The notes beneath the pieces are model-generated. The model searched no databases. It saw nothing but the letters and a program-made list of their open reading frames with translations, and was not told the DNA's origin. The translations under genes and the position numbers were made by a program. A DNA stretch of 64,000 nucleotides from Piedraia hortae CBS 480.64 (taxonomy: Eukaryota), in assembly GCA_010093745.1 (NCBI GenBank), contig MU006015.1, positions 12,184-76,183 on the forward strand, in the 5' to 3' direction. Position 1 is the stretch's first letter, and every line of letters begins with the position of its first letter. Of the stretch, positions 1-64,000 are shown piece by piece.

Positions 1-2
1 CT

Positions 3-359
3 TTGGATCCAGCCTTGGTTCTTGCTCTGGCGTACGATTACAACATCAATGATCCCGCAAGTCGCCGACAACTTTGCCAGCTCTTGGACCGTCTTTGGAT
101 TAAGCAAAATTTGCGAATGCGTGCCCCTCTTGGAACAGTGCACTCTCTTCACATGAAGGCGGAGGTGGCTACATGTTGTGAGCTCGCCTTAAAACGGACG
201 TTCAACAGGAATATACTGACGCCGCTTGACTCCATTCGCGCAAGGCTTCGATCCCCTCGCAGTACCCACAATACCGCTCACATCGCTCCACGGTTACTGT
301 TGATCCTGAATCGGTCGGCCACTGGTGATCATGACTCACTCTGTCACAGGGCATGCTGA
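3..359 (+). other. Possible fragment resembling the N-terminus of fungal Smr/CUE-domain proteins; short or degenerate, cut by the window edge
   Basis: DPALVLALAYDYNINDPASRRQLCQLLDRL resembles my recollection of the 'DPAL..AI..DYDL.D......R..LD.L' start of fungal Smr proteins. Similarity is lost afterwards and the frame stops at 359. Confidence 0.25.
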
Positions 360-1136
360 CTTCTCTCTCCGGCAGTCTTGGTTCAGCTTCGTTGAAGGTG
401 AGAACTAGAAACCTGCAATATGTGACTGAACAATGGATGTTGCTCTTCGCAACGGGGGGGTCCATATGAAGGCATGTTTCTTGTGGCAACTATGACGGCT
501 CAGCGTGCTGTTTACCAATAAATAATGCGTTGTTGTGGGAAACAAATTTGAGAAGTGTTTCGTTTTCGTCCAGCATCTAGGTGGACGTGTCGTCTCTGAT
601 CCTCTTTCTGGGGCTCGACACCCAAATCATTCCCGTCATGTTGCAAATAAGAAGCACTTGCGTGTGAATTGTCTTCAATTTGGGTATGCAACTGGATATC
701 GATTGCCTCTCCTGTTCACAGCATGGCGTGCATTTACCTCCCTTGACAGCAGAACCTTGTCTTCTGATATCTTGCATGGAGACATGCTTGCCATGTGACA
801 TCTGGTGTAAATCAGCACACCTAGGTGTAGGTGACAAGATGCAATACAATATAATGATGGATCTGCCTGGCTCATGTTTGCATGTATAGAGGATGACTAG
901 CACTCAATGGCCTGAAGAATACTGTGGAGGAATCTGACCATGAGCGAGTATATACAGCTTGGAACATTTGTCACTAGACCGTCATAGGCATCCATTTACT
1001 TTCATATTGCAAAGCTCGCCATCCTTCCTGGTACCAAGGCCTATGGTCTGTTGGCATGACCTTGTCAATCATTAGTTGCACATTTACTTTTACGAGGTTC
1101 GATCATCTGGGCACAAGGGGGCTATTTCATTGGGAG

Positions 1137-1307
1137 TGATAATCGCTTTTCTGCACCTAATCTTACTCACAGTTTAGGATGCATTCGGTTCGCGATTATT
1201 TCCTCGGATTCCCAGGGTGATTATCGGATAATCGCGCGATGATCCCGCTTGTTCGGTCGACACACGGATTATCGCTTGCCAGATAAGCAGGATTGCCAGA
1301 TAATCGC
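1137..1307. promoter_or_regulatory. Cluster of GATA-type sites about 1 kb upstream of the HsbA-like gene
   Basis: GATAATCGC at 1138, 1227 and 1299; palindrome GATTATC-G-GATAATC at 1219-1233; direct repeat TTGCCAGATAA at 1276 and 1293; GATTATC at 1267. Confidence 0.5.
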
Positions 1308-2261
1308 ACTAGCGACCAAAAGAGCAAAGGTTAGCGTATTTAGCGTGATTCCAGAGATCATCTTGCAAGCTGGTCCTGAGACCATCTTAACATGTTTTTT
1401 TTTTCCATACGATACAACATACTACATGTCATGCAGCAATCTTCCCTTCAATCATGGCGCTCAAGCACGTCATGGGACCATTTCAAAGAAATAATCTCAA
1501 GCGACCGAACGCGAGCGACTACCGCTCGCTCGCATGAAGCTTGCGCTAAAAAATTAGGATAAAGCGGAAATTTCCGCGATCATTTGGCAACCCCGATTGT
1601 TTGATAATTCGCAACAATCATTAGCCGTTGGGTTAAGATGTTAACGTACAGTCGACTTCTTACGAAATGGTCGGCAAGTTGAGACAGCTGTTGGAGGACG
1701 TCATAGCGTGACGTCGTCTGAAGAAAAACTTGCTTCATAAAAAGCCTCCCAACCTTGGGAGCCCGGTGCGATGCCTGGGCAAGGCTTCACGTGGTGGGTT
1801 GCGTAACCATACGACTCGCATTAAATTTTTTACTGGCTAGGTATGGGCTGTCTAACCCCACAAATATTCCCAAGAGCAGACCCGTTGCCGATCAGTAGTA
1901 GCTGGAAACATTTTTCTACACTTTGACTGAAGAGTTTGACACCTATCGGCGATCATGAACCATGTCAATGGAGATCGGCCTATCCATGACTAGCAGCATG
2001 ATTTTGACTCATCACATGTTCTCTTAATAGAATTTTCCAGTCAAAAGAGGTCAGAAACGCTCACGCAAAGCTACCTGTGGCACAGCCGCAATGCTATGAT
2101 CCAAGACTTTGGTTGGGCTCCCATGGATCTGGACCATGGCCCCTTTCCTTAGTCCTGGACCCGTAACTATGAGCATGCATACAGCAGAGTTAACACCGAA
2201 ACTGAAGATGTGATTACTCGACAGATTTTCTCCACCACTACCACAACACAGAGTATCCAAT

Positions 2262-2780
2262 ATGGTCAAATTTCTTCGGCTCATCTTTGTCACATTGAGC
2301 GTTCTTTCAACGACAGCCATTGCAGATGGTAACGCAATTGTGAAATCCACCCATCAAATCTCAAAGTCCACGGCCAAACTCAACAATACCATTGCCGGAT
2401 GGAAGGGCGGTGTATTCGGACCTGTCCGTATCGGTATAAAGGCCGGAGGCGTGATGGCCCACGCTCTAAAGGGCGCGATAGTTGCGAAGAAATCGGGTAA
2501 ACTGACTAAGGATGAATCAATGGCAGTGGGAGTGGCAACGCTCGGCCTTGTACAGGATATCAAGAACACGCTGGATAGCGTTGTCAAAGCAAAGCCAAAA
2601 TTCAAGCGTCTACTCATGAAGTCTATAGTACGTTCCAGCATAAGAACAGCATACAAGGCAACTAAAAAAATCACCAAAGCCGTCATAAGTAAAGTACCGG
2701 ACGACTTAAAGAAGATCGCAGAGCAAATGGTCGGATCACTTCACGAAGCGTTTTTGCAGGCGATCGCGGCTTACAAATGA
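2262..2780 (+). CDS. Secreted hydrophobic surface binding protein A (HsbA)/cell-wall mannoprotein family protein, unusually Lys-rich
   Basis: Signal peptide (cleavage near AIA|DG) and helical HsbA-type pattern 'KLNNTIAGWKGG...LDSVVKAKPKF...ISKVPDDL...AFLQAIAAY'; intronless, 172 aa. Confidence 0.8.
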   Translation: MVKFLRLIFVTLSVLSTTAIADGNAIVKSTHQISKSTAKLNNTIAGWKGGVFGPVRIGIKAGGVMAHALKGAIVAKKSGKLTKDESMAVGVATLGLVQDIKNTLDSVVKAKPKFKRLLMKSIVRSSIRTAYKATKKITKAVISKVPDDLKKIAEQMVGSLHEAFLQAIAAYK

Positions 2781-3780
2781 TTGATGATTGCATGACGGGT
2801 CAAAGCAACATGGGAAGCAATTAAAAAAGGCATGTCAGTCTTTTTTTCGTATACTCAATGATAAGGTATTGCATTACATTGCCCATCATTCTTAAGAGCA
2901 ACAAGAAGCCTAAACGCATTGAAAGCGATACTGTAACTTAACCCTTCCACCACCAGCCTATTTTGTTGTCTTGCTGGATTTCACGACTGTGAGATTCACT
3001 CATATTATCCATTCCATGAGGTACTCGCTTCGGCCTTTGACACGACGTCAAGACTGAATGTCTTACCCAACTAGATGCATCTGTCATGTGCCGAAACAGA
3101 TGTCAATCAATTCCTTCGAATCGAGACCAAGTGGTCTTGAACCAATCGTCCAAGCAAAATCTTCTCCTCGTTAGATAGTCCGTGCTGACAGGGCCGTCCA
3201 GGCAAGATTTGTAGTTATCCAACAATCTGCAAAAGTGCTCTAATCCAGATCAATTTCGATGACATGTCCAAGATTTTTGGTGTTCATGATTCTTGGGCGA
3301 TGAGGTTATAGAGCCGATTTCAGTAAGAGAAGCCATGCACTGGCAGCAAAGATATATGATAAAGTGATACGCTGTGCAAAACGACGCAACGCTGGGAGAG
3401 CTACTACGTGAACGCTAAAACCACCGCAAGGACACATGCCAATCTCACGAGGTTCCGTGGATGGTAAACTAAGGCGAGGTGTAGTTTCTTTGGTGGGAGT
3501 GGGCCGACCCCGCAACGGCCCCACAAGTCTTGGCATGACCACCTCACTTCATCTCGCAGAGGAAACTATGGTCGCAATATGAGGCAATGCAGACAGTATT
3601 TGATGACTTTTTTCGCAGGACGATTGGAGAGGACCCAAGTAAAAAATATTGCAGCTTCGGGCCCGATGATATTCGAGATAAGGTATGACTTCTGGTTTTC
3701 GTGCGTCTCCACACAGTTTTGGACAAGTACTGTAACACCTTGTGCGGCCGCCACCCACCACCACCGACCCCACTCCCGGT

Positions 3781-5241
3781 CTAACACCAGGAAGAACCGA
3801 CCAGGTCTTCGGGGAAGACTGGTTTGGGACCCAGATCCCAGGAGGACGATGTCGTGGTTGGCGTCTTCGGGTCCTCCAGTCGCGCCTCCTTCTCCTCCCT
3901 TACACAGCGTGTGCAGAGGCAGTCGCCGCCGAACCACCGCCGCAGGGTTTTGCGTCGCACTTGACACATGTCGTCCGAGTTGTACCCTGCATAGTGGATG
4001 AAGATCTGGTCGCCTGCGGAGATATCCCGGGCTGCAACGACGTGCAGCGTCGTGTGGTCATGAGGAACAACCGACCACGACGCATTTGGCTCGCAGCTGT
4101 GGTTAAAGAAGGAGAAGAGAGGCTGGAGGCCTGTGTGAATGGGGTCGCTCCACGAATTGTTGCTGATCCGAGCCCAGAGGGTGAACAGCACCCAGGTGTC
4201 GTAGTTTTGTTTGGTGATGGCGGCGAAGATATCCATGCCGCAACGCTGCAGCCACGACACTGGCAACTCGATGTCATAGTCGGCTTGGAAGCGGCCGGGT
4301 TGCAGCTGATAGTAGTTGGGCGTCAAGCGTGCCACAAGCGGGTGGTCGAGCGGATGCGAGACGCCATCGCGCAAGCAGTAAAAAAGAAGGCGACAGCGCA
4401 TGATGGCCTCGGCGGCATCACCACCGAGTTCGTCGCGGATCCAGCCTAGGTTCGGTGTGTCTTCGCCCGTTATATTGGGATGCATCGGGTTAGCACAGCC
4501 ATATTCGATCTTGCGAGGACTCTTTCCCACTCCAGGGCCAGTGCACCCCCAAACCTGCGTTTTGTCCATCAAAATGGTGCTCTTGGCGGTGATGCCGCGA
4601 GTGGCAAAAACGCCAATGGCCTCGGAGCCAGCGTCGCCGACCGCATCTCGTCTCAGGACGCAACAGGGCGTCTTCCCCTTGGGGGCCTTGGTCTGGAACT
4701 CTTCATTGATGGCACTAATTAGGCCTTCGTCTCGTCCTCCATGACGTGGCTCCATCCATGGATATTTACGCTGAAAGTAAAGCCCCTCGGAAGCTAAATG
4801 AGGACCTCGTGGGAGATGATTGGACCAAAGCTCTTCGGCCTGGTGACGTATATGAAGGATATGAGATTGGATTTTCTCCGTTTCATCATCACTTGAAGTC
4901 TGATCATCGCTCATCCAGAAATCCATTCCATAACCAAGACGCCATTGTGATGAGTGTCTTGCTTGGGTGGCGAGATAACCACAGAGGAGAACAGCCTTGT
5001 GAGCATCACCCACAACTAGCTCTGGATACTGGAGCTTTTCCAGCGTCTTGGCACGCATGATCCAGTTTTGGGGATTGTATGGATGACGTGAGATGAGCTT
5101 TGTCTGCCACGCTAAAGCTGTGGCCAGTTCCTGTAGTTCGGGGCCGTTGGGAGTGGCAGCAATCTCGGTACCTTGGCACGGAGCCCTGATGCTCTGCCAA
5201 AGGGAAGGCTTGTAGGCTAAAAGGTCAAATGAGCGGTCCAT
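3781..5241 (-). CDS. SET-domain protein lysine methyltransferase (SMYD-like) with an N-terminal TPR-like segment
   Basis: GVFATRGI, SFFNHSCEPNA, ARDISAGDQIFIHY and post-SET CLCTRC; 486-aa intronless ORF. Confidence 0.85.
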   Translation of the reverse strand: MDRSFDLLAYKPSLWQSIRAPCQGTEIAATPNGPELQELATALAWQTKLISRHPYNPQNWIMRAKTLEKLQYPELVVGDAHKAVLLCGYLATQARHSSQWRLGYGMDFWMSDDQTSSDDETEKIQSHILHIRHQAEELWSNHLPRGPHLASEGLYFQRKYPWMEPRHGGRDEGLISAINEEFQTKAPKGKTPCCVLRRDAVGDAGSEAIGVFATRGITAKSTILMDKTQVWGCTGPGVGKSPRKIEYGCANPMHPNITGEDTPNLGWIRDELGGDAAEAIMRCRLLFYCLRDGVSHPLDHPLVARLTPNYYQLQPGRFQADYDIELPVSWLQRCGMDIFAAITKQNYDTWVLFTLWARISNNSWSDPIHTGLQPLFSFFNHSCEPNASWSVVPHDHTTLHVVAARDISAGDQIFIHYAGYNSDDMCQVRRKTLRRWFGGDCLCTRCVREEKEARLEDPKTPTTTSSSWDLGPKPVFPEDLVGSSWC

Positions 5242-5756
5242 ATCTGAGCTGGGGAGCGCAAAGTGGGTGGCACCTCGGCAGCTTTGCAGGTTAGCAGGTT
5301 AGCAGGGGTGGGAGCGGGTCAAAATGAAGCAAAGTGCGGTGCGGGAAGAAGTTCACCTTGGCGGAAGTGGGGCAAGCTGTGCAAGCCCGTTGTTTGAGCG
5401 GTGTGCGTCGTCTGCGTGCTATCCCTGCGGGTGAACCCGTAGTGGGTTTGCTCATGGCTGGACCAAGCCCATGACAGCTCGTGCCAAACGGACGCGGCGC
5501 AAACCGCGACCGATTGTGCCTTGGCTGCTTGGCATCAGGATGACAAGACAATTCGCGGACAACAACTCTTCACTACAATGCCACGTTGCTATACTTTCAA
5601 ATGATCCCTGCGCTGGCGCAAGCAGCTCGACCCCGGTTTCAAGCCCGAAGCAAAATACACTAGACCAATCCAAGACAGAGCTGTATATCCCCACACTATG
5701 TGAAACATTACCGCAGCCACATTGCCCCATGTGTGGCGCACAAATTCGGGCTTTGG

Positions 5757-7022
5757 TTAGGATATTCTGCATGTCAGTGAGGAGCCCGGAGTAGGGTGCA
5801 AGGGGACGTACAACATGAGCTGGTGCAGGTTCCGTTGTACAATAATGTCCTGCACGCTCTTCATCGTCTTTTCCAGTAGATTTGTATCGGTGGCGTTTGT
5901 GTAGTGGACGTAAATCTCCTTGTCCGGATCCCGTACTGTGTTGCGGAATTTTTGGGCAAAAAAAACCTTGGCGGTATCGACGTCGGTGTCGGTTCCACTA
6001 TAGTCGGGGAAGTGACGACTAATGGGCGACGAGCCCGACCTGACCTTTTCCGAAAAGAGGTCGATCTTGTTGAGAAAAAGAATGAGTGCAGCCTTTGCAA
6101 AATACCTGCTATTGGATATGCTCTCAAACAGCATAAGAGCCTCGTGCATTTGATTCTGCCAAGTCAGTGCACACCTCCCTGGCAGCAACTTCACCGACTT
6201 ACCCCGTTGCGATCTTCAAGGAGCACGTGATCGTAGCCGCTGATGGCAACGAGGAAGAGCACGACCTGGACGTTGTCGAAGACGTGTATCCACTTCTTGC
6301 GCTCCGACCGCTGCCCACCTACGTCAAACATGCGGTATGTGAAGTTTCCCAGGTCGAAGATGGTTTCGCTGATTCCCGTCGTGCGTAGCCGGGTGCGCAA
6401 AATGTCCTGATCAGTAGGTGAGTAGTCTTTTGCAAAGAGGCGGTCTATATCGGAGAAGTAGTAGGAGAGATTGTCATGGAGTGCGTACTCGTTGCCTTTC
6501 CGAATCGCTGTCTGCACGCCGCTATCATCCCACAAGCTCTTGAAGGCATCCAGGCAGTCTATGGGCATGGCTTCGTCGATGCTGATGTCAGGGTCCGAAG
6601 CGATAAGCGCCGCCGCGCGCTGTTCTGCAATGTGAGTGGACTCGGGCGACGCCGCAAGCCAAAACGCACCTTGTTGTCCGGGTTTTCAAACGCCAGATCC
6701 TGCTCGTCCATGGCGGCAAGAGTCATTTGGAAGGCAGCCAAAAGGTTCTGAAAGATGGTAACCTTCCATTGCTTCCTCTCGCTGGAAGAGAAGCCCTTTG
6801 TGTGGATCAAGCGCATCTGCTTCAGCACCGTCGACTTGCCAGACTCGCCCGCTCCTGGCCATGGGACATCAGCCGCGTTGTTGGGTCCAAGTCCGCAAAC
6901 ATACCCAAGAGGAGGATCTTGACCTCCTTCTGCATCTTGCGCTGCTCGTCACGGAGCTGCTTCTCAATCTCCTTGCTCTTCTTCGTCTCCGCATCCTGCC
7001 AGCGAGAGAAGCCAAAGCACAT
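5757..7022 (-). CDS. Heterotrimeric G protein alpha subunit, fungal group II (GNA-2 type)
   Basis: Starts MCFGFSR (no Gly2); [31 protein letters not shown] and TNATDT motifs; four short introns (first at 6855-6904). Confidence 0.92.
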
Positions 7023-7486
7023 GGTGGGAAGGGGCCACGATGGCCACGACAGGCGCTCAGCAAAAGGGCAGGTAGGCAGCAGCAGGACAGCGCGTCGGGC
7101 ACTTGGCAACTTACTCCCACGATCTACGGCGAGTCTAACGGCGCCCCGCACAGCCCAGGGGTCAGTGGCAACAACACCAAGAGAACGCTCCCTTTTTGAG
7201 TTCCTTGTCTCCGGAAGTCTGGGGAGGGCCGACGCGAGGTTAGAAATGTCCGAAACGATAGGAGGCGTGGGGGCCAGTTAGCCGAATAGTTTTACACATC
7301 TACCGTGGTACATAGTGGTACATGGAGCAGATCTTCACCCATGAGGAGGGTGGACCGGGGGCTTGGTTGCGTGTGGGCAGGATGCAAGGGGACTTGCAGC
7401 ACGGGACGGACGGCCCGCTCCGCCCGCACAGAGGGGTGGCCCGTCCGCAAAAATTCCCATCCTGCTCCTTCAGCTGCGACGAAGAC

Positions 7487-8431
7487 ATGACCCAACCGCT
7501 CGAGACGCGCCAGAGCACCGGTATCTGGTCCACGCCTGCCCCTTTAAAGCGTCTATTCGATCAACTCCCCCTTGCGACATACCCAGCCAACTCCCTTCCC
7601 ACGCGCGCCCCGCGTGACCGTGGGCAGAGCGTGCTGCACGTATTTACCACCGATGACGATGCCAGAGACGGCCGTCCCAGCTTCAACCCAGCATGCCTAA
7701 AGTGGCAAACTTACTTGAAGTTTGCCCAAGTTGAATTTCGCACCGTAGCCAGTAGCAATCACGCCTCGCCTTCAGGGTCACTGCCCTTTTTGCTGCCCAG
7801 TGCGGGCAGCGAGTGGCAGGATGCCGTAGTCGCCGGAAATAAAATGCACAAGTGGACAGGCTTGGACAGAGAGCGGGGCTCGAGTCATGCGACCCACAGC
7901 TCACTGATCGATAACTGGCTGCGCAAGGCCTGGGTATGTTTTCCTCGTTTGCCAAGCAAACACGGACTCATATACTGACACCAACAGCTGTTTCAACTAT
8001 ACTTGAAGCCTGGTAATGCTGCCGTTTGCCACCGGCTCTATGTAGCCCCCTGTTCATCTAATCCGTTGGTGCAGCTGGCCATTGCCCATAACTTGAGGAA
8101 TGCTGCAGAGGCAGAGCTGATAAATTCGTGTGCGTCGCATACTCTGGCCGAGGAGGAGCTGATGCAAGACGCAGACGAGGCGTTCAACAGCCTGGAAACC
8201 TTGCTTGGCCAGCAAAAGTACTTTTCCGGAACAGACACCCCGGACCTGATGGACGCGAGCGTATTCGCTTACACACACCTTTTGAGGAGCAACGCCATGC
8301 AGTGGCAAGATAACATATTGGGTGATATGCTAACGAGATACCCGGGTCTTGTCAGACATCAAGAACGGGTGATGAGCGAATATTTTCAGTGCCAAAGAGG
8401 CCCGACACCCATCACATGGTCTTGTTTTTGA
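7487..8431 (+). CDS. SAM35: Metaxin-like mitochondrial SAM complex subunit (Sam35 family)
   Basis: PAPLKRLFDQLPL, PSFNPACLKWQTYLKF, SNHASPSGSLPFL and a GST-like C-terminus DASVFAYTHLL; intron 7934-7987. An upstream in-frame ATG at 7322 is an alternative start. Confidence 0.8.
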
Positions 8432-9005
8432 TGTATTCCTCCTTGAGGTTGGACAGGAGTTGAACAAAGCTGATGGCGTCGGTTGGGTTGGATTGGAGCA
8501 AAAAACGCAGCTTCCCAATCAAGAACGCGGCGTCGGCAGCAATAGCAGCAGGGCGACTGAGCACGGTCACCCAACACCAGTCTTCATCGACGGACCAGGA
8601 TCCGCGGGGACGACGGCGCAGGAAGATGCCAACGGCTCCTCGTGATTTTGAGGTCGGTACGGCCCGTCCATTGGCGGCGGGAGTGACATAGCGAACCCAG
8701 ACACAAACTCGGCGCAGGTGGTCGAGGTAGCTATTGTTGGCCTCAAGCCAGCGACGGGCATCGACGGCTTTAGAACCCTCGGCGCAGAGTACAAAGCTGT
8801 TGCGAGCAAAGTACACTGGCAAGCTCTCGTAGCGAATTTGGCGGTTGACGCGCGTGAGAGCGGGGTGCGTTGCCTGACGGTAACTGTTGCCCTGCGATGG
8901 TTCCAGTCGAAACGCCACAGATATCTTTTCCTCCGACGCCAACACGTACTCGTAGATGGCATTACGCAGCTCTGGGGGCAGGCTTAATAGGAGCGATGTA
9001 GCCAT
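8412..9005 (-). CDS. F-box-like/2EXR-type fungal protein
   Basis: LLSLPPELRNAIYEYVL followed by PALTRVNRQIRYESLPVYFARNSF, typical of a Dothideomycete-expanded family. Confidence 0.75.
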   Translation of the reverse strand: MATSLLLSLPPELRNAIYEYVLASEEKISVAFRLEPSQGNSYRQATHPALTRVNRQIRYESLPVYFARNSFVLCAEGSKAVDARRWLEANNSYLDHLRRVCVWVRYVTPAANGRAVPTSKSRGAVGIFLRRRPRGSWSVDEDWCWVTVLSRPAAIAADAAFLIGKLRFLLQSNPTDAISFVQLLSNLKEEYIKNKTM

Positions 9006-10102
9006 GTTTTCCACAAGTTTGCTATTTAATGACTCCAACTAGTGGCTATGTACAGGGGCATGGCCGTCTTTTTTAACACCAGCGGCGGAAAGGTCACATG
9101 CATTGATGGGCAGATGTGGTGGTTAGGCAGCCTCATCCACTCTGTCGGGTGTGGAAGAAGCATCTGTAGACTGATGGGGCACTTGCCAAGCCATTTGCTC
9201 GCTGACAGAACTTCGAAACAGGAAAACTTTCTCTTTGTTAGGCCGAGTGACTTTTGGCGCTTTGCATGGCTAGCTCTGTGCTCCCTCACTTTCTTTTTCC
9301 ATTTCCGCCTTTCAGATGACGCGTTTTGGTAACAAAATCGCTTCTTGTTTGTACCAACTCTTTCCTGCACCAACAAGCCCGGCATCTGCCTCAAACCGCC
9401 ACAATTCCCTTACCGATGCTTCTGAAGTTTGTAGTTTATTTCTGGCCCGGGACATTTTGGAACGTTATTGCTTGACCTAACACAGCTTCCCCATCTCATC
9501 CTTTGCTGAGCTGGGTTGTTCTGCAATGCCAGGGCCACCATGGCATCCACTCCTTCCCGGGATTGACACAAGACCGTCATACTTGCACAGCTGTCCAGGA
9601 ATAAATTCACACTCATGTATTCACCATGCTCTTGCTCAAAGATGGGAAACTTTGGGCCAAGATTGACTTACTAGATACACTTGAGGCGTTACCCATCAAC
9701 GTTAGAGGGCTCAACTTACTTCAAGTCTTTATTCAAATGGTGGAGATTGCTTATTCAACGCTATGTTTTAGCCACATGGATAAAAATAATGATCCGACCG
9801 CCAACAAGACATGGTGGCTCGTTTAATGAGGATCAACCTAAAAACGAGTTAGCCTTTTCTTTTGATCACTTTCATCCTTTCCAGTTGACAGATGTCCCGA
9901 CGCCCAACTGCGAGTTAGTGATAAAACCCGGACATCGTGTTCCAGGCACTGTGCGTTTGGAAGACAGCCTCCGTGTTTGACACGTACAGTTGAGTCTTTA
10001 TGCGAGAGCCTGCAAGGGAGAAAGTCAACGAGAGTAACTCTCAAAGTAACTAAACGGAGTGTTGGCGAGAATTAGAAGAGGGTATTATGGGGGCTGATAT
10101 TA

Positions 10103-13100
10103 TCATGTTACAACAACTGTGTCATCCGTCTTTCCATCTATGAATACATTGTCCACGGCCATGCTCTCCTGTATGGGTATGATATTAGAGAGCGCAAATA
10201 GAAAATTGATGGCCAATTCCCCATAGACAGAATTCCCATCAAGCAAAGCCGCCAACTGATCTGTCCAGGAAAGCAGAGAAAGCGCTGCACGCACAATGTT
10301 GCTCTCATTGATTGTATCTGCAATGTCGGAATGCACCTGGGAGGCGCCCTTGACCAAGAGCACCGTCCGAAGCAGAGCAGTTAGAAGTGCAAAATCTGCC
10401 GGCAGTGCAAGTGACATGTCCGAGTGCAAGTTGGCACAAAGGGCTCTGAAGCCTGGTATGATGACCCGCTGCACAATGCAAATCAGAACATTTGCCGTGG
10501 CGCTACCCAGTTCCAGATTGGTACTCTCTTGATCCTTTGGCAGGTAGACATAAGGCCGCAGGGCCAGGAACAGGATTTCAAGCAACATGCGATATTGAGC
10601 CATCTCCTCTGCGGTCGTCGCCACGTCATAGTCAACCGTGCTGGAGCTCACCAGCTTCCACGCAACCGGGAGAACGTCTTTTATGGCTCGATCTTGGGCT
10701 TTCGCCGCAACAAGCTTGGAAAGAACGACAAAAGCAAGTCTCAGTTGGGTCTGCCGTGCCAATTCCATGTTCGGGGCTTCTGGCATCATATCTGCACTGG
10801 CCGTCAGAGATGTCTTCGTAATCTTGATGGCCGTGGCTTGTAGTGCCTTGTCCTCGTCGATGCATTGAGCTACCAAGGCAGCCAAACGACTCCACGCGCC
10901 CAGCAAATGAGTCTGGGCATCCACCATGCTGAGGTTTGCGTTGGCGCGGGCAAATTCGGACCGATAGCCATCTTTGTTCTGTGTTGGTTGGCCATACCAG
11001 GCTATTTTCTGATGGCCCAGAATGTTTGACGCCGCGTCAAGGTCGTAGTAGAACGATACGCCATACGGCGCCGGATTTGCCTTGGTGCGCTTGAAATCTG
11101 CCAGCTCACAGTCGTGAAACTTGCTGGCCAAGTTATTCGCCAACGTCCGATGCAGAGAACGGTTGTACGTGTCCACTTTCGCGGCGTGGTTGGTCAGAAA
11201 TGACAGTTTCCCAACCAAGTGTTTGAGGACAGATTTATCACCGACTTCCAAGCTGGCGTTCAGATTCAATGCCAGTATGTCGCAAAGATGAGCAGCCATG
11301 AGGAGTTCCCGTGCGCTCATTGTTGCATCGGCAACCTCGGCCATCTTGGCAGGTGCCTTTAGCCTTTCTAGCCAATCCAGGGCGTTGCTGATGACCTTTT
11401 CGTTGGACCGCACAGCTGTGGTTGCCCAGATCCAATTCTCCTGCGCCGCTGCTACGAATTTCAGGATCCCAATAGCAATGCGGGGACTCAAGCCTTTGAT
11501 CTTGGCCAGCTCGTCTAGCGCTTGTGTGAGCAGCGATCGCCTCATGGCGGCACCCTCATTAACCGAGTCTTTGAGTCTTGCGTGCGGCAGAGCGCCGGTA
11601 AGAAGATACATGGCGAACCACTGTTGTCTGCCTTCAAGCACGGCGGCAAGAAATTCCCAAACAACAACTTCGTTGGCCGGCAAGCTAAAAGGACGGTCAA
11701 GTTGCGAAGCCATGGCCACAAAAGCCCTTGCTGATTCAGGACTGAGCCCGCTCAGCAATGAAGGTGGATCTGCATCGGTGCACGCGAGGGCGAGGACCAA
11801 ATCACGCAAAAAGGCAGCGAGTTCTAGTCGCCAAGAGTTTTCGAGGACATACAAGGTTGCCAGGACGGGCATCTGTTTGACGAGCTGGGCAGCCAAGGAA
11901 AACCTTCTTTGCAAGTTGCCTGTTGCATTGGCTGTTTGGAGGACTCTGGAAAGCAAGGTGCAAGATTGTTGCACCTGTTTAACCACTGAGGATCGATAGT
12001 TTGACCGCAGAAGCTCATCCGCTACGGTCAAGCCTTGTGCAAAATTGTTTTTCAGAGAGAGAAGCATGGCTTCCGAGTTCCCATCTGCCGGTGCAAGAGC
12101 ATCCATGATCATGTCGGCCGAAGGCATGAGCAAGGCCGCCATGTGCTGCTTGTCACTGCATTCTACTGATGTAGACAATGGGCTCTCCAGTCCATAAGCG
12201 TATCGCAATATCAGTTCAAAAGCCGACTCAATCTTGCAGACTGTTATTTGCAATTCTTCGGGAACAGTGAAATTCCAAGTGCCCAACATCTCGAACACAG
12301 CCAACACGGTTCTGGTGAAGGCGCCCAAAACCGTGTTTACCATTCGTTCAGGAACAAGAGGCACCGGACGGCCCATGGGAGACTCGAACCGGCTCTCACG
12401 CTTAGCTCCGCCCGACTTTCGCTGCACCAGGCCAGCAACGGCATCCTCTACCAAACCCACATAAAGCGTAGTGCATGCTTCCAAAAAACGAAACTGTCCG
12501 AGATGGACCTCTGTTCCAGCAACGATAGCACCAAAGCCGCCGTTGGTTAAGTTGATCATGGCACTTCTGCTGAGAATGGACCAGGCTCGCTCGGGAAAGA
12601 TGCGTGTCAGGTGGGACATGAAATCAGCGCAGGCCACAGCAAGATCGAGCGAGAGCATCAGGGCATTCTGCTCAAAGTGCGCGGTCAGCTCGACTTCAAA
12701 TATGTCGGCAATAACGCTGACAATGTCAGATTCGGCTGGCAAAGCATTACTGAAGCGTCCGAGGATAAAACGCGCTTCTTCAATGGGATGGGGCCCAGTC
12801 CGAGTGGTTGAAAGCAGCGCGTTGATCAGCGAGATGATGCCAGACGATGCTTGACGATCCGCCAACGCTCCCGGAGGCGAAGGCTTGAGTTCGCTGCCAA
12901 GCAGACAAGTCGATAGGAACAGGCCAAGGTACTCCAGCCCCGAGTGTGGATGATGTAGCTGGAAAACCATGGGCTGCTCTTCTCTAATTACAAGGCCTGG
13001 CGTGCCCACGAAAACCATCATGGCACTGCTCCAAATCTGCTCTTCTTGCGTATTTTCAGCTATCTGCAATCTTTGCCCGAAGAATACGTCCTGTCTGGGT

Positions 13101-14902
13101 ATGAACAGTGGAAGATTGCTCGTTAGTCTGATGGAGTTTGTGTTGTCTTCTTCATTCTCCAGCTCGTACGAGCGAAAGTGCTCGGGCACCATCATCGTCA
13201 GCGTCTTCAGCTGGTCGAGTAGCTGGACGACATCGAACTCTGTGGCGTCAGAAGCTCTTTGGCAAGCTGCTAGTATGGTACAGATTGGCAGCAGAGACGA
13301 AAGCTCGTAGGGATACCGTGCAAACGTCTGGTCGAGCACTGCAACGCGCAAGACGGGGTCGTGTACGAGTTGCATGGCCAGGCTGTAGCTATCTGGGCCT
13401 TTTCCCAGACCGCTGGCCAGACGGGGCTCAAGCAGGTCGAGGATTGCCAGGAGCAGAACCTCTTGATAATCGACGAGAGCCAGGCTCTCTCGCACCAGAC
13501 TAAGCAGGAGTTTTCTGGCCATGAACGGCGTGGCATGGTCCATGTCGCTGCCATAAGCAGTGGTGAGCGTGATGCTGATCTGGCTAATAGCTGCGTAGGC
13601 GTTGAGATCGTCCACGGCGGCCTTGGCAAAGAACTGCGAAGGATCGGCGCGGGCTTCGTCCAGGGCCGGATCCACAAAGCGGTTCCACATACGCTCCATC
13701 TGACCCTCGCCGCCTTGCCGAGAGTCGGTAGGGGACTCTGCACCGCCCAGCAGCCGCTGCTGATGCTCGCGTGCCGCAGTCTCGACAGCTGCGGCATCTT
13801 TGACAGCCGTAGCCACCAAGGCCCAGGCAAAAATGGCCAAACAGGCTGGAACACACGAAGCTTGCACCGCCCGGTACAGAATATGGTTGATTTTCCTGAA
13901 CAGCTCGTTATCTCCGAAATAAGCAACCGACAGCAGGCTGGGATAGGCAACGGCCTTGCTCTCCACCGCGGCCCGGCGATACTTTTCAATTATCTTGAAC
14001 GGCTCCAGCATGGCAGCCGAGATGGTCGCCACGAGGGCCTGGATAGCCTGGAGCAAGTCCTGCAAATACGGCGGCACCAAGAACGACTGCAGGAAGCCCA
14101 GACTGTCCATCAGCTCGAACCAGCGGGCCACGACCATCGCCGACAACGACCCCGAGCCCCGCTGCATATGGACATGGGCCAGCAGCATGCGCAGCCTCTT
14201 GGCCAGCGACTGGAAGAGGAAAGTGTAGTAGAAATCAGCGTCGGTTTGGAAGATGAACGGTCGACTGCCCGCATCGCCGAGCTCTTGGAAGCAGCCCTCA
14301 ATGGCCTGCATGTCGCTATCAACGCTTCCACGGGCAGCAACTTGGCGGGCCAGCCCATCTATCCACGATGCCGCCGTCTGATGCAATGCGTGACGGCCGG
14401 TCAGGGCAGCTTGGATGGCCAGCAGGCTCTGACATTCTTCGGCCCAGACGGTCAGCAGCCGGCCACGGCGAGCGTCGTCATTGGAGAAGTCAACGGCTGC
14501 TCCGCCAGCACACTCGGTCTTTAGCTGTTGAACTGCGCGCGTTTGCCATGCGACGACGACGATGCGGAGCGCGTCAACCTCCTGGACCGCAACCTCTTTG
14601 GACAGCCACAGTGCGTCCTGCTTGATTTGTCCCAAATCGTAGTCGCCCGTCGGCGATTCCACATCGTGGACAGGCGCAACTCTTTCATCGTAGGCGCTTC
14701 TGCTTGCAGCCGACGGCTTCGCTGGCGGCGCGCAGATGCGCTCGGCCGTCTCGTCGTCGGTGAGGAAATGCTCCAACACGGCGCTTTCTTTGGCTGCGGC
14801 CACATGGCACAGCGCTCTATATGCGGCATTCCACGAGATCAGACGACTGTTTCCAGCCAGACAGCGGTCGAGAGGCGGGAAATAGACTACACCGTGGGCC
14901 AT
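10103..14902 (-). CDS. NUP188: Nucleoporin Nup188 (Nup184); C-terminus possibly truncated
   Basis: About 1600-aa alpha-solenoid ORF; YFPPLDRCL start, IKQDALWLSKEV...ALRIVV, ARYPYE and FPERAWSILSRS motifs. Confidence 0.88.
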   Translation of the reverse strand: MAHGVVYFPPLDRCLAGNSRLISWNAAYRALCHVAAAKESAVLEHFLTDDETAERICAPPAKPSAASRSAYDERVAPVHDVESPTGDYDLGQIKQDALWLSKEVAVQEVDALRIVVVAWQTRAVQQLKTECAGGAAVDFSNDDARRGRLLTVWAEECQSLLAIQAALTGRHALHQTAASWIDGLARQVAARGSVDSDMQAIEGCFQELGDAGSRPFIFQTDADFYYTFLFQSLAKRLRMLLAHVHMQRGSGSLSAMVVARWFELMDSLGFLQSFLVPPYLQDLLQAIQALVATISAAMLEPFKIIEKYRRAAVESKAVAYPSLLSVAYFGDNELFRKINHILYRAVQASCVPACLAIFAWALVATAVKDAAAVETAAREHQQRLLGGAESPTDSRQGGEGQMERMWNRFVDPALDEARADPSQFFAKAAVDDLNAYAAISQISITLTTAYGSDMDHATPFMARKLLLSLVRESLALVDYQEVLLLAILDLLEPRLASGLGKGPDSYSLAMQLVHDPVLRVAVLDQTFARYPYELSSLLPICTILAACQRASDATEFDVVQLLDQLKTLTMMVPEHFRSYELENEEDNTNSIRLTSNLPLFIPRQDVFFGQRLQIAENTQEEQIWSSAMMVFVGTPGLVIREEQPMVFQLHHPHSGLEYLGLFLSTCLLGSELKPSPPGALADRQASSGIISLINALLSTTRTGPHPIEEARFILGRFSNALPAESDIVSVIADIFEVELTAHFEQNALMLSLDLAVACADFMSHLTRIFPERAWSILSRSAMINLTNGGFGAIVAGTEVHLGQFRFLEACTTLYVGLVEDAVAGLVQRKSGGAKRESRFESPMGRPVPLVPERMVNTVLGAFTRTVLAVFEMLGTWNFTVPEELQITVCKIESAFELILRYAYGLESPLSTSVECSDKQHMAALLMPSADMIMDALAPADGNSEAMLLSLKNNFAQGLTVADELLRSNYRSSVVKQVQQSCTLLSRVLQTANATGNLQRRFSLAAQLVKQMPVLATLYVLENSWRLELAAFLRDLVLALACTDADPPSLLSGLSPESARAFVAMASQLDRPFSLPANEVVVWEFLAAVLEGRQQWFAMYLLTGALPHARLKDSVNEGAAMRRSLLTQALDELAKIKGLSPRIAIGILKFVAAAQENWIWATTAVRSNEKVISNALDWLERLKAPAKMAEVADATMSARELLMAAHLCDILALNLNASLEVGDKSVLKHLVGKLSFLTNHAAKVDTYNRSLHRTLANNLASKFHDCELADFKRTKANPAPYGVSFYYDLDAASNILGHQKIAWYGQPTQNKDGYRSEFARANANLSMVDAQTHLLGAWSRLAALVAQCIDEDKALQATAIKITKTSLTASADMMPEAPNMELARQTQLRLAFVVLSKLVAAKAQDRAIKDVLPVAWKLVSSSTVDYDVATTAEEMAQYRMLLEILFLALRPYVYLPKDQESTNLELGSATANVLICIVQRVIIPGFRALCANLHSDMSLALPADFALLTALLRTVLLVKGASQVHSDIADTINESNIVRAALSLLSWTDQLAALLDGNSVYGELAINFLFALSNIIPIQESMAVDNVFIDGKTDDTVVVT

Positions 14903-15173
14903 TCTGACAGGGCTGAGCTCTATCTTGCTCCTTGTCACGCGCGTAGAAAACAGCTACAGGTGTGAGAGTTGGCAGGGCCAGGGTTATCATAATATTCTTA
15001 AGCCATTTCTGTGCAAACACGGTACCACCGGCCCTTGGGCGGAGTGGGTGAAAGTTGACGCGCGGAATTTCACCGCCGTTGTTGTCCCAACCGTTTAGCG
15101 GCCATGGCCCGTGCACCACAACTGCCACGGGGTCCTAGAGCGGTAGAGTAGACGTGTAAGATAATTAGTAGAC

Positions 15174-15410
15174 ATGGCTCTGTCCGGCATCCAAAAGGAT
15201 GTGCTACGTCTATACCGCCAATGCCTACGTGCGGCTCGTTTCAAGCCCGCACTCGCCAGGCCAAATTTTGAGGCTTTTGCCCGGAAAGAGTTTGAAAAAC
15301 ACATGGCGTTAAACCGAAAGGATTTTGCAACGATAGAGTTCCAGCTGAGAAAGGGCGAGCGGCAGCTTGAGACTTACAAACAGCCGGGAGTCAGAAACAT
15401 TGCAGCCTGA
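15174..15410 (+). CDS. SDH6: LYR-motif succinate dehydrogenase assembly factor 1
   Basis: LSGIQKDVLRLYRQCLR...ARKEF...KDFATIEFQLRKGERQLE; 78 aa. Confidence 0.88.
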   Translation: MALSGIQKDVLRLYRQCLRAARFKPALARPNFEAFARKEFEKHMALNRKDFATIEFQLRKGERQLETYKQPGVRNIAA

Positions 15411-15977
15411 CTGGTGACGGCTTAGACGTGGTGCCTGTCGCTGCCTATGGACTCACTTCACCAAATCGATTATCGGCAAGAACACGTCTGGGTGACATCC
15501 AAGTGAGACATTATATGTACAAAATGCTCTACAAATAGAAAGGTAAAGAAGCAAAACAGGTATTTACTCGTCATCCCGACGACACCATGACGACTACCCC
15601 ATTGATAGGTTAACGAAGACCTGAGTGCGCCCAAAGGGAAAAAAAAACTGACTCATCCAAGAGGGGCTTGGACAGTAAAGCGCTTCTCCATCGGCTCTGC
15701 ATGATTCCATCTCTCCAGGAGCCATCCACATGAACAAAGGTCGGAAAGTAACGAAAGCTCAACACGCAATTTTCGATGCAAACTCGTCCAGCGATTGTTA
15801 ATTGGTATGCAGCCGTAAACCGGTGACCCCAGAAAGCGTCTGCACATTGAGAAATCATAAATTTGAATGAAAAAAAGGGGGTATCTTTGCGAGAAGTCAG
15901 CCTACACCGGCACCGGTCGCTGGTACTCAGGGTTGGCGTGCCGCGTGAAAAGCGACGTCAAAGGGCTTTGAAGCTTG

Positions 15978-17485
15978 CTATGATTCTGAAAAGATAAACT
16001 TGGCTGTGCCAGAAGTCAACGACACCTGCTCCATGATCAGCATTGGTTATACAGCCCATGAAGAGAAAGAAGACCCACCGTGCATCCGGTAATCCGGCTA
16101 CAGTCATCGTAGTTATCACCGCTACAATACTCTCCGTTGGAGTATTTACACTTGCCATTCACCCCGTCTCCAATGACTTCGATAGTGAAGTCGAGCGAAG
16201 CTGTGGTGGTGGGCAAGTTCTGGAAGATGGACAGCCAAGCCGAACCACGGCTGTAGCCCACCCCGAGGTTGAGCGGAGCAAAGTTGCCCCAAGGATTAGC
16301 CGACGAGCCCCATTGACAGCCGTCCGACACGTCCACCCCAGCCGGGTTGACGTAGTATTGAGCGGACGTGTAGCCACCCTCCCAGACGTAATACTTGTCT
16401 GCATCCGGGCAGGTGAGCTTGGAGGTGGTGCCGGCCTTGGCGTTGAGTGGAACCGTTTCGCTCTCTGTACCTGGATAATCGGTTCGGCAGATGGCAACAT
16501 TCTGCGACATGCGGTTCTCCACAAGAATCTCTACTTCGGACGCTCCGGGCATGCAGAGCTTGGTCGACAGATCGGAATTAGTCAGCCTCAGCTTGCCGCC
16601 CTTGCACTGGATGCCTCCAACTGATTGGCCCGTCGATCCCTGGGTGGAAGGCCACTGTGATTTTTGGTATCCCGGAGGACAGGCGTATGAGCAGTACTTT
16701 CCTTCGCTGCAGCAGTCTGAACCGGAGCAAGCATCGGAACTGACTGTCCGGATGTTGCCGTAGCCACCACCGCTGGAGATGCCTGGCGACTGAATGCCCG
16801 TCCAGCCACCAAGACCAAGCCAGTCGACGGCCACTGCCCCGTAATCAGATGGAAAGTGGGAGCAATCTAGCTCGCCATCGGGAAACTCGACGTCAACATT
16901 CGCCGGGTCATCATCATCCGTTGAGCTATCGGCAGACGAACCAGCAGATTCACTCTGGCTAGAAGCACTGTCTGAGGGGGAGGGGCTAGAACTGCTGGGC
17001 GAAGATGTGGCAGAAGGCAAGCTGGAGGCCACTGATGAGCCTGAGGCGCCCGAGTAGGCAGCTGCGCCGGCTGACGAAGACTCGGACGAAGCGGAATCGC
17101 TTTCTGAACTGCTAGCTGCCGTTGTATCCGAGCCAGAATCGAAGTAAGGCGCAGACGACCCAAGTCCAGATGTTCCGGATGTTGCAGATTGGCTTAATTC
17201 TGCCGATGCCGTGGGCGATGCGCCAGAAGACGCTGTAGCAGAATGGACAGCCTCCAAATGGCCACCTGGCGCCCATACCAGTGTGCCGTTGCGAATGCCC
17301 TCTTGCACTTCGGCTTCGGAAATGGGCCGTCCATCAAGGATGTAGGCTACCACAGTTGGACCAGGAACAACAACCATGTCACCATCGCGTTTTACGTCTT
17401 GGTGAGCGTGTTGGTGGGAATGATGTCGTGGTCTCGCGGCCATGGCCGCTACCGCCGCCGATATCAAAAAAAGGGCGTACCTCAT
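15978..17485 (-). CDS. Secreted SUN-family beta-glucanase (GH132) with Ser-rich linker
   Basis: Signal peptide MRYALFL; FPDGELDCSHFPSDYGAV, CSYACPPGYQKSQWP, CRTDYPGTESE and SAQYYVN motifs; last intron 16026-16078 gives the C-terminus VSLTSGTAKFIFSES. Confidence 0.92.
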
Positions 17486-18658
17486 CGTGACCTGCCAATT
17501 GCTAAAAATCAAAAGAATGTCGGGTACTGAACGAAAGTGATATTCCTCAAATTATCCGGCGACGGTCAATGATTGAGGGCACGGCATCAAGCAAGCAGAG
17601 AGAAGGAAGTGGGAGGGACGAGAGGAAAGAAACGGTGCGGGACGGGGGAAAGGCAGCGAATCAAGGGTCCTCTGCTATGTGTACCAATTTCGGCGTGATT
17701 GCACGGCTGCAGGGGCTTCAGTGAGGCCAAGGCTCGCACCACTGACCTGTTGGTCGATCCGGAAATTTGAATCTCTGCATCACATGGACAAGGCCATTCC
17801 CTTTGCCCTTGGCAAAACAATCGAAGACGGTGGATCAGTCTGATAGCGTAGGGACCACCATGTCTTCGCAGTTGTGCTATAGACTTGTGTGTTGGCTGTG
17901 AGACTCATCTGGGTGATTCCTGGACCAAGATTCTACCTTAAAACAACTAAATGCGCTTTAATGGGAGCATTGCTCGTTCCTTCACCTGGGTTAAAAGAGG
18001 AATGCAAGGGAACCCCATCTTATCAAAAAGTCCCTGCGCTAGCCGCTGGGCAAGGATAAGTGGACATGTGGTACCCCTGCATTCCGGCTGTCTCCCAAAA
18101 TAGCAAATACGCCTGGTCTGTCAGTAATTTTCCGTCTGGGGAGGGCAGCACGCCGAAAAGTGCTTCTGTGCTGGCGATGGTTGCTGACGAAATTTGCGCC
18201 TGCCAGTGAAGTCGTGTCTTGCGTTGCTCTTGTGGCACATTGACCGACGCGCATAGGCATTCTTGGCAGGTCTCGGTAGAGGAATGGAACCACTCGGGAC
18301 TCGTCGAAATGAAGACCCATGAATCGTTAGCTCGCCTGGTCGACTGACACTTTCCTAATGGGATGTTGGACATATCGTCATCCACTGCGCCAGAGTGTGC
18401 ATGATGCAAAACACGTAAATCTTTGCACGTTGACCTTGTACAGTCACAGTCGCCCAACCAGAGCTGTACATTGTATCTATCGACGACACGTCAGCTGGTC
18501 CGCGCGGACAACATAAATTGAAGCGTAGTTGGAGGCAGGACATGATAAAGCATTGTGCAAGTAACATGTACCACAGTAAGCCTCACGACGAATGACCTTG
18601 GCAAGTGGAGAATCAATCATTGAGAACCTCGCTGATCCTTTACGACTACAAACACACT

Positions 18659-19124
18659 CTATTCTTCTTCGTCTGCAAACTCGGCGCGACCGGCCTTTGA
18701 ATTCAGGTATTTGTTCCTTGGGCGATTAGCGCACATCTTGGTATGACCTAAATGATTTGACACTTACCGTTCCTCGGCCCATTGTAAGGCCTCGTAGGCA
18801 AGAAACATTGGGATGGACCAGTACAGAATCTGCATACGGGTGCGATAGAATGTGTTGAAGATGGCAGCGCGTAGGGTGCCGGCCAATGGATTCAAACGGT
18901 CGTTTGCTACCGCGTAGGAAGTAACGCCTTTCTGCGGAAGAGAGCCTTTGACGAGTTAGTCTAAGGGCAGGAGATGGTGTAGGTCCAGCGTTACCAAAAG
19001 CACCCCACGGGCCTAGGTACCTGTTGGAAAGCGGTTAGACTTGGACCAGGAACTGGTAGTTTAACACGAACTGGCCGGGTCTCTTTTCGCCGCCGCCGCC
19101 GCGCAGAATCTGAGAAGGTCGCAT
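18659..19124 (-). CDS. QCR8: Cytochrome bc1 complex subunit 8; four exons, absent from the ORF track
   Basis: Stitched protein MRPSQILRGGGGEKRPGQYLGPWGAFGSLPQKGVTSYAVANDRLNPLAGTLRAAIFNTFYRTRMQILYW...WAEERNKYLNSKAGRAEFADEEE. Confidence 0.9.
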
Positions 19125-19270
19125 TGCTGATTGGTGATGGCTGATGGCTGTTGGGTGTGTCGGGGGTGAAGTGCGGCGGACGACGGGAAGTTCCGTCAGG
19201 CGACGTCCCCAAGCTGCGACTTTGACGGCTGCCAGTTCTACCGCCATTCTAACAACGGCTGCCACCCCAA

Positions 19271-20168
19271 ATGGCTGCCGCAAATGCTCTCAATCAGCTC
19301 TACCGGCTGGCTGTCCCCGCTGCCATTGGCCTCTCTTTCGTCTCGGCTTCCATGTACGACGTCAAAGGTGGACAGCGTGCCGTCATCTTCGACCGGTTGC
19401 GAGGCGTGTCAGACCACGTCTCGGCCGAAGGAACGCATTTCCTAGTGCCATGGTTGCAACGAGCGGTCATGTACGATGTGCGCACCAAACCGCGCAACAT
19501 TGCCACGACGACGGGCAGTAAGGACTTGCAAATGGTCAGCTTGACGCTGCGCGTGCTGCACAGGCCCGAAGTCCAAATGCTGCCCAAGATCTACCAGGTA
19601 TGTGCTTGTATGTCTCAGTCAAGGGCTTCTTGTTGACCATGCACAGAATCTCGGCCAAGACTACGACGATCGCGTGCTGCCGTCAATAGGAAACGAAGTC
19701 CTAAAGTCAGTCATTGCTCAGTTCGACGCAGCGGAACTCATCACCCAGCGTGAAGCTGTTTCGGAGCGCATACGCGGTGATCTCATGAAGCGCGCGGCCG
19801 ACTTCCATATCGCGTTGGAGGATGTCTCCATCACCCACCTCACCTTTGGCCGGGAGTTTACAAAGGCCGTTGAGGAGAAGCAGATCGCACAGCAAGAGGC
19901 CGAACGCGCGAGGTTTGTTGTAGAAAAGGCAGAGCAGGAACGCCAGGCCAACGTTATACGTGCAGAGGGCGAGAGCGAGGCGGCCGAAGTGATCTCTCGC
20001 GCCGTGGCCAGGAGCGGAGATGGCCTCATTCAAATCAGACGCATTGAAACGCAAAAGGACGTTGCGCAGATGTTGGCCAACAACCCCAATGTGACATACC
20101 TACCCGGAGGTGGTGCGGCAGGAGATGGAAACGGCAAAGGGAACTTTCTTCTTGGCTTGAGGTCGTAG
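19271..20168 (+). CDS. PHB1: Prohibitin 1
   Basis: [36 protein letters not shown] and [21 protein letters not shown]; intron 19598-19646. Confidence 0.95.
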
Positions 20169-20340
20169 AGAAGAGTATGAGCCATGTATCATAGTTGCAA
20201 ACTGTAGCCCGGAAAGGCTGGTTCGGTACCACCAACTGCAGAGAGATATTCAAGACGGGCTGACGATAATTATAGCTAGTGAGAATATGTTCTGCAAAAC
20301 AAAGCTATTCACCGCTGCCCCAACGTCTCTAAAAACAGGC

Positions 20341-21965
20341 TTATCTTGCATTAATGACTTTTCCTAGAGCTCGGAGCACATCGTACGGCTCTAGAGCCTT
20401 GGCTTGGGCCCTACGGTCTTTGGCATCCAGATGCTCTGCAGCTCCCGACAAAATGTCGTCCGCTGCTTGTTGCGCCTTGCCACGGGTCATGGCTACAATA
20501 TGCCCGCCGTTGGCATAGCTGTCGACCTGGAGCTGTAACTCACTCCTTCGTTCTCGCAGACGCCGTGCCGTGGAAGCCAGCGTCTCTTCCGACATGGGCT
20601 GGATGCGGCCTATCGAGGTTTTGTAAGGACCAATGAGGAGGTTGGGTTCAATGGGCGACGAGAGCTCCTCTTTGCCTATGTCCCCGAGCGATGGAATCGT
20701 TGCCGCCTTGACGATTTCATCCCACTCCGTTCGTTCGCGCTTCAACCTAAAGATCGTTGTCAGCCGCACACGACTGAGAGACTTGGAGAAGACACTTACC
20801 GCTCAAGCTCCCGCCCGAGTTTCTCTGCGTTAGCCGCATTGGCAATGTTACGTGGATGAGCCTTCTTCCGCCGAACAGGCCTTGGCACCTCATCTCGAGA
20901 AAACCAATCACTCAACCTTCCATTCGAAATGAGTTCTTTGGAAAGCTCTTCTTGAATAGCGAATGCTGTGAGAAATCAGCGCTTGTTCCGCTTAATGTCA
21001 GCCCGTCATACCTGTTTGTCTCGCGCGAGTTTCTGGTCCACTGTTTTCTTCAGACCTAGGCGGCAATGCCCGAGTACCGCACCAGCCAAGTAAGCAGCGC
21101 ATCCGTCGTGGCTCTGTCAGACCAGGAGAGATGTGCTGGTAAAACTCGGCTGTGGGAACTTCTGGGTGAGGCAAACCTGTAACCCAAGGTTAGCGCCGTA
21201 CTGTCATGTTCGTTGAGCTTTACCATTGCCTTTTCCTTCCTCCATAAGGCTGCTCGCCCGCCTCCCTCGCATGTCGGTGCTACTCCGTCGATTCTCGGCG
21301 CTGCTTTTGCCCACTCCACCATTTCTCCGAGCCACAGGAGTCTCGTCAAAATGGAGCGCAATCCTGGTTGCTTTTTTCGGCCCATCAGCGTCTTGCTTCC
21401 GTCGCTTCCCCACTGTTAGCGGGGGCGGTGTCTGGTCGCGATGGAACTGCGTGGAGACGACCTTTTGCAACGGGGATGGATTTTGTACAGAGGGCTGCCG
21501 TGATGGAGCAACCTGCGACTGCATCTTGTCGCTGGAAAGGCGCTTGCTTCTACGCACGGGGATCTCGCGCTCTGGAGTTGGCGGTAACGTTCGGCGCGCC
21601 TTTCTCGGGGCTTTCTCCTTGGCTTGCTGCGACCCAGGCTGATCTGAGCAATCAGCTTGTTTTGCTGGTCCCGTTTCTGGCACATCTTTGCCCGTTTGAG
21701 CTGCTGCTGGCTCCGGAGCCTTGCGCGATCTAGTTCTCTTCTTGGAAAAGGTGAATCCATCTACATCTTCATCGTATACCTTTGCCTTTCGTCTCTCTTG
21801 AGATGGTTTCGTCGTGCTTGTCGCATTCGTCTCTCCGCTGTTGCCGCGACTCTTCTTCGGCGGCGGTTCGGTCCCATCTGCGACTTCGCCAGACAATCGC
21901 GCGCTCCGCCTCTTCTGTCCGTTCATGACTATGGGTACCAAGGCCGGCGTGATAGTCATAGACAT
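20341..21965 (-). CDS. DSN1: Kinetochore MIND/Mis12 complex subunit Dsn1/Mis13
   Basis: YDEDVDGFTF, RRSSTDMRGRRASSL, LPHPEVPTAEFYQHI and EPRRMRCLLGWCG after splicing; several short introns; start codon approximate. Confidence 0.85.
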
Positions 21966-22571
21966 CTCTCCAAAGACAGTGGGCACCTGCCGGTCAGCGA
22001 GCGGAACCTCTGCCGCCTACTATGAATGTTGTTGCGCCTGGTGCGAGCGCGGGCGTTGTTTACTTCGGGTAAAGTGCGGGATAAATCATGTGATCTAGAG
22101 CTTCCCACTTCCCCACATTATGCCCCGCACGGACGCCACCGTCACATCGGGATGGTAGGTACGTTGAGATGATAAAGCATAGGCTGGCTCCGTAGAGGTA
22201 GGGTGTAAATGTTAACCGCCAGACTTCCCTCAGGCTATCCGTTGTCCGCTTTGCCGAATGTATTTTAAGGAGACTCGTTTGAGACAGGGGCATTAACTTG
22301 CTTATAGTCATACCTTCATTGCAGTATTTATCGAACTATCTGGAAGCATCTTAATGTAGGCACCAATGATATGTTTCAGCAATGGAATGCCAATCACTGC
22401 CTTTTCCAAGCAATACGTAAGTGGCTCAATGAACACGCTGTTGATTATGTCGGTCGGTTCACAAATGATATGTTGACCGAGGCTGTAGGTTACGCTGTGC
22501 CGAAAAAACGTCACCAGCCGTTGGGATAAAGCGGACACAAACTTCTTGACAAAACTGCGAACATTGCGAAC

Positions 22572-23735
22572 ATGAACGTGGACAAGATCAAGGTTAATGG
22601 TGACCCAAGGGTGAAGTATGCCTCCACCAAGGTGAATGGTCGGACCTGGTGTAAGCTTTCCTTTCCCATCATGGATCGATGTTTCTGATATAGTAGGTTA
22701 TCTCGACGCTCAACCGACATCTACACCAGCCCGTGGCACTATATTCCTTGTGCACGGCTGGCCAGATCTTTCCATAGCATGGCGTTATCAGATCCCTATG
22801 CTGCTGGACCTAAAATTTCGCTGCATAGCCCTAGATTGCACTGGATATGGTCGCACTGGTCCATCTGATAACCTGTCAGACTACGGCTTCAAGGCTCACG
22901 CCGATGCAATTGCAGGCATTGCTGCCGATATTGGGGCTCATCAAATTATTCTCGGCGGCCACGATTGGGGAGGCGCGGTGGTATACCGAGCAGCCCAGTG
23001 GTACCCCAAGCTTGTTTCCCACGTTTTCAGTGTGTGCACACCTTTTATGATTGCCCATGAACAATACATTGATCTAGAGTCAATCGTCAAAGGAGGCCTG
23101 ACGAACTTCGGTTATCAGTTTCAGCTGGGCAGTGAGGATCACAAGGTTGAAAACGTCGTTAACAATGAAGTGATGATGCGCAAGTTCTTCAAAGTAGTTT
23201 TTGGCGGACGACTTAGCAGTGGTAAGCCAGGCCTCACCCCGGAACACGGTCTGGATCTGGAGGCATTGAAGTCTGACGAAGTGTCAATGACGCCTCTGCT
23301 GAGCGAGGAGGTAACTTGTACGGAATGTATATCGGGATAACAGTTGACATTGGAATAGGAATTCGAATTTTATGTATCGGAATTCCTGCGTAACGGTCTC
23401 GAGGGACCATGCAACTGGTATCGCACACGCCGTCTCAATTTTGAGCAAGAAAAGCCCTTGCAAAACAAAGATCACGTTAGTCAGCCAACGTTGTTCATAC
23501 AGGCTCTACAGGATAACATCCTGACGCCCGAATTGAGCAAGGGCATGGTAAGCGTCCGCATATTAAGAGAAATAAATAATTGTTGACCAAGTCCTAGGAT
23601 GAAAGGATTCCCAACCTGACCAGAGGGGAGGTTCCTTCAAGCCATTGGGCCCTGTGGCAAACGGCCGCGCAAACAAACAATATTATCAATGAGTGGTTCC
23701 AGAATGTAGTTTTGGCCTCCAAACCAACCTTGTAG
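22572..23735 (+). CDS. Alpha/beta-fold epoxide hydrolase
   Basis: HGWP motif, GGHDWGG nucleophile elbow, NWYRTR and catalytic SHWAL; three introns; ends ASKPTL. Confidence 0.88.
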
Positions 23736-24001
23736 AAAGAGCTCGATATGAGTAGGACAACAAGAAGTGTCAACCGCGTCGTGTTGCTGCAATCTTACGT
23801 GTGAAGTTTACGCAGGTTCTGGAATATCAGAGATTGAAGTTTCACGTCGACACGGCGTGGCGAAAGGGCTGGCAAACATGTTTTATGTTTTGTCCGTCAA
23901 CGCTGAGTGATTTACCCTTACGTGTCGACATATACTTCTTAAGAAGCTCGATAAGACATTTTATCCAGGGGTTTCCGTCGTCATGGTGAACACAGCACCA
24001 T

Positions 24002-25792
24002 CTAGGCCTTGCCATCATGAAGGTTGTGAAGTGCAATGTCTTTGAAGTCTCGCGATTCGTGGCCTATACTCCCATGGTCAGTATAATCACCATTAGCTAG
24101 CGATGCAGAGTGTGTTTGACCGGCCAGATCTCGAGCGATAACTGTGCCATTGTCATCAACATCAACCCCATTGATAGCCATTTTGAGTTGCTCAGCATTA
24201 GCACCGCCATAAACGATGGCCTCCTTAGCTTTTTCCAGGCCCTTGGCCTTTCGGCTCTCACCTCGGATTCGTTCCAAATGTTCAAAGTACGCCTCGGGCA
24301 CCGGTGTCACATATTTACCAGTGAAAACCCCGACTTCGAAACTCTGAGTGTTTGGTTGCTTTCCGTCTGTGCCGGCATTGGCGCATGCCCATTGCAGATC
24401 TTCCAGAGTTTGGTAAATGACAGCATCCGCACCAATGTGTTTTGCGATATCATTGCATGTCCTGCCGTGTGCCACCAGTTCTGACGGAGAGGCAAGGTCG
24501 ATGCCATATATGTGGGCATTGGTGATTGGCGGCGCACAGCTGCTGAAGTATATCCTTTTGGCGCCTGCCTCCTTGGCCATATTGACAATCTCTCTCGAAG
24601 TTGTACCCCGAACGATGCTGTCATCCACAAGCAGCACATTCTTGTCCCGGAACTCATAGTCTATTGTATTCAGCTTCGCTCTGACGCTGCGTTCGCGAGA
24701 TTGTTGTGCGGGCATGATGAAAGTACGGAAAATGTATCTATTGCGAATAAAGGCTTGACACCATGGTTTTTTCAGCGCTGTGCTCACGGCTTGTGCCGAT
24801 GTGTTTGATGTTTCCGGAATGGGTATTACGGCATCAATATCCTGGAGCTCTTGAGGACTCAGCTGCTTCTTAATCGTTTCGGCCAAACGGACACCCATCT
24901 GCCTTCGTGCCTCTGAGACAAAGATCCCATCCATGACACTATCAGGCCGGGCGAAATAGACGTGTTCGAAGATGTCCGGCGCGTAGTTTAGCTGGGGACT
25001 GACTTGCTTGAACACGGGGGGCTTCCCGCGCTCAATAATGACCGCTTGGCCAGGAAGTATATCTTGGATCTGGCCATATCCAAAGCCTTTGAGGGCAACG
25101 GATTCGGAAGCCATCATATAATCTACTCCGTTTCCATCGCTCGACTTTCGCTGCCCGAGCACCATGGGACGGATCCCGTACGCGTCTCGGAAGCCGATGA
25201 GGCCGAAGCCTGCGATCATGGCGGTGCACGCCCAGGCACCTTGGCAGCGGGAGTACATGCGGCTTAATGCCGAAAAACAATCCTCAGCATTGACTCTTGC
25301 CTTGCCCGTCTCATTTAGCTCGTTGGCGAAGATATTGAGCATGAGTTCGCTGTCAGACTCGGTATTGATATGCCTATGCGCCGTTTGGTCCAAGTATGTC
25401 TTCAATTCCGGTGCATTGATCAGGTTGCCATTGTGGGTAAGGCATATTCCGTACGGGGAATTTACATAAAACGGCTGTGCTTCAGAGTTTGCCGACGAGC
25501 CCGCTGTGGGATATCGGAGGTGGCCTAGTCCCATGTAGCCTGGCAAGTCCGAAACTCGTCTTCCGTCGGCAAACACTGACGATGCTAAGCCATTGCCTTT
25601 ACACTGAAAGATTTTGCCACCGCGAGAACAGGTTGCAATGCCACATGCATCCTGGCCACGGTGTTGCAAGTAGTAGAGTGCTTGATGCAGTCTGGAACTG
25701 TTAGGCCATCAGGAGAGGATGCTGCAGACTTACTCTGGGGCAGCAAATCCTGTCTCACTCGAGGCAAGGATAACGGCTACAATTCCACACAT
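24002..25792 (-). CDS. ADE4: Amidophosphoribosyltransferase
   Basis: MCGI N-terminal nucleophile, [17 protein letters not shown] and PRPP motif [14 protein letters not shown]; one short intron near 25693-25734. Confidence 0.96.
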
Positions 25793-26355
25793 AATCTCTG
25801 GCGTATGAGTTAGCACATAACCACGACTGCGAAATGCGACGCAGGAGAATTTTTGATCAGAACAAACAAGCTCATCAAAGTCGCTAGACTCTGTAGTCTA
25901 ACATCTATTTTTTGTGCATATCATCAAGAAGAGTTGCTGGAATGGGGCCGAGTATACATACCTCCAAATTTGTTTTGGCGTTGAGGTGGAAGATAAAATT
26001 TCGACCCTATACCGAACAACCCACCGTGACACGTGCGCTAGTGGCGCTGTCAACTTTTTAAAATGGAACAAACGCGAATCGAAAAGTTCTGGTACACATC
26101 TCGACGTAAGCGGCGGCTTTGTGCCGAATATGTCGTTGTCATTAACAGGACCATCATCCTTTCATCAGAGACAAATTTGACCGGCGCTAATCGGACAAAC
26201 AAGCACACTGGCGCCGGCTGAGACGTCCAAAATGGCTTTCTGTGACAGTCTTTGACCAGCGGTAAGACGCTGCTTGCTGTTTGCGTTGCGATCTTATCAA
26301 ATGAGCACAAAATGGTTGCCCTGGAAGAGCGCATCATCAACGCCTTGAAAAGTAA

Positions 26356-28345
26356 ATGGCTATTGAAACATTCATTGACCTTGAAGACTCTTCCGACGAA
26401 GAGAGTATCAAGACCAGTGCTGTCAGCGTGAAGCATGACGTCGAACTTGAAGCCACTAGTGATGAGGAAAGTGTCAAGGCCGTCGTCAGCTCCAACAGCA
26501 TTGATCTCACGGAAGATGACAATAATGACGTCGAATTCCTCAGGATTGCAAGTCCTACAAGTCTCACTGATGATCGCATTGTCATCGGGTCACAGATTGA
26601 GTCGGTCGTCTCAAAACTGGGCATCCATTTGCAACCCGGCATGTGTGTGGAAATCGTCAGCGGAGAAGATGCCGGTGACTTCCTCCTGGTCACGGAAATC
26701 CGCTCAGGTAAAGGCAAGCACCCGATTCTTGTTCGTGGCTTTCTAGCTCGCCGTACACGACGGATAAACAATATGCTAGCCAAGCGAATGAATGAGCTTT
26801 GCCTAATCGAGAAGAAAGAAATTCACCATGTGGGGTGGGAACCCGTGGACAAGTCTCTCGTTGCTGTTCCACTGGACCGAATTGGGCCCCAACGGCAGTT
26901 CATCCTCACTCATGAAGACTTTCCCGTGCATAGCTTCCGCGAGACACCAAGTTTTTACAACGGCGACTGTACAGACAAAGAGATATACGACAATGGCGTG
27001 CTGGTGTGTCGGTGGAGGCATGTTGTGTATACCGATGCAAGCTGCGTCAGTACTAAGTTGGAGGTCAAGGAAGAAGCCCTGATTCGAATCTCGCCTGGCG
27101 ATTGTATTGCTGGATTCACCAGCCAGAGGAGTGGCCATGACGCTAGGGAAAGCCACCGAGGTACACCGAATGATGAAGCCGACAAACAGGGGCATAGTGA
27201 CCAGGAATCAATAATTACCCCCACCGCGCTTCCAAGCTGCGTCAAGAGGAAGAAACTCGACAGCTCGAGCGGACATTGTCCCAAGAGAAGCCGCACCGGC
27301 GCTGATTCTTTCTCGGGTGGATCATATACCTCGAATAACGAGACTGATATCGAACACTATACTTATGGCGACATTTGTGCGGGGGCTGGTGGCACGGCGA
27401 GCGGTGCTGCTCAGGCAGGCCTAACCATGAAATTTCTGCTAGATCACTGGCAGGTGGCTTGCGACACGTTACAGTCCAACTTTGGCCCCTCTTCCGTCTA
27501 CAAAGCGAAGATTCTGAATACGGACATCTTCAGCTTCTGTATCGGCCCTGGCAGCGAGGACTATCGGGTTGACATCCTTCACATTTCTTTCCCGTGCCAA
27601 ACGCACTCTCCAGCACACACAACGAAAGGAAAGAATGATTCTGCAAACACAGCGTGCGGATACTCTGTTGGGCCGATTCTTGAAAAATGCTCGCCTCGTG
27701 TGGTGACTCTTGAGCAGACTTCGGGGATCATAACCCATCGCGAGGGATGGCATTTCCGGGCCCTTATTCATCAACTAACCGTTGCCGGATACAGCGTTCG
27801 ATGGCAGATAATCAACATGGCCGAGTATGGCGGACCGCAGGCACGAAAGCGTCTGATTATCATTGCATCTGCGTAAGTCATTCCAGGAACTTGATTAGCA
27901 CCGCTAAACCAATAATAGGCCTGGCGAGACCCTCCCCAGATTCCCGTTTCCAACGCATGGCAAAGCACGTCGCCTCAAGCCTTTTACGACAATTCAAGAC
28001 TGCTTGTCTCTTGCACCGCTCAATGACGACAATGACATGCTTCAATTCACAGCCAAACCCCTCTCGAGGGCGTACAACGCAAATACTGCGTTGTCGCAAG
28101 CAATCACCTGCGACGGGGGCGCAGGTGACAAGCATCCCTCTGGAGGACGCTCTTTCAACCTTCGCGAGTTGGCACTCCTTCAGACATTCCCGCCCGAACA
28201 CAAGTTCGCCGGTCGCACAAAAACCACCATACGGAAACTTATTGGTAACGCTGTTCCCTGCTGCTTTGCGACGACGCTATTTGCGTCCATTGCTAAAGCT
28301 TTGAGACTGGCTGATGGGGGAAGAGATGTTGTTGTAGTTGATTAG
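26356..28345 (+). CDS. rid: C5 cytosine DNA methyltransferase of the RID/Masc1 family
   Basis: Motif I GDICAGAGG, IV SFPCQ, VI EQT (RID/Masc1 signature instead of ENV), VIII QARKRL, IX RELALLQTFP, X IGNAVP; intron 27873-27918. Confidence 0.88.
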
Positions 28346-28914
28346 AAGGGATTGACTCGTTACATATCCGTGGTACAATTTTATTGCATGTTGAGGGTAA
28401 CAACAATGCCAACCTTTGGGCAGATACAACAGAAGAATAAGACAGTCGCGCGGTGTATCTTGACAAAGGTCGGATCGGGGCGTTCACCGTACAGCTAAGG
28501 TAGCTGATATTGATCTTACGGCGCACCGGTTCAGCATACCTATACATGCTAAATGTACAGAAAGTCCCTCTTGAGAAACACAGAGGTCGTTCAAGTGCAA
28601 GTCCTGGGGAAACAAAAGGGCAGCTCTGAGTAGCAAAATTCCCTGTGCGCGTCCCATGGTGTGCAGGTCACCAGCCTCTTCGCGGGGGTCAGATACCTTA
28701 CCCATCTGAGCTAGGTAAGACTACATCTCAAGACATCGCCTCCTTCGCCATGTACACACGCAAACAGACCTCGAGTCCCACACATACACCAATTGCGCCC
28801 CAGGAGCGAACATCCACAACGCCAACCAAAGCTATGTCCGATGGGGATATTATCAAGAGTCTGCTGGTGAAGACCACGCTTGATGGCTACCGTCTCTCAT
28901 CCAATTGTGTCGGG

Positions 28915-30023
28915 TCATATCAAACCACACATTCGAAGGTTCTCCTGGATTATGATATCATTGACGGCGGCCATTACAAAACGAATCTGCATCGTGTCTG
29001 TTGCGCAAGTGAAATGCGTGTAAATCTGCTTTGTGGGATGCTGATTGAGACTGGGAATGCGGTTAGCACTGCTATATCACATTTAGGTAGAACATACGAT
29101 ACGAAGCGATTCAGTATGTAGTCACAGGCTGCGTTGTAATCATCGCCGCCATCGTATTCAGGGAAAAAGTTTTTCATGGGCGACAAGGGCAACTTCTCCT
29201 TGAAACGGTCAATCTTGTTCAGGAACAGAATGATGCTTGTCTTGGTAAACCAGCGGCTGTTGCAAATGGAGTCAAACAGCGTCAGCGCCTCCTGCATGCG
29301 ATTTACCGTCTCGTCCTCAAACAGGAGCTGATCATACTCTGATATCGCCACGAGAAAGAGAATGGTCGTGACGTTTTCAAAGCAGTGGATCCACTTCTTC
29401 CGCTCCGACCGCTGGCCACCCACATCAAACATGCGGTAAATTAGCTCACCGATAAAGAAGGTTGTTTCTGTAATTCCCGTCGTCTTAACGCGAGACCGCA
29501 ACACGTCTTGGTCTGAGGGAATATACGTGGGTGAGGCAATGGTGTCGATGCTGTCAAAGTAGTACTTTGCGCTGTCATTTAGCTGGTACTCCCGGCTGCG
29601 CTGGAAGGCCGCCTGTACTCCAGCATCGGCCCACAACGTTTTGATGGCCTGTCCGACCTCGGCGGGCAGAACGTCGCCCTCAATCTGCGCCGGCTGCATG
29701 AAGATCATTTGCACGTGATACTCGGCCTGCTGGTCCTCTAACGGAATCTCAAGACTTTCCATGGCTTCTAGAATGACGCGCATCGATTGCACAGTATTGG
29801 AAAAGATGATTTCGCGGAAACTCTCTCGCTCGTCGCGAGAGTAGCCGCCTTCGTGTATGAGCTTCATCTGCTTGAGGATGGTAGATTTGCCAGATTCACC
29901 AGCGCCGAGCAACAGCATTTTGATCTCGTTCCGCTGGTTCATCTTGTCCCTCTTTAGCTGATTCTCAATCTCTTCATTCCGTTGCTTCCCCTCCTTGGAC
30001 TCGGAGCTCTGTCCACAACCCAT
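28915..30023 (-). CDS. Heterotrimeric G protein alpha subunit, fungal group I (FadA/GNA-1/MagB type)
   Basis: MGCGQS acylation motif, [26 protein letters not shown]; one late intron, then [12 protein letters not shown]. Confidence 0.96.
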
Positions 30024-31735
30024 TGCGACAACGACTGGCGGCGCTGAGAGCCGACGGAAGGGCTATTATAGATAATACAAGGCCTGAAACGGTCAGCACA
30101 ATGTGCTGGAGCACTGTAGCAAGTGCGGCGTCCGTGGAGACGTAGCGAATATAGGACTTACCTTGCTGCAGGCCCAGTTGCGCACCTCTCCTACCGACAT
30201 GCGGCGGTGGGCAGCAAAGGGAGGAGAGGGCTTGTTCGAGGGCGTGGCAGACAGTCTGTGACAAGGAACGGCGCACAGTGGGCAGCGAGAGACAGCGAGT
30301 GGCAGGCTGTTGACAGGTAGGATTGGGAAGGAGCAACTCTGGTATTTCGGCAAGGGTTGAGCGGGTCCAGGGACGGGTGCGGCCGACTCCCGAACACCAA
30401 TCAGAAGCCGCCGCGGGTGCGGGCCGGATGCTGCCTAAATCCAGCACTTGCGACTGGCGGTCACCGGCGGCGGTGCGTTGGCCAATAGCGAAGGCGTGTA
30501 GCAAAATCTTATTGCACTCGCCTTATGCGCAACAAGTCGCCGCTTTTGCAGAGGAAGAATAGTCCACTGTCGCGGGGCGGATGGCTAAGTGCGTATTTTT
30601 AGGCCCTGGAGCACTCCTAATGTGAGCGGGAACGTGCCACCAACTGCTGACTTTAACTAACCTCCCTTCCGAGCCCGTGCCCCTGATCACGTCGTTGGCG
30701 TGGTCTGATTCGGCGTGGCCACGACGTGTTGCCAGATGGGGCCGGACATGGCCTGACGTTGGCCCCATGGGTTGGCCCGTGTAACAGACACTTGGACCCA
30801 CCACCATCATCCATCCCACGGGGTTCTTCTGAACGCACATTGGCTCATGCTTCGGTCCGTACACGCACCTGCCGATAACCTTCAGAAAATCTGTTCTGGA
30901 AACCGCCCTCCTCCCTCCCCTTGTCGTGGCGTAGAATTTACCCAGCAACTGGCAGCTGTTCGTGTTGCGCTTGTGGCGCTGGGGCGGCGGGGCTGTCCAC
31001 CTGTGTGCCAGCCCCGCTGTAACAGAAACGCTCCTGTAAACTTTTGAGGGCCAACGGTGGCACGAATGCGAGCTGGTGGCTTTTCGCTTAGCATGTGGAT
31101 GCGCCTCATGCACTCCTTCCGCTGGTCGGGTTGTCCCTTGCGTGCTTGTCCCTCTCGTTCGCATGACCAGTGAACCGTCCGTACAGCAGGACCCACCACA
31201 TATATCTACCAATATGTATCTTACCTGGAGCTATTCACGTATTTACTTTTACACGAGCATCTGCCGGTCGTGCGGCGGCATTCCTCATCTAGCCTGGGTA
31301 CTCGTGTTAATCTACAGATCTCGGCTGAGGAGGTGAATGAATGAATGAATAAGGGGTATCATGAAATCGCAAGCTTTCTTGCTTCTGGGAAGATCCCAGC
31401 AACAGTCAAAGATATCGGAACATGTAGAACAAACTAACGGTATATCAACTAAATCGTTTGAATCACCGTTAGTTAGCCGAATCTGAGGCTCATATTTCGC
31501 AGTGTAGCATAACTGGCCTCTCGTTCGATCAAGATGAAATCTCTGACGTGACGAAGTGAAACTTCTCATACGAAAATGTGGACCAAGCCCACAAGCAGAT
31601 AACAAGACCAGAGAAAAAGAACTTTGTGATGCATAGTTACGCAAGATGATAACTCAAAGAAGGCAGTTAAGAAATGTTCCTGACGCAGAAAAAAAAACAA
31701 GTTTTTCAGCATTCCTCCAATTGCCGCTTTTGCAG

Positions 31736-34075
31736 CTACATCATCATGAGCTTCGTTGTTCTTCGCTCGGCTGAGAGTGATTTAGATTCTGATGAGAGTA
31801 GCGTATGTGGATCGGTCGCGTTTGCGCGACCTCGCAACGCTGCCAGGGCATGCCACTCACAGTATACTGCCCCAGTTAGTTCGAAATAATCCTCGGATAG
31901 CACGACACCGCAATCGTGGCAGGTAAAGCACTGCGGATGGTACTTTTTGTCAACCATTCCAGCCGCGCTGGAGCTGCTGGTCTCCAGATATTGGCCCTCG
32001 ATTCCACGATTACAGCCTTGGCACAGTGAACCATTTTTTTCGTGATAGTGCTGCTCACAGTAGGGAAGGTTGTCCAAGACGTAAAAATCGGCTGTGCTGA
32101 ACGGCCGTGAACACGATTGACAACAGAAACACCCCTTATGCCATCGACCTGTGAGGACCCCGTCGGCAGCCTTTATGGACTTCCCAGTTATTTTTTCTCC
32201 ACAAGCCCGGCATGAGGGCCGAACGCTTGCACTCCTTTGGGACAACGCTGAAGGAGTTCGGGGGGGCAAGACCGCGTGAGGCGTTTGGGAACATGATGGT
32301 GGTTTTGGAAAGACCAGATCAATGTCCTGCGGGCTATGAGGCCGATAATGGAGACCGGCTGACTTCAATCGGCTGGGAATGTTTTGAAGTGGTGGCGGCA
32401 CCATGTCCTGGTAAGGAGCAGCTTCCGCGGACCGAGATGTCGTGATTGACAGAGGTGCAATTTGCAATGCACTGGGCACTACCCCATCCTGATTCACGTT
32501 TGATGGACGTGGGCATGTCCAATAATCTTGAACGTGTATAGTATCTGGCAGTAATTCAAGTGTCGAGTCAAATGCCATTGGCATTTTAGTGCTGTTGGAC
32601 TGGGTCGGCAGCGCTGGGGGTGGTCGGGGATATGGCTTTGCTGCTTTTCTTCTCGACGGTTGCTCAGCACGTATGCCGGGCTTCTCAGACGATCCTTTCG
32701 CAGCCAGAGCAGGAACATGGACACAGCGATCATCGGAGAGCTGATGCCAGGTGTGGTTCGCAAATTGTAGAGCATCATCATTGCTACCGGCGCTCCCAGT
32801 GGGGCTTGGGCCATAACTTGTGCTGCTATTGCCCATTGACGGCACAGAAGAATGAACAGATGATCCGGACCCCGTTGAAGAGTGCCGTTCGTCCTGTCTG
32901 GGGGCAGGCATTCGACTCGCACTATGCAGGCAGTTTGGGCCATTCCTAGTATCAAGAGGAGCGATCGGTGGCTCTAACTTCAAAGCCGTGTTCGCGCGCT
33001 CTTGGGAGTTTGCAAAGAGCCGGGGGCCTGGCCATCGGCCTTGCTGTGAACGGAGCGTCCCTATTGCTACGTCATTCTTATAAGTAGCGGGTTGTAAATG
33101 ACTTGTGGTAGAATGACTTGTGCTGGGCCGCCGGGCCTGGGACAATTGACCATACAGAGCGGATGGGGGTAAAGGCTCGGTAGGTATAGGAGGTGGTGCA
33201 TTGCGGGCTTTGAGGTTTGGAAGACTGGGCCGCCGTAAACTAGCGGCTCTGTCTTCTCTGGGTTGGGGTTTGGCTGGTTGTGCATTGTCCTGTGAACGAG
33301 ACTGCTGGGTGATTGTAGACTGGGGAATTGGCTCCGTAGGTATTGACGGGGGCTGCCGGCTGAAGTTGATGCTGGGCAAGCTCGGCCGTCGTTGATTCAT
33401 TGGCGGATTTTGCATCCGCGAGGTCTGGACATGTGTATGTCCGTGATCGGCCCGTCTGCTGGGCGGTCTTGAGTTACCACGGGATGGCGCCCGCTCCGAG
33501 GGGGTCCGAGGGAAACGGCCGCTGCTGGCGCTGGAACCACCGCCTGTGCTTATGCCCGGTGTGGGAAAGGGTGGAAAGGCGCAATCCAAGTTGGGGGTGA
33601 AGCCCGTGTCTTCGTGTCCCACGTCGAGCCCTCTGAATGTAGAATCCGTGGCAGTTCTTAATGGCAAAGGTCTACTGTTGGAACGAAGGCTGGAAACAGG
33701 GAAAACCGATTGAGACTGCTGGGATATGGGCGTTGGTGTGGGCAGCCCATTGTTATTGTGGCCGTCTTTTAAGCCAGCTGGCACCATTGCAGTAACGGAT
33801 GGATGATTGCTTGCACCTGGGACCGACTTGTAAGTGCGGGGCGGAGGCGGTTGTTGGATACGCGGCACCAGGAAGGTGCTGTTCTTGCCCGGAGGAATAT
33901 GGGCCCCGTGGGATTGCTGCGGGAGAAAGCTCGCTGGCTGTGACTTGGAAGGGGGCGCGCAAATGTGGTCGCCCATTGCCGCAATCTCGATCTCATTGCC
34001 ACAGGTAGAACACTTGATACTGGGCAAAAAGCTCACCGGACGCACGCCAGCGGCCATGGCTGTGGTGGACGGCAT
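31736..34075 (-). CDS. LIM-domain protein (paxillin-like) with an N-terminal CxxC...HxC motif
   Basis: FLPSIKCSTCGNEIEIAAMGDHIC, long Pro/Ser-rich linker, two C-terminal LIM domains (CRACGEKI...WHKGCFCC; CQGCNRGIEG...YHPQCFTC), ending AERRTTKLMMM. Confidence 0.88.
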   Translation of the reverse strand: MPSTTAMAAGVRPVSFLPSIKCSTCGNEIEIAAMGDHICAPPSKSQPASFLPQQSHGAHIPPGKNSTFLVPRIQQPPPPRTYKSVPGASNHPSVTAMVPAGLKDGHNNNGLPTPTPISQQSQSVFPVSSLRSNSRPLPLRTATDSTFRGLDVGHEDTGFTPNLDCAFPPFPTPGISTGGGSSASSGRFPRTPSERAPSRGNSRPPSRRADHGHTHVQTSRMQNPPMNQRRPSLPSINFSRQPPSIPTEPIPQSTITQQSRSQDNAQPAKPQPREDRAASLRRPSLPNLKARNAPPPIPTEPLPPSALYGQLSQARRPSTSHSTTSHLQPATYKNDVAIGTLRSQQGRWPGPRLFANSQERANTALKLEPPIAPLDTRNGPNCLHSASRMPAPRQDERHSSTGSGSSVHSSVPSMGNSSTSYGPSPTGSAGSNDDALQFANHTWHQLSDDRCVHVPALAAKGSSEKPGIRAEQPSRRKAAKPYPRPPPALPTQSNSTKMPMAFDSTLELLPDTIHVQDYWTCPRPSNVNQDGVVPSALQIAPLSITTSRSAEAAPYQDMVPPPLQNIPSRLKSAGLHYRPHSPQDIDLVFPKPPSCSQTPHAVLPPRTPSALSQRSASVRPSCRACGEKITGKSIKAADGVLTGRWHKGCFCCQSCSRPFSTADFYVLDNLPYCEQHYHEKNGSLCQGCNRGIEGQYLETSSSSAAGMVDKKYHPQCFTCHDCGVVLSEDYFELTGAVYCEWHALAALRGRANATDPHTLLSSESKSLSAERRTTKLMMM

Positions 34076-34608
34076 GCTGCTCGACCCAAACTTGATGGAG
34101 GGATCCGCGAAAGCTGTTGGCGCTCTTCCACGTGCAGGTAGTACAAGAGCTGGGCGACCCAGGCTAGCCGCAACTGCGACAGCGAGTGCAACGCTCCACG
34201 TCAAGACAGACGCAAGACAGACGCAAGACAGACCGAGGCAGCAGGGCACAAAAAGGATCCCGAGTCGTGTGCGCCCGAGAACTCTTCGGCGATTAATCGA
34301 CAAGACAAGGCGCTCGGCCCATGTGCACGCCCCCTGGCGCGGTCTGTCAATGACTCCTGCCCGCTATGTTGGACTACATGAGCCCGGAAAAGAAATTACT
34401 CAATCGTTCTCGCCTGTACGGTGCGCTCTCCTGAGCATGTCCCGATGGCGGCTGATCTTCCGCCATTGCATGCATTCCTCGTAACCAACGGGAAGTGAAT
34501 GCAAGGGCTTTGCCCAGAGGCGTCGCCCCGCCTGTGCCGTGTCCCGTCAGTAGATTGGCTCGACGATGAATTAGTGTCAGCTATATTAGCCGCTGGTTAT
34601 GATTATCC

Positions 34609-34849
34609 CTGTAGATCAACGGCGAACGTTGTGTGGTTAGCGAGCTCAGCCAGGGACCCAACCACTGTGGACCAGTCGTTGTGGCCGCACACGGGACGTG
34701 CCGTCGAGGGAGATCCCCAAAGAAGCAGCCATCCTCGACCGACAACCTCGTCAAGGCCGTGCGTCTCTCGATCGTGAAAGAATACCCTTGACTTGGCCGT
34801 GTTCCCTGCCACAGGACTATGCAGTTCATCTGGCTGAGCTTTCCATTAC
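34609..34849 (-). other. Putative highly structured 5'-leader intron or ncRNA
   Basis: Minus-strand GTAATG (34849), GCTAAC (34641-34636) and TACAG (ending 34609) enclose five mutually compatible inverted-repeat pairs. Confidence 0.4.
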
Positions 34850-35551
34850 GACGTATCCTCTTCTACTGCGTATTAAAGGGTCATTTCAGTACATCCCTTC
34901 CTTAAACCCGGTAAGTCTCAGAGTTGCAATACTGCACATGCGTTTTGACGAGGGTGCTCGCACCCAATAAACTCGTTAACCACCCACAGTGCCATGTCCC
35001 CCAGGCTAATGAGCCTGTTTCATAAGTCTTTTTAGACATGCCTTGAGAGCCCGTCGAACCCATCTCGACGGGAGCGATTGCTGCTCTATCATTGCTATTG
35101 CCCATGCTGCGGTTGACAGGAAGGCGTGTTTATAGCAAGTTCCCTCGTGAAAGCGATCCACCGAGTTAGTGTTGCCAAAGACAACGCCAGCTTTGGTGTG
35201 CATAATTACATGACATTTGCAATTTGTGCTGTTGAGAAATTGTCTGCCATCGTAGCACAAATTTACAAAGACGCTGGTGGACTACGCAGAGAGTCATTGT
35301 GGGTAATTAGTTCATGGTGCATGCGATTATCTGGCCTGTAACCAGTTCTTGTGATTAATAACTTATCATCCTGGAGGACATCATCAGATGACAGCGAGTG
35401 TGAGGTGGGGTGTTCTTTCTGCCTCAGGTATCAAAGGTCCTCCACCACGGTCAAGTCTTGGCGGCTTGTTGCGCACCCACTTGAGAAAATTGGGTGGGCA
35501 AGCCGCTTTCTACACTTGCACCACACATCTCTAGCGGAGAGCGTCGTCAAC

Positions 35552-36580
35552 ATGCCATTCGTAAGTGTTTCGCCCTGGCATTGATTGCTTGAAGTGCGTG
35601 CGGACGTTTGCTGATCCGGGGGAACCGATCTAGACCAAGCTGGTCAAGAACTCGGCATACTTTAGGTATGTAGCTGCAACATGGGTTTCTGCTGCTTCTA
35701 ACCACTGCGCAGCCGTTACCAAGTCAAGTACAAGCGTCGCCGCGCTGGCAAGACGGACTACTACGCTCGCAAGCGTCTCATTAGCCAGGCCAAAAACAAG
35801 TACAACGCACCCAAATACCGACTTGTCGTGCGTTTCACCAAGCGCGACATCATCGCCCAGATTGTGACATCGGAGATCGGTGGCGACAAGGTTTTTGTTG
35901 CTGCCTACGGTCATGAGTTGAAGCGCTATGGCATCACCCACGGCCTGACCAACTGGGCGGCCGCCTATTGCGTTGGCTTGCTTATTGCCCGCCGGCTGCT
36001 CACCAAGGTCGACCTGGCTGATCAGTTCACCGGCGTCGAAGAACCCGATGGCGAGTTCAAGCTGACAGAGGCTGCTGGAGAGGGTGATGATGAACGCCGC
36101 CCCTTTAAAGTCTTCCTCGATGTCGGACTTGCTCGCACCTCTACGGGCGCTCGCGTCTTCGGTGCCATGAAAGGAGCATCCGACGGCGGGCTCTTTGTGC
36201 CGCACTCTGAGAAGCGCTTCCCGGGCTATGACATTGAAACGAAGGAGTTGGACGCTGAAACTCTCCGAAAGTACATCTATGGTGGCCATGTAGCCGAGTA
36301 CATGGAAACTTTGGCGGACGATGATGAGGAGCGCTACAAAAGCCAGTTTTCAGGTTACATTGAGGATGAGATTGAGGCCGATGGACTGGAAGAGCTCTAC
36401 TCGGAAGCGCACAGTCAGATCCGCAAAGACCCGTGGAAGAAGGACACAGAGGAAAGTTCAAAAAAGTCTAAAGAGGAGTGGAAGGCGGAGAGCAAGAAGT
36501 ACCGGACGCCCAAGATGAGCAAGGAAGAAAAGAAGAAGCGTGTGCAGGAGAAGACTAAAGCACTGGCTGGAGAGGTATGA
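35552..36580 (+). CDS. RPL5: 60S ribosomal protein L5 (uL18)
   Basis: [42 protein letters not shown] and [13 protein letters not shown]; introns 35561-35633 and 35666-35712. Confidence 0.97.
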
Positions 36581-36691
36581 ACGTTAGCCTAGCGATTAGA
36601 CTGCAACAGCCTTTGATCCGGGTTCTCGGCCAGCGTGAGTGCATCGCGGCCATGTTTACATTGCTCACGTGCCGGGATGCCAGAGGAGGCC

Positions 36692-37624
36692 CTACATGTC
36701 CATGTTACCCGTGAAATCAACGGATTCCTCAGCACAGTCATCACCAAAGCAAGGCAAGTCATTCATGGGCTCGTCATATTCGTCGGTCTCGCACCAGCTG
36801 TCAGACTCGTACCCGTCCGGCACAATCAAGCCGGAGGGCGCACTGCGGCTGAGGGCGCTGGCAACGCGATAGTGCAGATAGCACACGCGCTTCTCACGAC
36901 GGTTGTAAAACAGGTAATGTTTGCTCCACATGTCGCCCTCGTACAGTGTGAGCGGGTTGTTCTGCGGCGCCCAGCGGTACAGCTCCGACTGGTGGAGTTT
37001 TATCTGATCGTCAATCAAGGCCCACATGCGAACGCTCCAAACAGCGAGCCCGCGCTCGTTAAACACGGGGGGCGCTGTTTTGGGAGGCGTGTCTGAAACC
37101 AGCGACGGAGGAAAACATGGGCCCCGGCGGAGATGATAGAGCTCGCTATCGATGTCGTACATTAGCCTGCGCAGCGACGTCACGCGACGAAAGTCTGACG
37201 GTCGCAGATCCAGCGAGAAGTCGTAGTCGGTATGCGACGCGTTCAACGTCGCGATAAGATGGGCTAGTGTCTTGCGCGCCCTCTTCTGGCTCAACGGGCC
37301 AAACGCCGACTTGCACGAGACATCGATTTCCGTCGGCAGCGACACGCCCGTGGGCGCGCTGCCATACGTCTTGCGGAACCGACTGACGGTGCGCGCAAGC
37401 TGCAAGTTGGACTCGTGTTGCTCATCAAGAGTGGCATAGATCTTCTTGCACAGTTTCTTGTCCTGCTTGGCAGGTTTGGTTATTAGCAGATCGCAACCTC
37501 CCACAACGTGCTTGTCGATGGTCGAAAAGTTGAGAGCCTGGCTCACGATATCGAACTGCGGAAGAGGCACATACTACATCCCGTTATTTACACCCGTATG
37601 AGACACATCTATGCGTACCTTCAT
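36692..37624 (-). CDS. MAF1: Repressor of RNA polymerase III transcription Maf1
   Basis: MK|YVPLPQFDIVSQALNF, GGCDL, FGPLS, LIATLNASHTDYDFS, WSKHYLFYNRREKRVCYL and an acidic tail; intron after MK. Confidence 0.88.
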
Positions 37625-39181
37625 GGTGGCTGGTCGAAAACGGGTTCGACTTGCGCTTGGGATAAGCTGGTTCTATGGATACACGAACAAGTAATGGTGC
37701 GAGCAGTGGTGCCACAACACGCTTGACGCCAGTCACAGAGTAACACGCGCATTGGAGAGGAAGGCGCTGGTCGGATGACGGGTTCGCGTGCTGATCTGCG
37801 GTGGCCAATCAGGTTGCAAAGCTTACGCACGGTCGCTATCAGCGGTTGCCTTGATATCATATCACTGTGAAGCGCCGCGTTCCTCATTGCTTTCCAGCGG
37901 CTTCCCAGCAGCTGCTCATTTGTCAAGCTCAAGAGGCTGTTCACACGAGTACAAGGCTTTTGCAAAAAAAAGCATTGGATATCTCAATTCAGTTGAGTAT
38001 TTCGCCATGGCTCATTTATCGAGGAGATATCAGGACTCCACCGTGCCGAACACGGGGGTGCTTACTCTGGCATGCGCTTACATTGGCAAACTACGTGTGT
38101 CCCATTCAAGACGGAGTGTTTGTATACGGCAGACGTGGCCTTTCCAAGATAGGAGCTCCGGGTAGATTGTACCTCACCTAATTCCAATTTTGGCGTCAGT
38201 ATCGTTTTCACAACGAGGCGTACTTGCACCAAAGTAGCCTTTCTGGAGACATTTCTGTATCTTTGGTGCTGTATCTTGACTGTGATAAGCTCTGTAAGTG
38301 ACTGGCCACGCGAAGATACATCAGAGTATCAATCGGAGAGGTTTGCACAGGCATACACAGTGGACAAGGCCAAGGTGTGATGAGTCCTTGGTGCTCTAGG
38401 TTTTGTCCATGGACTAAAGCGTGGCGAACCATTCTGCACCATTGGTTGATTGCAATTGGCATACTATTCGCCAACCATCAATATCACGTCATTGCTCGGG
38501 GACGTGCAAAAGCCTTGAATAAATACGTTCGCTGACTTTTGGGTCACGACGAGCGCAGAAATTTGGAACAGTATGAAAATTGATAGGTTGCATTGCTCAC
38601 ATCCATTGTCCATCAAACCGTTCACTATCACCTGTATTTTGGTCTCTCGTTCCAGAAAAGAAGAGCTTATCCACGACAAAATTTATAGAAATTACATGAT
38701 AGTCTAGTCATCCTCCGCGGCCTCAAAAAGTCCGTTGATGTCTCATTCACGACACTTTCTCTTGTAGGATAACTCTTAGATTTCTAGGACTTCGTCATGA
38801 TCTTATATCTTCATCGTTGCAATGATAAGGTTGAGCCTTAGAGGAGCGAAGGTCGTTCATGCATGCTTGAGACGAAGAATCTCGTTTCCCAACAACGTAG
38901 CCTAGGCCGCAATTTTCCTTTCGCCCGTCTGTTTACAATGTCCCTTTGTGATGCCATTGATGGAGGCTTTAGGTCGGACCGGCCCGATGGATCCAATGGC
39001 AAGCAATGACTCCTAAATTGCGACATCACGTTTAGAAAAAAAACGAAACGGTAGCCCACCAACGCACATGCAACAAAAGCCACAGAAAATTCAACATTTC
39101 ATTCCTTTTCTCAGGAGAACCTGGCAACGAAAATCGTTGACAAGGCTTTAATTGTCGCCTCTCCGGGTTCGGACGTCGGCC

Positions 39182-40169
39182 ATGAAACTCCTCTTATCAA
39201 CCTCGTAGGTGCCCTGCGAGCCTGGAACGATATACCCTTGCTAAACAAATGCTGAGCAGTAACATACTCACTGCGGGCTCCCCCGTCCATAGAACCAAAT
39301 CCGGATCCAACACTGAGTTTGTTGACTTTCTTCAGGCCAACTTTGTATCTCGAGCCGAAGCGATAGTCGAAACCGGCAATGGATTAAACGACAATCAAAT
39401 TTATCAAAAATGGACCCGACACAAAGGTGATGTGCTGGAGATCCCTGCCCTTGATCTTACCTCATCAGGGTTACGCGAGGCGTCTGAAAATTATGACATT
39501 ACAGTGAAACTATTCTACCTGCCCGATGTTTCCCTGGCACAGCGAGAAGTACACACGAGAGACGCACTCCAGTTGGTGCTTCGCGAGCTTCACGTATCTT
39601 CTGTCAACCTTCTCATCGTATCCTTTTCTGGTGTTTTCTTTGACGAAGGAGAAGATTGTCCAGGGAAGCTCTCGACGAGAGGTCCGGTAGAGGCGCAAGC
39701 GGAGCCCATTGAAGTGCAGATTGAAACATGGCGAGTTCTAGAAAGCCTGCACGATGAGGGGTTAGTCAAGAAACTAGGCATCGCCGAGCTTGGGCACGAT
39801 CGATTACTCGAGTTTTTACAGCGTACGCGAATACCGCCGGCTGTGGATCAGATCAACCTACGGTACTGTTGTTCTGTGCCGCCGTCGCTGATGAATCTGG
39901 CCAAGAGCCGCAATGTGGAGCTGTTGGTGCACAATGACACGTCCAACATCCTCCCACGAGGTACAGTTCGAGAGTTGCTCGGGCCTTCAGGTGCAAATAT
40001 CCTGGCCGAACATGACCAGGGAGATGCGCATGGCCACCGAACGGCAAATGCTGGGATGAAAGGTGAAGTTCTGCCACTATGGGTGGTGAAATACACCGCA
40101 GTGGTTTCGAACCGAGGAGTGGTGGAGAACAAAGGATACTTTGCAGAAGCAGAGCTACTCCCTACCTGA
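39182..40169 (+). CDS. Glutamate-cysteine ligase regulatory subunit (GCLM-like, aldo-keto reductase fold)
   Basis: MKLLLSTSN, YDITVKLFYL, KLGIAEL, VDQINL, ELLVHND and WVVKYTAVV..RGVVENKGYFA; intron 39205-39259. Confidence 0.85.
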
Positions 40170-40810
40170 ATTGTCATAGAGCGCTTTAACGACACAGAGC
40201 GAGACATGATGTCTTTTAGAAATACATGATACAAAAGCACCCTTCAGTCGAGTGTCATGGCATCTCTAGCCCCCAATGCAGACCGGATTGCGTGTTTGTT
40301 AGACTTCAAGATCAGTATCCACCAGCCTGGCTTCGCCCGATTCATGCGCAGGGCACACAAGACTTCGAGTTAGGGGAGTGGGTAGAAGGCAAATCTCATC
40401 GAGGAGTACGGGCGTAATACAAGCATGTATGCTGCTGCTCGGTGGCTAGGTAAAAGCATCCATATTCGTCACTCCCGGCGTGGATTTGGACCAGCGTGGA
40501 CGGCGCATCTCAGGTGGGTAGGCTGACAAGTATCGCAGGCTGTCACCTGCAGGGAGCCCTCTTCTGCAATGGGGCTTACCGAGTTGTTCAAAGCAGATCT
40601 CTCGCTCTGGGTATGCCCTCACGGTGTATAGGAAGCGATATGAATAAGGGTGATCAAGACTCCCATATGCACAGTCTCCACGCAGGTTGAGGGAGCTCGG
40701 GAAACTAACATTTGAGTCAAGAAGGCGGCACATATCACTCCACTGGACGAGCTCATTGAGTCAATTGATGTCAATATGCTCCTTGTAGCTAACAGATAAA
40801 TGTTGGCGAA

Positions 40811-41494
40811 TCACCAATCGCATGCATTTGCCAAGATATTAGCAAGCTCCTCTAAGAACTTTTGATCGTCCTCGTCAAATCCATCCTTGGCAGCACAGTC
40901 AATGTCGATGATGGCAACAACCTTCCAGAGTCAGTTGAAAATGGGCCGTGGACTCGAGCAACACAGACCTCATCTTGGTGCAGTATAGGCACGACCACTT
41001 CACTTTGGGTATTGGCGTCACAAGCGATGTGGCCTGGGAATTTGCTCACGTCTGGAACAAGCTGAGTGCGGCGGCTGGCCGCGGCAGCGCCGCAGACACC
41101 ACGCCCCCATAGTATACTCTGGCAGGCAACCTTGCCTTGGAAAGGCCCAAGAATGAGCCGAGCTGGATGGGATCGGTCTCGGACATAAAAGCCGGCCCAG
41201 TTCACGTCGCAAGATGGAGGGGGTAATGCGCGGAGCGCATGCCATAGAAGGGAGGCAGCATTTGCAGCGTTACTTGCAAAAGCCTCAGAGACGGGGCCAC
41301 ACAGAGGCACATTCCGGAGTACCTACCACACCCAATTTCGCTGGCTGCAGAAAAGGGAGCGTGCCTGCTCAAGCACTTGGTCGTAGGCCTCGTGCTTGGA
41401 CACGTTGGAGCCAAAGTTTGAAGCATCTGCGTGAACCTACGGAGGACACTGGCTTTAGCCGTGAGCGAAGAGCAGCACCGTCGAGACGCACCAT
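40811..41494 (-). CDS. GAF-domain free methionine-R-sulfoxide reductase (fRMsr, YKL069W-like)
   Basis: Stitched MVHADASNF...QRNWVCNAANAASLLW, VNWAGFY, LGPFQGKVAC, FPGHIACD, ending ACDW; three introns. Confidence 0.9.
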
Positions 41495-42212
41495 CTTTAT
41501 ATCTGAACGATGGTGAGACGTTTTGGCCGGTGCGGCTGCTCCTGGCTCTGCGTCCAGTGCAGACTGATGTTTCGATCGTGCACGTGATTCGTGTGCATAA
41601 GCGCCCGGGTACGTTGGCAGCCGCCCGGTTTTACTAGCTGTAGCGGATGGTGAAGGGGGAGAATCCTCCATTTACAGGGCATTAGCTTGAGGCAGGCCTA
41701 ACTTCCTCATGTGCAGCTCCTGCAGTAACTTGAGCCGTTGCTGACACCATTTGCCAGCATGCAGGAGCCGCAGCCAAAAGTCGAGAGCCACAACCGCCCT
41801 TTACGGCCCCCCGCGTGAAGAGCTGTGATTGGCTGCTTAATCGAGCGACCCCTGTCTCAGTGACTTTGCCCTTTTGCCTTCTTTCCCCCTCGCGCAACCT
41901 TTCAACTTCCCTCAATCACATTCGGCCTTTTTTCCCTTCTTCTGCCAGCCGCCACAAGCACCGGCATACCCTTGAAGCTCTTGCTGATCTCCCCACGCCT
42001 TTGCCTCTTTCGTTGGGCGTCCACCACAAAGGAGCAAAGCTTGTCTTGCCCGGCCGCTTTGACGACTCCCATTATTCTTTGTAATCCCGTAATTTGAGCA
42101 CTCTGTTTGTTCTTGGCCCCCTACAGGTCTGGACAGCGGCCACGCACTCTTTGACCAAGACGACATTTGCAACACAGCGACGACCTTTTGAAATTTAGCA
42201 CACGACACGAGC

Positions 42213-43544
42213 ATGGACGCAGGCGGACTGGCTCATAGCAACTACAGCAATCCCGGAGGTAACAGCGCTCCCGGCAATGGCATTGGGGCTCCAGGTATGG
42301 GCTTTGGAGCCCGCTCCCGCCTCGGCGGCAAGCGTTTGAGCGTTGCCTTACCGCCCAACGTTGACACCATCAGCGAAACTAATCCCACGCCGCGCACCAG
42401 CCGCTCGCATCTGCTGGCAGGCTTGCGGACTCAGCCAAAGATGCAGATACCGGCGTCTGCTCCGTACAACCACTTGCAGCACGCGATTCCAGGCATGGGC
42501 CCTCGCGCATGCAACACCATGGCTGTGCCTCAGAGCGCCATGACCGCTGGCTTTGGCGTGGCCCATTCAGGGTTCCCCACGTACGCCATGGCTGAGCAAA
42601 TTCTGGCGCCGCCTGCCATGCTCGATTCGGCCGCAGAAATGGATCCTTTGGTACTGCAGCAAATGCAAATAACGCGCTCATACTTGGCCAAACGCCAGCA
42701 GGAGTTGCAGCAGCAGCTGGACAACCTGTCTCTGTCCCACAGCACCGCCATCGAACCAACGTATGCCTGTCTACCGCCCATGGACATCTCGGGACAATCG
42801 GGCGTCTACCTGATGTGGAATCCCGCGTCCCAGAGCTACATGTATGCGGTTGACCCCAACATGTCGATGCAAGTCACGTCTCCGTCTGCGTCAGTGACCA
42901 CAGGACGTTCGGTTCCGCGCAAGAATTCGACATCGCCATCTGCGCAGTTTGACCCGCTGCCGTCTTCGTCGGCAAATTCTTTCGGTCGAAGCCACAAGAA
43001 AGGATCGTCTTTGGCCATCAATCCCTTTGGACGTGCTGAAGCCGGGCCTCAAACAGCATCGCCTGCCGCTGTTGGTTCGCAGCGCAGTGCCTCCCCGCCC
43101 ACTCCCATGACAGGAACATTTGCCCCCGGTGCGGCTCGTGCGGGTGAGCATCCGGTGCGTCAGCCCCGTGGACCGCCGGCAATTGACGAGTTGCTGGCTG
43201 CTCCTACTGCAGCTCATGTAGGTAGCAAGAACTTTGCAGCACGTCAGCGGCGTCAAGCACTCGCGAACCTGGCCGAGGTTGGTGCCGGACGTCGCGGCGT
43301 GTCCCGCTCGTCTGAAACCAGCCGGGACAGCGATGATGAAGACAAGAACGTTTCGGAAGTCAAGGACAAAAATGGCCCTGACAGTTACTGCGGCCTTAGC
43401 TCGGCGAGCAGCAGTGAGAGCGAGGACTTGGGGCCATTTCGGCAGCCACCGACGCCAGCAGCGCCGAATTTCATGCAGGGCATGGACCGGAAGACGATGT
43501 TGGGCGTACTCTCGGCAGCGGGCAAGCGCCGGAGCGTATTCTAG
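42213..43544 (+). CDS. Conserved low-complexity ascomycete protein of unknown function
   Basis: 443-aa ORF with recurring fungal motifs PTPRTSRSHLLAGLRT, PVRQPRGPP and GSKNFA.RQRR.A. Confidence 0.75.
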   Translation: MDAGGLAHSNYSNPGGNSAPGNGIGAPGMGFGARSRLGGKRLSVALPPNVDTISETNPTPRTSRSHLLAGLRTQPKMQIPASAPYNHLQHAIPGMGPRACNTMAVPQSAMTAGFGVAHSGFPTYAMAEQILAPPAMLDSAAEMDPLVLQQMQITRSYLAKRQQELQQQLDNLSLSHSTAIEPTYACLPPMDISGQSGVYLMWNPASQSYMYAVDPNMSMQVTSPSASVTTGRSVPRKNSTSPSAQFDPLPSSSANSFGRSHKKGSSLAINPFGRAEAGPQTASPAAVGSQRSASPPTPMTGTFAPGAARAGEHPVRQPRGPPAIDELLAAPTAAHVGSKNFAARQRRQALANLAEVGAGRRGVSRSSETSRDSDDEDKNVSEVKDKNGPDSYCGLSSASSSESEDLGPFRQPPTPAAPNFMQGMDRKTMLGVLSAAGKRRSVF

Positions 43545-43718
43545 CATTGCCGGCGATGCATGGCTGATGACACTTTGTAACAGTTGGCGTTGACGTCTTG
43601 ATGTAACCTTCTTTTTTGCCTAAGTATGTCATGATGTACGCACAAGCTTTATTCTGGGCCCCTTTAGCATTTAATATGGCCCATTTCTACAGTCTCGTTT
43701 TATGTTATGCAGTCTCAG

Positions 43719-44357
43719 TTAAAATCCCCTCCATTCGATCCCACTTCTCGCATCGTCCACCAACGTCTGCCTCAGAGATGCTAGCTTCTCCTTGGCTGCG
43801 TGATCAGCCAATCTACATGCGTCTGCATCCCACTCTCCTTCAGAATGCCATTGCAACACATTGCCGTTGGCCGAACAGACACATAGTTGCAATCCTTTGG
43901 CCCGGCCCAACTGTTCAACAGAAGGGTCCACAATGCCATCTGCTGTCAAGACGGCCACTGCCATAGATTTCAGAGGAAGTCCCGCGTCGTGAACGGCCAA
44001 AAAGGCGGCATCGTACAGTACCGAAAGAGCGCTCAAATCTCTCTTCGCCTTTGGAATTGACTGCAATGCCTTGTTCAACTGGATAAACTGCAATGTTACT
44101 TGAATCTGCGCCCGGGGCATGGTGTGTACTAGAATGACGCTCCTTAGGAAAGCACATATGGCATCCTCCAGATACCGCTCACGTGGGCCAGATGAGCCGC
44201 TTAAAGGTCGTATGTTGACGTCTAGGATCGACGCATCATGCAATTCTTCTCTACGTGCAGTCTCCAACGGTCCATTGACCGTTGCAAGTACTGTGCAATG
44301 TGCGCTTGTGCTGGTGGCGCGGCCGTCGGACGTATGCGTTTGTTTCTGGATAGCCAT
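43719..44357 (-). CDS. RRP46: Exosome core RNase PH-like subunit Rrp46
   Basis: SDGRA, VLATVNGP, RREE, DVNIRP, GPRERYLE, PRAQIQVTLQ and DAGLPL. Confidence 0.8.
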   Translation of the reverse strand: MAIQKQTHTSDGRATSTSAHCTVLATVNGPLETARREELHDASILDVNIRPLSGSSGPRERYLEDAICAFLRSVILVHTMPRAQIQVTLQFIQLNKALQSIPKAKRDLSALSVLYDAAFLAVHDAGLPLKSMAVAVLTADGIVDPSVEQLGRAKGLQLCVCSANGNVLQWHSEGEWDADACRLADHAAKEKLASLRQTLVDDARSGIEWRGF

Positions 44358-45127
44358 CTGCCTAGACGTAGTCCTCTTATTTACAGTTTACCTTTGGTCA
44401 AGTAACAGAAACAGTGGATCGTGGTCACTCAACTTCACCAACTCTTTGTTCTTAATGGTCTTTTTTGTGCGCCGCCGTGTGGGTTTGTGGGTGTATATTG
44501 AAGCCGAGCTAGTTCCCCAATAGGAACCCCTTCCTGCCAAGAAAAAATCTTGCCGTTCTTCAGAATAGAATTTAGAGTTCGCAGTCAAACCACACGCTCT
44601 AACAGCACAATAACAACGGCCAACATTTTATCTACATGGTATGTGTATTCAAGTGGACATTTGCAATTTGATGGTCCAACAACCACCATCCCAGGGCCTG
44701 TTCAACTTCAACACACCCATGCTTCATTCGAGTCACGTTCTCGGACAGGACCCAAACCTTTTGCGGGGAAACAAGCTCGGAATGAAAAATAGTAAAAAGA
44801 CAACACAGCCAACTGCACTCTTTAGACTCGTCCAAGTCGCGCACGAAAGACTCCCCAAGATCAAGTTTGTGTAACTGACAAGTGCCAACAAGCCACATGG
44901 CAACTGTCCCCAAGTCGGCCTTGCTCCGCTGTGAGCAATGCCAGGAGTGAGCTCGGGCCGTGGTACGGGGTGAAGTGAAAGCCCCACCAAGGGGTTCATG
45001 CCTCGATCTAAATTTTCCGGGGCCTCGTGAACAAGAGACGTGTCGAGGTTCGATCCAACTTGCCAATTTGTGTGCAGTTGACTCTCCATTGCCCCACCCG
45101 CCATGCTGTTAAGGGGGAACTATGGCT

Positions 45128-45556
45128 TCAAGTTTGTGCCATGTCGGGGCTGTGAAGCGAGCGAGTCTTTGACCCAGCTACAAGATATCCATCTGACTCC
45201 AGCTCAAGCGGCGTAACAGGACCGGGGCTGCCGAGAGGCTGGAGTCTGGGACTCAAGGGGTTGGTCTGCCCCGATGCCGTAATGCATGCTGGCGATAAGA
45301 GATTATTCTGATAAGCGACCACCTTGCTCTGGGCTTCGCTACGCAGTCGTTGAAGGGCCCGAGGTGAAACGGGCGCAGGTGCTACTCCGGACTGGTTTCC
45401 ACTACTCTGGTCCTGAGCCAAGGCAAAGTTGGCTGGGTGGAAGCGAGGCAGCAAAGGCAGCTTGAGCGAGGCAATGTGTGCTCCACGAGCGCTTTTGGAC
45501 TCAGAATGCTCGGGCCATTCATAACCACCAGTGCTGGGCTGCTTTACCGAGGGCAT
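45128..45556 (-). CDS. Conserved fungal hypothetical protein
   Basis: Motifs LPRFHPANF and PLSPRLQPLGSPGPVTPLELE..GYL.AG, recalled from Pezizomycotina hypothetical proteins. Confidence 0.7.
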   Translation of the reverse strand: MPSVKQPSTGGYEWPEHSESKSARGAHIASLKLPLLPRFHPANFALAQDQSSGNQSGVAPAPVSPRALQRLRSEAQSKVVAYQNNLLSPACITASGQTNPLSPRLQPLGSPGPVTPLELESDGYLVAGSKTRSLHSPDMAQT

Positions 45557-45845
45557 CCTAGCTATCTTGTCCTGTTAGCTTCCTTTTCCTCTTTCCGGGA
45601 AAGCAGATGGTGTAGCCCGATGTCCTAAGAGTGTGCAGTCTTGAGTGCAGGTGCAAGACAACAGTCCAAGGACGTCGCAACGGCTGGATTGCAAAAGAAA
45701 CGAGCCAAGGGACGAATCAAAGGAGCAGAAAGGCATGGGGGAGAAAGAACATAAGAATGAGGTCAGGGCATGACTCAAAGCCGAAACTCGACCCCAAGGG
45801 ATTTCAGTCTAGTGGTTAAGACATGATACCAATACACGTGCTTCA

Positions 45846-48800
45846 TTACAGGACATGGCGTCCGACATTGGTCTCAAACTGGTCGTCTGAGAGACGACGA
45901 TGCACGTCTTCCCAGAGGGCTTGCATTTGCGCTGTTTCAGCATCGGGTGGAGTCGGTGCGTCGTCCAAATTGTGCGACTGCTGGCCCATTCGATGTACTC
46001 GTCCTTCTTCTTGAGTCTGTGCCCGTGCTGCGAGCGATACCTGGCTGCCGCTGCGCTGCATCGATGGCGGTCGTTTGCTGGCATCTTCAGCATCCTCGTC
46101 CGGCCCCAGCTCGACCGGCCATGTCTCCGTCTCGCGCGTTTCTGGATATTCTTGCTCGAAGCGCTGAATCATGCTCTGTAGTGTCTGGTCCACGAACAGC
46201 AACCGGCGAAACGAAATCTCGTCTGTTTCCGCGGCCAGTGCTGGCTGAAGCCTTTGCCGAATCTTTCGAGCAGACCCCAGCAGGTTCTTGCTGACCTTCT
46301 TGGCCTTGACACGCTGTTCCTCGCATGCCTCGGGGCTTGCCGCGCTGCTTGGACGGCCCTGTAGGTCATTGACCTTCTCGCCCAGCACATACTGTAGCGC
46401 CTTCACAACGCCGGTGCCTCCAACAATGTAGCTGTCGCTTGACGCGGCCTCGATATCGGCACCCTCGACGTGACCTACGAGGTGCATGAGCACGTCAGGC
46501 ACTGTGATATCCTGCTTGCCTCCGTGTGCATCGAGGTGCATCCTAGCTCCTGATGTGCTCTCAGCGCCGGTAGCTTCAGCCACCGTAAACCGTTCGAGGT
46601 TGCGCAAGGAATAGGCCACGACCTGCTTAGCAAGTGCCTTGACGACTTCGCTGTTATCGTTGCTCGGCACGTCTACATCAATGCATATCAATGTGCCAGA
46701 AACCCTTGCAGCCGCCATCAGACTGGCATACAAGGCGCAAGCTTCCTCCTGCAAGGCCTCGCTTGTTGCGCTGGCCAAGCCCTGCAGCTGCGGGTTTTCA
46801 AGTATGTTCAAGTGTGCCAGACGCGGACCATCTGGCAGGCAGTCTGCGAGTGCGATTGCCTGGCGCGGGCTCATGTTCACATCGGCCAGGTGGAGCCGCT
46901 TGAGGTTTTTGAAGTGAGACATGTACTGCCTAAACAGTGTGATGGTGTCGTCTGTCATGCACAGCTCCGGGTTGTGACTGAGGTCGAGAAACAGAAATTC
47001 AGGCAGGCGGGCAATGGCTGGGAAAAGCTGTTTGAGGTCAGATGCGACCAGATTGCAGCCGGCCAGGCCTAGCCCCCAGAACGGGATGTCAGACTCGTGT
47101 CTAGTGGGTAAGGCAGCGGCAATTGTGGCCACTCGGCCTCTAAGATCATTCCCTCCAATGTCGAGCGCCTGGCAGACACCGGAGCGGATATAATGGATGA
47201 CGTACTGCAGTCCCTCGTCGTCGATCTGATGACCTGCGAGGCCTAGACGTGACGTTCCGCACACAATGGCGCCATCCACCACCTTTCGGATCTGGCCTGA
47301 TGTGAGCCCACATTCGCTCATCAGCAACTCCTCCAACCTGCGTCCTCCGGGCCGCTCGGCTACGCATCTCGAGAATATGTCAGCGGCATCATGCGTGTCT
47401 GAAGACGATGGCAAGTGCTCCATGCCCAGCGTTTCCGGGAAGGAATTCATGCTGAGGTCGAGGCTCTTAATGGATCGGCACATGTACAAGAAGAGACAGA
47501 TATGCCTCCAGCCCGCGCCCGAGATGCGAGGGTTGTTCTTGAGCACCAGCTTCTCGACGACGCCGCTACGCTCCGTAAAGAGCTTTGGCTGGAGCCTTTC
47601 ACGATGCCGCGGCACGGCCAACCTGCGACCGCCGGCCTCGGGTCTTTTGGCTGCTAACAGGCCTGCCAAAATGCAGCGCAGGCTCTCATCCCCCATATCG
47701 GCGTCTTCGAGGATCAGCCGCTTCACGGGCACCACAGCCAGCCAGTCGCCCAGAGTCACAAAGTCGGCCGGCTGCAGCCTCGAGCGCGTCAGGTTCAAAC
47801 AGCCGACGACGCCGGGCTCTGAAGCTACGGCAGCGCGTGGATCCATTAATTGTTCTGTGATTCGACGGAGAATCGGCGTCTCTCGCAGCTGACAGCAACG
47901 CCGATAGATTCTGACTGGATTAGTCGTCGGGTGGTCGGCGGGCGTTGCTATCGGCGCATCTGGCAGCGGTACAGATGTAGGAGCCCCGTCCGTCGGCGGA
48001 TTGGGCATGATAACCGGCACACTCCCCTGCTCAATTGCCATCCTTCGCTTGTTTTCCTGTCGGACCTTGCGCTCCTCTTCGAGCTTTTTCTTCTTCTCTT
48101 TCTTCCGGCGGCTTGTTGCCGTCGGCGGAGACGAGCCAGGGCTGCTCTGGCCGCTGTCGCCGTCGCTGGTCCCGTTATCCCGTTCGCCTGATGTAGGTCC
48201 CCCATCTGCCTCCTTCTCTTCCGTCAGGCTCCGGGATTGCTTTAGGGTTTCGCCCTCGGCCCGGTCGCTGAGCTTGCTTCGAACTGTTTGCTGCTCACTG
48301 TTCGGGTTCTCCTGTGATGTGCCTTCGCATGCGGGTCGCGCGTACCCGACCACTTCGACGTCGACGCAAAATGACACTTTGCGAAGGCTGCCCGGGTTAA
48401 GCTCCGGGAGACAATGCCGCGGCCGGTTTGGGTCAACGTTTAGGACACAGCGCTGTGGCACGCCGCATTTGCGATTGCTTTTGGACGCATGCGTGAGGGA
48501 GCCGGTTGATTTCCGCCGTGTCAGGCTAGAGAAGAACGAGTTTGCGTCTTTTGCTTTGGCGCTGTTCAAGGGCTCGGGACGCTCCACCTCTTCTTGGCCG
48601 CCGTCGCCCGTCTGCGAGGAGAATATCTTGGTGCCAAAGTTATTGAACCACGACGGCCTCCGTCCCACTTCAGCGCTGGCTGACCTCCCAAAAGACCCGG
48701 TGCGGGCAAGGATTCCCGGCCTCTTCTCCTTGGGCCTGAGCTCGGTCGATTGAGTGGGGGTCCGCTGTTCGACCAAAGGGGAGCCGCCGGAGACGGATGT

Positions 48801-48986
48801 CAAGCTGGCGGAGTGTTGGTGGTGGGGTCGGTGATGGACGGGCTTGGGCGGCGTTATTGGCGCCTTTTGCTGTCGCGGCTGCTGCGGCGGCTGCTGCGGC
48901 GGCTGCGGCTGCTTCTTCTGCAGCGGACTTGACTTGGGTCCTGGCCGATGCAGCCACGAAACGTCGACGCCGTGTACTTCCTCCAT
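45846..48986 (-). CDS. MHP1: Mhp1/Gip3-like RNI-type leucine-rich-repeat protein with a PP1-docking motif
   Basis: MEEVHGVDVSWLH start, RKVSFCVDV (RVxF), IYRRCCQLRETPIL and multiple LRRs. Confidence 0.82.
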   Translation of the reverse strand: MEEVHGVDVSWLHRPGPKSSPLQKKQPQPPQQPPQQPRQQKAPITPPKPVHHRPHHQHSASLTSVSGGSPLVEQRTPTQSTELRPKEKRPGILARTGSFGRSASAEVGRRPSWFNNFGTKIFSSQTGDGGQEEVERPEPLNSAKAKDANSFFSSLTRRKSTGSLTHASKSNRKCGVPQRCVLNVDPNRPRHCLPELNPGSLRKVSFCVDVEVVGYARPACEGTSQENPNSEQQTVRSKLSDRAEGETLKQSRSLTEEKEADGGPTSGERDNGTSDGDSGQSSPGSSPPTATSRRKKEKKKKLEEERKVRQENKRRMAIEQGSVPVIMPNPPTDGAPTSVPLPDAPIATPADHPTTNPVRIYRRCCQLRETPILRRITEQLMDPRAAVASEPGVVGCLNLTRSRLQPADFVTLGDWLAVVPVKRLILEDADMGDESLRCILAGLLAAKRPEAGGRRLAVPRHRERLQPKLFTERSGVVEKLVLKNNPRISGAGWRHICLFLYMCRSIKSLDLSMNSFPETLGMEHLPSSSDTHDAADIFSRCVAERPGGRRLEELLMSECGLTSGQIRKVVDGAIVCGTSRLGLAGHQIDDEGLQYVIHYIRSGVCQALDIGGNDLRGRVATIAAALPTRHESDIPFWGLGLAGCNLVASDLKQLFPAIARLPEFLFLDLSHNPELCMTDDTITLFRQYMSHFKNLKRLHLADVNMSPRQAIALADCLPDGPRLAHLNILENPQLQGLASATSEALQEEACALYASLMAAARVSGTLICIDVDVPSNDNSEVVKALAKQVVAYSLRNLERFTVAEATGAESTSGARMHLDAHGGKQDITVPDVLMHLVGHVEGADIEAASSDSYIVGGTGVVKALQYVLGEKVNDLQGRPSSAASPEACEEQRVKAKKVSKNLLGSARKIRQRLQPALAAETDEISFRRLLFVDQTLQSMIQRFEQEYPETRETETWPVELGPDEDAEDASKRPPSMQRSGSQVSLAARAQTQEEGRVHRMGQQSHNLDDAPTPPDAETAQMQALWEDVHRRLSDDQFETNVGRHVL

Positions 48987-49542
48987 ATTTCGTCGGCCGC
49001 TCAGTTGCTTGCTACCGCCAAAGTAGTGATGTTGACCGCGGCGCCATTGCGCTGCTGAGCCGCTGCGTAGAAGTTGTGAAAGAGGGTCTGGACCAAGCCG
49101 GTCATCCAGGGAGCGGTCAAGCAGACATTGCTCGCGGGGCGTCGAGCAGCTCCCGCAAAATTCCTGCATTCCGGGCCGTCTCGGCTAGCCTTCCCAACTC
49201 GGCGCAACCCCGCCAACAGCTGACAGCAATTGACTGACAATTGACAATCACGCGCTCGACTTGCGCAGGTCTGAAAGACCCATGGGCTATAGATAATCGT
49301 AAAGTCCAACTAAAACCCCTATAGTTTGCGCCCGTGGTGGTCGCTGTGCCCTGGCCGTCCATGAACGAACCCTCCTTCCAAGAATATCGAGCCGTGGCCC
49401 ACTTCCTGTTGACTTGCTTTGCCCCTTGCCCGTTGCGTCCCGTTTCGAGAAATTCCGAATATGTAGGATTCGAATCAGGAATTGTCCCGTAGATTATCAG
49501 AGCGAACCTCTCGTTGAAATATGTTACATAGTCCATGCCTAC

Positions 49543-51226
49543 TCAACAAAGCTCAACCCTACATACGCAAATGCGATTGTCTGCAACGCGTCCGGCCCAC
49601 CCAAACAGTAGAGTAACCCTGCAAAATAGTAGCCGGTCGCAAAGTGCTTGAATTCCCTCAGGGCCCCGACTGAGCAGTTCGCTCGGCTCGAGTTCCAGTA
49701 AGTCTTGCCATGCTTGCTCGCTGAACAACATCCGGCTGCTATCGACACTTGCTGTTTCATCAACAAATCGGCCAATCGCTCTTGGATTAAGTCTCAGTGT
49801 GACTTTCCTCATGCAGTCTTTGCACACGACATTCACAGCATTGGCATAAATGGTAGAGCCGCAGCACTCTTCGCAGAACATCGAATTTCGCTTCCAGCAA
49901 TCGTAGAGTCTTATCTCGCCTACCACCATGCTCAGGCACCCTTGAATGTTCTCCTCTGGTGCACAACGCCCGGACTCATCAAGCTCGGCAACCGTGTATA
50001 GCGGGCGGAGGCTGCTCTGCCACAAGTCTGTAGCCTCGAAGGCGGTCGCGGGGAAGGATATATTGACTTTTTCCCTGCTACGCTGATGTGAAAACCATCG
50101 ACGCAACCAGTCCGCATCGGGAATTGCAGGATCAACGTGAACCACGGTTGAAGGGCAAAGTCTCAAATAAGCCTGTTCTGGTCAGACATTTTTAACTGCA
50201 GTAATGCGCACCAAACGCACCTTTTCTCTGACCAAGAGACCCGGGTTTTGCAGCAAAACAATCGTTTTCCCTTCAACCCACTCTTGTCGAGAACACGTAT
50301 GCTCTGCTGTGTGTTCTCCTTTGCCGTGACAATCACCCATGTGTGGCGAAAGAGCAGCAAGCCCCCAAAGTTCGAAAGTTGCATCAGCAGTATGGTCTTG
50401 GACTTGGACGGCTGTATTCTTGACAAGGCTATCATCCTTCCGTCGAACTCGAGCATCACAATTAGTGGAAAATTTTTTGCCAAAAGCCAAAGCCACTCAC
50501 CGTGTTTTAAGCCTCCAACAGATCTTACCACGACTAAAATCTTAGCATCTGACACTTCTGACCCACCGTTCAGAAAGTTTTGCAGTGTCATCAATCCATC
50601 AAGTGGACGTCCGGCCTGATAGCCAATTGGCAAGGAACACAACTCACCATTATCCGCCTGTTGTACTTCTAGATGGCAGCCGCGGTCTCGTTCGGGAAAC
50701 AAGGAGGCAAGGAGTGGTGGTTTGTGCTTGAAAAGCAACAGGTCCGCATTCTTACTTACTTTGCGATGCAACATAAGCACTCTACCACCAATGTATCACG
50801 GGTAACTTACTATGATCGGTCCATACGGAGATCAGTGATCCAAGCCTAAGCCTAAGCTTTCTCCTCTCTTTGACAAGCCATACACGGACCTAGTACATTA
50901 GAATGCTGTGAACCATCTCCGAGGCAGATAAATGGGCATCAGACCGTTATTGTGCCCGTGTGATCCACGAGGCAGATATTTGTGCACTCAGACATCCTCG
51001 CCTGGTTGGGGAAATCAAAGAGATTGGCAACACGACCAGTAAACGTGACAGCGCGAGACCCTGGCATCAGTTCACCAATCTCATGTTGGATGTAATGCAC
51101 CTTCGGCAGCCATTGGGTAGTAGGCAATTTACGCAATGCCTTTTGGATCTCTTCAGAAGTGAAACCATCACCAATCGTTTGAAAGTAGGATGCGATTGAC
51201 TTCGTATTCCCTTCACACTTAGCCAT
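49543..51226 (-). CDS. MEIOB-like (RPA1 paralog) OB-fold ssDNA-binding protein; five exons
   Basis: Stitched exons give VTFTGRVAN, ILVVVRSVG...VQDHT....ELWG...EWVEGKTIV...TVVHVDPAIPDADWL and a C-terminal OB fold with CEECC...CKDC and DET motifs. Confidence 0.72.
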
Positions 51227-51560
51227 GCTGAACCACGTACCGAAGTTTTCAAGTGTCAAAGGGCTTTGCATGCTGTAAATTCTACATGTGACGTGCCTCA
51301 ATTTGAGTCATGCTGAACAAATTATTATAATTGTGAGCAGATGTGTACCTGCATACAAATCTCTACGGAAAACTAGTTGACGCGTGAAGTCGAGAGCCGA
51401 GCGCCGGTTACTAATAATGCGCGTGATATACCGCATATTCACAACACAAATGAGGAAGGCACGACCTGGACCAGAGAATGAATTTCATGGATTTGTAGCG
51501 TAATGTACAAGGCCCTGCGTCAGAACAGTGGCCGCCTCGATGATTACCCTGCTTCTCAAT

Positions 51561-51947
51561 CTATTGTTTTTCCAGGGCACCTCCTTGCTGTGCCATGGCG
51601 GCATTCTGCTCTTGGAACCTCTCACTTAGCCTCTCCGATCCCTTGATGAACTTGTCCACGCAGCGCATGACGCACCCCTCCTCGTTGCTTAGTAAACTTT
51701 TAGAGCTGAAATCCGAGACACAGTCGTTGAAGCAACGCTGCACCAGATTGGAATACATCTAGACATCGTCAGAACAAGATTCGAGCTAGTCGTGGGTCCT
51801 GGCGACGGCTCACTGTCATGAAGTCCTTCATCTGCTTTTGCTCCAAGCGCGACTGTAGGTCTCGCTGCTCGGCCTGAGTGAGTCTGTACTTGTCAGTTCG
51901 TAAGCCGGTGTGATCACCTTTCCCGCTTACCCAGGTAAGCCAGACAT
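51561..51947 (-). CDS. TIM9: Mitochondrial intermembrane-space small TIM chaperone Tim9
   Basis: [23 protein letters not shown]...[12 protein letters not shown] twin CX3C; two introns. Confidence 0.93.
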
Positions 51948-53642
51948 ATGCGCAACGATCAAATGGGTGAATCGTGAGGCGTTGCGGTTTGTAATAAGTG
52001 TGGCAGGCGGTCCGGAAAATTACCTGCCCGCGTTAGCGGAATCTGCCCGTACATGAAAACACCAGGTTTACAATCAAAAGCTTGCACGTATAATACTACA
52101 CGTAGTTTCACCATAGGCCAACAGCTTGTGCAGCTAATGTCGAAGGACCGAAGGGAGAACGACTCGCTGGACGAAGGACACCCATATCAAAAATGGGCAA
52201 ATAATTAATCAACAAGATCTCGGACCAAAGCAAGGTAGGGCGTTCCAAACCATCACAGTACATATTTATTGGACGCTTTGAACCATGAAATGCCGAGAAT
52301 TGATTCTATCAGAAAGTGTACAGTGTAATACAGGATTCCACAAAGAGCTTGCTGTCTCCAGATCCGGGACATCCACCTTTTTTCGTCTGGATTTAGAGCG
52401 GGCACCAACTTCGCATGGCAGAATTTGATCTTCAACAATGTGACGGCGGTGGAAATCCTGGTCTCGGGCATTGCTGAATACTGGCACCTGTTCGAATCGA
52501 GGCACCAGAGCCCATGATCAGAGAAACTGCGGCATGAACGCCTGAACGTGTCCTGGGATAGGATCATCCACTTGCACACTCCATTCTTAGCTCAAGAACG
52601 CACTCCAGCAGAGATCACCCTGGAAAGTCGGCTTGTTTTGAGGGCATGCGAATGATGTTCGTGCTCGGAGTCATGATAAGTAGCTTAAGGAGCGGTGCGG
52701 CACATAGCTGCCGATAGAGAAACATTGGTTTCGTCCAAGGCTCTGTAACCTCATAGCTGGCTCATACAATAATAGGAGGTCAAGCAGTCTACTACAAAGA
52801 AGAGTCAGCTGTGACCAGTTCCATCCTCTTGTAATCACACGCTACCAGATTTTCATATCGCTCTGTGTTGATGATACTATTTGCTCGATCATATCCGAAC
52901 CTTCCGAGGGTAGATGGTCCACAATTGCTGGTTGTTGTAGGTCAAAGTTCCTACGCGCCTCATACAGCGTCGAGTTTGAATAGAAGCTGACTTTCTGAAC
53001 CCATGTAACTGCGAGGAAGACATGATACGATTGTTGCTATGCACCAATCTGGCGCAGTTGCTAGAAGAAGCCTCTAGAATACAATGGTCGTTACGACCAG
53101 AGGTAGCTAGAAGCGCAATTTGGCGACAATGTAAGCGGGCTGAGCAGACGGTAGTGGTTTTTCCACGGCGGAAAACAAGCTACCATGAATGGCACATCCA
53201 AGCCCGTCATCGGGGATTATCTGAGTAGAAATGCGTGGATGTGGGCGTGCACGACGATCTTGGTGGAGGCGGAGCCGCTACCACCGACATCACCCATTTA
53301 GCCACGCACCTAGTCCACGTGCCCACACAAGCGTCCCGTCGACAGCTGTGATCGTGTTCCTCGCAGCGCCGCGGTCTCCATTTGTGGCGCACACGCAACG
53401 CGGACCGTTGACTGCGGCGTTTCCGTTTCCACAACGCACCCAAGACGCGACCTGTCGAGTCAGACGCGACACGCCGCCACCGCCCCGCAAGACCGTGACT
53501 TCACGCGGCACTAAAGCAGCAAGACAGTTGGCACACGACAGCGCGACGTCTTGGCATCTTGACTACGTGATAGTGTGAAGGTGTGACGGCGTGACAGCGC
53601 GGCGGCCGCTGGATGTGAGGGACGCGACGGCGGACTCGCACC

Positions 53643-56365
53643 ATGGCCAACGTGGGCGGTGGAGGTGCAAAGCCGTCGGCATCGTCACTGCAGAGCGAAA
53701 GCGTGCAGCAGAAGAAGGACCTCGCGAGCTGGTGGCGGAACTTCAAGCGCAGCGACAAGAAGGTGGGCGAGCCGGAGCAGCAAGGTAGGCGATTCGCAGT
53801 TTCGCCCCGGCTGGCCGCTGACGGAAACCAGTCACCCAGAGCATCTTCGGCGTGCCGCTGCAACAGTCGATCAACAATGCCAACGTGGCCATCTCGTTGC
53901 TAGACGACAGAGGCGAGAGCTACATCTACGGCTACGTGCCCATCGTTGTGGCCAAGTGCGGCGTGTTCCTCAAGGAGAAAGGTAAGGGCGGCAGGGCGGA
54001 GCGGTGAAGCGGCGGATAGGGCTGACGCGGGGCAGCAACCGATGTAGAGGGCATTTTCCGCCTAGCCGGCAGCGAGAAGCGCATCAAGGAGCTGCGAACG
54101 GCCTTTGACTCGCCCGACCGCTACGGCAAAGGCCTGGATTGGACCGGCTACACGGTGCACGACGCGGCCAACATTCTTCGCCGCTACTTCAACCAGCTGC
54201 CGGAGCCGATTGTACCGCTCGAGTTCTACGAGCAATTCCGTGAGCCGCTGCGGAACCATCAGGCGCAGGCGGTCGGCTACATTGAGTCGCAGAGCCCCAG
54301 CATCGGCGACTTTGACATTGGCGCCGCAATCCGCTCCTACCAGCGGCTCATCACCGAGATGCCGCCGCTGAACCGCCAGCTGCTGCTATACATACTGGAT
54401 CTGCTGGCCGTTTTCGCCAGCAAGTCGGACCTCAATAAGATGACGACGCAGAACTTGGCGGCCATCTTCCAGCCGGGACTGCTGAGCCACCCGCAGCACG
54501 ACATGGCGCCGCGGGAGTACCGCCTCAGCCAGGACGTGCTGATCTTCCTCATCGAGAACCAAGACAGCTTCCTGATTGGCATGCAGGGCACCGCCGCCGA
54601 CGCCGCCACCGTTCGCGACGTGCAGAGCGGCACGCCCGTCACCCAGCCATCGACGCCCACCACCCCGGGCCGCTCCAAGACGGTTCTCGGCCGATCTTCG
54701 TCAAACGCCAGCGCCGGTGCTGAGAGCGTGCGGAAATGGGGCAACGTGCGCCGCAACGTATCAGTGTCCAGCAAACATAGTAAGTTGTCTGATACGGCCA
54801 TGTCGGCCGCCACGACGCCCACGGGCGTCGGCGTTTACCGCAGCAACACCATGCCGTCGCGGCGCGGCAATGCATCCCACTCGCCGCGCTTCTCGCGCGA
54901 GAGACCCTCTGCCTCTGCCGCTCTGGTCTCGGATGCCGCCATCCCTGCTGCAGCAGTCGCAGCCCCTGCGTCAGACCCCGCTGCCGCTACTGGGACTGAT
55001 CCAGTCTCAGCCCAAGCTGTAGCTTCCCAGCTAGGCACCGAGACGGCAACTCCGCAGCTGGTGTCGAGCCCAGGAGCACCGCTGCAACATGCACCAAGCT
55101 CAAGGGCACCACCACCGCAGCAGCTGGTGGGTGCTTCCGTTGCTCAGACGTTGCCATCTGGCGAATCGGCTGCCGAAACTGCTGAATCTTCAGTTGCGCC
55201 CCAGGGTTATGCCACGCCGAAACGGGACGCCGTGCCCTTGGTGGTACCGCCGGGCTCTGGTAGTGAGCATATTGATAACCCGGCCGCATCTGCCGTATCG
55301 CCCGGCCGAGGTCTTCTCGATATCTTCAAACAATCACCTACCAGCGACGGTGAGGGCAGGAAGCCTAAGAAGCTCCAGAAGAAGCGCGCCATCGGCTCTT
55401 CACTGTCAAGTGCGCATTCATCTTCCCAGTCCCTCCACCATGTCATTTCCCACGAGGCACCCCAGTTATCACCTGCTTCGCCCAGCTTTCCGCCCGTCTC
55501 GCCCAGCCATGCACCCCATTCCCCGAGCATCCTGCCTGTGGCCCCCGTCACCTCCGACCTTCAGCGCGGGCGGCTGCCTCACGACCAACCGCAGCACCAG
55601 CACCAGCACCAGCACCAGCAGCTAAGCGTATCGACTTATGCCACTGCTCAATTCACCCCGATGCGGTCACCATCGGAGCATTTCAATGCAGTCACCTCAC
55701 TTCGCCCTGCCACCTCACCAACGCAGTCATACCGCTCTGCAGACTTGTCGGATGCGGACATGGCAGGCGATGATCTGCCTTTGAATGCGCTGGAGCAGCC
55801 TGGGAAGGCGAAAACGCGGCACATGTGGCGCTTTTCAAAGTCCCCTTCAAGAGCAACGCCGCCGCAGTCCCAGACGCCTGGCATCTCAAATTCGGCAAAA
55901 GAACATACCCACTCCAAAAGCGCGCATGTAGGTATGGGAACATGGCATGGGCCCAGACTGAGTTTCCAGGAGCCATCATCGTATGCCTACGCAAGTACGG
56001 ATACAGGCATTGGTACTCCAAAGCAACAAACATCAATGTCGTCTACGGACCACGTCTTCTCCGACTCTGAACGGGAACGCAGAGGACCAATGTCCTGGTT
56101 ACGTGGTAAGCTCCAAGAACGAAGAGACAAGGAGGCCGAAAAGCGAGCCAAAACGCCCGAAAGACCACGGGATCGGGAGCGTGCCCAAAGCAAACAAGAC
56201 CTACGGCTGCCAGCCGAAGCTATACCAGTTCGCGGCAAGTCATTGGAAAACCAATCTACAAAGGCTGTTGAAAGGCCTCTTGCATCCCCGACTCAGCCAG
56301 TGGCGCCTCCTACATCAGTTCAGGCTCAAGGTGATGGGTCGGCCAATGGCAATACTCTGACTTAA
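53643..56365 (+). CDS. SAC7: Rho GTPase-activating protein, Sac7/Bag7 type
   Basis: SWWRNF, IFGVPL, YIYGYVPIVVAKCGVFLKEK, EGIFRLAGS, HDAANILRRY and NLAAIFQPG; two introns. Confidence 0.9.
55592..55621 (+). repeat. (CAGCAC)n coding repeat encoding a Gln-His tract
   Basis: cagcaccagcaccagcaccagcaccagcag within the RhoGAP tail. Confidence 0.85.
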
Positions 56366-56553
56366 TGAATGGGGGGATGTACGTATACGAGCTAATTGTT
56401 CAACTGGTGTTACGATCCAGAGTCTTGAAGTAATCCAAACCTGTTTTGGCGTAATGTTTAATTATCAATATGACTTGAACAATTGGCTCTGGCGGGCTTG
56501 ACCAAGCTTTCTATACCCTTTGACAGAGTCACCGTGTTGAAGTGGCTGATTAC

Positions 56554-56561
56554 TGACGTCA
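56554..56561. promoter_or_regulatory. Perfect ATF/CREB (CRE) palindrome upstream of the microprotein gene
   Basis: TGACGTCA about 200 nt upstream of the ATG at 56762. Confidence 0.45.
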
Positions 56562-56761
56562 GAGGAAGTCTGCACGTGCTGCCCCTGTGCGTTGGTGTGG
56601 CTGACTGTCACTAGCGCTGTGGCTTAACGTTCACTTCTTGACATTTTCAATCTCCGCCCCAACCTCAAACTGCAAAATACCTACATCTTCCATCCGAGAC
56701 CAGTCTACCTTGTACCTGAGCGACCTTTGACATATCCAACGTATCTACCGAAGCTTTCGCA

Positions 56762-56946
56762 ATGGGTCTTCAATGGGTCAAGTCGTGGGGAGGAAGGCAT
56801 GGCGGTACGTACGCTTCAAGGCCTAGGCACCCCCAACTCAATCAGCAGCTAACGCTTGAGCAGGAGGAGGGATTATCGTGGACCGCCATGGCATGCGTCG
56901 TCTGCCATTTCGCTTTAGCCTCGGCGGCCTCAACTGCTTCAAATAA
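56762..56946 (+). CDS. Putative 41-aa Gly/Arg-rich microprotein, two exons
   Basis: gcaATGG start context; intron 56805-56863 (GTACGT...GCTAAC...CAG); spliced product MGLQWVKSWGGRHGGGGIIVDRHGMRRLPFRFSLGGLNCFK. Confidence 0.65.
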
Positions 56947-57269
56947 TCGGCTCATCGATCGGCCTGGCGGCGAGACCAACACCTTACGATGACGATCAAT
57001 GGCTCAACATCTTCATTGCAGTCGCCATCACTCCCAAGGATGGTCCGATACGACGTTCTAATTTTGTCATGAGAAAGCCGGCCACCGAGTTTCTGGACCT
57101 ATACATGTTCTATTAGCCTTTCAATCGATCCGTTGCACATTCACACCGTAGCCGTTCCTCGTCAATTATCATGTCCTTGAGCAGCACAATGGATCGTTGA
57201 TCCTACACATGTTTGGGTTTTCAGCTATGATTTGATCGTGTCACTAGCCTAGGTGACGATGCACTCGAC

Positions 57270-58229
57270 CTATGTCTTGGCCGATAGACCGCGCAAACTA
57301 AGATCGTAAACGACATCTTCTACCTCTTTGACGCGGTATTTAAGCCCATCCGACCGCTTTCTTAGCACATCGTTCTTCAGGTTAAGAATCTGAAAGCCAG
57401 AGTGCACATCCTTGATGAACTGCGCAATTTGTTGGGGTAGATTGAAATCTCCCAGTGTCACGCTATTGCGAGCCAGTCGAGCCTTTGATTTTGTGTCAAT
57501 CATCGCTCTTACACCCACTGCAAACAAGTAGCTTACCAACTCGTCCAGTAGGCTTAGGAGTGCCAGTAGGTACTCTTCGATAGTCAAGTGGAACGCGTCT
57601 TTATCCTTGAGATTCACGGGCACTTTCATTATGGCCCCGACCTCATCAATGGTAAGGAGTTTTCCTACCTTGTCCTGTCCGAAACCCCCCAGCCAGCCGC
57701 AGAAAAGTATCGATAAGCACTGCAGTGTCAGCCATATTCCCTTGGATGGAGAGGAGAGGGGTGGGGGTAACGCTTACGGCGTCTTGCACCGGTCTCGTCC
57801 AAGCATGACTAAATTTGTAGTACGGATATCTGGAAGCGATCTTGGATAAATCCTGGAGTGTAGCAATCTCATTGCCAATCTCTGATTCAGCTTGCTCGAC
57901 AATCATGCGACCTACGTATATGAGCATACATTCATGGAGAAATTGGCGCACTTGCGTTGGTGGGAAGGCGTTGAATGCACTCGAGACAGGATTGCCTGCG
58001 TCGCACGGTCTGCACACTCCGTTAGCAGACGCGATAAGCCAATGTGGCGCTGCAGCTTTACCATTTTTTTCTAAAGCTTGTGCCACATCGTGTAGTATCT
58101 ATTCATCGTCAACCCGAAAAATAAGGTAGAGAGAAAAATAATCCCCACATCTTTAACTGCTGTGTCCTCATCAATTTTCTTTTGCAAGCTCTCAAAGATT
58201 TCCGAACCGAACAGTACGTTTCCTGCCAT
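57270..58229 (-). CDS. TSN: Translin (C3PO subunit)
   Basis: IFESLQKKIDEDTAVK, YPYYKF...W, FHLTIEEYLLAL and LNLKNDVLRKRSDGLKYRVKEVEDVVYDLSLRGL; several introns. Confidence 0.92.
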
Positions 58230-58461
58230 TGAAATGATAACCGACACTTTGTCTTGACAGAAGTTTGTTGTAGTGGGGCGACCCACTCGGAATCTGCCGG
58301 GCCTGTCAACCCCGCAGCCGTTGAACGCGCCACATACACACGATTTGGTCGCTCATGCAGCGCCTGGAGGTGGATTGAGGGAAGCCATGTAGCAAATTTT
58401 AAGCGTTGCATGCTGCAGATGCGTACGCCCTCGTCTGGCTGTCTATGTTTGCAACATTGAA

Positions 58462-58579
58462 ACGCGTCTCGAGTTCTGTCATGTACGCGTGCAGGGATTG
58501 GAACAAGCGTGGATGATCCCGACAGAATGGGAATGCGGAGAATATTGAGCCGCACAGACCAGCAACGCGCTTGACGCGT
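58462..58579. promoter_or_regulatory. Three MCB elements (ACGCGT) in the translin/homeobox divergent promoter
   Basis: ACGCGT at 58462, 58485 and 58574. Confidence 0.6.
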
Positions 58580-58666
58580 CCACACTGCCGGGCACAAAAC
58601 ACGACCGACCCGCGCTTATAGGTTTTGGTTGTTATCATCTTTACAAACCTTTTTCTCTTATTGAAC

Positions 58667-60269
58667 ATGGACAAATCTGTGGTTTCTGCGACGGCCAACG
58701 AACCAAACCAGTATAATGAACAAGCTTCCACCAGATTTCCATCGTCATCGTCAACCGAATTGTGCATTAAATGTCATGGTAGACCTACCCGTCAAAAGAG
58801 AAAGAGGACCAGGTCAGTCAATGTCTTGACGTTCCTTTCTCTTTCGACTAACATGCTTTGCAGCCCAGAAGACCAAGTCATCCTCGAGGCAGCGTATCAA
58901 CGCGATTCTAGGCCAGACAAAATCGCGCGTTTGGCCCTAAGCCAACATGTGTCGTTGGGCGAGAAAGAAGTTCAGGTCAGTCCAACGAGGTAGACGCTCT
59001 TTCCACTTTTGGGCTAACTTGTAGTCTTAGATTTGGTTTCAGAACCGTCGCCAAAGCTCCAGACGGAAGGCTAGGCCCCTCTCGCCGTGCGAAGTTGCCC
59101 AGTATCCAATGAGGCATTATGCATATAAGCAGAGTTATCCGCAACCCAACTCGTTGTCTGTTGAACCCATCGGCCATGAGATTCGCCAACCCAAGCATCA
59201 TCAATATCAATCATTGTTATCAGCTTCCGGCGGACAAGCGATAGCGAACCTGGACAATAGTCCAGCTGTGCATGGAAAGCCTCCAGGGAGTTCATTGTCG
59301 GCCGGCCCATCTCTCACGTGGGAGGCCCTCGCACTTGCCTCATCAACTTCCAGTACCCCTTCGTGCTTCTCGTCAAGAAGTAAAGGCTCTGTCCCAATAA
59401 GCGACATTGTAAACTCACCCTCCATGCCCATCAGCTCTGACGCTCAACGCCGTCGATTGAAAAGGCCAACGTCATTCGTTCGCCTCGCAATGTCATCTGA
59501 TGGTAACGCTTCCGTGGTTGCTGGACACGGACGATCGTCACAACCGTTCGGAACTCCTCAAGCAGGGATTTTTGCGGCAGAAAGCACAGATAATGGGAGA
59601 CGACGCAGCAATGACCCTCGACCTGACTATAATTGCCTTGACCGCATGAGGTCGAGAGACTCGCGTGCTTGGGAATTTTGGTGCGACAAGAGCAGTCGTG
59701 TAGAGATGGAAGAGCGAGTGCTGCGAGACCCGACTGGATCTGCGGCCAATGCTATCAGTTTAGTGCGATCGAGGTCTGGCAGGAGCATATTAGGCGCGTT
59801 ACCGGCCCAGCGCAACTTAATTCCCCTTGGACAGCTCCCTACCGGAAATCGGCAAAACGATAAGGGGAACAAGGAAAGTAGGTGTACAGCGGCGTCTCCA
59901 AAAGTCCAACGAGGCTCAAACTCTGCAGGTACCTGGATAAAGAGCACTGCAAAGTCGAATACAGAAGACAATATTACAGTCTACATATCCGGCAACGAAT
60001 CGGACAAGGAGAACTGGCTTCCCAGCACTGGTAAGCGCAACAGTGCCTGTTTCACCAAGAATTCAGCCATCCCTACAAAGGATCTCGTCACCGAAACAGC
60101 CCTGGCCTACCCAAGTCGTCCGCTCGGTTCCCCTAAACTCGTTGAGTCAGGTCCAAATGCAGCACTGCCTGTTCCAGCGCGGCAAGGGGATCTAGGGAAC
60201 GAATCATCAGCTGACGATCTGACCTGTGCCCAACGTCTCTTGTCTCTTAGTTATGGGGATTGGATGTGA
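58667..60269 (+). CDS. Homeodomain transcription factor, Yox1-like
   Basis: RQKRKRTSPEDQVILEAAY...LGEKEVQIWFQNRRQ after removing introns 58813-58863 and 58976-59030; WEFWCD, SDKEN and terminal CAQRLLSLSYGDW. Confidence 0.88.
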
Positions 60270-60430
60270 GAGCTGCAGACGTTGAGACTGTTTGTTTGCG
60301 CCAGTGACTCAATGGCATGCCTGCATTGTAACATATGAAGATTAAACTGGTACCTGCTCATATTCACTTGCCCTGCCACAGCTGATTGGGGTTCAGCTGC
60401 CCCACAATTGGGGCAACCCCAAACTCTTCC

Positions 60431-62036
60431 ATGTCAAGCCAGCATTCTGATGCGAGCATGTTCCGAGCAGCTGCTCTTGACTCGAAACGCGTGAGTATTG
60501 GTATCGTAGGTGCTGGGTTTGCCGGCCTTAGATGCGCCGATGTGCTGCTCAGCCATGGTTGCGACGTAACGATATTCGAAGCAAGAGACAGGCTTGGGGG
60601 TAGGGTAGCCCAGTCAGACCGTCTTGGCCACAAGGTGGACCTGTAAGCAGTCTTGTGGTGTGTTGGAGATATGAGCTCACTGATCTGCCAGAGGCCCGAA
60701 CTGGATTCACGGAACTTCGTCCAATCCCATTTTCGAAATCGCAAAGGAAACAGGGACATATCTACAGCATTGGAGCGATGAGGTCATGCTCTTTGACTCA
60801 GACGGCAAACCTATATCCAAGGTCGAGTCCGCTGAATTGATGCATCTTCTATGGGACGATGACGGGCTCATCGCCGATGCTTATCGATACAGTCGAGAAC
60901 ATTCAGATTCAATCGACCCAGACAAGAGCTTGTTCGACTTTTTCGTGGAAAGGTCTCAGTCCAAATACCAGCATCTGCCCGAAGAAGTGGCGAGACAGAA
61001 GCGCGAAACCCTTTTAAAAGTGGCCAGGACTTGGGGAGCATATGTTGGGAGTCCTGTTACTCGGCAAAGTCTCAAGTATTTTTGGATGGAAGAATGTCTG
61101 GAGGGAGAGACACCATTTGTGGCGGAGACATTCCATAAGATATTGGATGCCGTGGCGAAGCCAGCCGCAAGAGCAAACATCCTTTTGGAAACCGTTGTAT
61201 CCAAATTCCGCGCTCATGTCTCAAATAGGCCATCCCTCATGACTACTGATGGGTCCGAATACGAGTTTGATCATGTTGTAATAACAACTCCACTCGGTTG
61301 GCTTCACAGAAACATGCACGCATTCGAGCCACCCCTTCCCAACCACTTTGTTGAGGCTATTGGACATGTTGGGTATGGCACGTTGGACAAGGTCTATATA
61401 ACGTGGCCCGAAGCATACTGGAACGTTTCATCAGTGCAAGGCTCGCATAGCCCCGGCGCGGCCAAAACTGAGGAAGTAAGAGTCGAGTCGGATCGACATT
61501 GGCCGGGCAAGATGCACTGGCTTACGCCAATGTATGCAATGGAAACAAACCATCTTCAGTGGAATCAGGAAGGGTTTAGTCTTGCTGCATTGAAGCCCAC
61601 GCAATATGCTCATCCCACGATACTCTTTTACATCTACGGCGAGTGCAGCAGGTACATTGGCGCCCTCGTTGCTAATACCAACTCTGATTCGGAGCGTGAC
61701 TCCAAGCTAATCGAGTTTTTTCGCCCATATTTTTCCCGGTTACCCAACTACACTGCATCAAACCTATCATGTATTCCCTCATCTGTCTTGGCAACGGCAT
61801 GGGCGGCTGATGAGTTTGCTGGATATGGAAGTTATTGTAATGTCAACGTAGGCCTGAGGTCGGGTAAACAAGTCTTTGAGACTGTAAGACATGGCGTGCC
61901 CGAACGACATCTGTGGTTTGCCGGCGAGCACACGGCTCCTTATGCTTCGCTAGGTACTTCGACTGGTGCATACGTATCCGGCGAAAGTGTGGCAAGGAGG
62001 ATCCTTGATGCCAATGGAATGGCCGCGGTTCCATAA
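60431..62036 (+). CDS. Flavin-containing amine/polyamine oxidase (Fms1-like)
   Basis: IVGAGFAGL, EARDRLGGR, DLGPNWIHG, TTPLGWL and FAGEHT...GAYVSG; intron 60643-60691. Confidence 0.9.
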
Positions 62037-62943
62037 AATGCACCATCAAAACAGGGCTTTCTTCAAGTATTATGCGCATGGTAACCATTTGTTTTTGGAC
62101 CCTGATATGCTAAATGTTCGTCGCCAAGAAATGGACTAGTAACTCCCTCTTATTAGCTACACTAGAACAGATGAATTTTCAGGAACCACCCAAGATTTTG
62201 GGGATTGCAAGTTGCTCTCGTATGTACGTGCTGTTTGCATAAACATGTCTATCACAAGCATGGTAGTAATACTGATCCCATAGGATACGCTGACCCGCCA
62301 AAGTAAAGGCTTGAAACATATCACTTTGTCACTGACCATTGCTCAAAAGATGACGAGTGCCAACGTTTTGTTTGATGTCCCTGCCTCTGTGACCCGCGGA
62401 ACAGGAGGAACAGATAGAGACATGGAACTCAAATGTTTTGTGGATATTTCGAATTGGTTCCAAAAGCTCCCAGGTGGTGTGTTCCTGCCAAGGTGGTCAC
62501 CCTCGCAAAATCTCAAAGTTTATGCAAATCAAGTACCAGTAGCATAGTCAACACATCTAGTTCCTGAAGAAGATTTGTGTGCTGCTGGGCAGTCAGCGCG
62601 CCAGGAGACCCAAGCAGATTGCACCACAAACCAAACCAGATGGATACCGAGCAATCTATCGGGGTTATTGGCCATAAAGCGCACGTTTCGAAACGATTCG
62701 TCTGATGAGAGCAGCGAACCACTAGGCCATTCACATATGGCCCTTAAACCACGATAAATTCGAGGGGCTTTCCTCATGTTATCATCACATTTGCGTATAC
62801 CGCCCATACTGGGGGCACAATTCTCAAGGGGATCGAAAGGTAGTATCATTTCAAGTGTGTCATATCGATCGAGCACAGACTGTTAAAACATGCAATTGAT
62901 CTGCTACAATCCCAGATAGCAGGTCCCCAACCAGGCTAGCTGA

Positions 62944-64000
62944 TCACGTCGGCTTCTCATCCAAAGCACCATCTAGGACGCCAAGTCCAGTATTGGAGCG
63001 CCCTCGCCTACACCGATAGTCACTGAACCACTCACTTATCTGGAAGCACCAACCCCCTGCAACCAGTACACCGGATACAACGTTCACCAGACGGATGAAT
63101 AGCGCTGGTATAGAAATCCACTCCTCGGCGATGGTAAGCATGATCGGCTCCAGGTCAAATTTGACAAAAATCCCTGGAACAGCACCATTGGGTACGGGAA
63201 AGCTTTGTTCAGTAACTGCATATTGATTCGTGAAAACCGTCTTGCGCGAATAGCGATGGGGGTGCTTATCTAAGCCGTCCGATCCAGAAGAGGGAGACTC
63301 AAGATTGGAAGCTGATAGACGGGAAAGGGCTTTGGCGTCAGTGGTGTACACTGTGGGTACGATGGACAAGTAGTATTGGAATTTGTAATAGTTGTCGGAG
63401 GTTGTAGCCAAGATGCCATCGAGAGGATTGGAAAGAGAAGGGTAGAAAGGACCGAATGAGAGCTCGTTGACATGATGGGAAAAGTTGAAAGCTTGCAAAG
63501 GGACCAAAGTCAGTACTGAGGGCAAAACGGACTCATCAACCTACCGTTATGCTCGAGGTGTTGGGCAAGTTCGGAATACCCATGTCCCCTTGCGGTGATG
63601 TGGAAATCCCCTTGCACTTTGTTGAGGTGCATGCTCCCATAGATGCGGCAGCTGTTAGGCTCCTGGTGCCTAGAGAGTTTGGGAGTTTTTGCAAACTTTT
63701 TGCCGCCTTGCCGGGCAGCACTGAGGTAGTCATGCACATCCTCTTCCCGATACTCAAGCCCCCCGTACTCCTCCAGCCCGGGAATTTTGCTCCAATCCAT
63801 CAGGTACCCGGCTTCTCGCATGGCCCGCTCCTTCTTCGAGCTTCCAAGCCTACGATAGCGCCTATCCAGATTCCAGTGTTCCCACCGAGTAGCATCGCTC
63901 TTCAGCGCCTGCCCCGCCTTGATGTGGTCGCCGCTCGCGTCCAGCACATTGACGCGTAGGTCGTCACACTTCATGGCTACAACAATGTCAAGATTAATTT
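62944..64000 (-). CDS. ERV41: ER-Golgi vesicle protein Erv41; 5' part lies outside the window
   Basis: MKCDDLRVNVLDASGD, CRIYGS..LNKVQGDFHITARGHGY, FNFSHHVNELSFG, TNQYAVT, PGIFVKFDLEP and a C-terminal TM segment. Confidence 0.9.

Follow-up and report, generated by a model that had tools for sequence, protein, structure and literature searches.

The DNA between the RhoGAP and translin genes of Piedraia hortae gives rise to a separate, once-spliced + strand transcript, whose single intron had been predicted from the raw sequence of the 64-kb window (the whole stretch of DNA analysed here). We consider it an about even bet that this transcript is young, restricted to its lineage and of the RNA polymerase II (mRNA) type, either a long non-coding RNA or a 'proto-gene', with ORFs that are not (or not yet) selected genes. 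A sequence-only reading of the same stretch had proposed an unannotated-looking gene for a 41-residue cationic microprotein at this position; its transcription unit and splice were borne out by RNA-derived sequence, whereas coding of the 41-residue peptide was not established.

Genomic context

The small transcript is flanked on the left by the RhoGAP gene (53646-56365, + strand; stop codon 56363-56365) and on the right by the translin gene (57270-58400, - strand). Both flanks named in the sequence-only reading were corroborated by Pfam, with a RhoGAP domain match at 54359-56362 (E 2.6e-09) and a translin match on the minus strand at 57273-57479 (E 3.2e-23). Further to the left, the minus strand encodes a Tim10/DDP-family protein (Tim10-like gene, 51579-51885), and the gene order in the window thus reads <- Tim10-like, RhoGAP ->, small transcript ->, <- translin. 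The gap between RhoGAP and translin, which houses the small transcript, measures approximately 815 bp. The RhoGAP poly(A) site was located at 56454, where an RNA contig ends in 23 A's, 89 nt past the stop codon.

Several features of the neighbouring genes were recorded alongside. A single RNA contig of 6586 nt spans translin (-) and the next + strand gene (57210-60000); RNA cover is therefore unbroken across this divergent pair, and a contig over two genes is not proof of one transcript. One of the six RNA-supported introns of translin is a GC-AG intron with the donor GCAAGT (57911-57954, - strand; joint 57910->57955). The + strand gene beyond translin shows GT..AG joints at 58809-58861 and 58973-59029 and a weak homeodomain match of 19.8 bits, which is under the cut-off of 22.9. 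A joint with CT..AC ends, indicating a minus-strand intron, sits at 52791-52846 between the Tim10-like gene and RhoGAP (depth 51.9, with a side of only 29 letters), and could represent either antisense RNA or a 5' intron belonging to the gene on the minus strand.

RNA evidence and splicing

The RNA data derive from one public run, which carries 72% of the sampled words of 54300-58300. The run bears only a guessed RNA label and was treated as RNA on the grounds of contigs that lack introns and one contig with a poly(A) tail. Nineteen of its contigs were placed on 52000-60000, and these contain 12 joints. Eleven of the 12 have GT..AG or CT..AC ends, and the twelfth (57910->57955) is the GC-AG intron of translin; counted the other way, all 11 joints besides that of the small transcript coincide with introns of neighbouring genes. 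The run behaves as RNA, because its joints fit the neighbours' introns and an A23 tail occurs at 56454.

The predicted intron (56805..56863, + strand, 59 nt) consists of a GTACGT donor (56805-56810), a GCTAAC branch site (56848-56853) and a CAG acceptor whose last base is 56863, as read directly from the sequence. The 64 kb contain a single match to this strict pattern, compared to 0.00 expected. One contig of the run contains a joint at 56803->56863 with GT..AG ends, which skips 59 bases and can be shifted to the right by one base with no loss of fit, where it becomes identical to the predicted junction 56804/56864. As this contig skips exactly the 59 predicted bases, the intron is real and the transcript lies on the + strand. 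The sequence-only reading had offered junction reads at 56804/56864 as a check of its gene model, and that junction is indeed used in an RNA-derived contig joint from this one run.

To the left of the joint, the junction contig has only 34 letters (56770-56803). It starts at 56770 and consequently gives no RNA cover of the first candidate start codon, ATG 56762. The RNA-covered part of the transcript amounts to at least 315 nt, with approximately 56770-56804 joined to 56864-57143. The right end of exon 2 as covered by RNA (56864..57143, + strand) was obtained by bin-depth arithmetic (1338.5 x 267 = 1701.8 x 210; (611.6 x 267 - 326.8 x 130)/1701.8 = 71) and is approximate, not a mapped RNA end. 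By the same arithmetic, 56539-56769 and 57144-57209 lack contig cover, which is neutral with regard to transcription there and does not map the ends of the RNA. Mean contig depths were 1701.8 for the junction contig, 636.3 for RhoGAP and 326.8 for translin, and such means cannot rank expression.

The spliced RNA folds with an ordinary energy (z = +0.42 against 100 shuffles), which gives no pointer to a structured RNA. Furthermore, no covariance-model match at E <= 1 was obtained with Rfam 15 for 56300-57300 on both strands.

Upstream region

The transcript lies downstream of the RhoGAP poly(A) site (56454) and ahead of position 57210, where RNA cover of the 3' region of translin begins, and its own promoter would be expected within 56455-56770. 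In this interval, a stretch that lacks ATGs, is low in G (11%) and is rich in pyrimidines and A (56630..56761, + strand) precedes the first ATG and could serve as a promoter or leader. It forms part of an ATG-free gap of 292 nt (56470-56762), which ranks 10th in length among the 1126 such gaps of the + strand. Together with the perfect splice signals and a good ATG context, this long ATG-free, G-poor stretch is an mRNA-like trait of the locus. At the 5' edge of the RNA contig, a direct repeat CAATGGGTC (56760..56779, + strand) is present in two copies 11 nt apart, which hold ATG 56762 and ATG 56773 in differing frames.

The sequence-only reading also described a perfect CRE site upstream. The CRE core TGACGTCA is present at 56554..56561 as the only match in the window, 100 nt past the RhoGAP poly(A) site and approximately 210 nt before the first base of the spliced RNA contig. 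The consensus of both AtfA and Atf1 is reported as ATGACGTCA, which contains the TGACGTCA core (PMC12731236). The small transcript resembles CRE-controlled stress and spore genes of AtfA/Atf1 in having a perfect palindromic CRE core upstream, but differs from the reported consensus in that the core is flanked here by C and G and hence is not the 9-mer ATGACGTCA (PMC12731236). Moreover, the observed count of one TGACGTCA in 64 kb is at the level of chance (0.99 expected; at least one in 60 of 100 shuffles). The core itself stood up; the extended consensus is absent and the frequency is that of chance. Although compatible with AtfA control, the site is not evidence for it.

Coding potential of the spliced transcript

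The 41-codon ORF comprises 14 codons plus one base in exon 1 (56762..56804, + strand; RNA-covered only in 56770-56804) and continues in exon 2 (56864..56946, + strand) to the TAA stop codon at 56944-56946. Joining the two parts by coordinates yields 41 codons and a stop, with 14 residues contributed by exon 1. The ATG at 56762-56764 has G at -3 and G at +4 as read directly, and the ORF list of the window holds only the 76-aa unspliced read-through (56762..56992). The ATG context, intron signals, spliced frame of 41 codons and restriction of the ORF list to the read-through, all previously described from the sequence, were found exactly in place. The same applies to the composition of the peptide, with a pI of 11.8, seven K+R, one D+E, a net charge of +6, 10 Gly, one Cys and two His. 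The Cys is third from the C-terminal end and therefore does not form a CaaX box, as is evident from direct reading. N-myristoylation favours Ser or Thr at residue 6; the 41-aa peptide has Val at this position, not one of the two favoured residues.

We compared these properties with chance expectations. An ATG-initiated ORF of at least 41 codons was present in 878 of 2000 dinucleotide shuffles of the spliced RNA at a length of 315 nt and in 1104 of 2000 at 385 nt; when only the ORF from the first ATG was considered, the corresponding numbers were 507 of 2000 and 501 of 2000. The length of the 41-codon ORF is no more than chance. Likewise, a net charge of at least +6 was found in 28 of 113 chance ATG-ORFs of 38-50 aa within the window, and the cationic charge of the peptide is no more than chance. 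Codon log-odds, for which 18 long window ORFs with 10,018 codons served as the training set, were 0.068 for the 41-codon ORF, 0.037 for a competing 44-codon ORF and -0.132 for a 28-codon ORF. Reference windows of 41 codons gave 0.164 +/- 0.106 in frame and -0.007 +/- 0.097 off frame, which places the codon usage of the 41-codon ORF between coding and off-frame values. The proposal that this frame is a real coding gene is not supported by its length, charge and codon usage, which fail to separate it from chance ORFs.

The competing ORF of 44 codons (56799..56992, + strand) starts with ATG GCG at 56799-56804, two codons ahead of the intron, which it crosses in phase 0, and continues through 56864-56992 to the TGA stop codon at 56990-56992. 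Its ATG has G at -3 and G at +4 and is located within the RNA contig. The encoded product would contain a stretch of 19 residues with a mean Kyte-Doolittle hydropathy of 1.58, a value matched by only 4 of the 113 window ORFs of 38-50 aa. Its codon score of 0.037 is reached by 33% of off-frame windows; of the in-frame windows, only 12% lie at or below this value. The 44-codon ORF is as plausible as the 41-codon ORF.

Searches for related sequences

With the 42-aa translation of exon 2 in the 44-codon frame as the query, a word-index search against 5.8 billion protein clusters retrieved no candidate among proteins of 23-74 aa. The same type of search also gave none for the 76-aa read-through among proteins of 30-40 aa or for its first 60 aa among proteins of 33-105 aa. 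In these large protein collections the 41-aa frame was represented by exon 1 only, and the whole spliced peptide was compared only with the 80 related loci described below. Pfam yielded no family for the 76-aa, 42-aa and 26-aa translations, and no PDB chain matched the 26 aa that exon 2 contributes to the 41-codon frame. In addition, no second copy or paralogue of the small transcript was identified in the 64-kb window, and no fungal micropeptide family of such kind was found among the literature matches listed on smORFs in filamentous fungi. The earlier reader had been unable to assign the peptide to any family, and these searches gave no Pfam, Rfam or PDB match and no characterised small-protein family.

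Two sets of candidates were rejected. HMMER searches of 1.84 billion representatives returned four matches at E <= 0.001, all to long repeat proteins of 750-1550 aa, which we regard as spurious; the best, a 766-aa protein, matched in 13 stretches approximately 55 residues apart with approximately 25 bits each, partly on residues encoded by the intron. This protein resembles translated tandem-repeat DNA, which inflates the HMMER E-values of short queries. For the 44-codon frame, the best ESM Atlas score was 0.82 with a low recognition value of 1323, and this match was likewise discarded.

Lineage restriction and an inversion junction

The C-terminal exon of translin recovered 199 relatives in metagenome contigs, of which the best 80 (72-87% identity) were used for comparison; 49 of these 80 loci extend at least 900 nt downstream of translin. 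None of the 80 loci matched 56455-57269 in blastn (E <= 0.01) or 56455-57209 in tblastx (E <= 0.05), and in tblastn with the three spliced peptides the best hit reached only 21.9 bits (E 0.16). A homologue with a conserved frame, which the sequence-only reading had suggested seeking by tBLASTn, was thus not found among 80 related translin loci with at most 87% identity in the translin exon.

RhoGAP was found in three of the 80 loci (L006, L044 and L047, the nearest of the metagenome loci), and all three share the order translin ->, <- Tim10/DDP-family gene, RhoGAP ->. There, the 3' end of translin faces the Tim10-like gene, whereas in the window it faces the 3' end of RhoGAP. The two gene orders thus differ by an inversion of the Tim10/RhoGAP block with regard to translin, and the small transcript lies at the junction. 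On the basis of this comparison, the DNA of the small transcript appears to be a lineage-specific inversion junction, for which either order may be ancestral.

Nature of the transcript

The yeast literature provides the concept of short fungal transcripts confined to one lineage, 'proto-genes' and smORF genes that arose de novo, and fungi commonly have short orphan transcripts and candidate smORFs. The small transcript is of this known kind: it is real, spliced and an orphan, and of an ordinary sort. Like fungal proto-genes, it is short, spliced, orphan and intergenic, with ORFs of approximately 40 codons that are chance-like in length and composition; unlike them, it has consensus-perfect splice signals and a location at an inversion junction. 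Under the evenly weighted interpretation stated at the outset, the transcript would be restricted to its lineage and would lack a selected protein product. A long non-coding RNA would be an RNA polymerase II transcript of more than 200 nt that has no translated, selected ORF; at least 315 nt are covered by RNA according to the bin-depth arithmetic, and the coding tests are neutral. The consensus-perfect splice signals, the ATG-free, G-poor stretch before ATG 56762 with its purine at -3 and G at +4, the hydrophobic stretch of the 44-codon ORF and the ordinary fold speak against a transcript whose ORFs are not under selection.

Two coding alternatives have to be weighed against such a non-selected transcript, both of which we judge unlikely. 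In the first, an mRNA starting upstream of 56762 would be translated from its first AUG into the 41-residue basic, Gly/Arg/aromatic-rich peptide, with a function in nucleic-acid or membrane binding. The exact frame across an intron that is used, the good context of the ATG after 292 nt of ATG-free, G-poor sequence and the highest codon score of the three ORFs are consistent with this scenario, but the junction contig begins at 56770, downstream of ATG 56762, and the length, charge and codon use are those expected by chance. In addition, exon 1 matched no protein of 30-40 or 33-105 aa, exon 2 has no match in Pfam or PDB, and the whole peptide has none in the 80 related loci.

In the second, which is doubtful to a similar degree, the leader would be very short, AUG 56762 and AUG 56773 would be skipped or absent, and AUG 56799 would direct the synthesis of a 44-residue membrane micropeptide, acidic at its N-terminus and polar in its tail, with one hydrophobic segment that may span the membrane. 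The phase-0 intron, the ATG with G at -3 and +4 inside the RNA contig and the rarity of such hydropathy among ORFs of this size in the window point in this direction. Single-pass membrane micropeptides are known from yeast (Pmp1/Pmp2) and animals (sarcolipin), and the 44-codon product would fall into the same size class, with one hydrophobic segment of approximately 19-22 residues. It differs from them in that protein searches revealed no sequence similarity, the hydropathy of 1.58 is borderline and membrane insertion is putative. Further evidence against this product is the codon score of 0.037 described above, the lack of a protein of 23-74 aa, a Pfam family or a well-recognised Atlas match, and the absence of tblastn matches in the 80 loci; if the RNA starts earlier, two out-of-frame AUGs would also precede its start codon.

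A more far-reaching and rather improbable hypothesis is a de novo microprotein gene that arose in DNA created or exposed by the Tim10/RhoGAP inversion, and that is efficiently spliced and translated into the 41- or 44-residue product, maybe under CRE/AtfA stress control. Finally, an artefact, namely a joint from another organism or a paralogous copy, or a by-product of a neighbour such as RhoGAP read-through, would fit a joint seen in only one run and one contig but is very improbable, given that no differing letters were reported for the placed contigs, the window holds no second copy, the RhoGAP contig has its poly(A) tail at 56454, 316 nt ahead of the covered part, and the canonical joint ends coincide with the sole strict intron pattern in 64 kb.

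Implications

At the RhoGAP-translin locus, a real intron was predicted from nothing but the raw sequence, together with a transcription unit that the searched protein collections lack. The locus also illustrates that a neat spliced ORF of 41 codons cannot count as evidence for a protein, given that roughly one in two shuffled transcripts of the same length has such an ORF. If neither ORF is translated or selected, the small transcript is one more lineage-specific fungal transcript. If either ORF is translated and selected, the locus would provide a compact model for how an orphan gene originates at an inversion junction, and if the de novo gene hypothesis is true, it would represent a dated and experimentally tractable case in which a gene of a filamentous fungus was born at a rearrangement junction.
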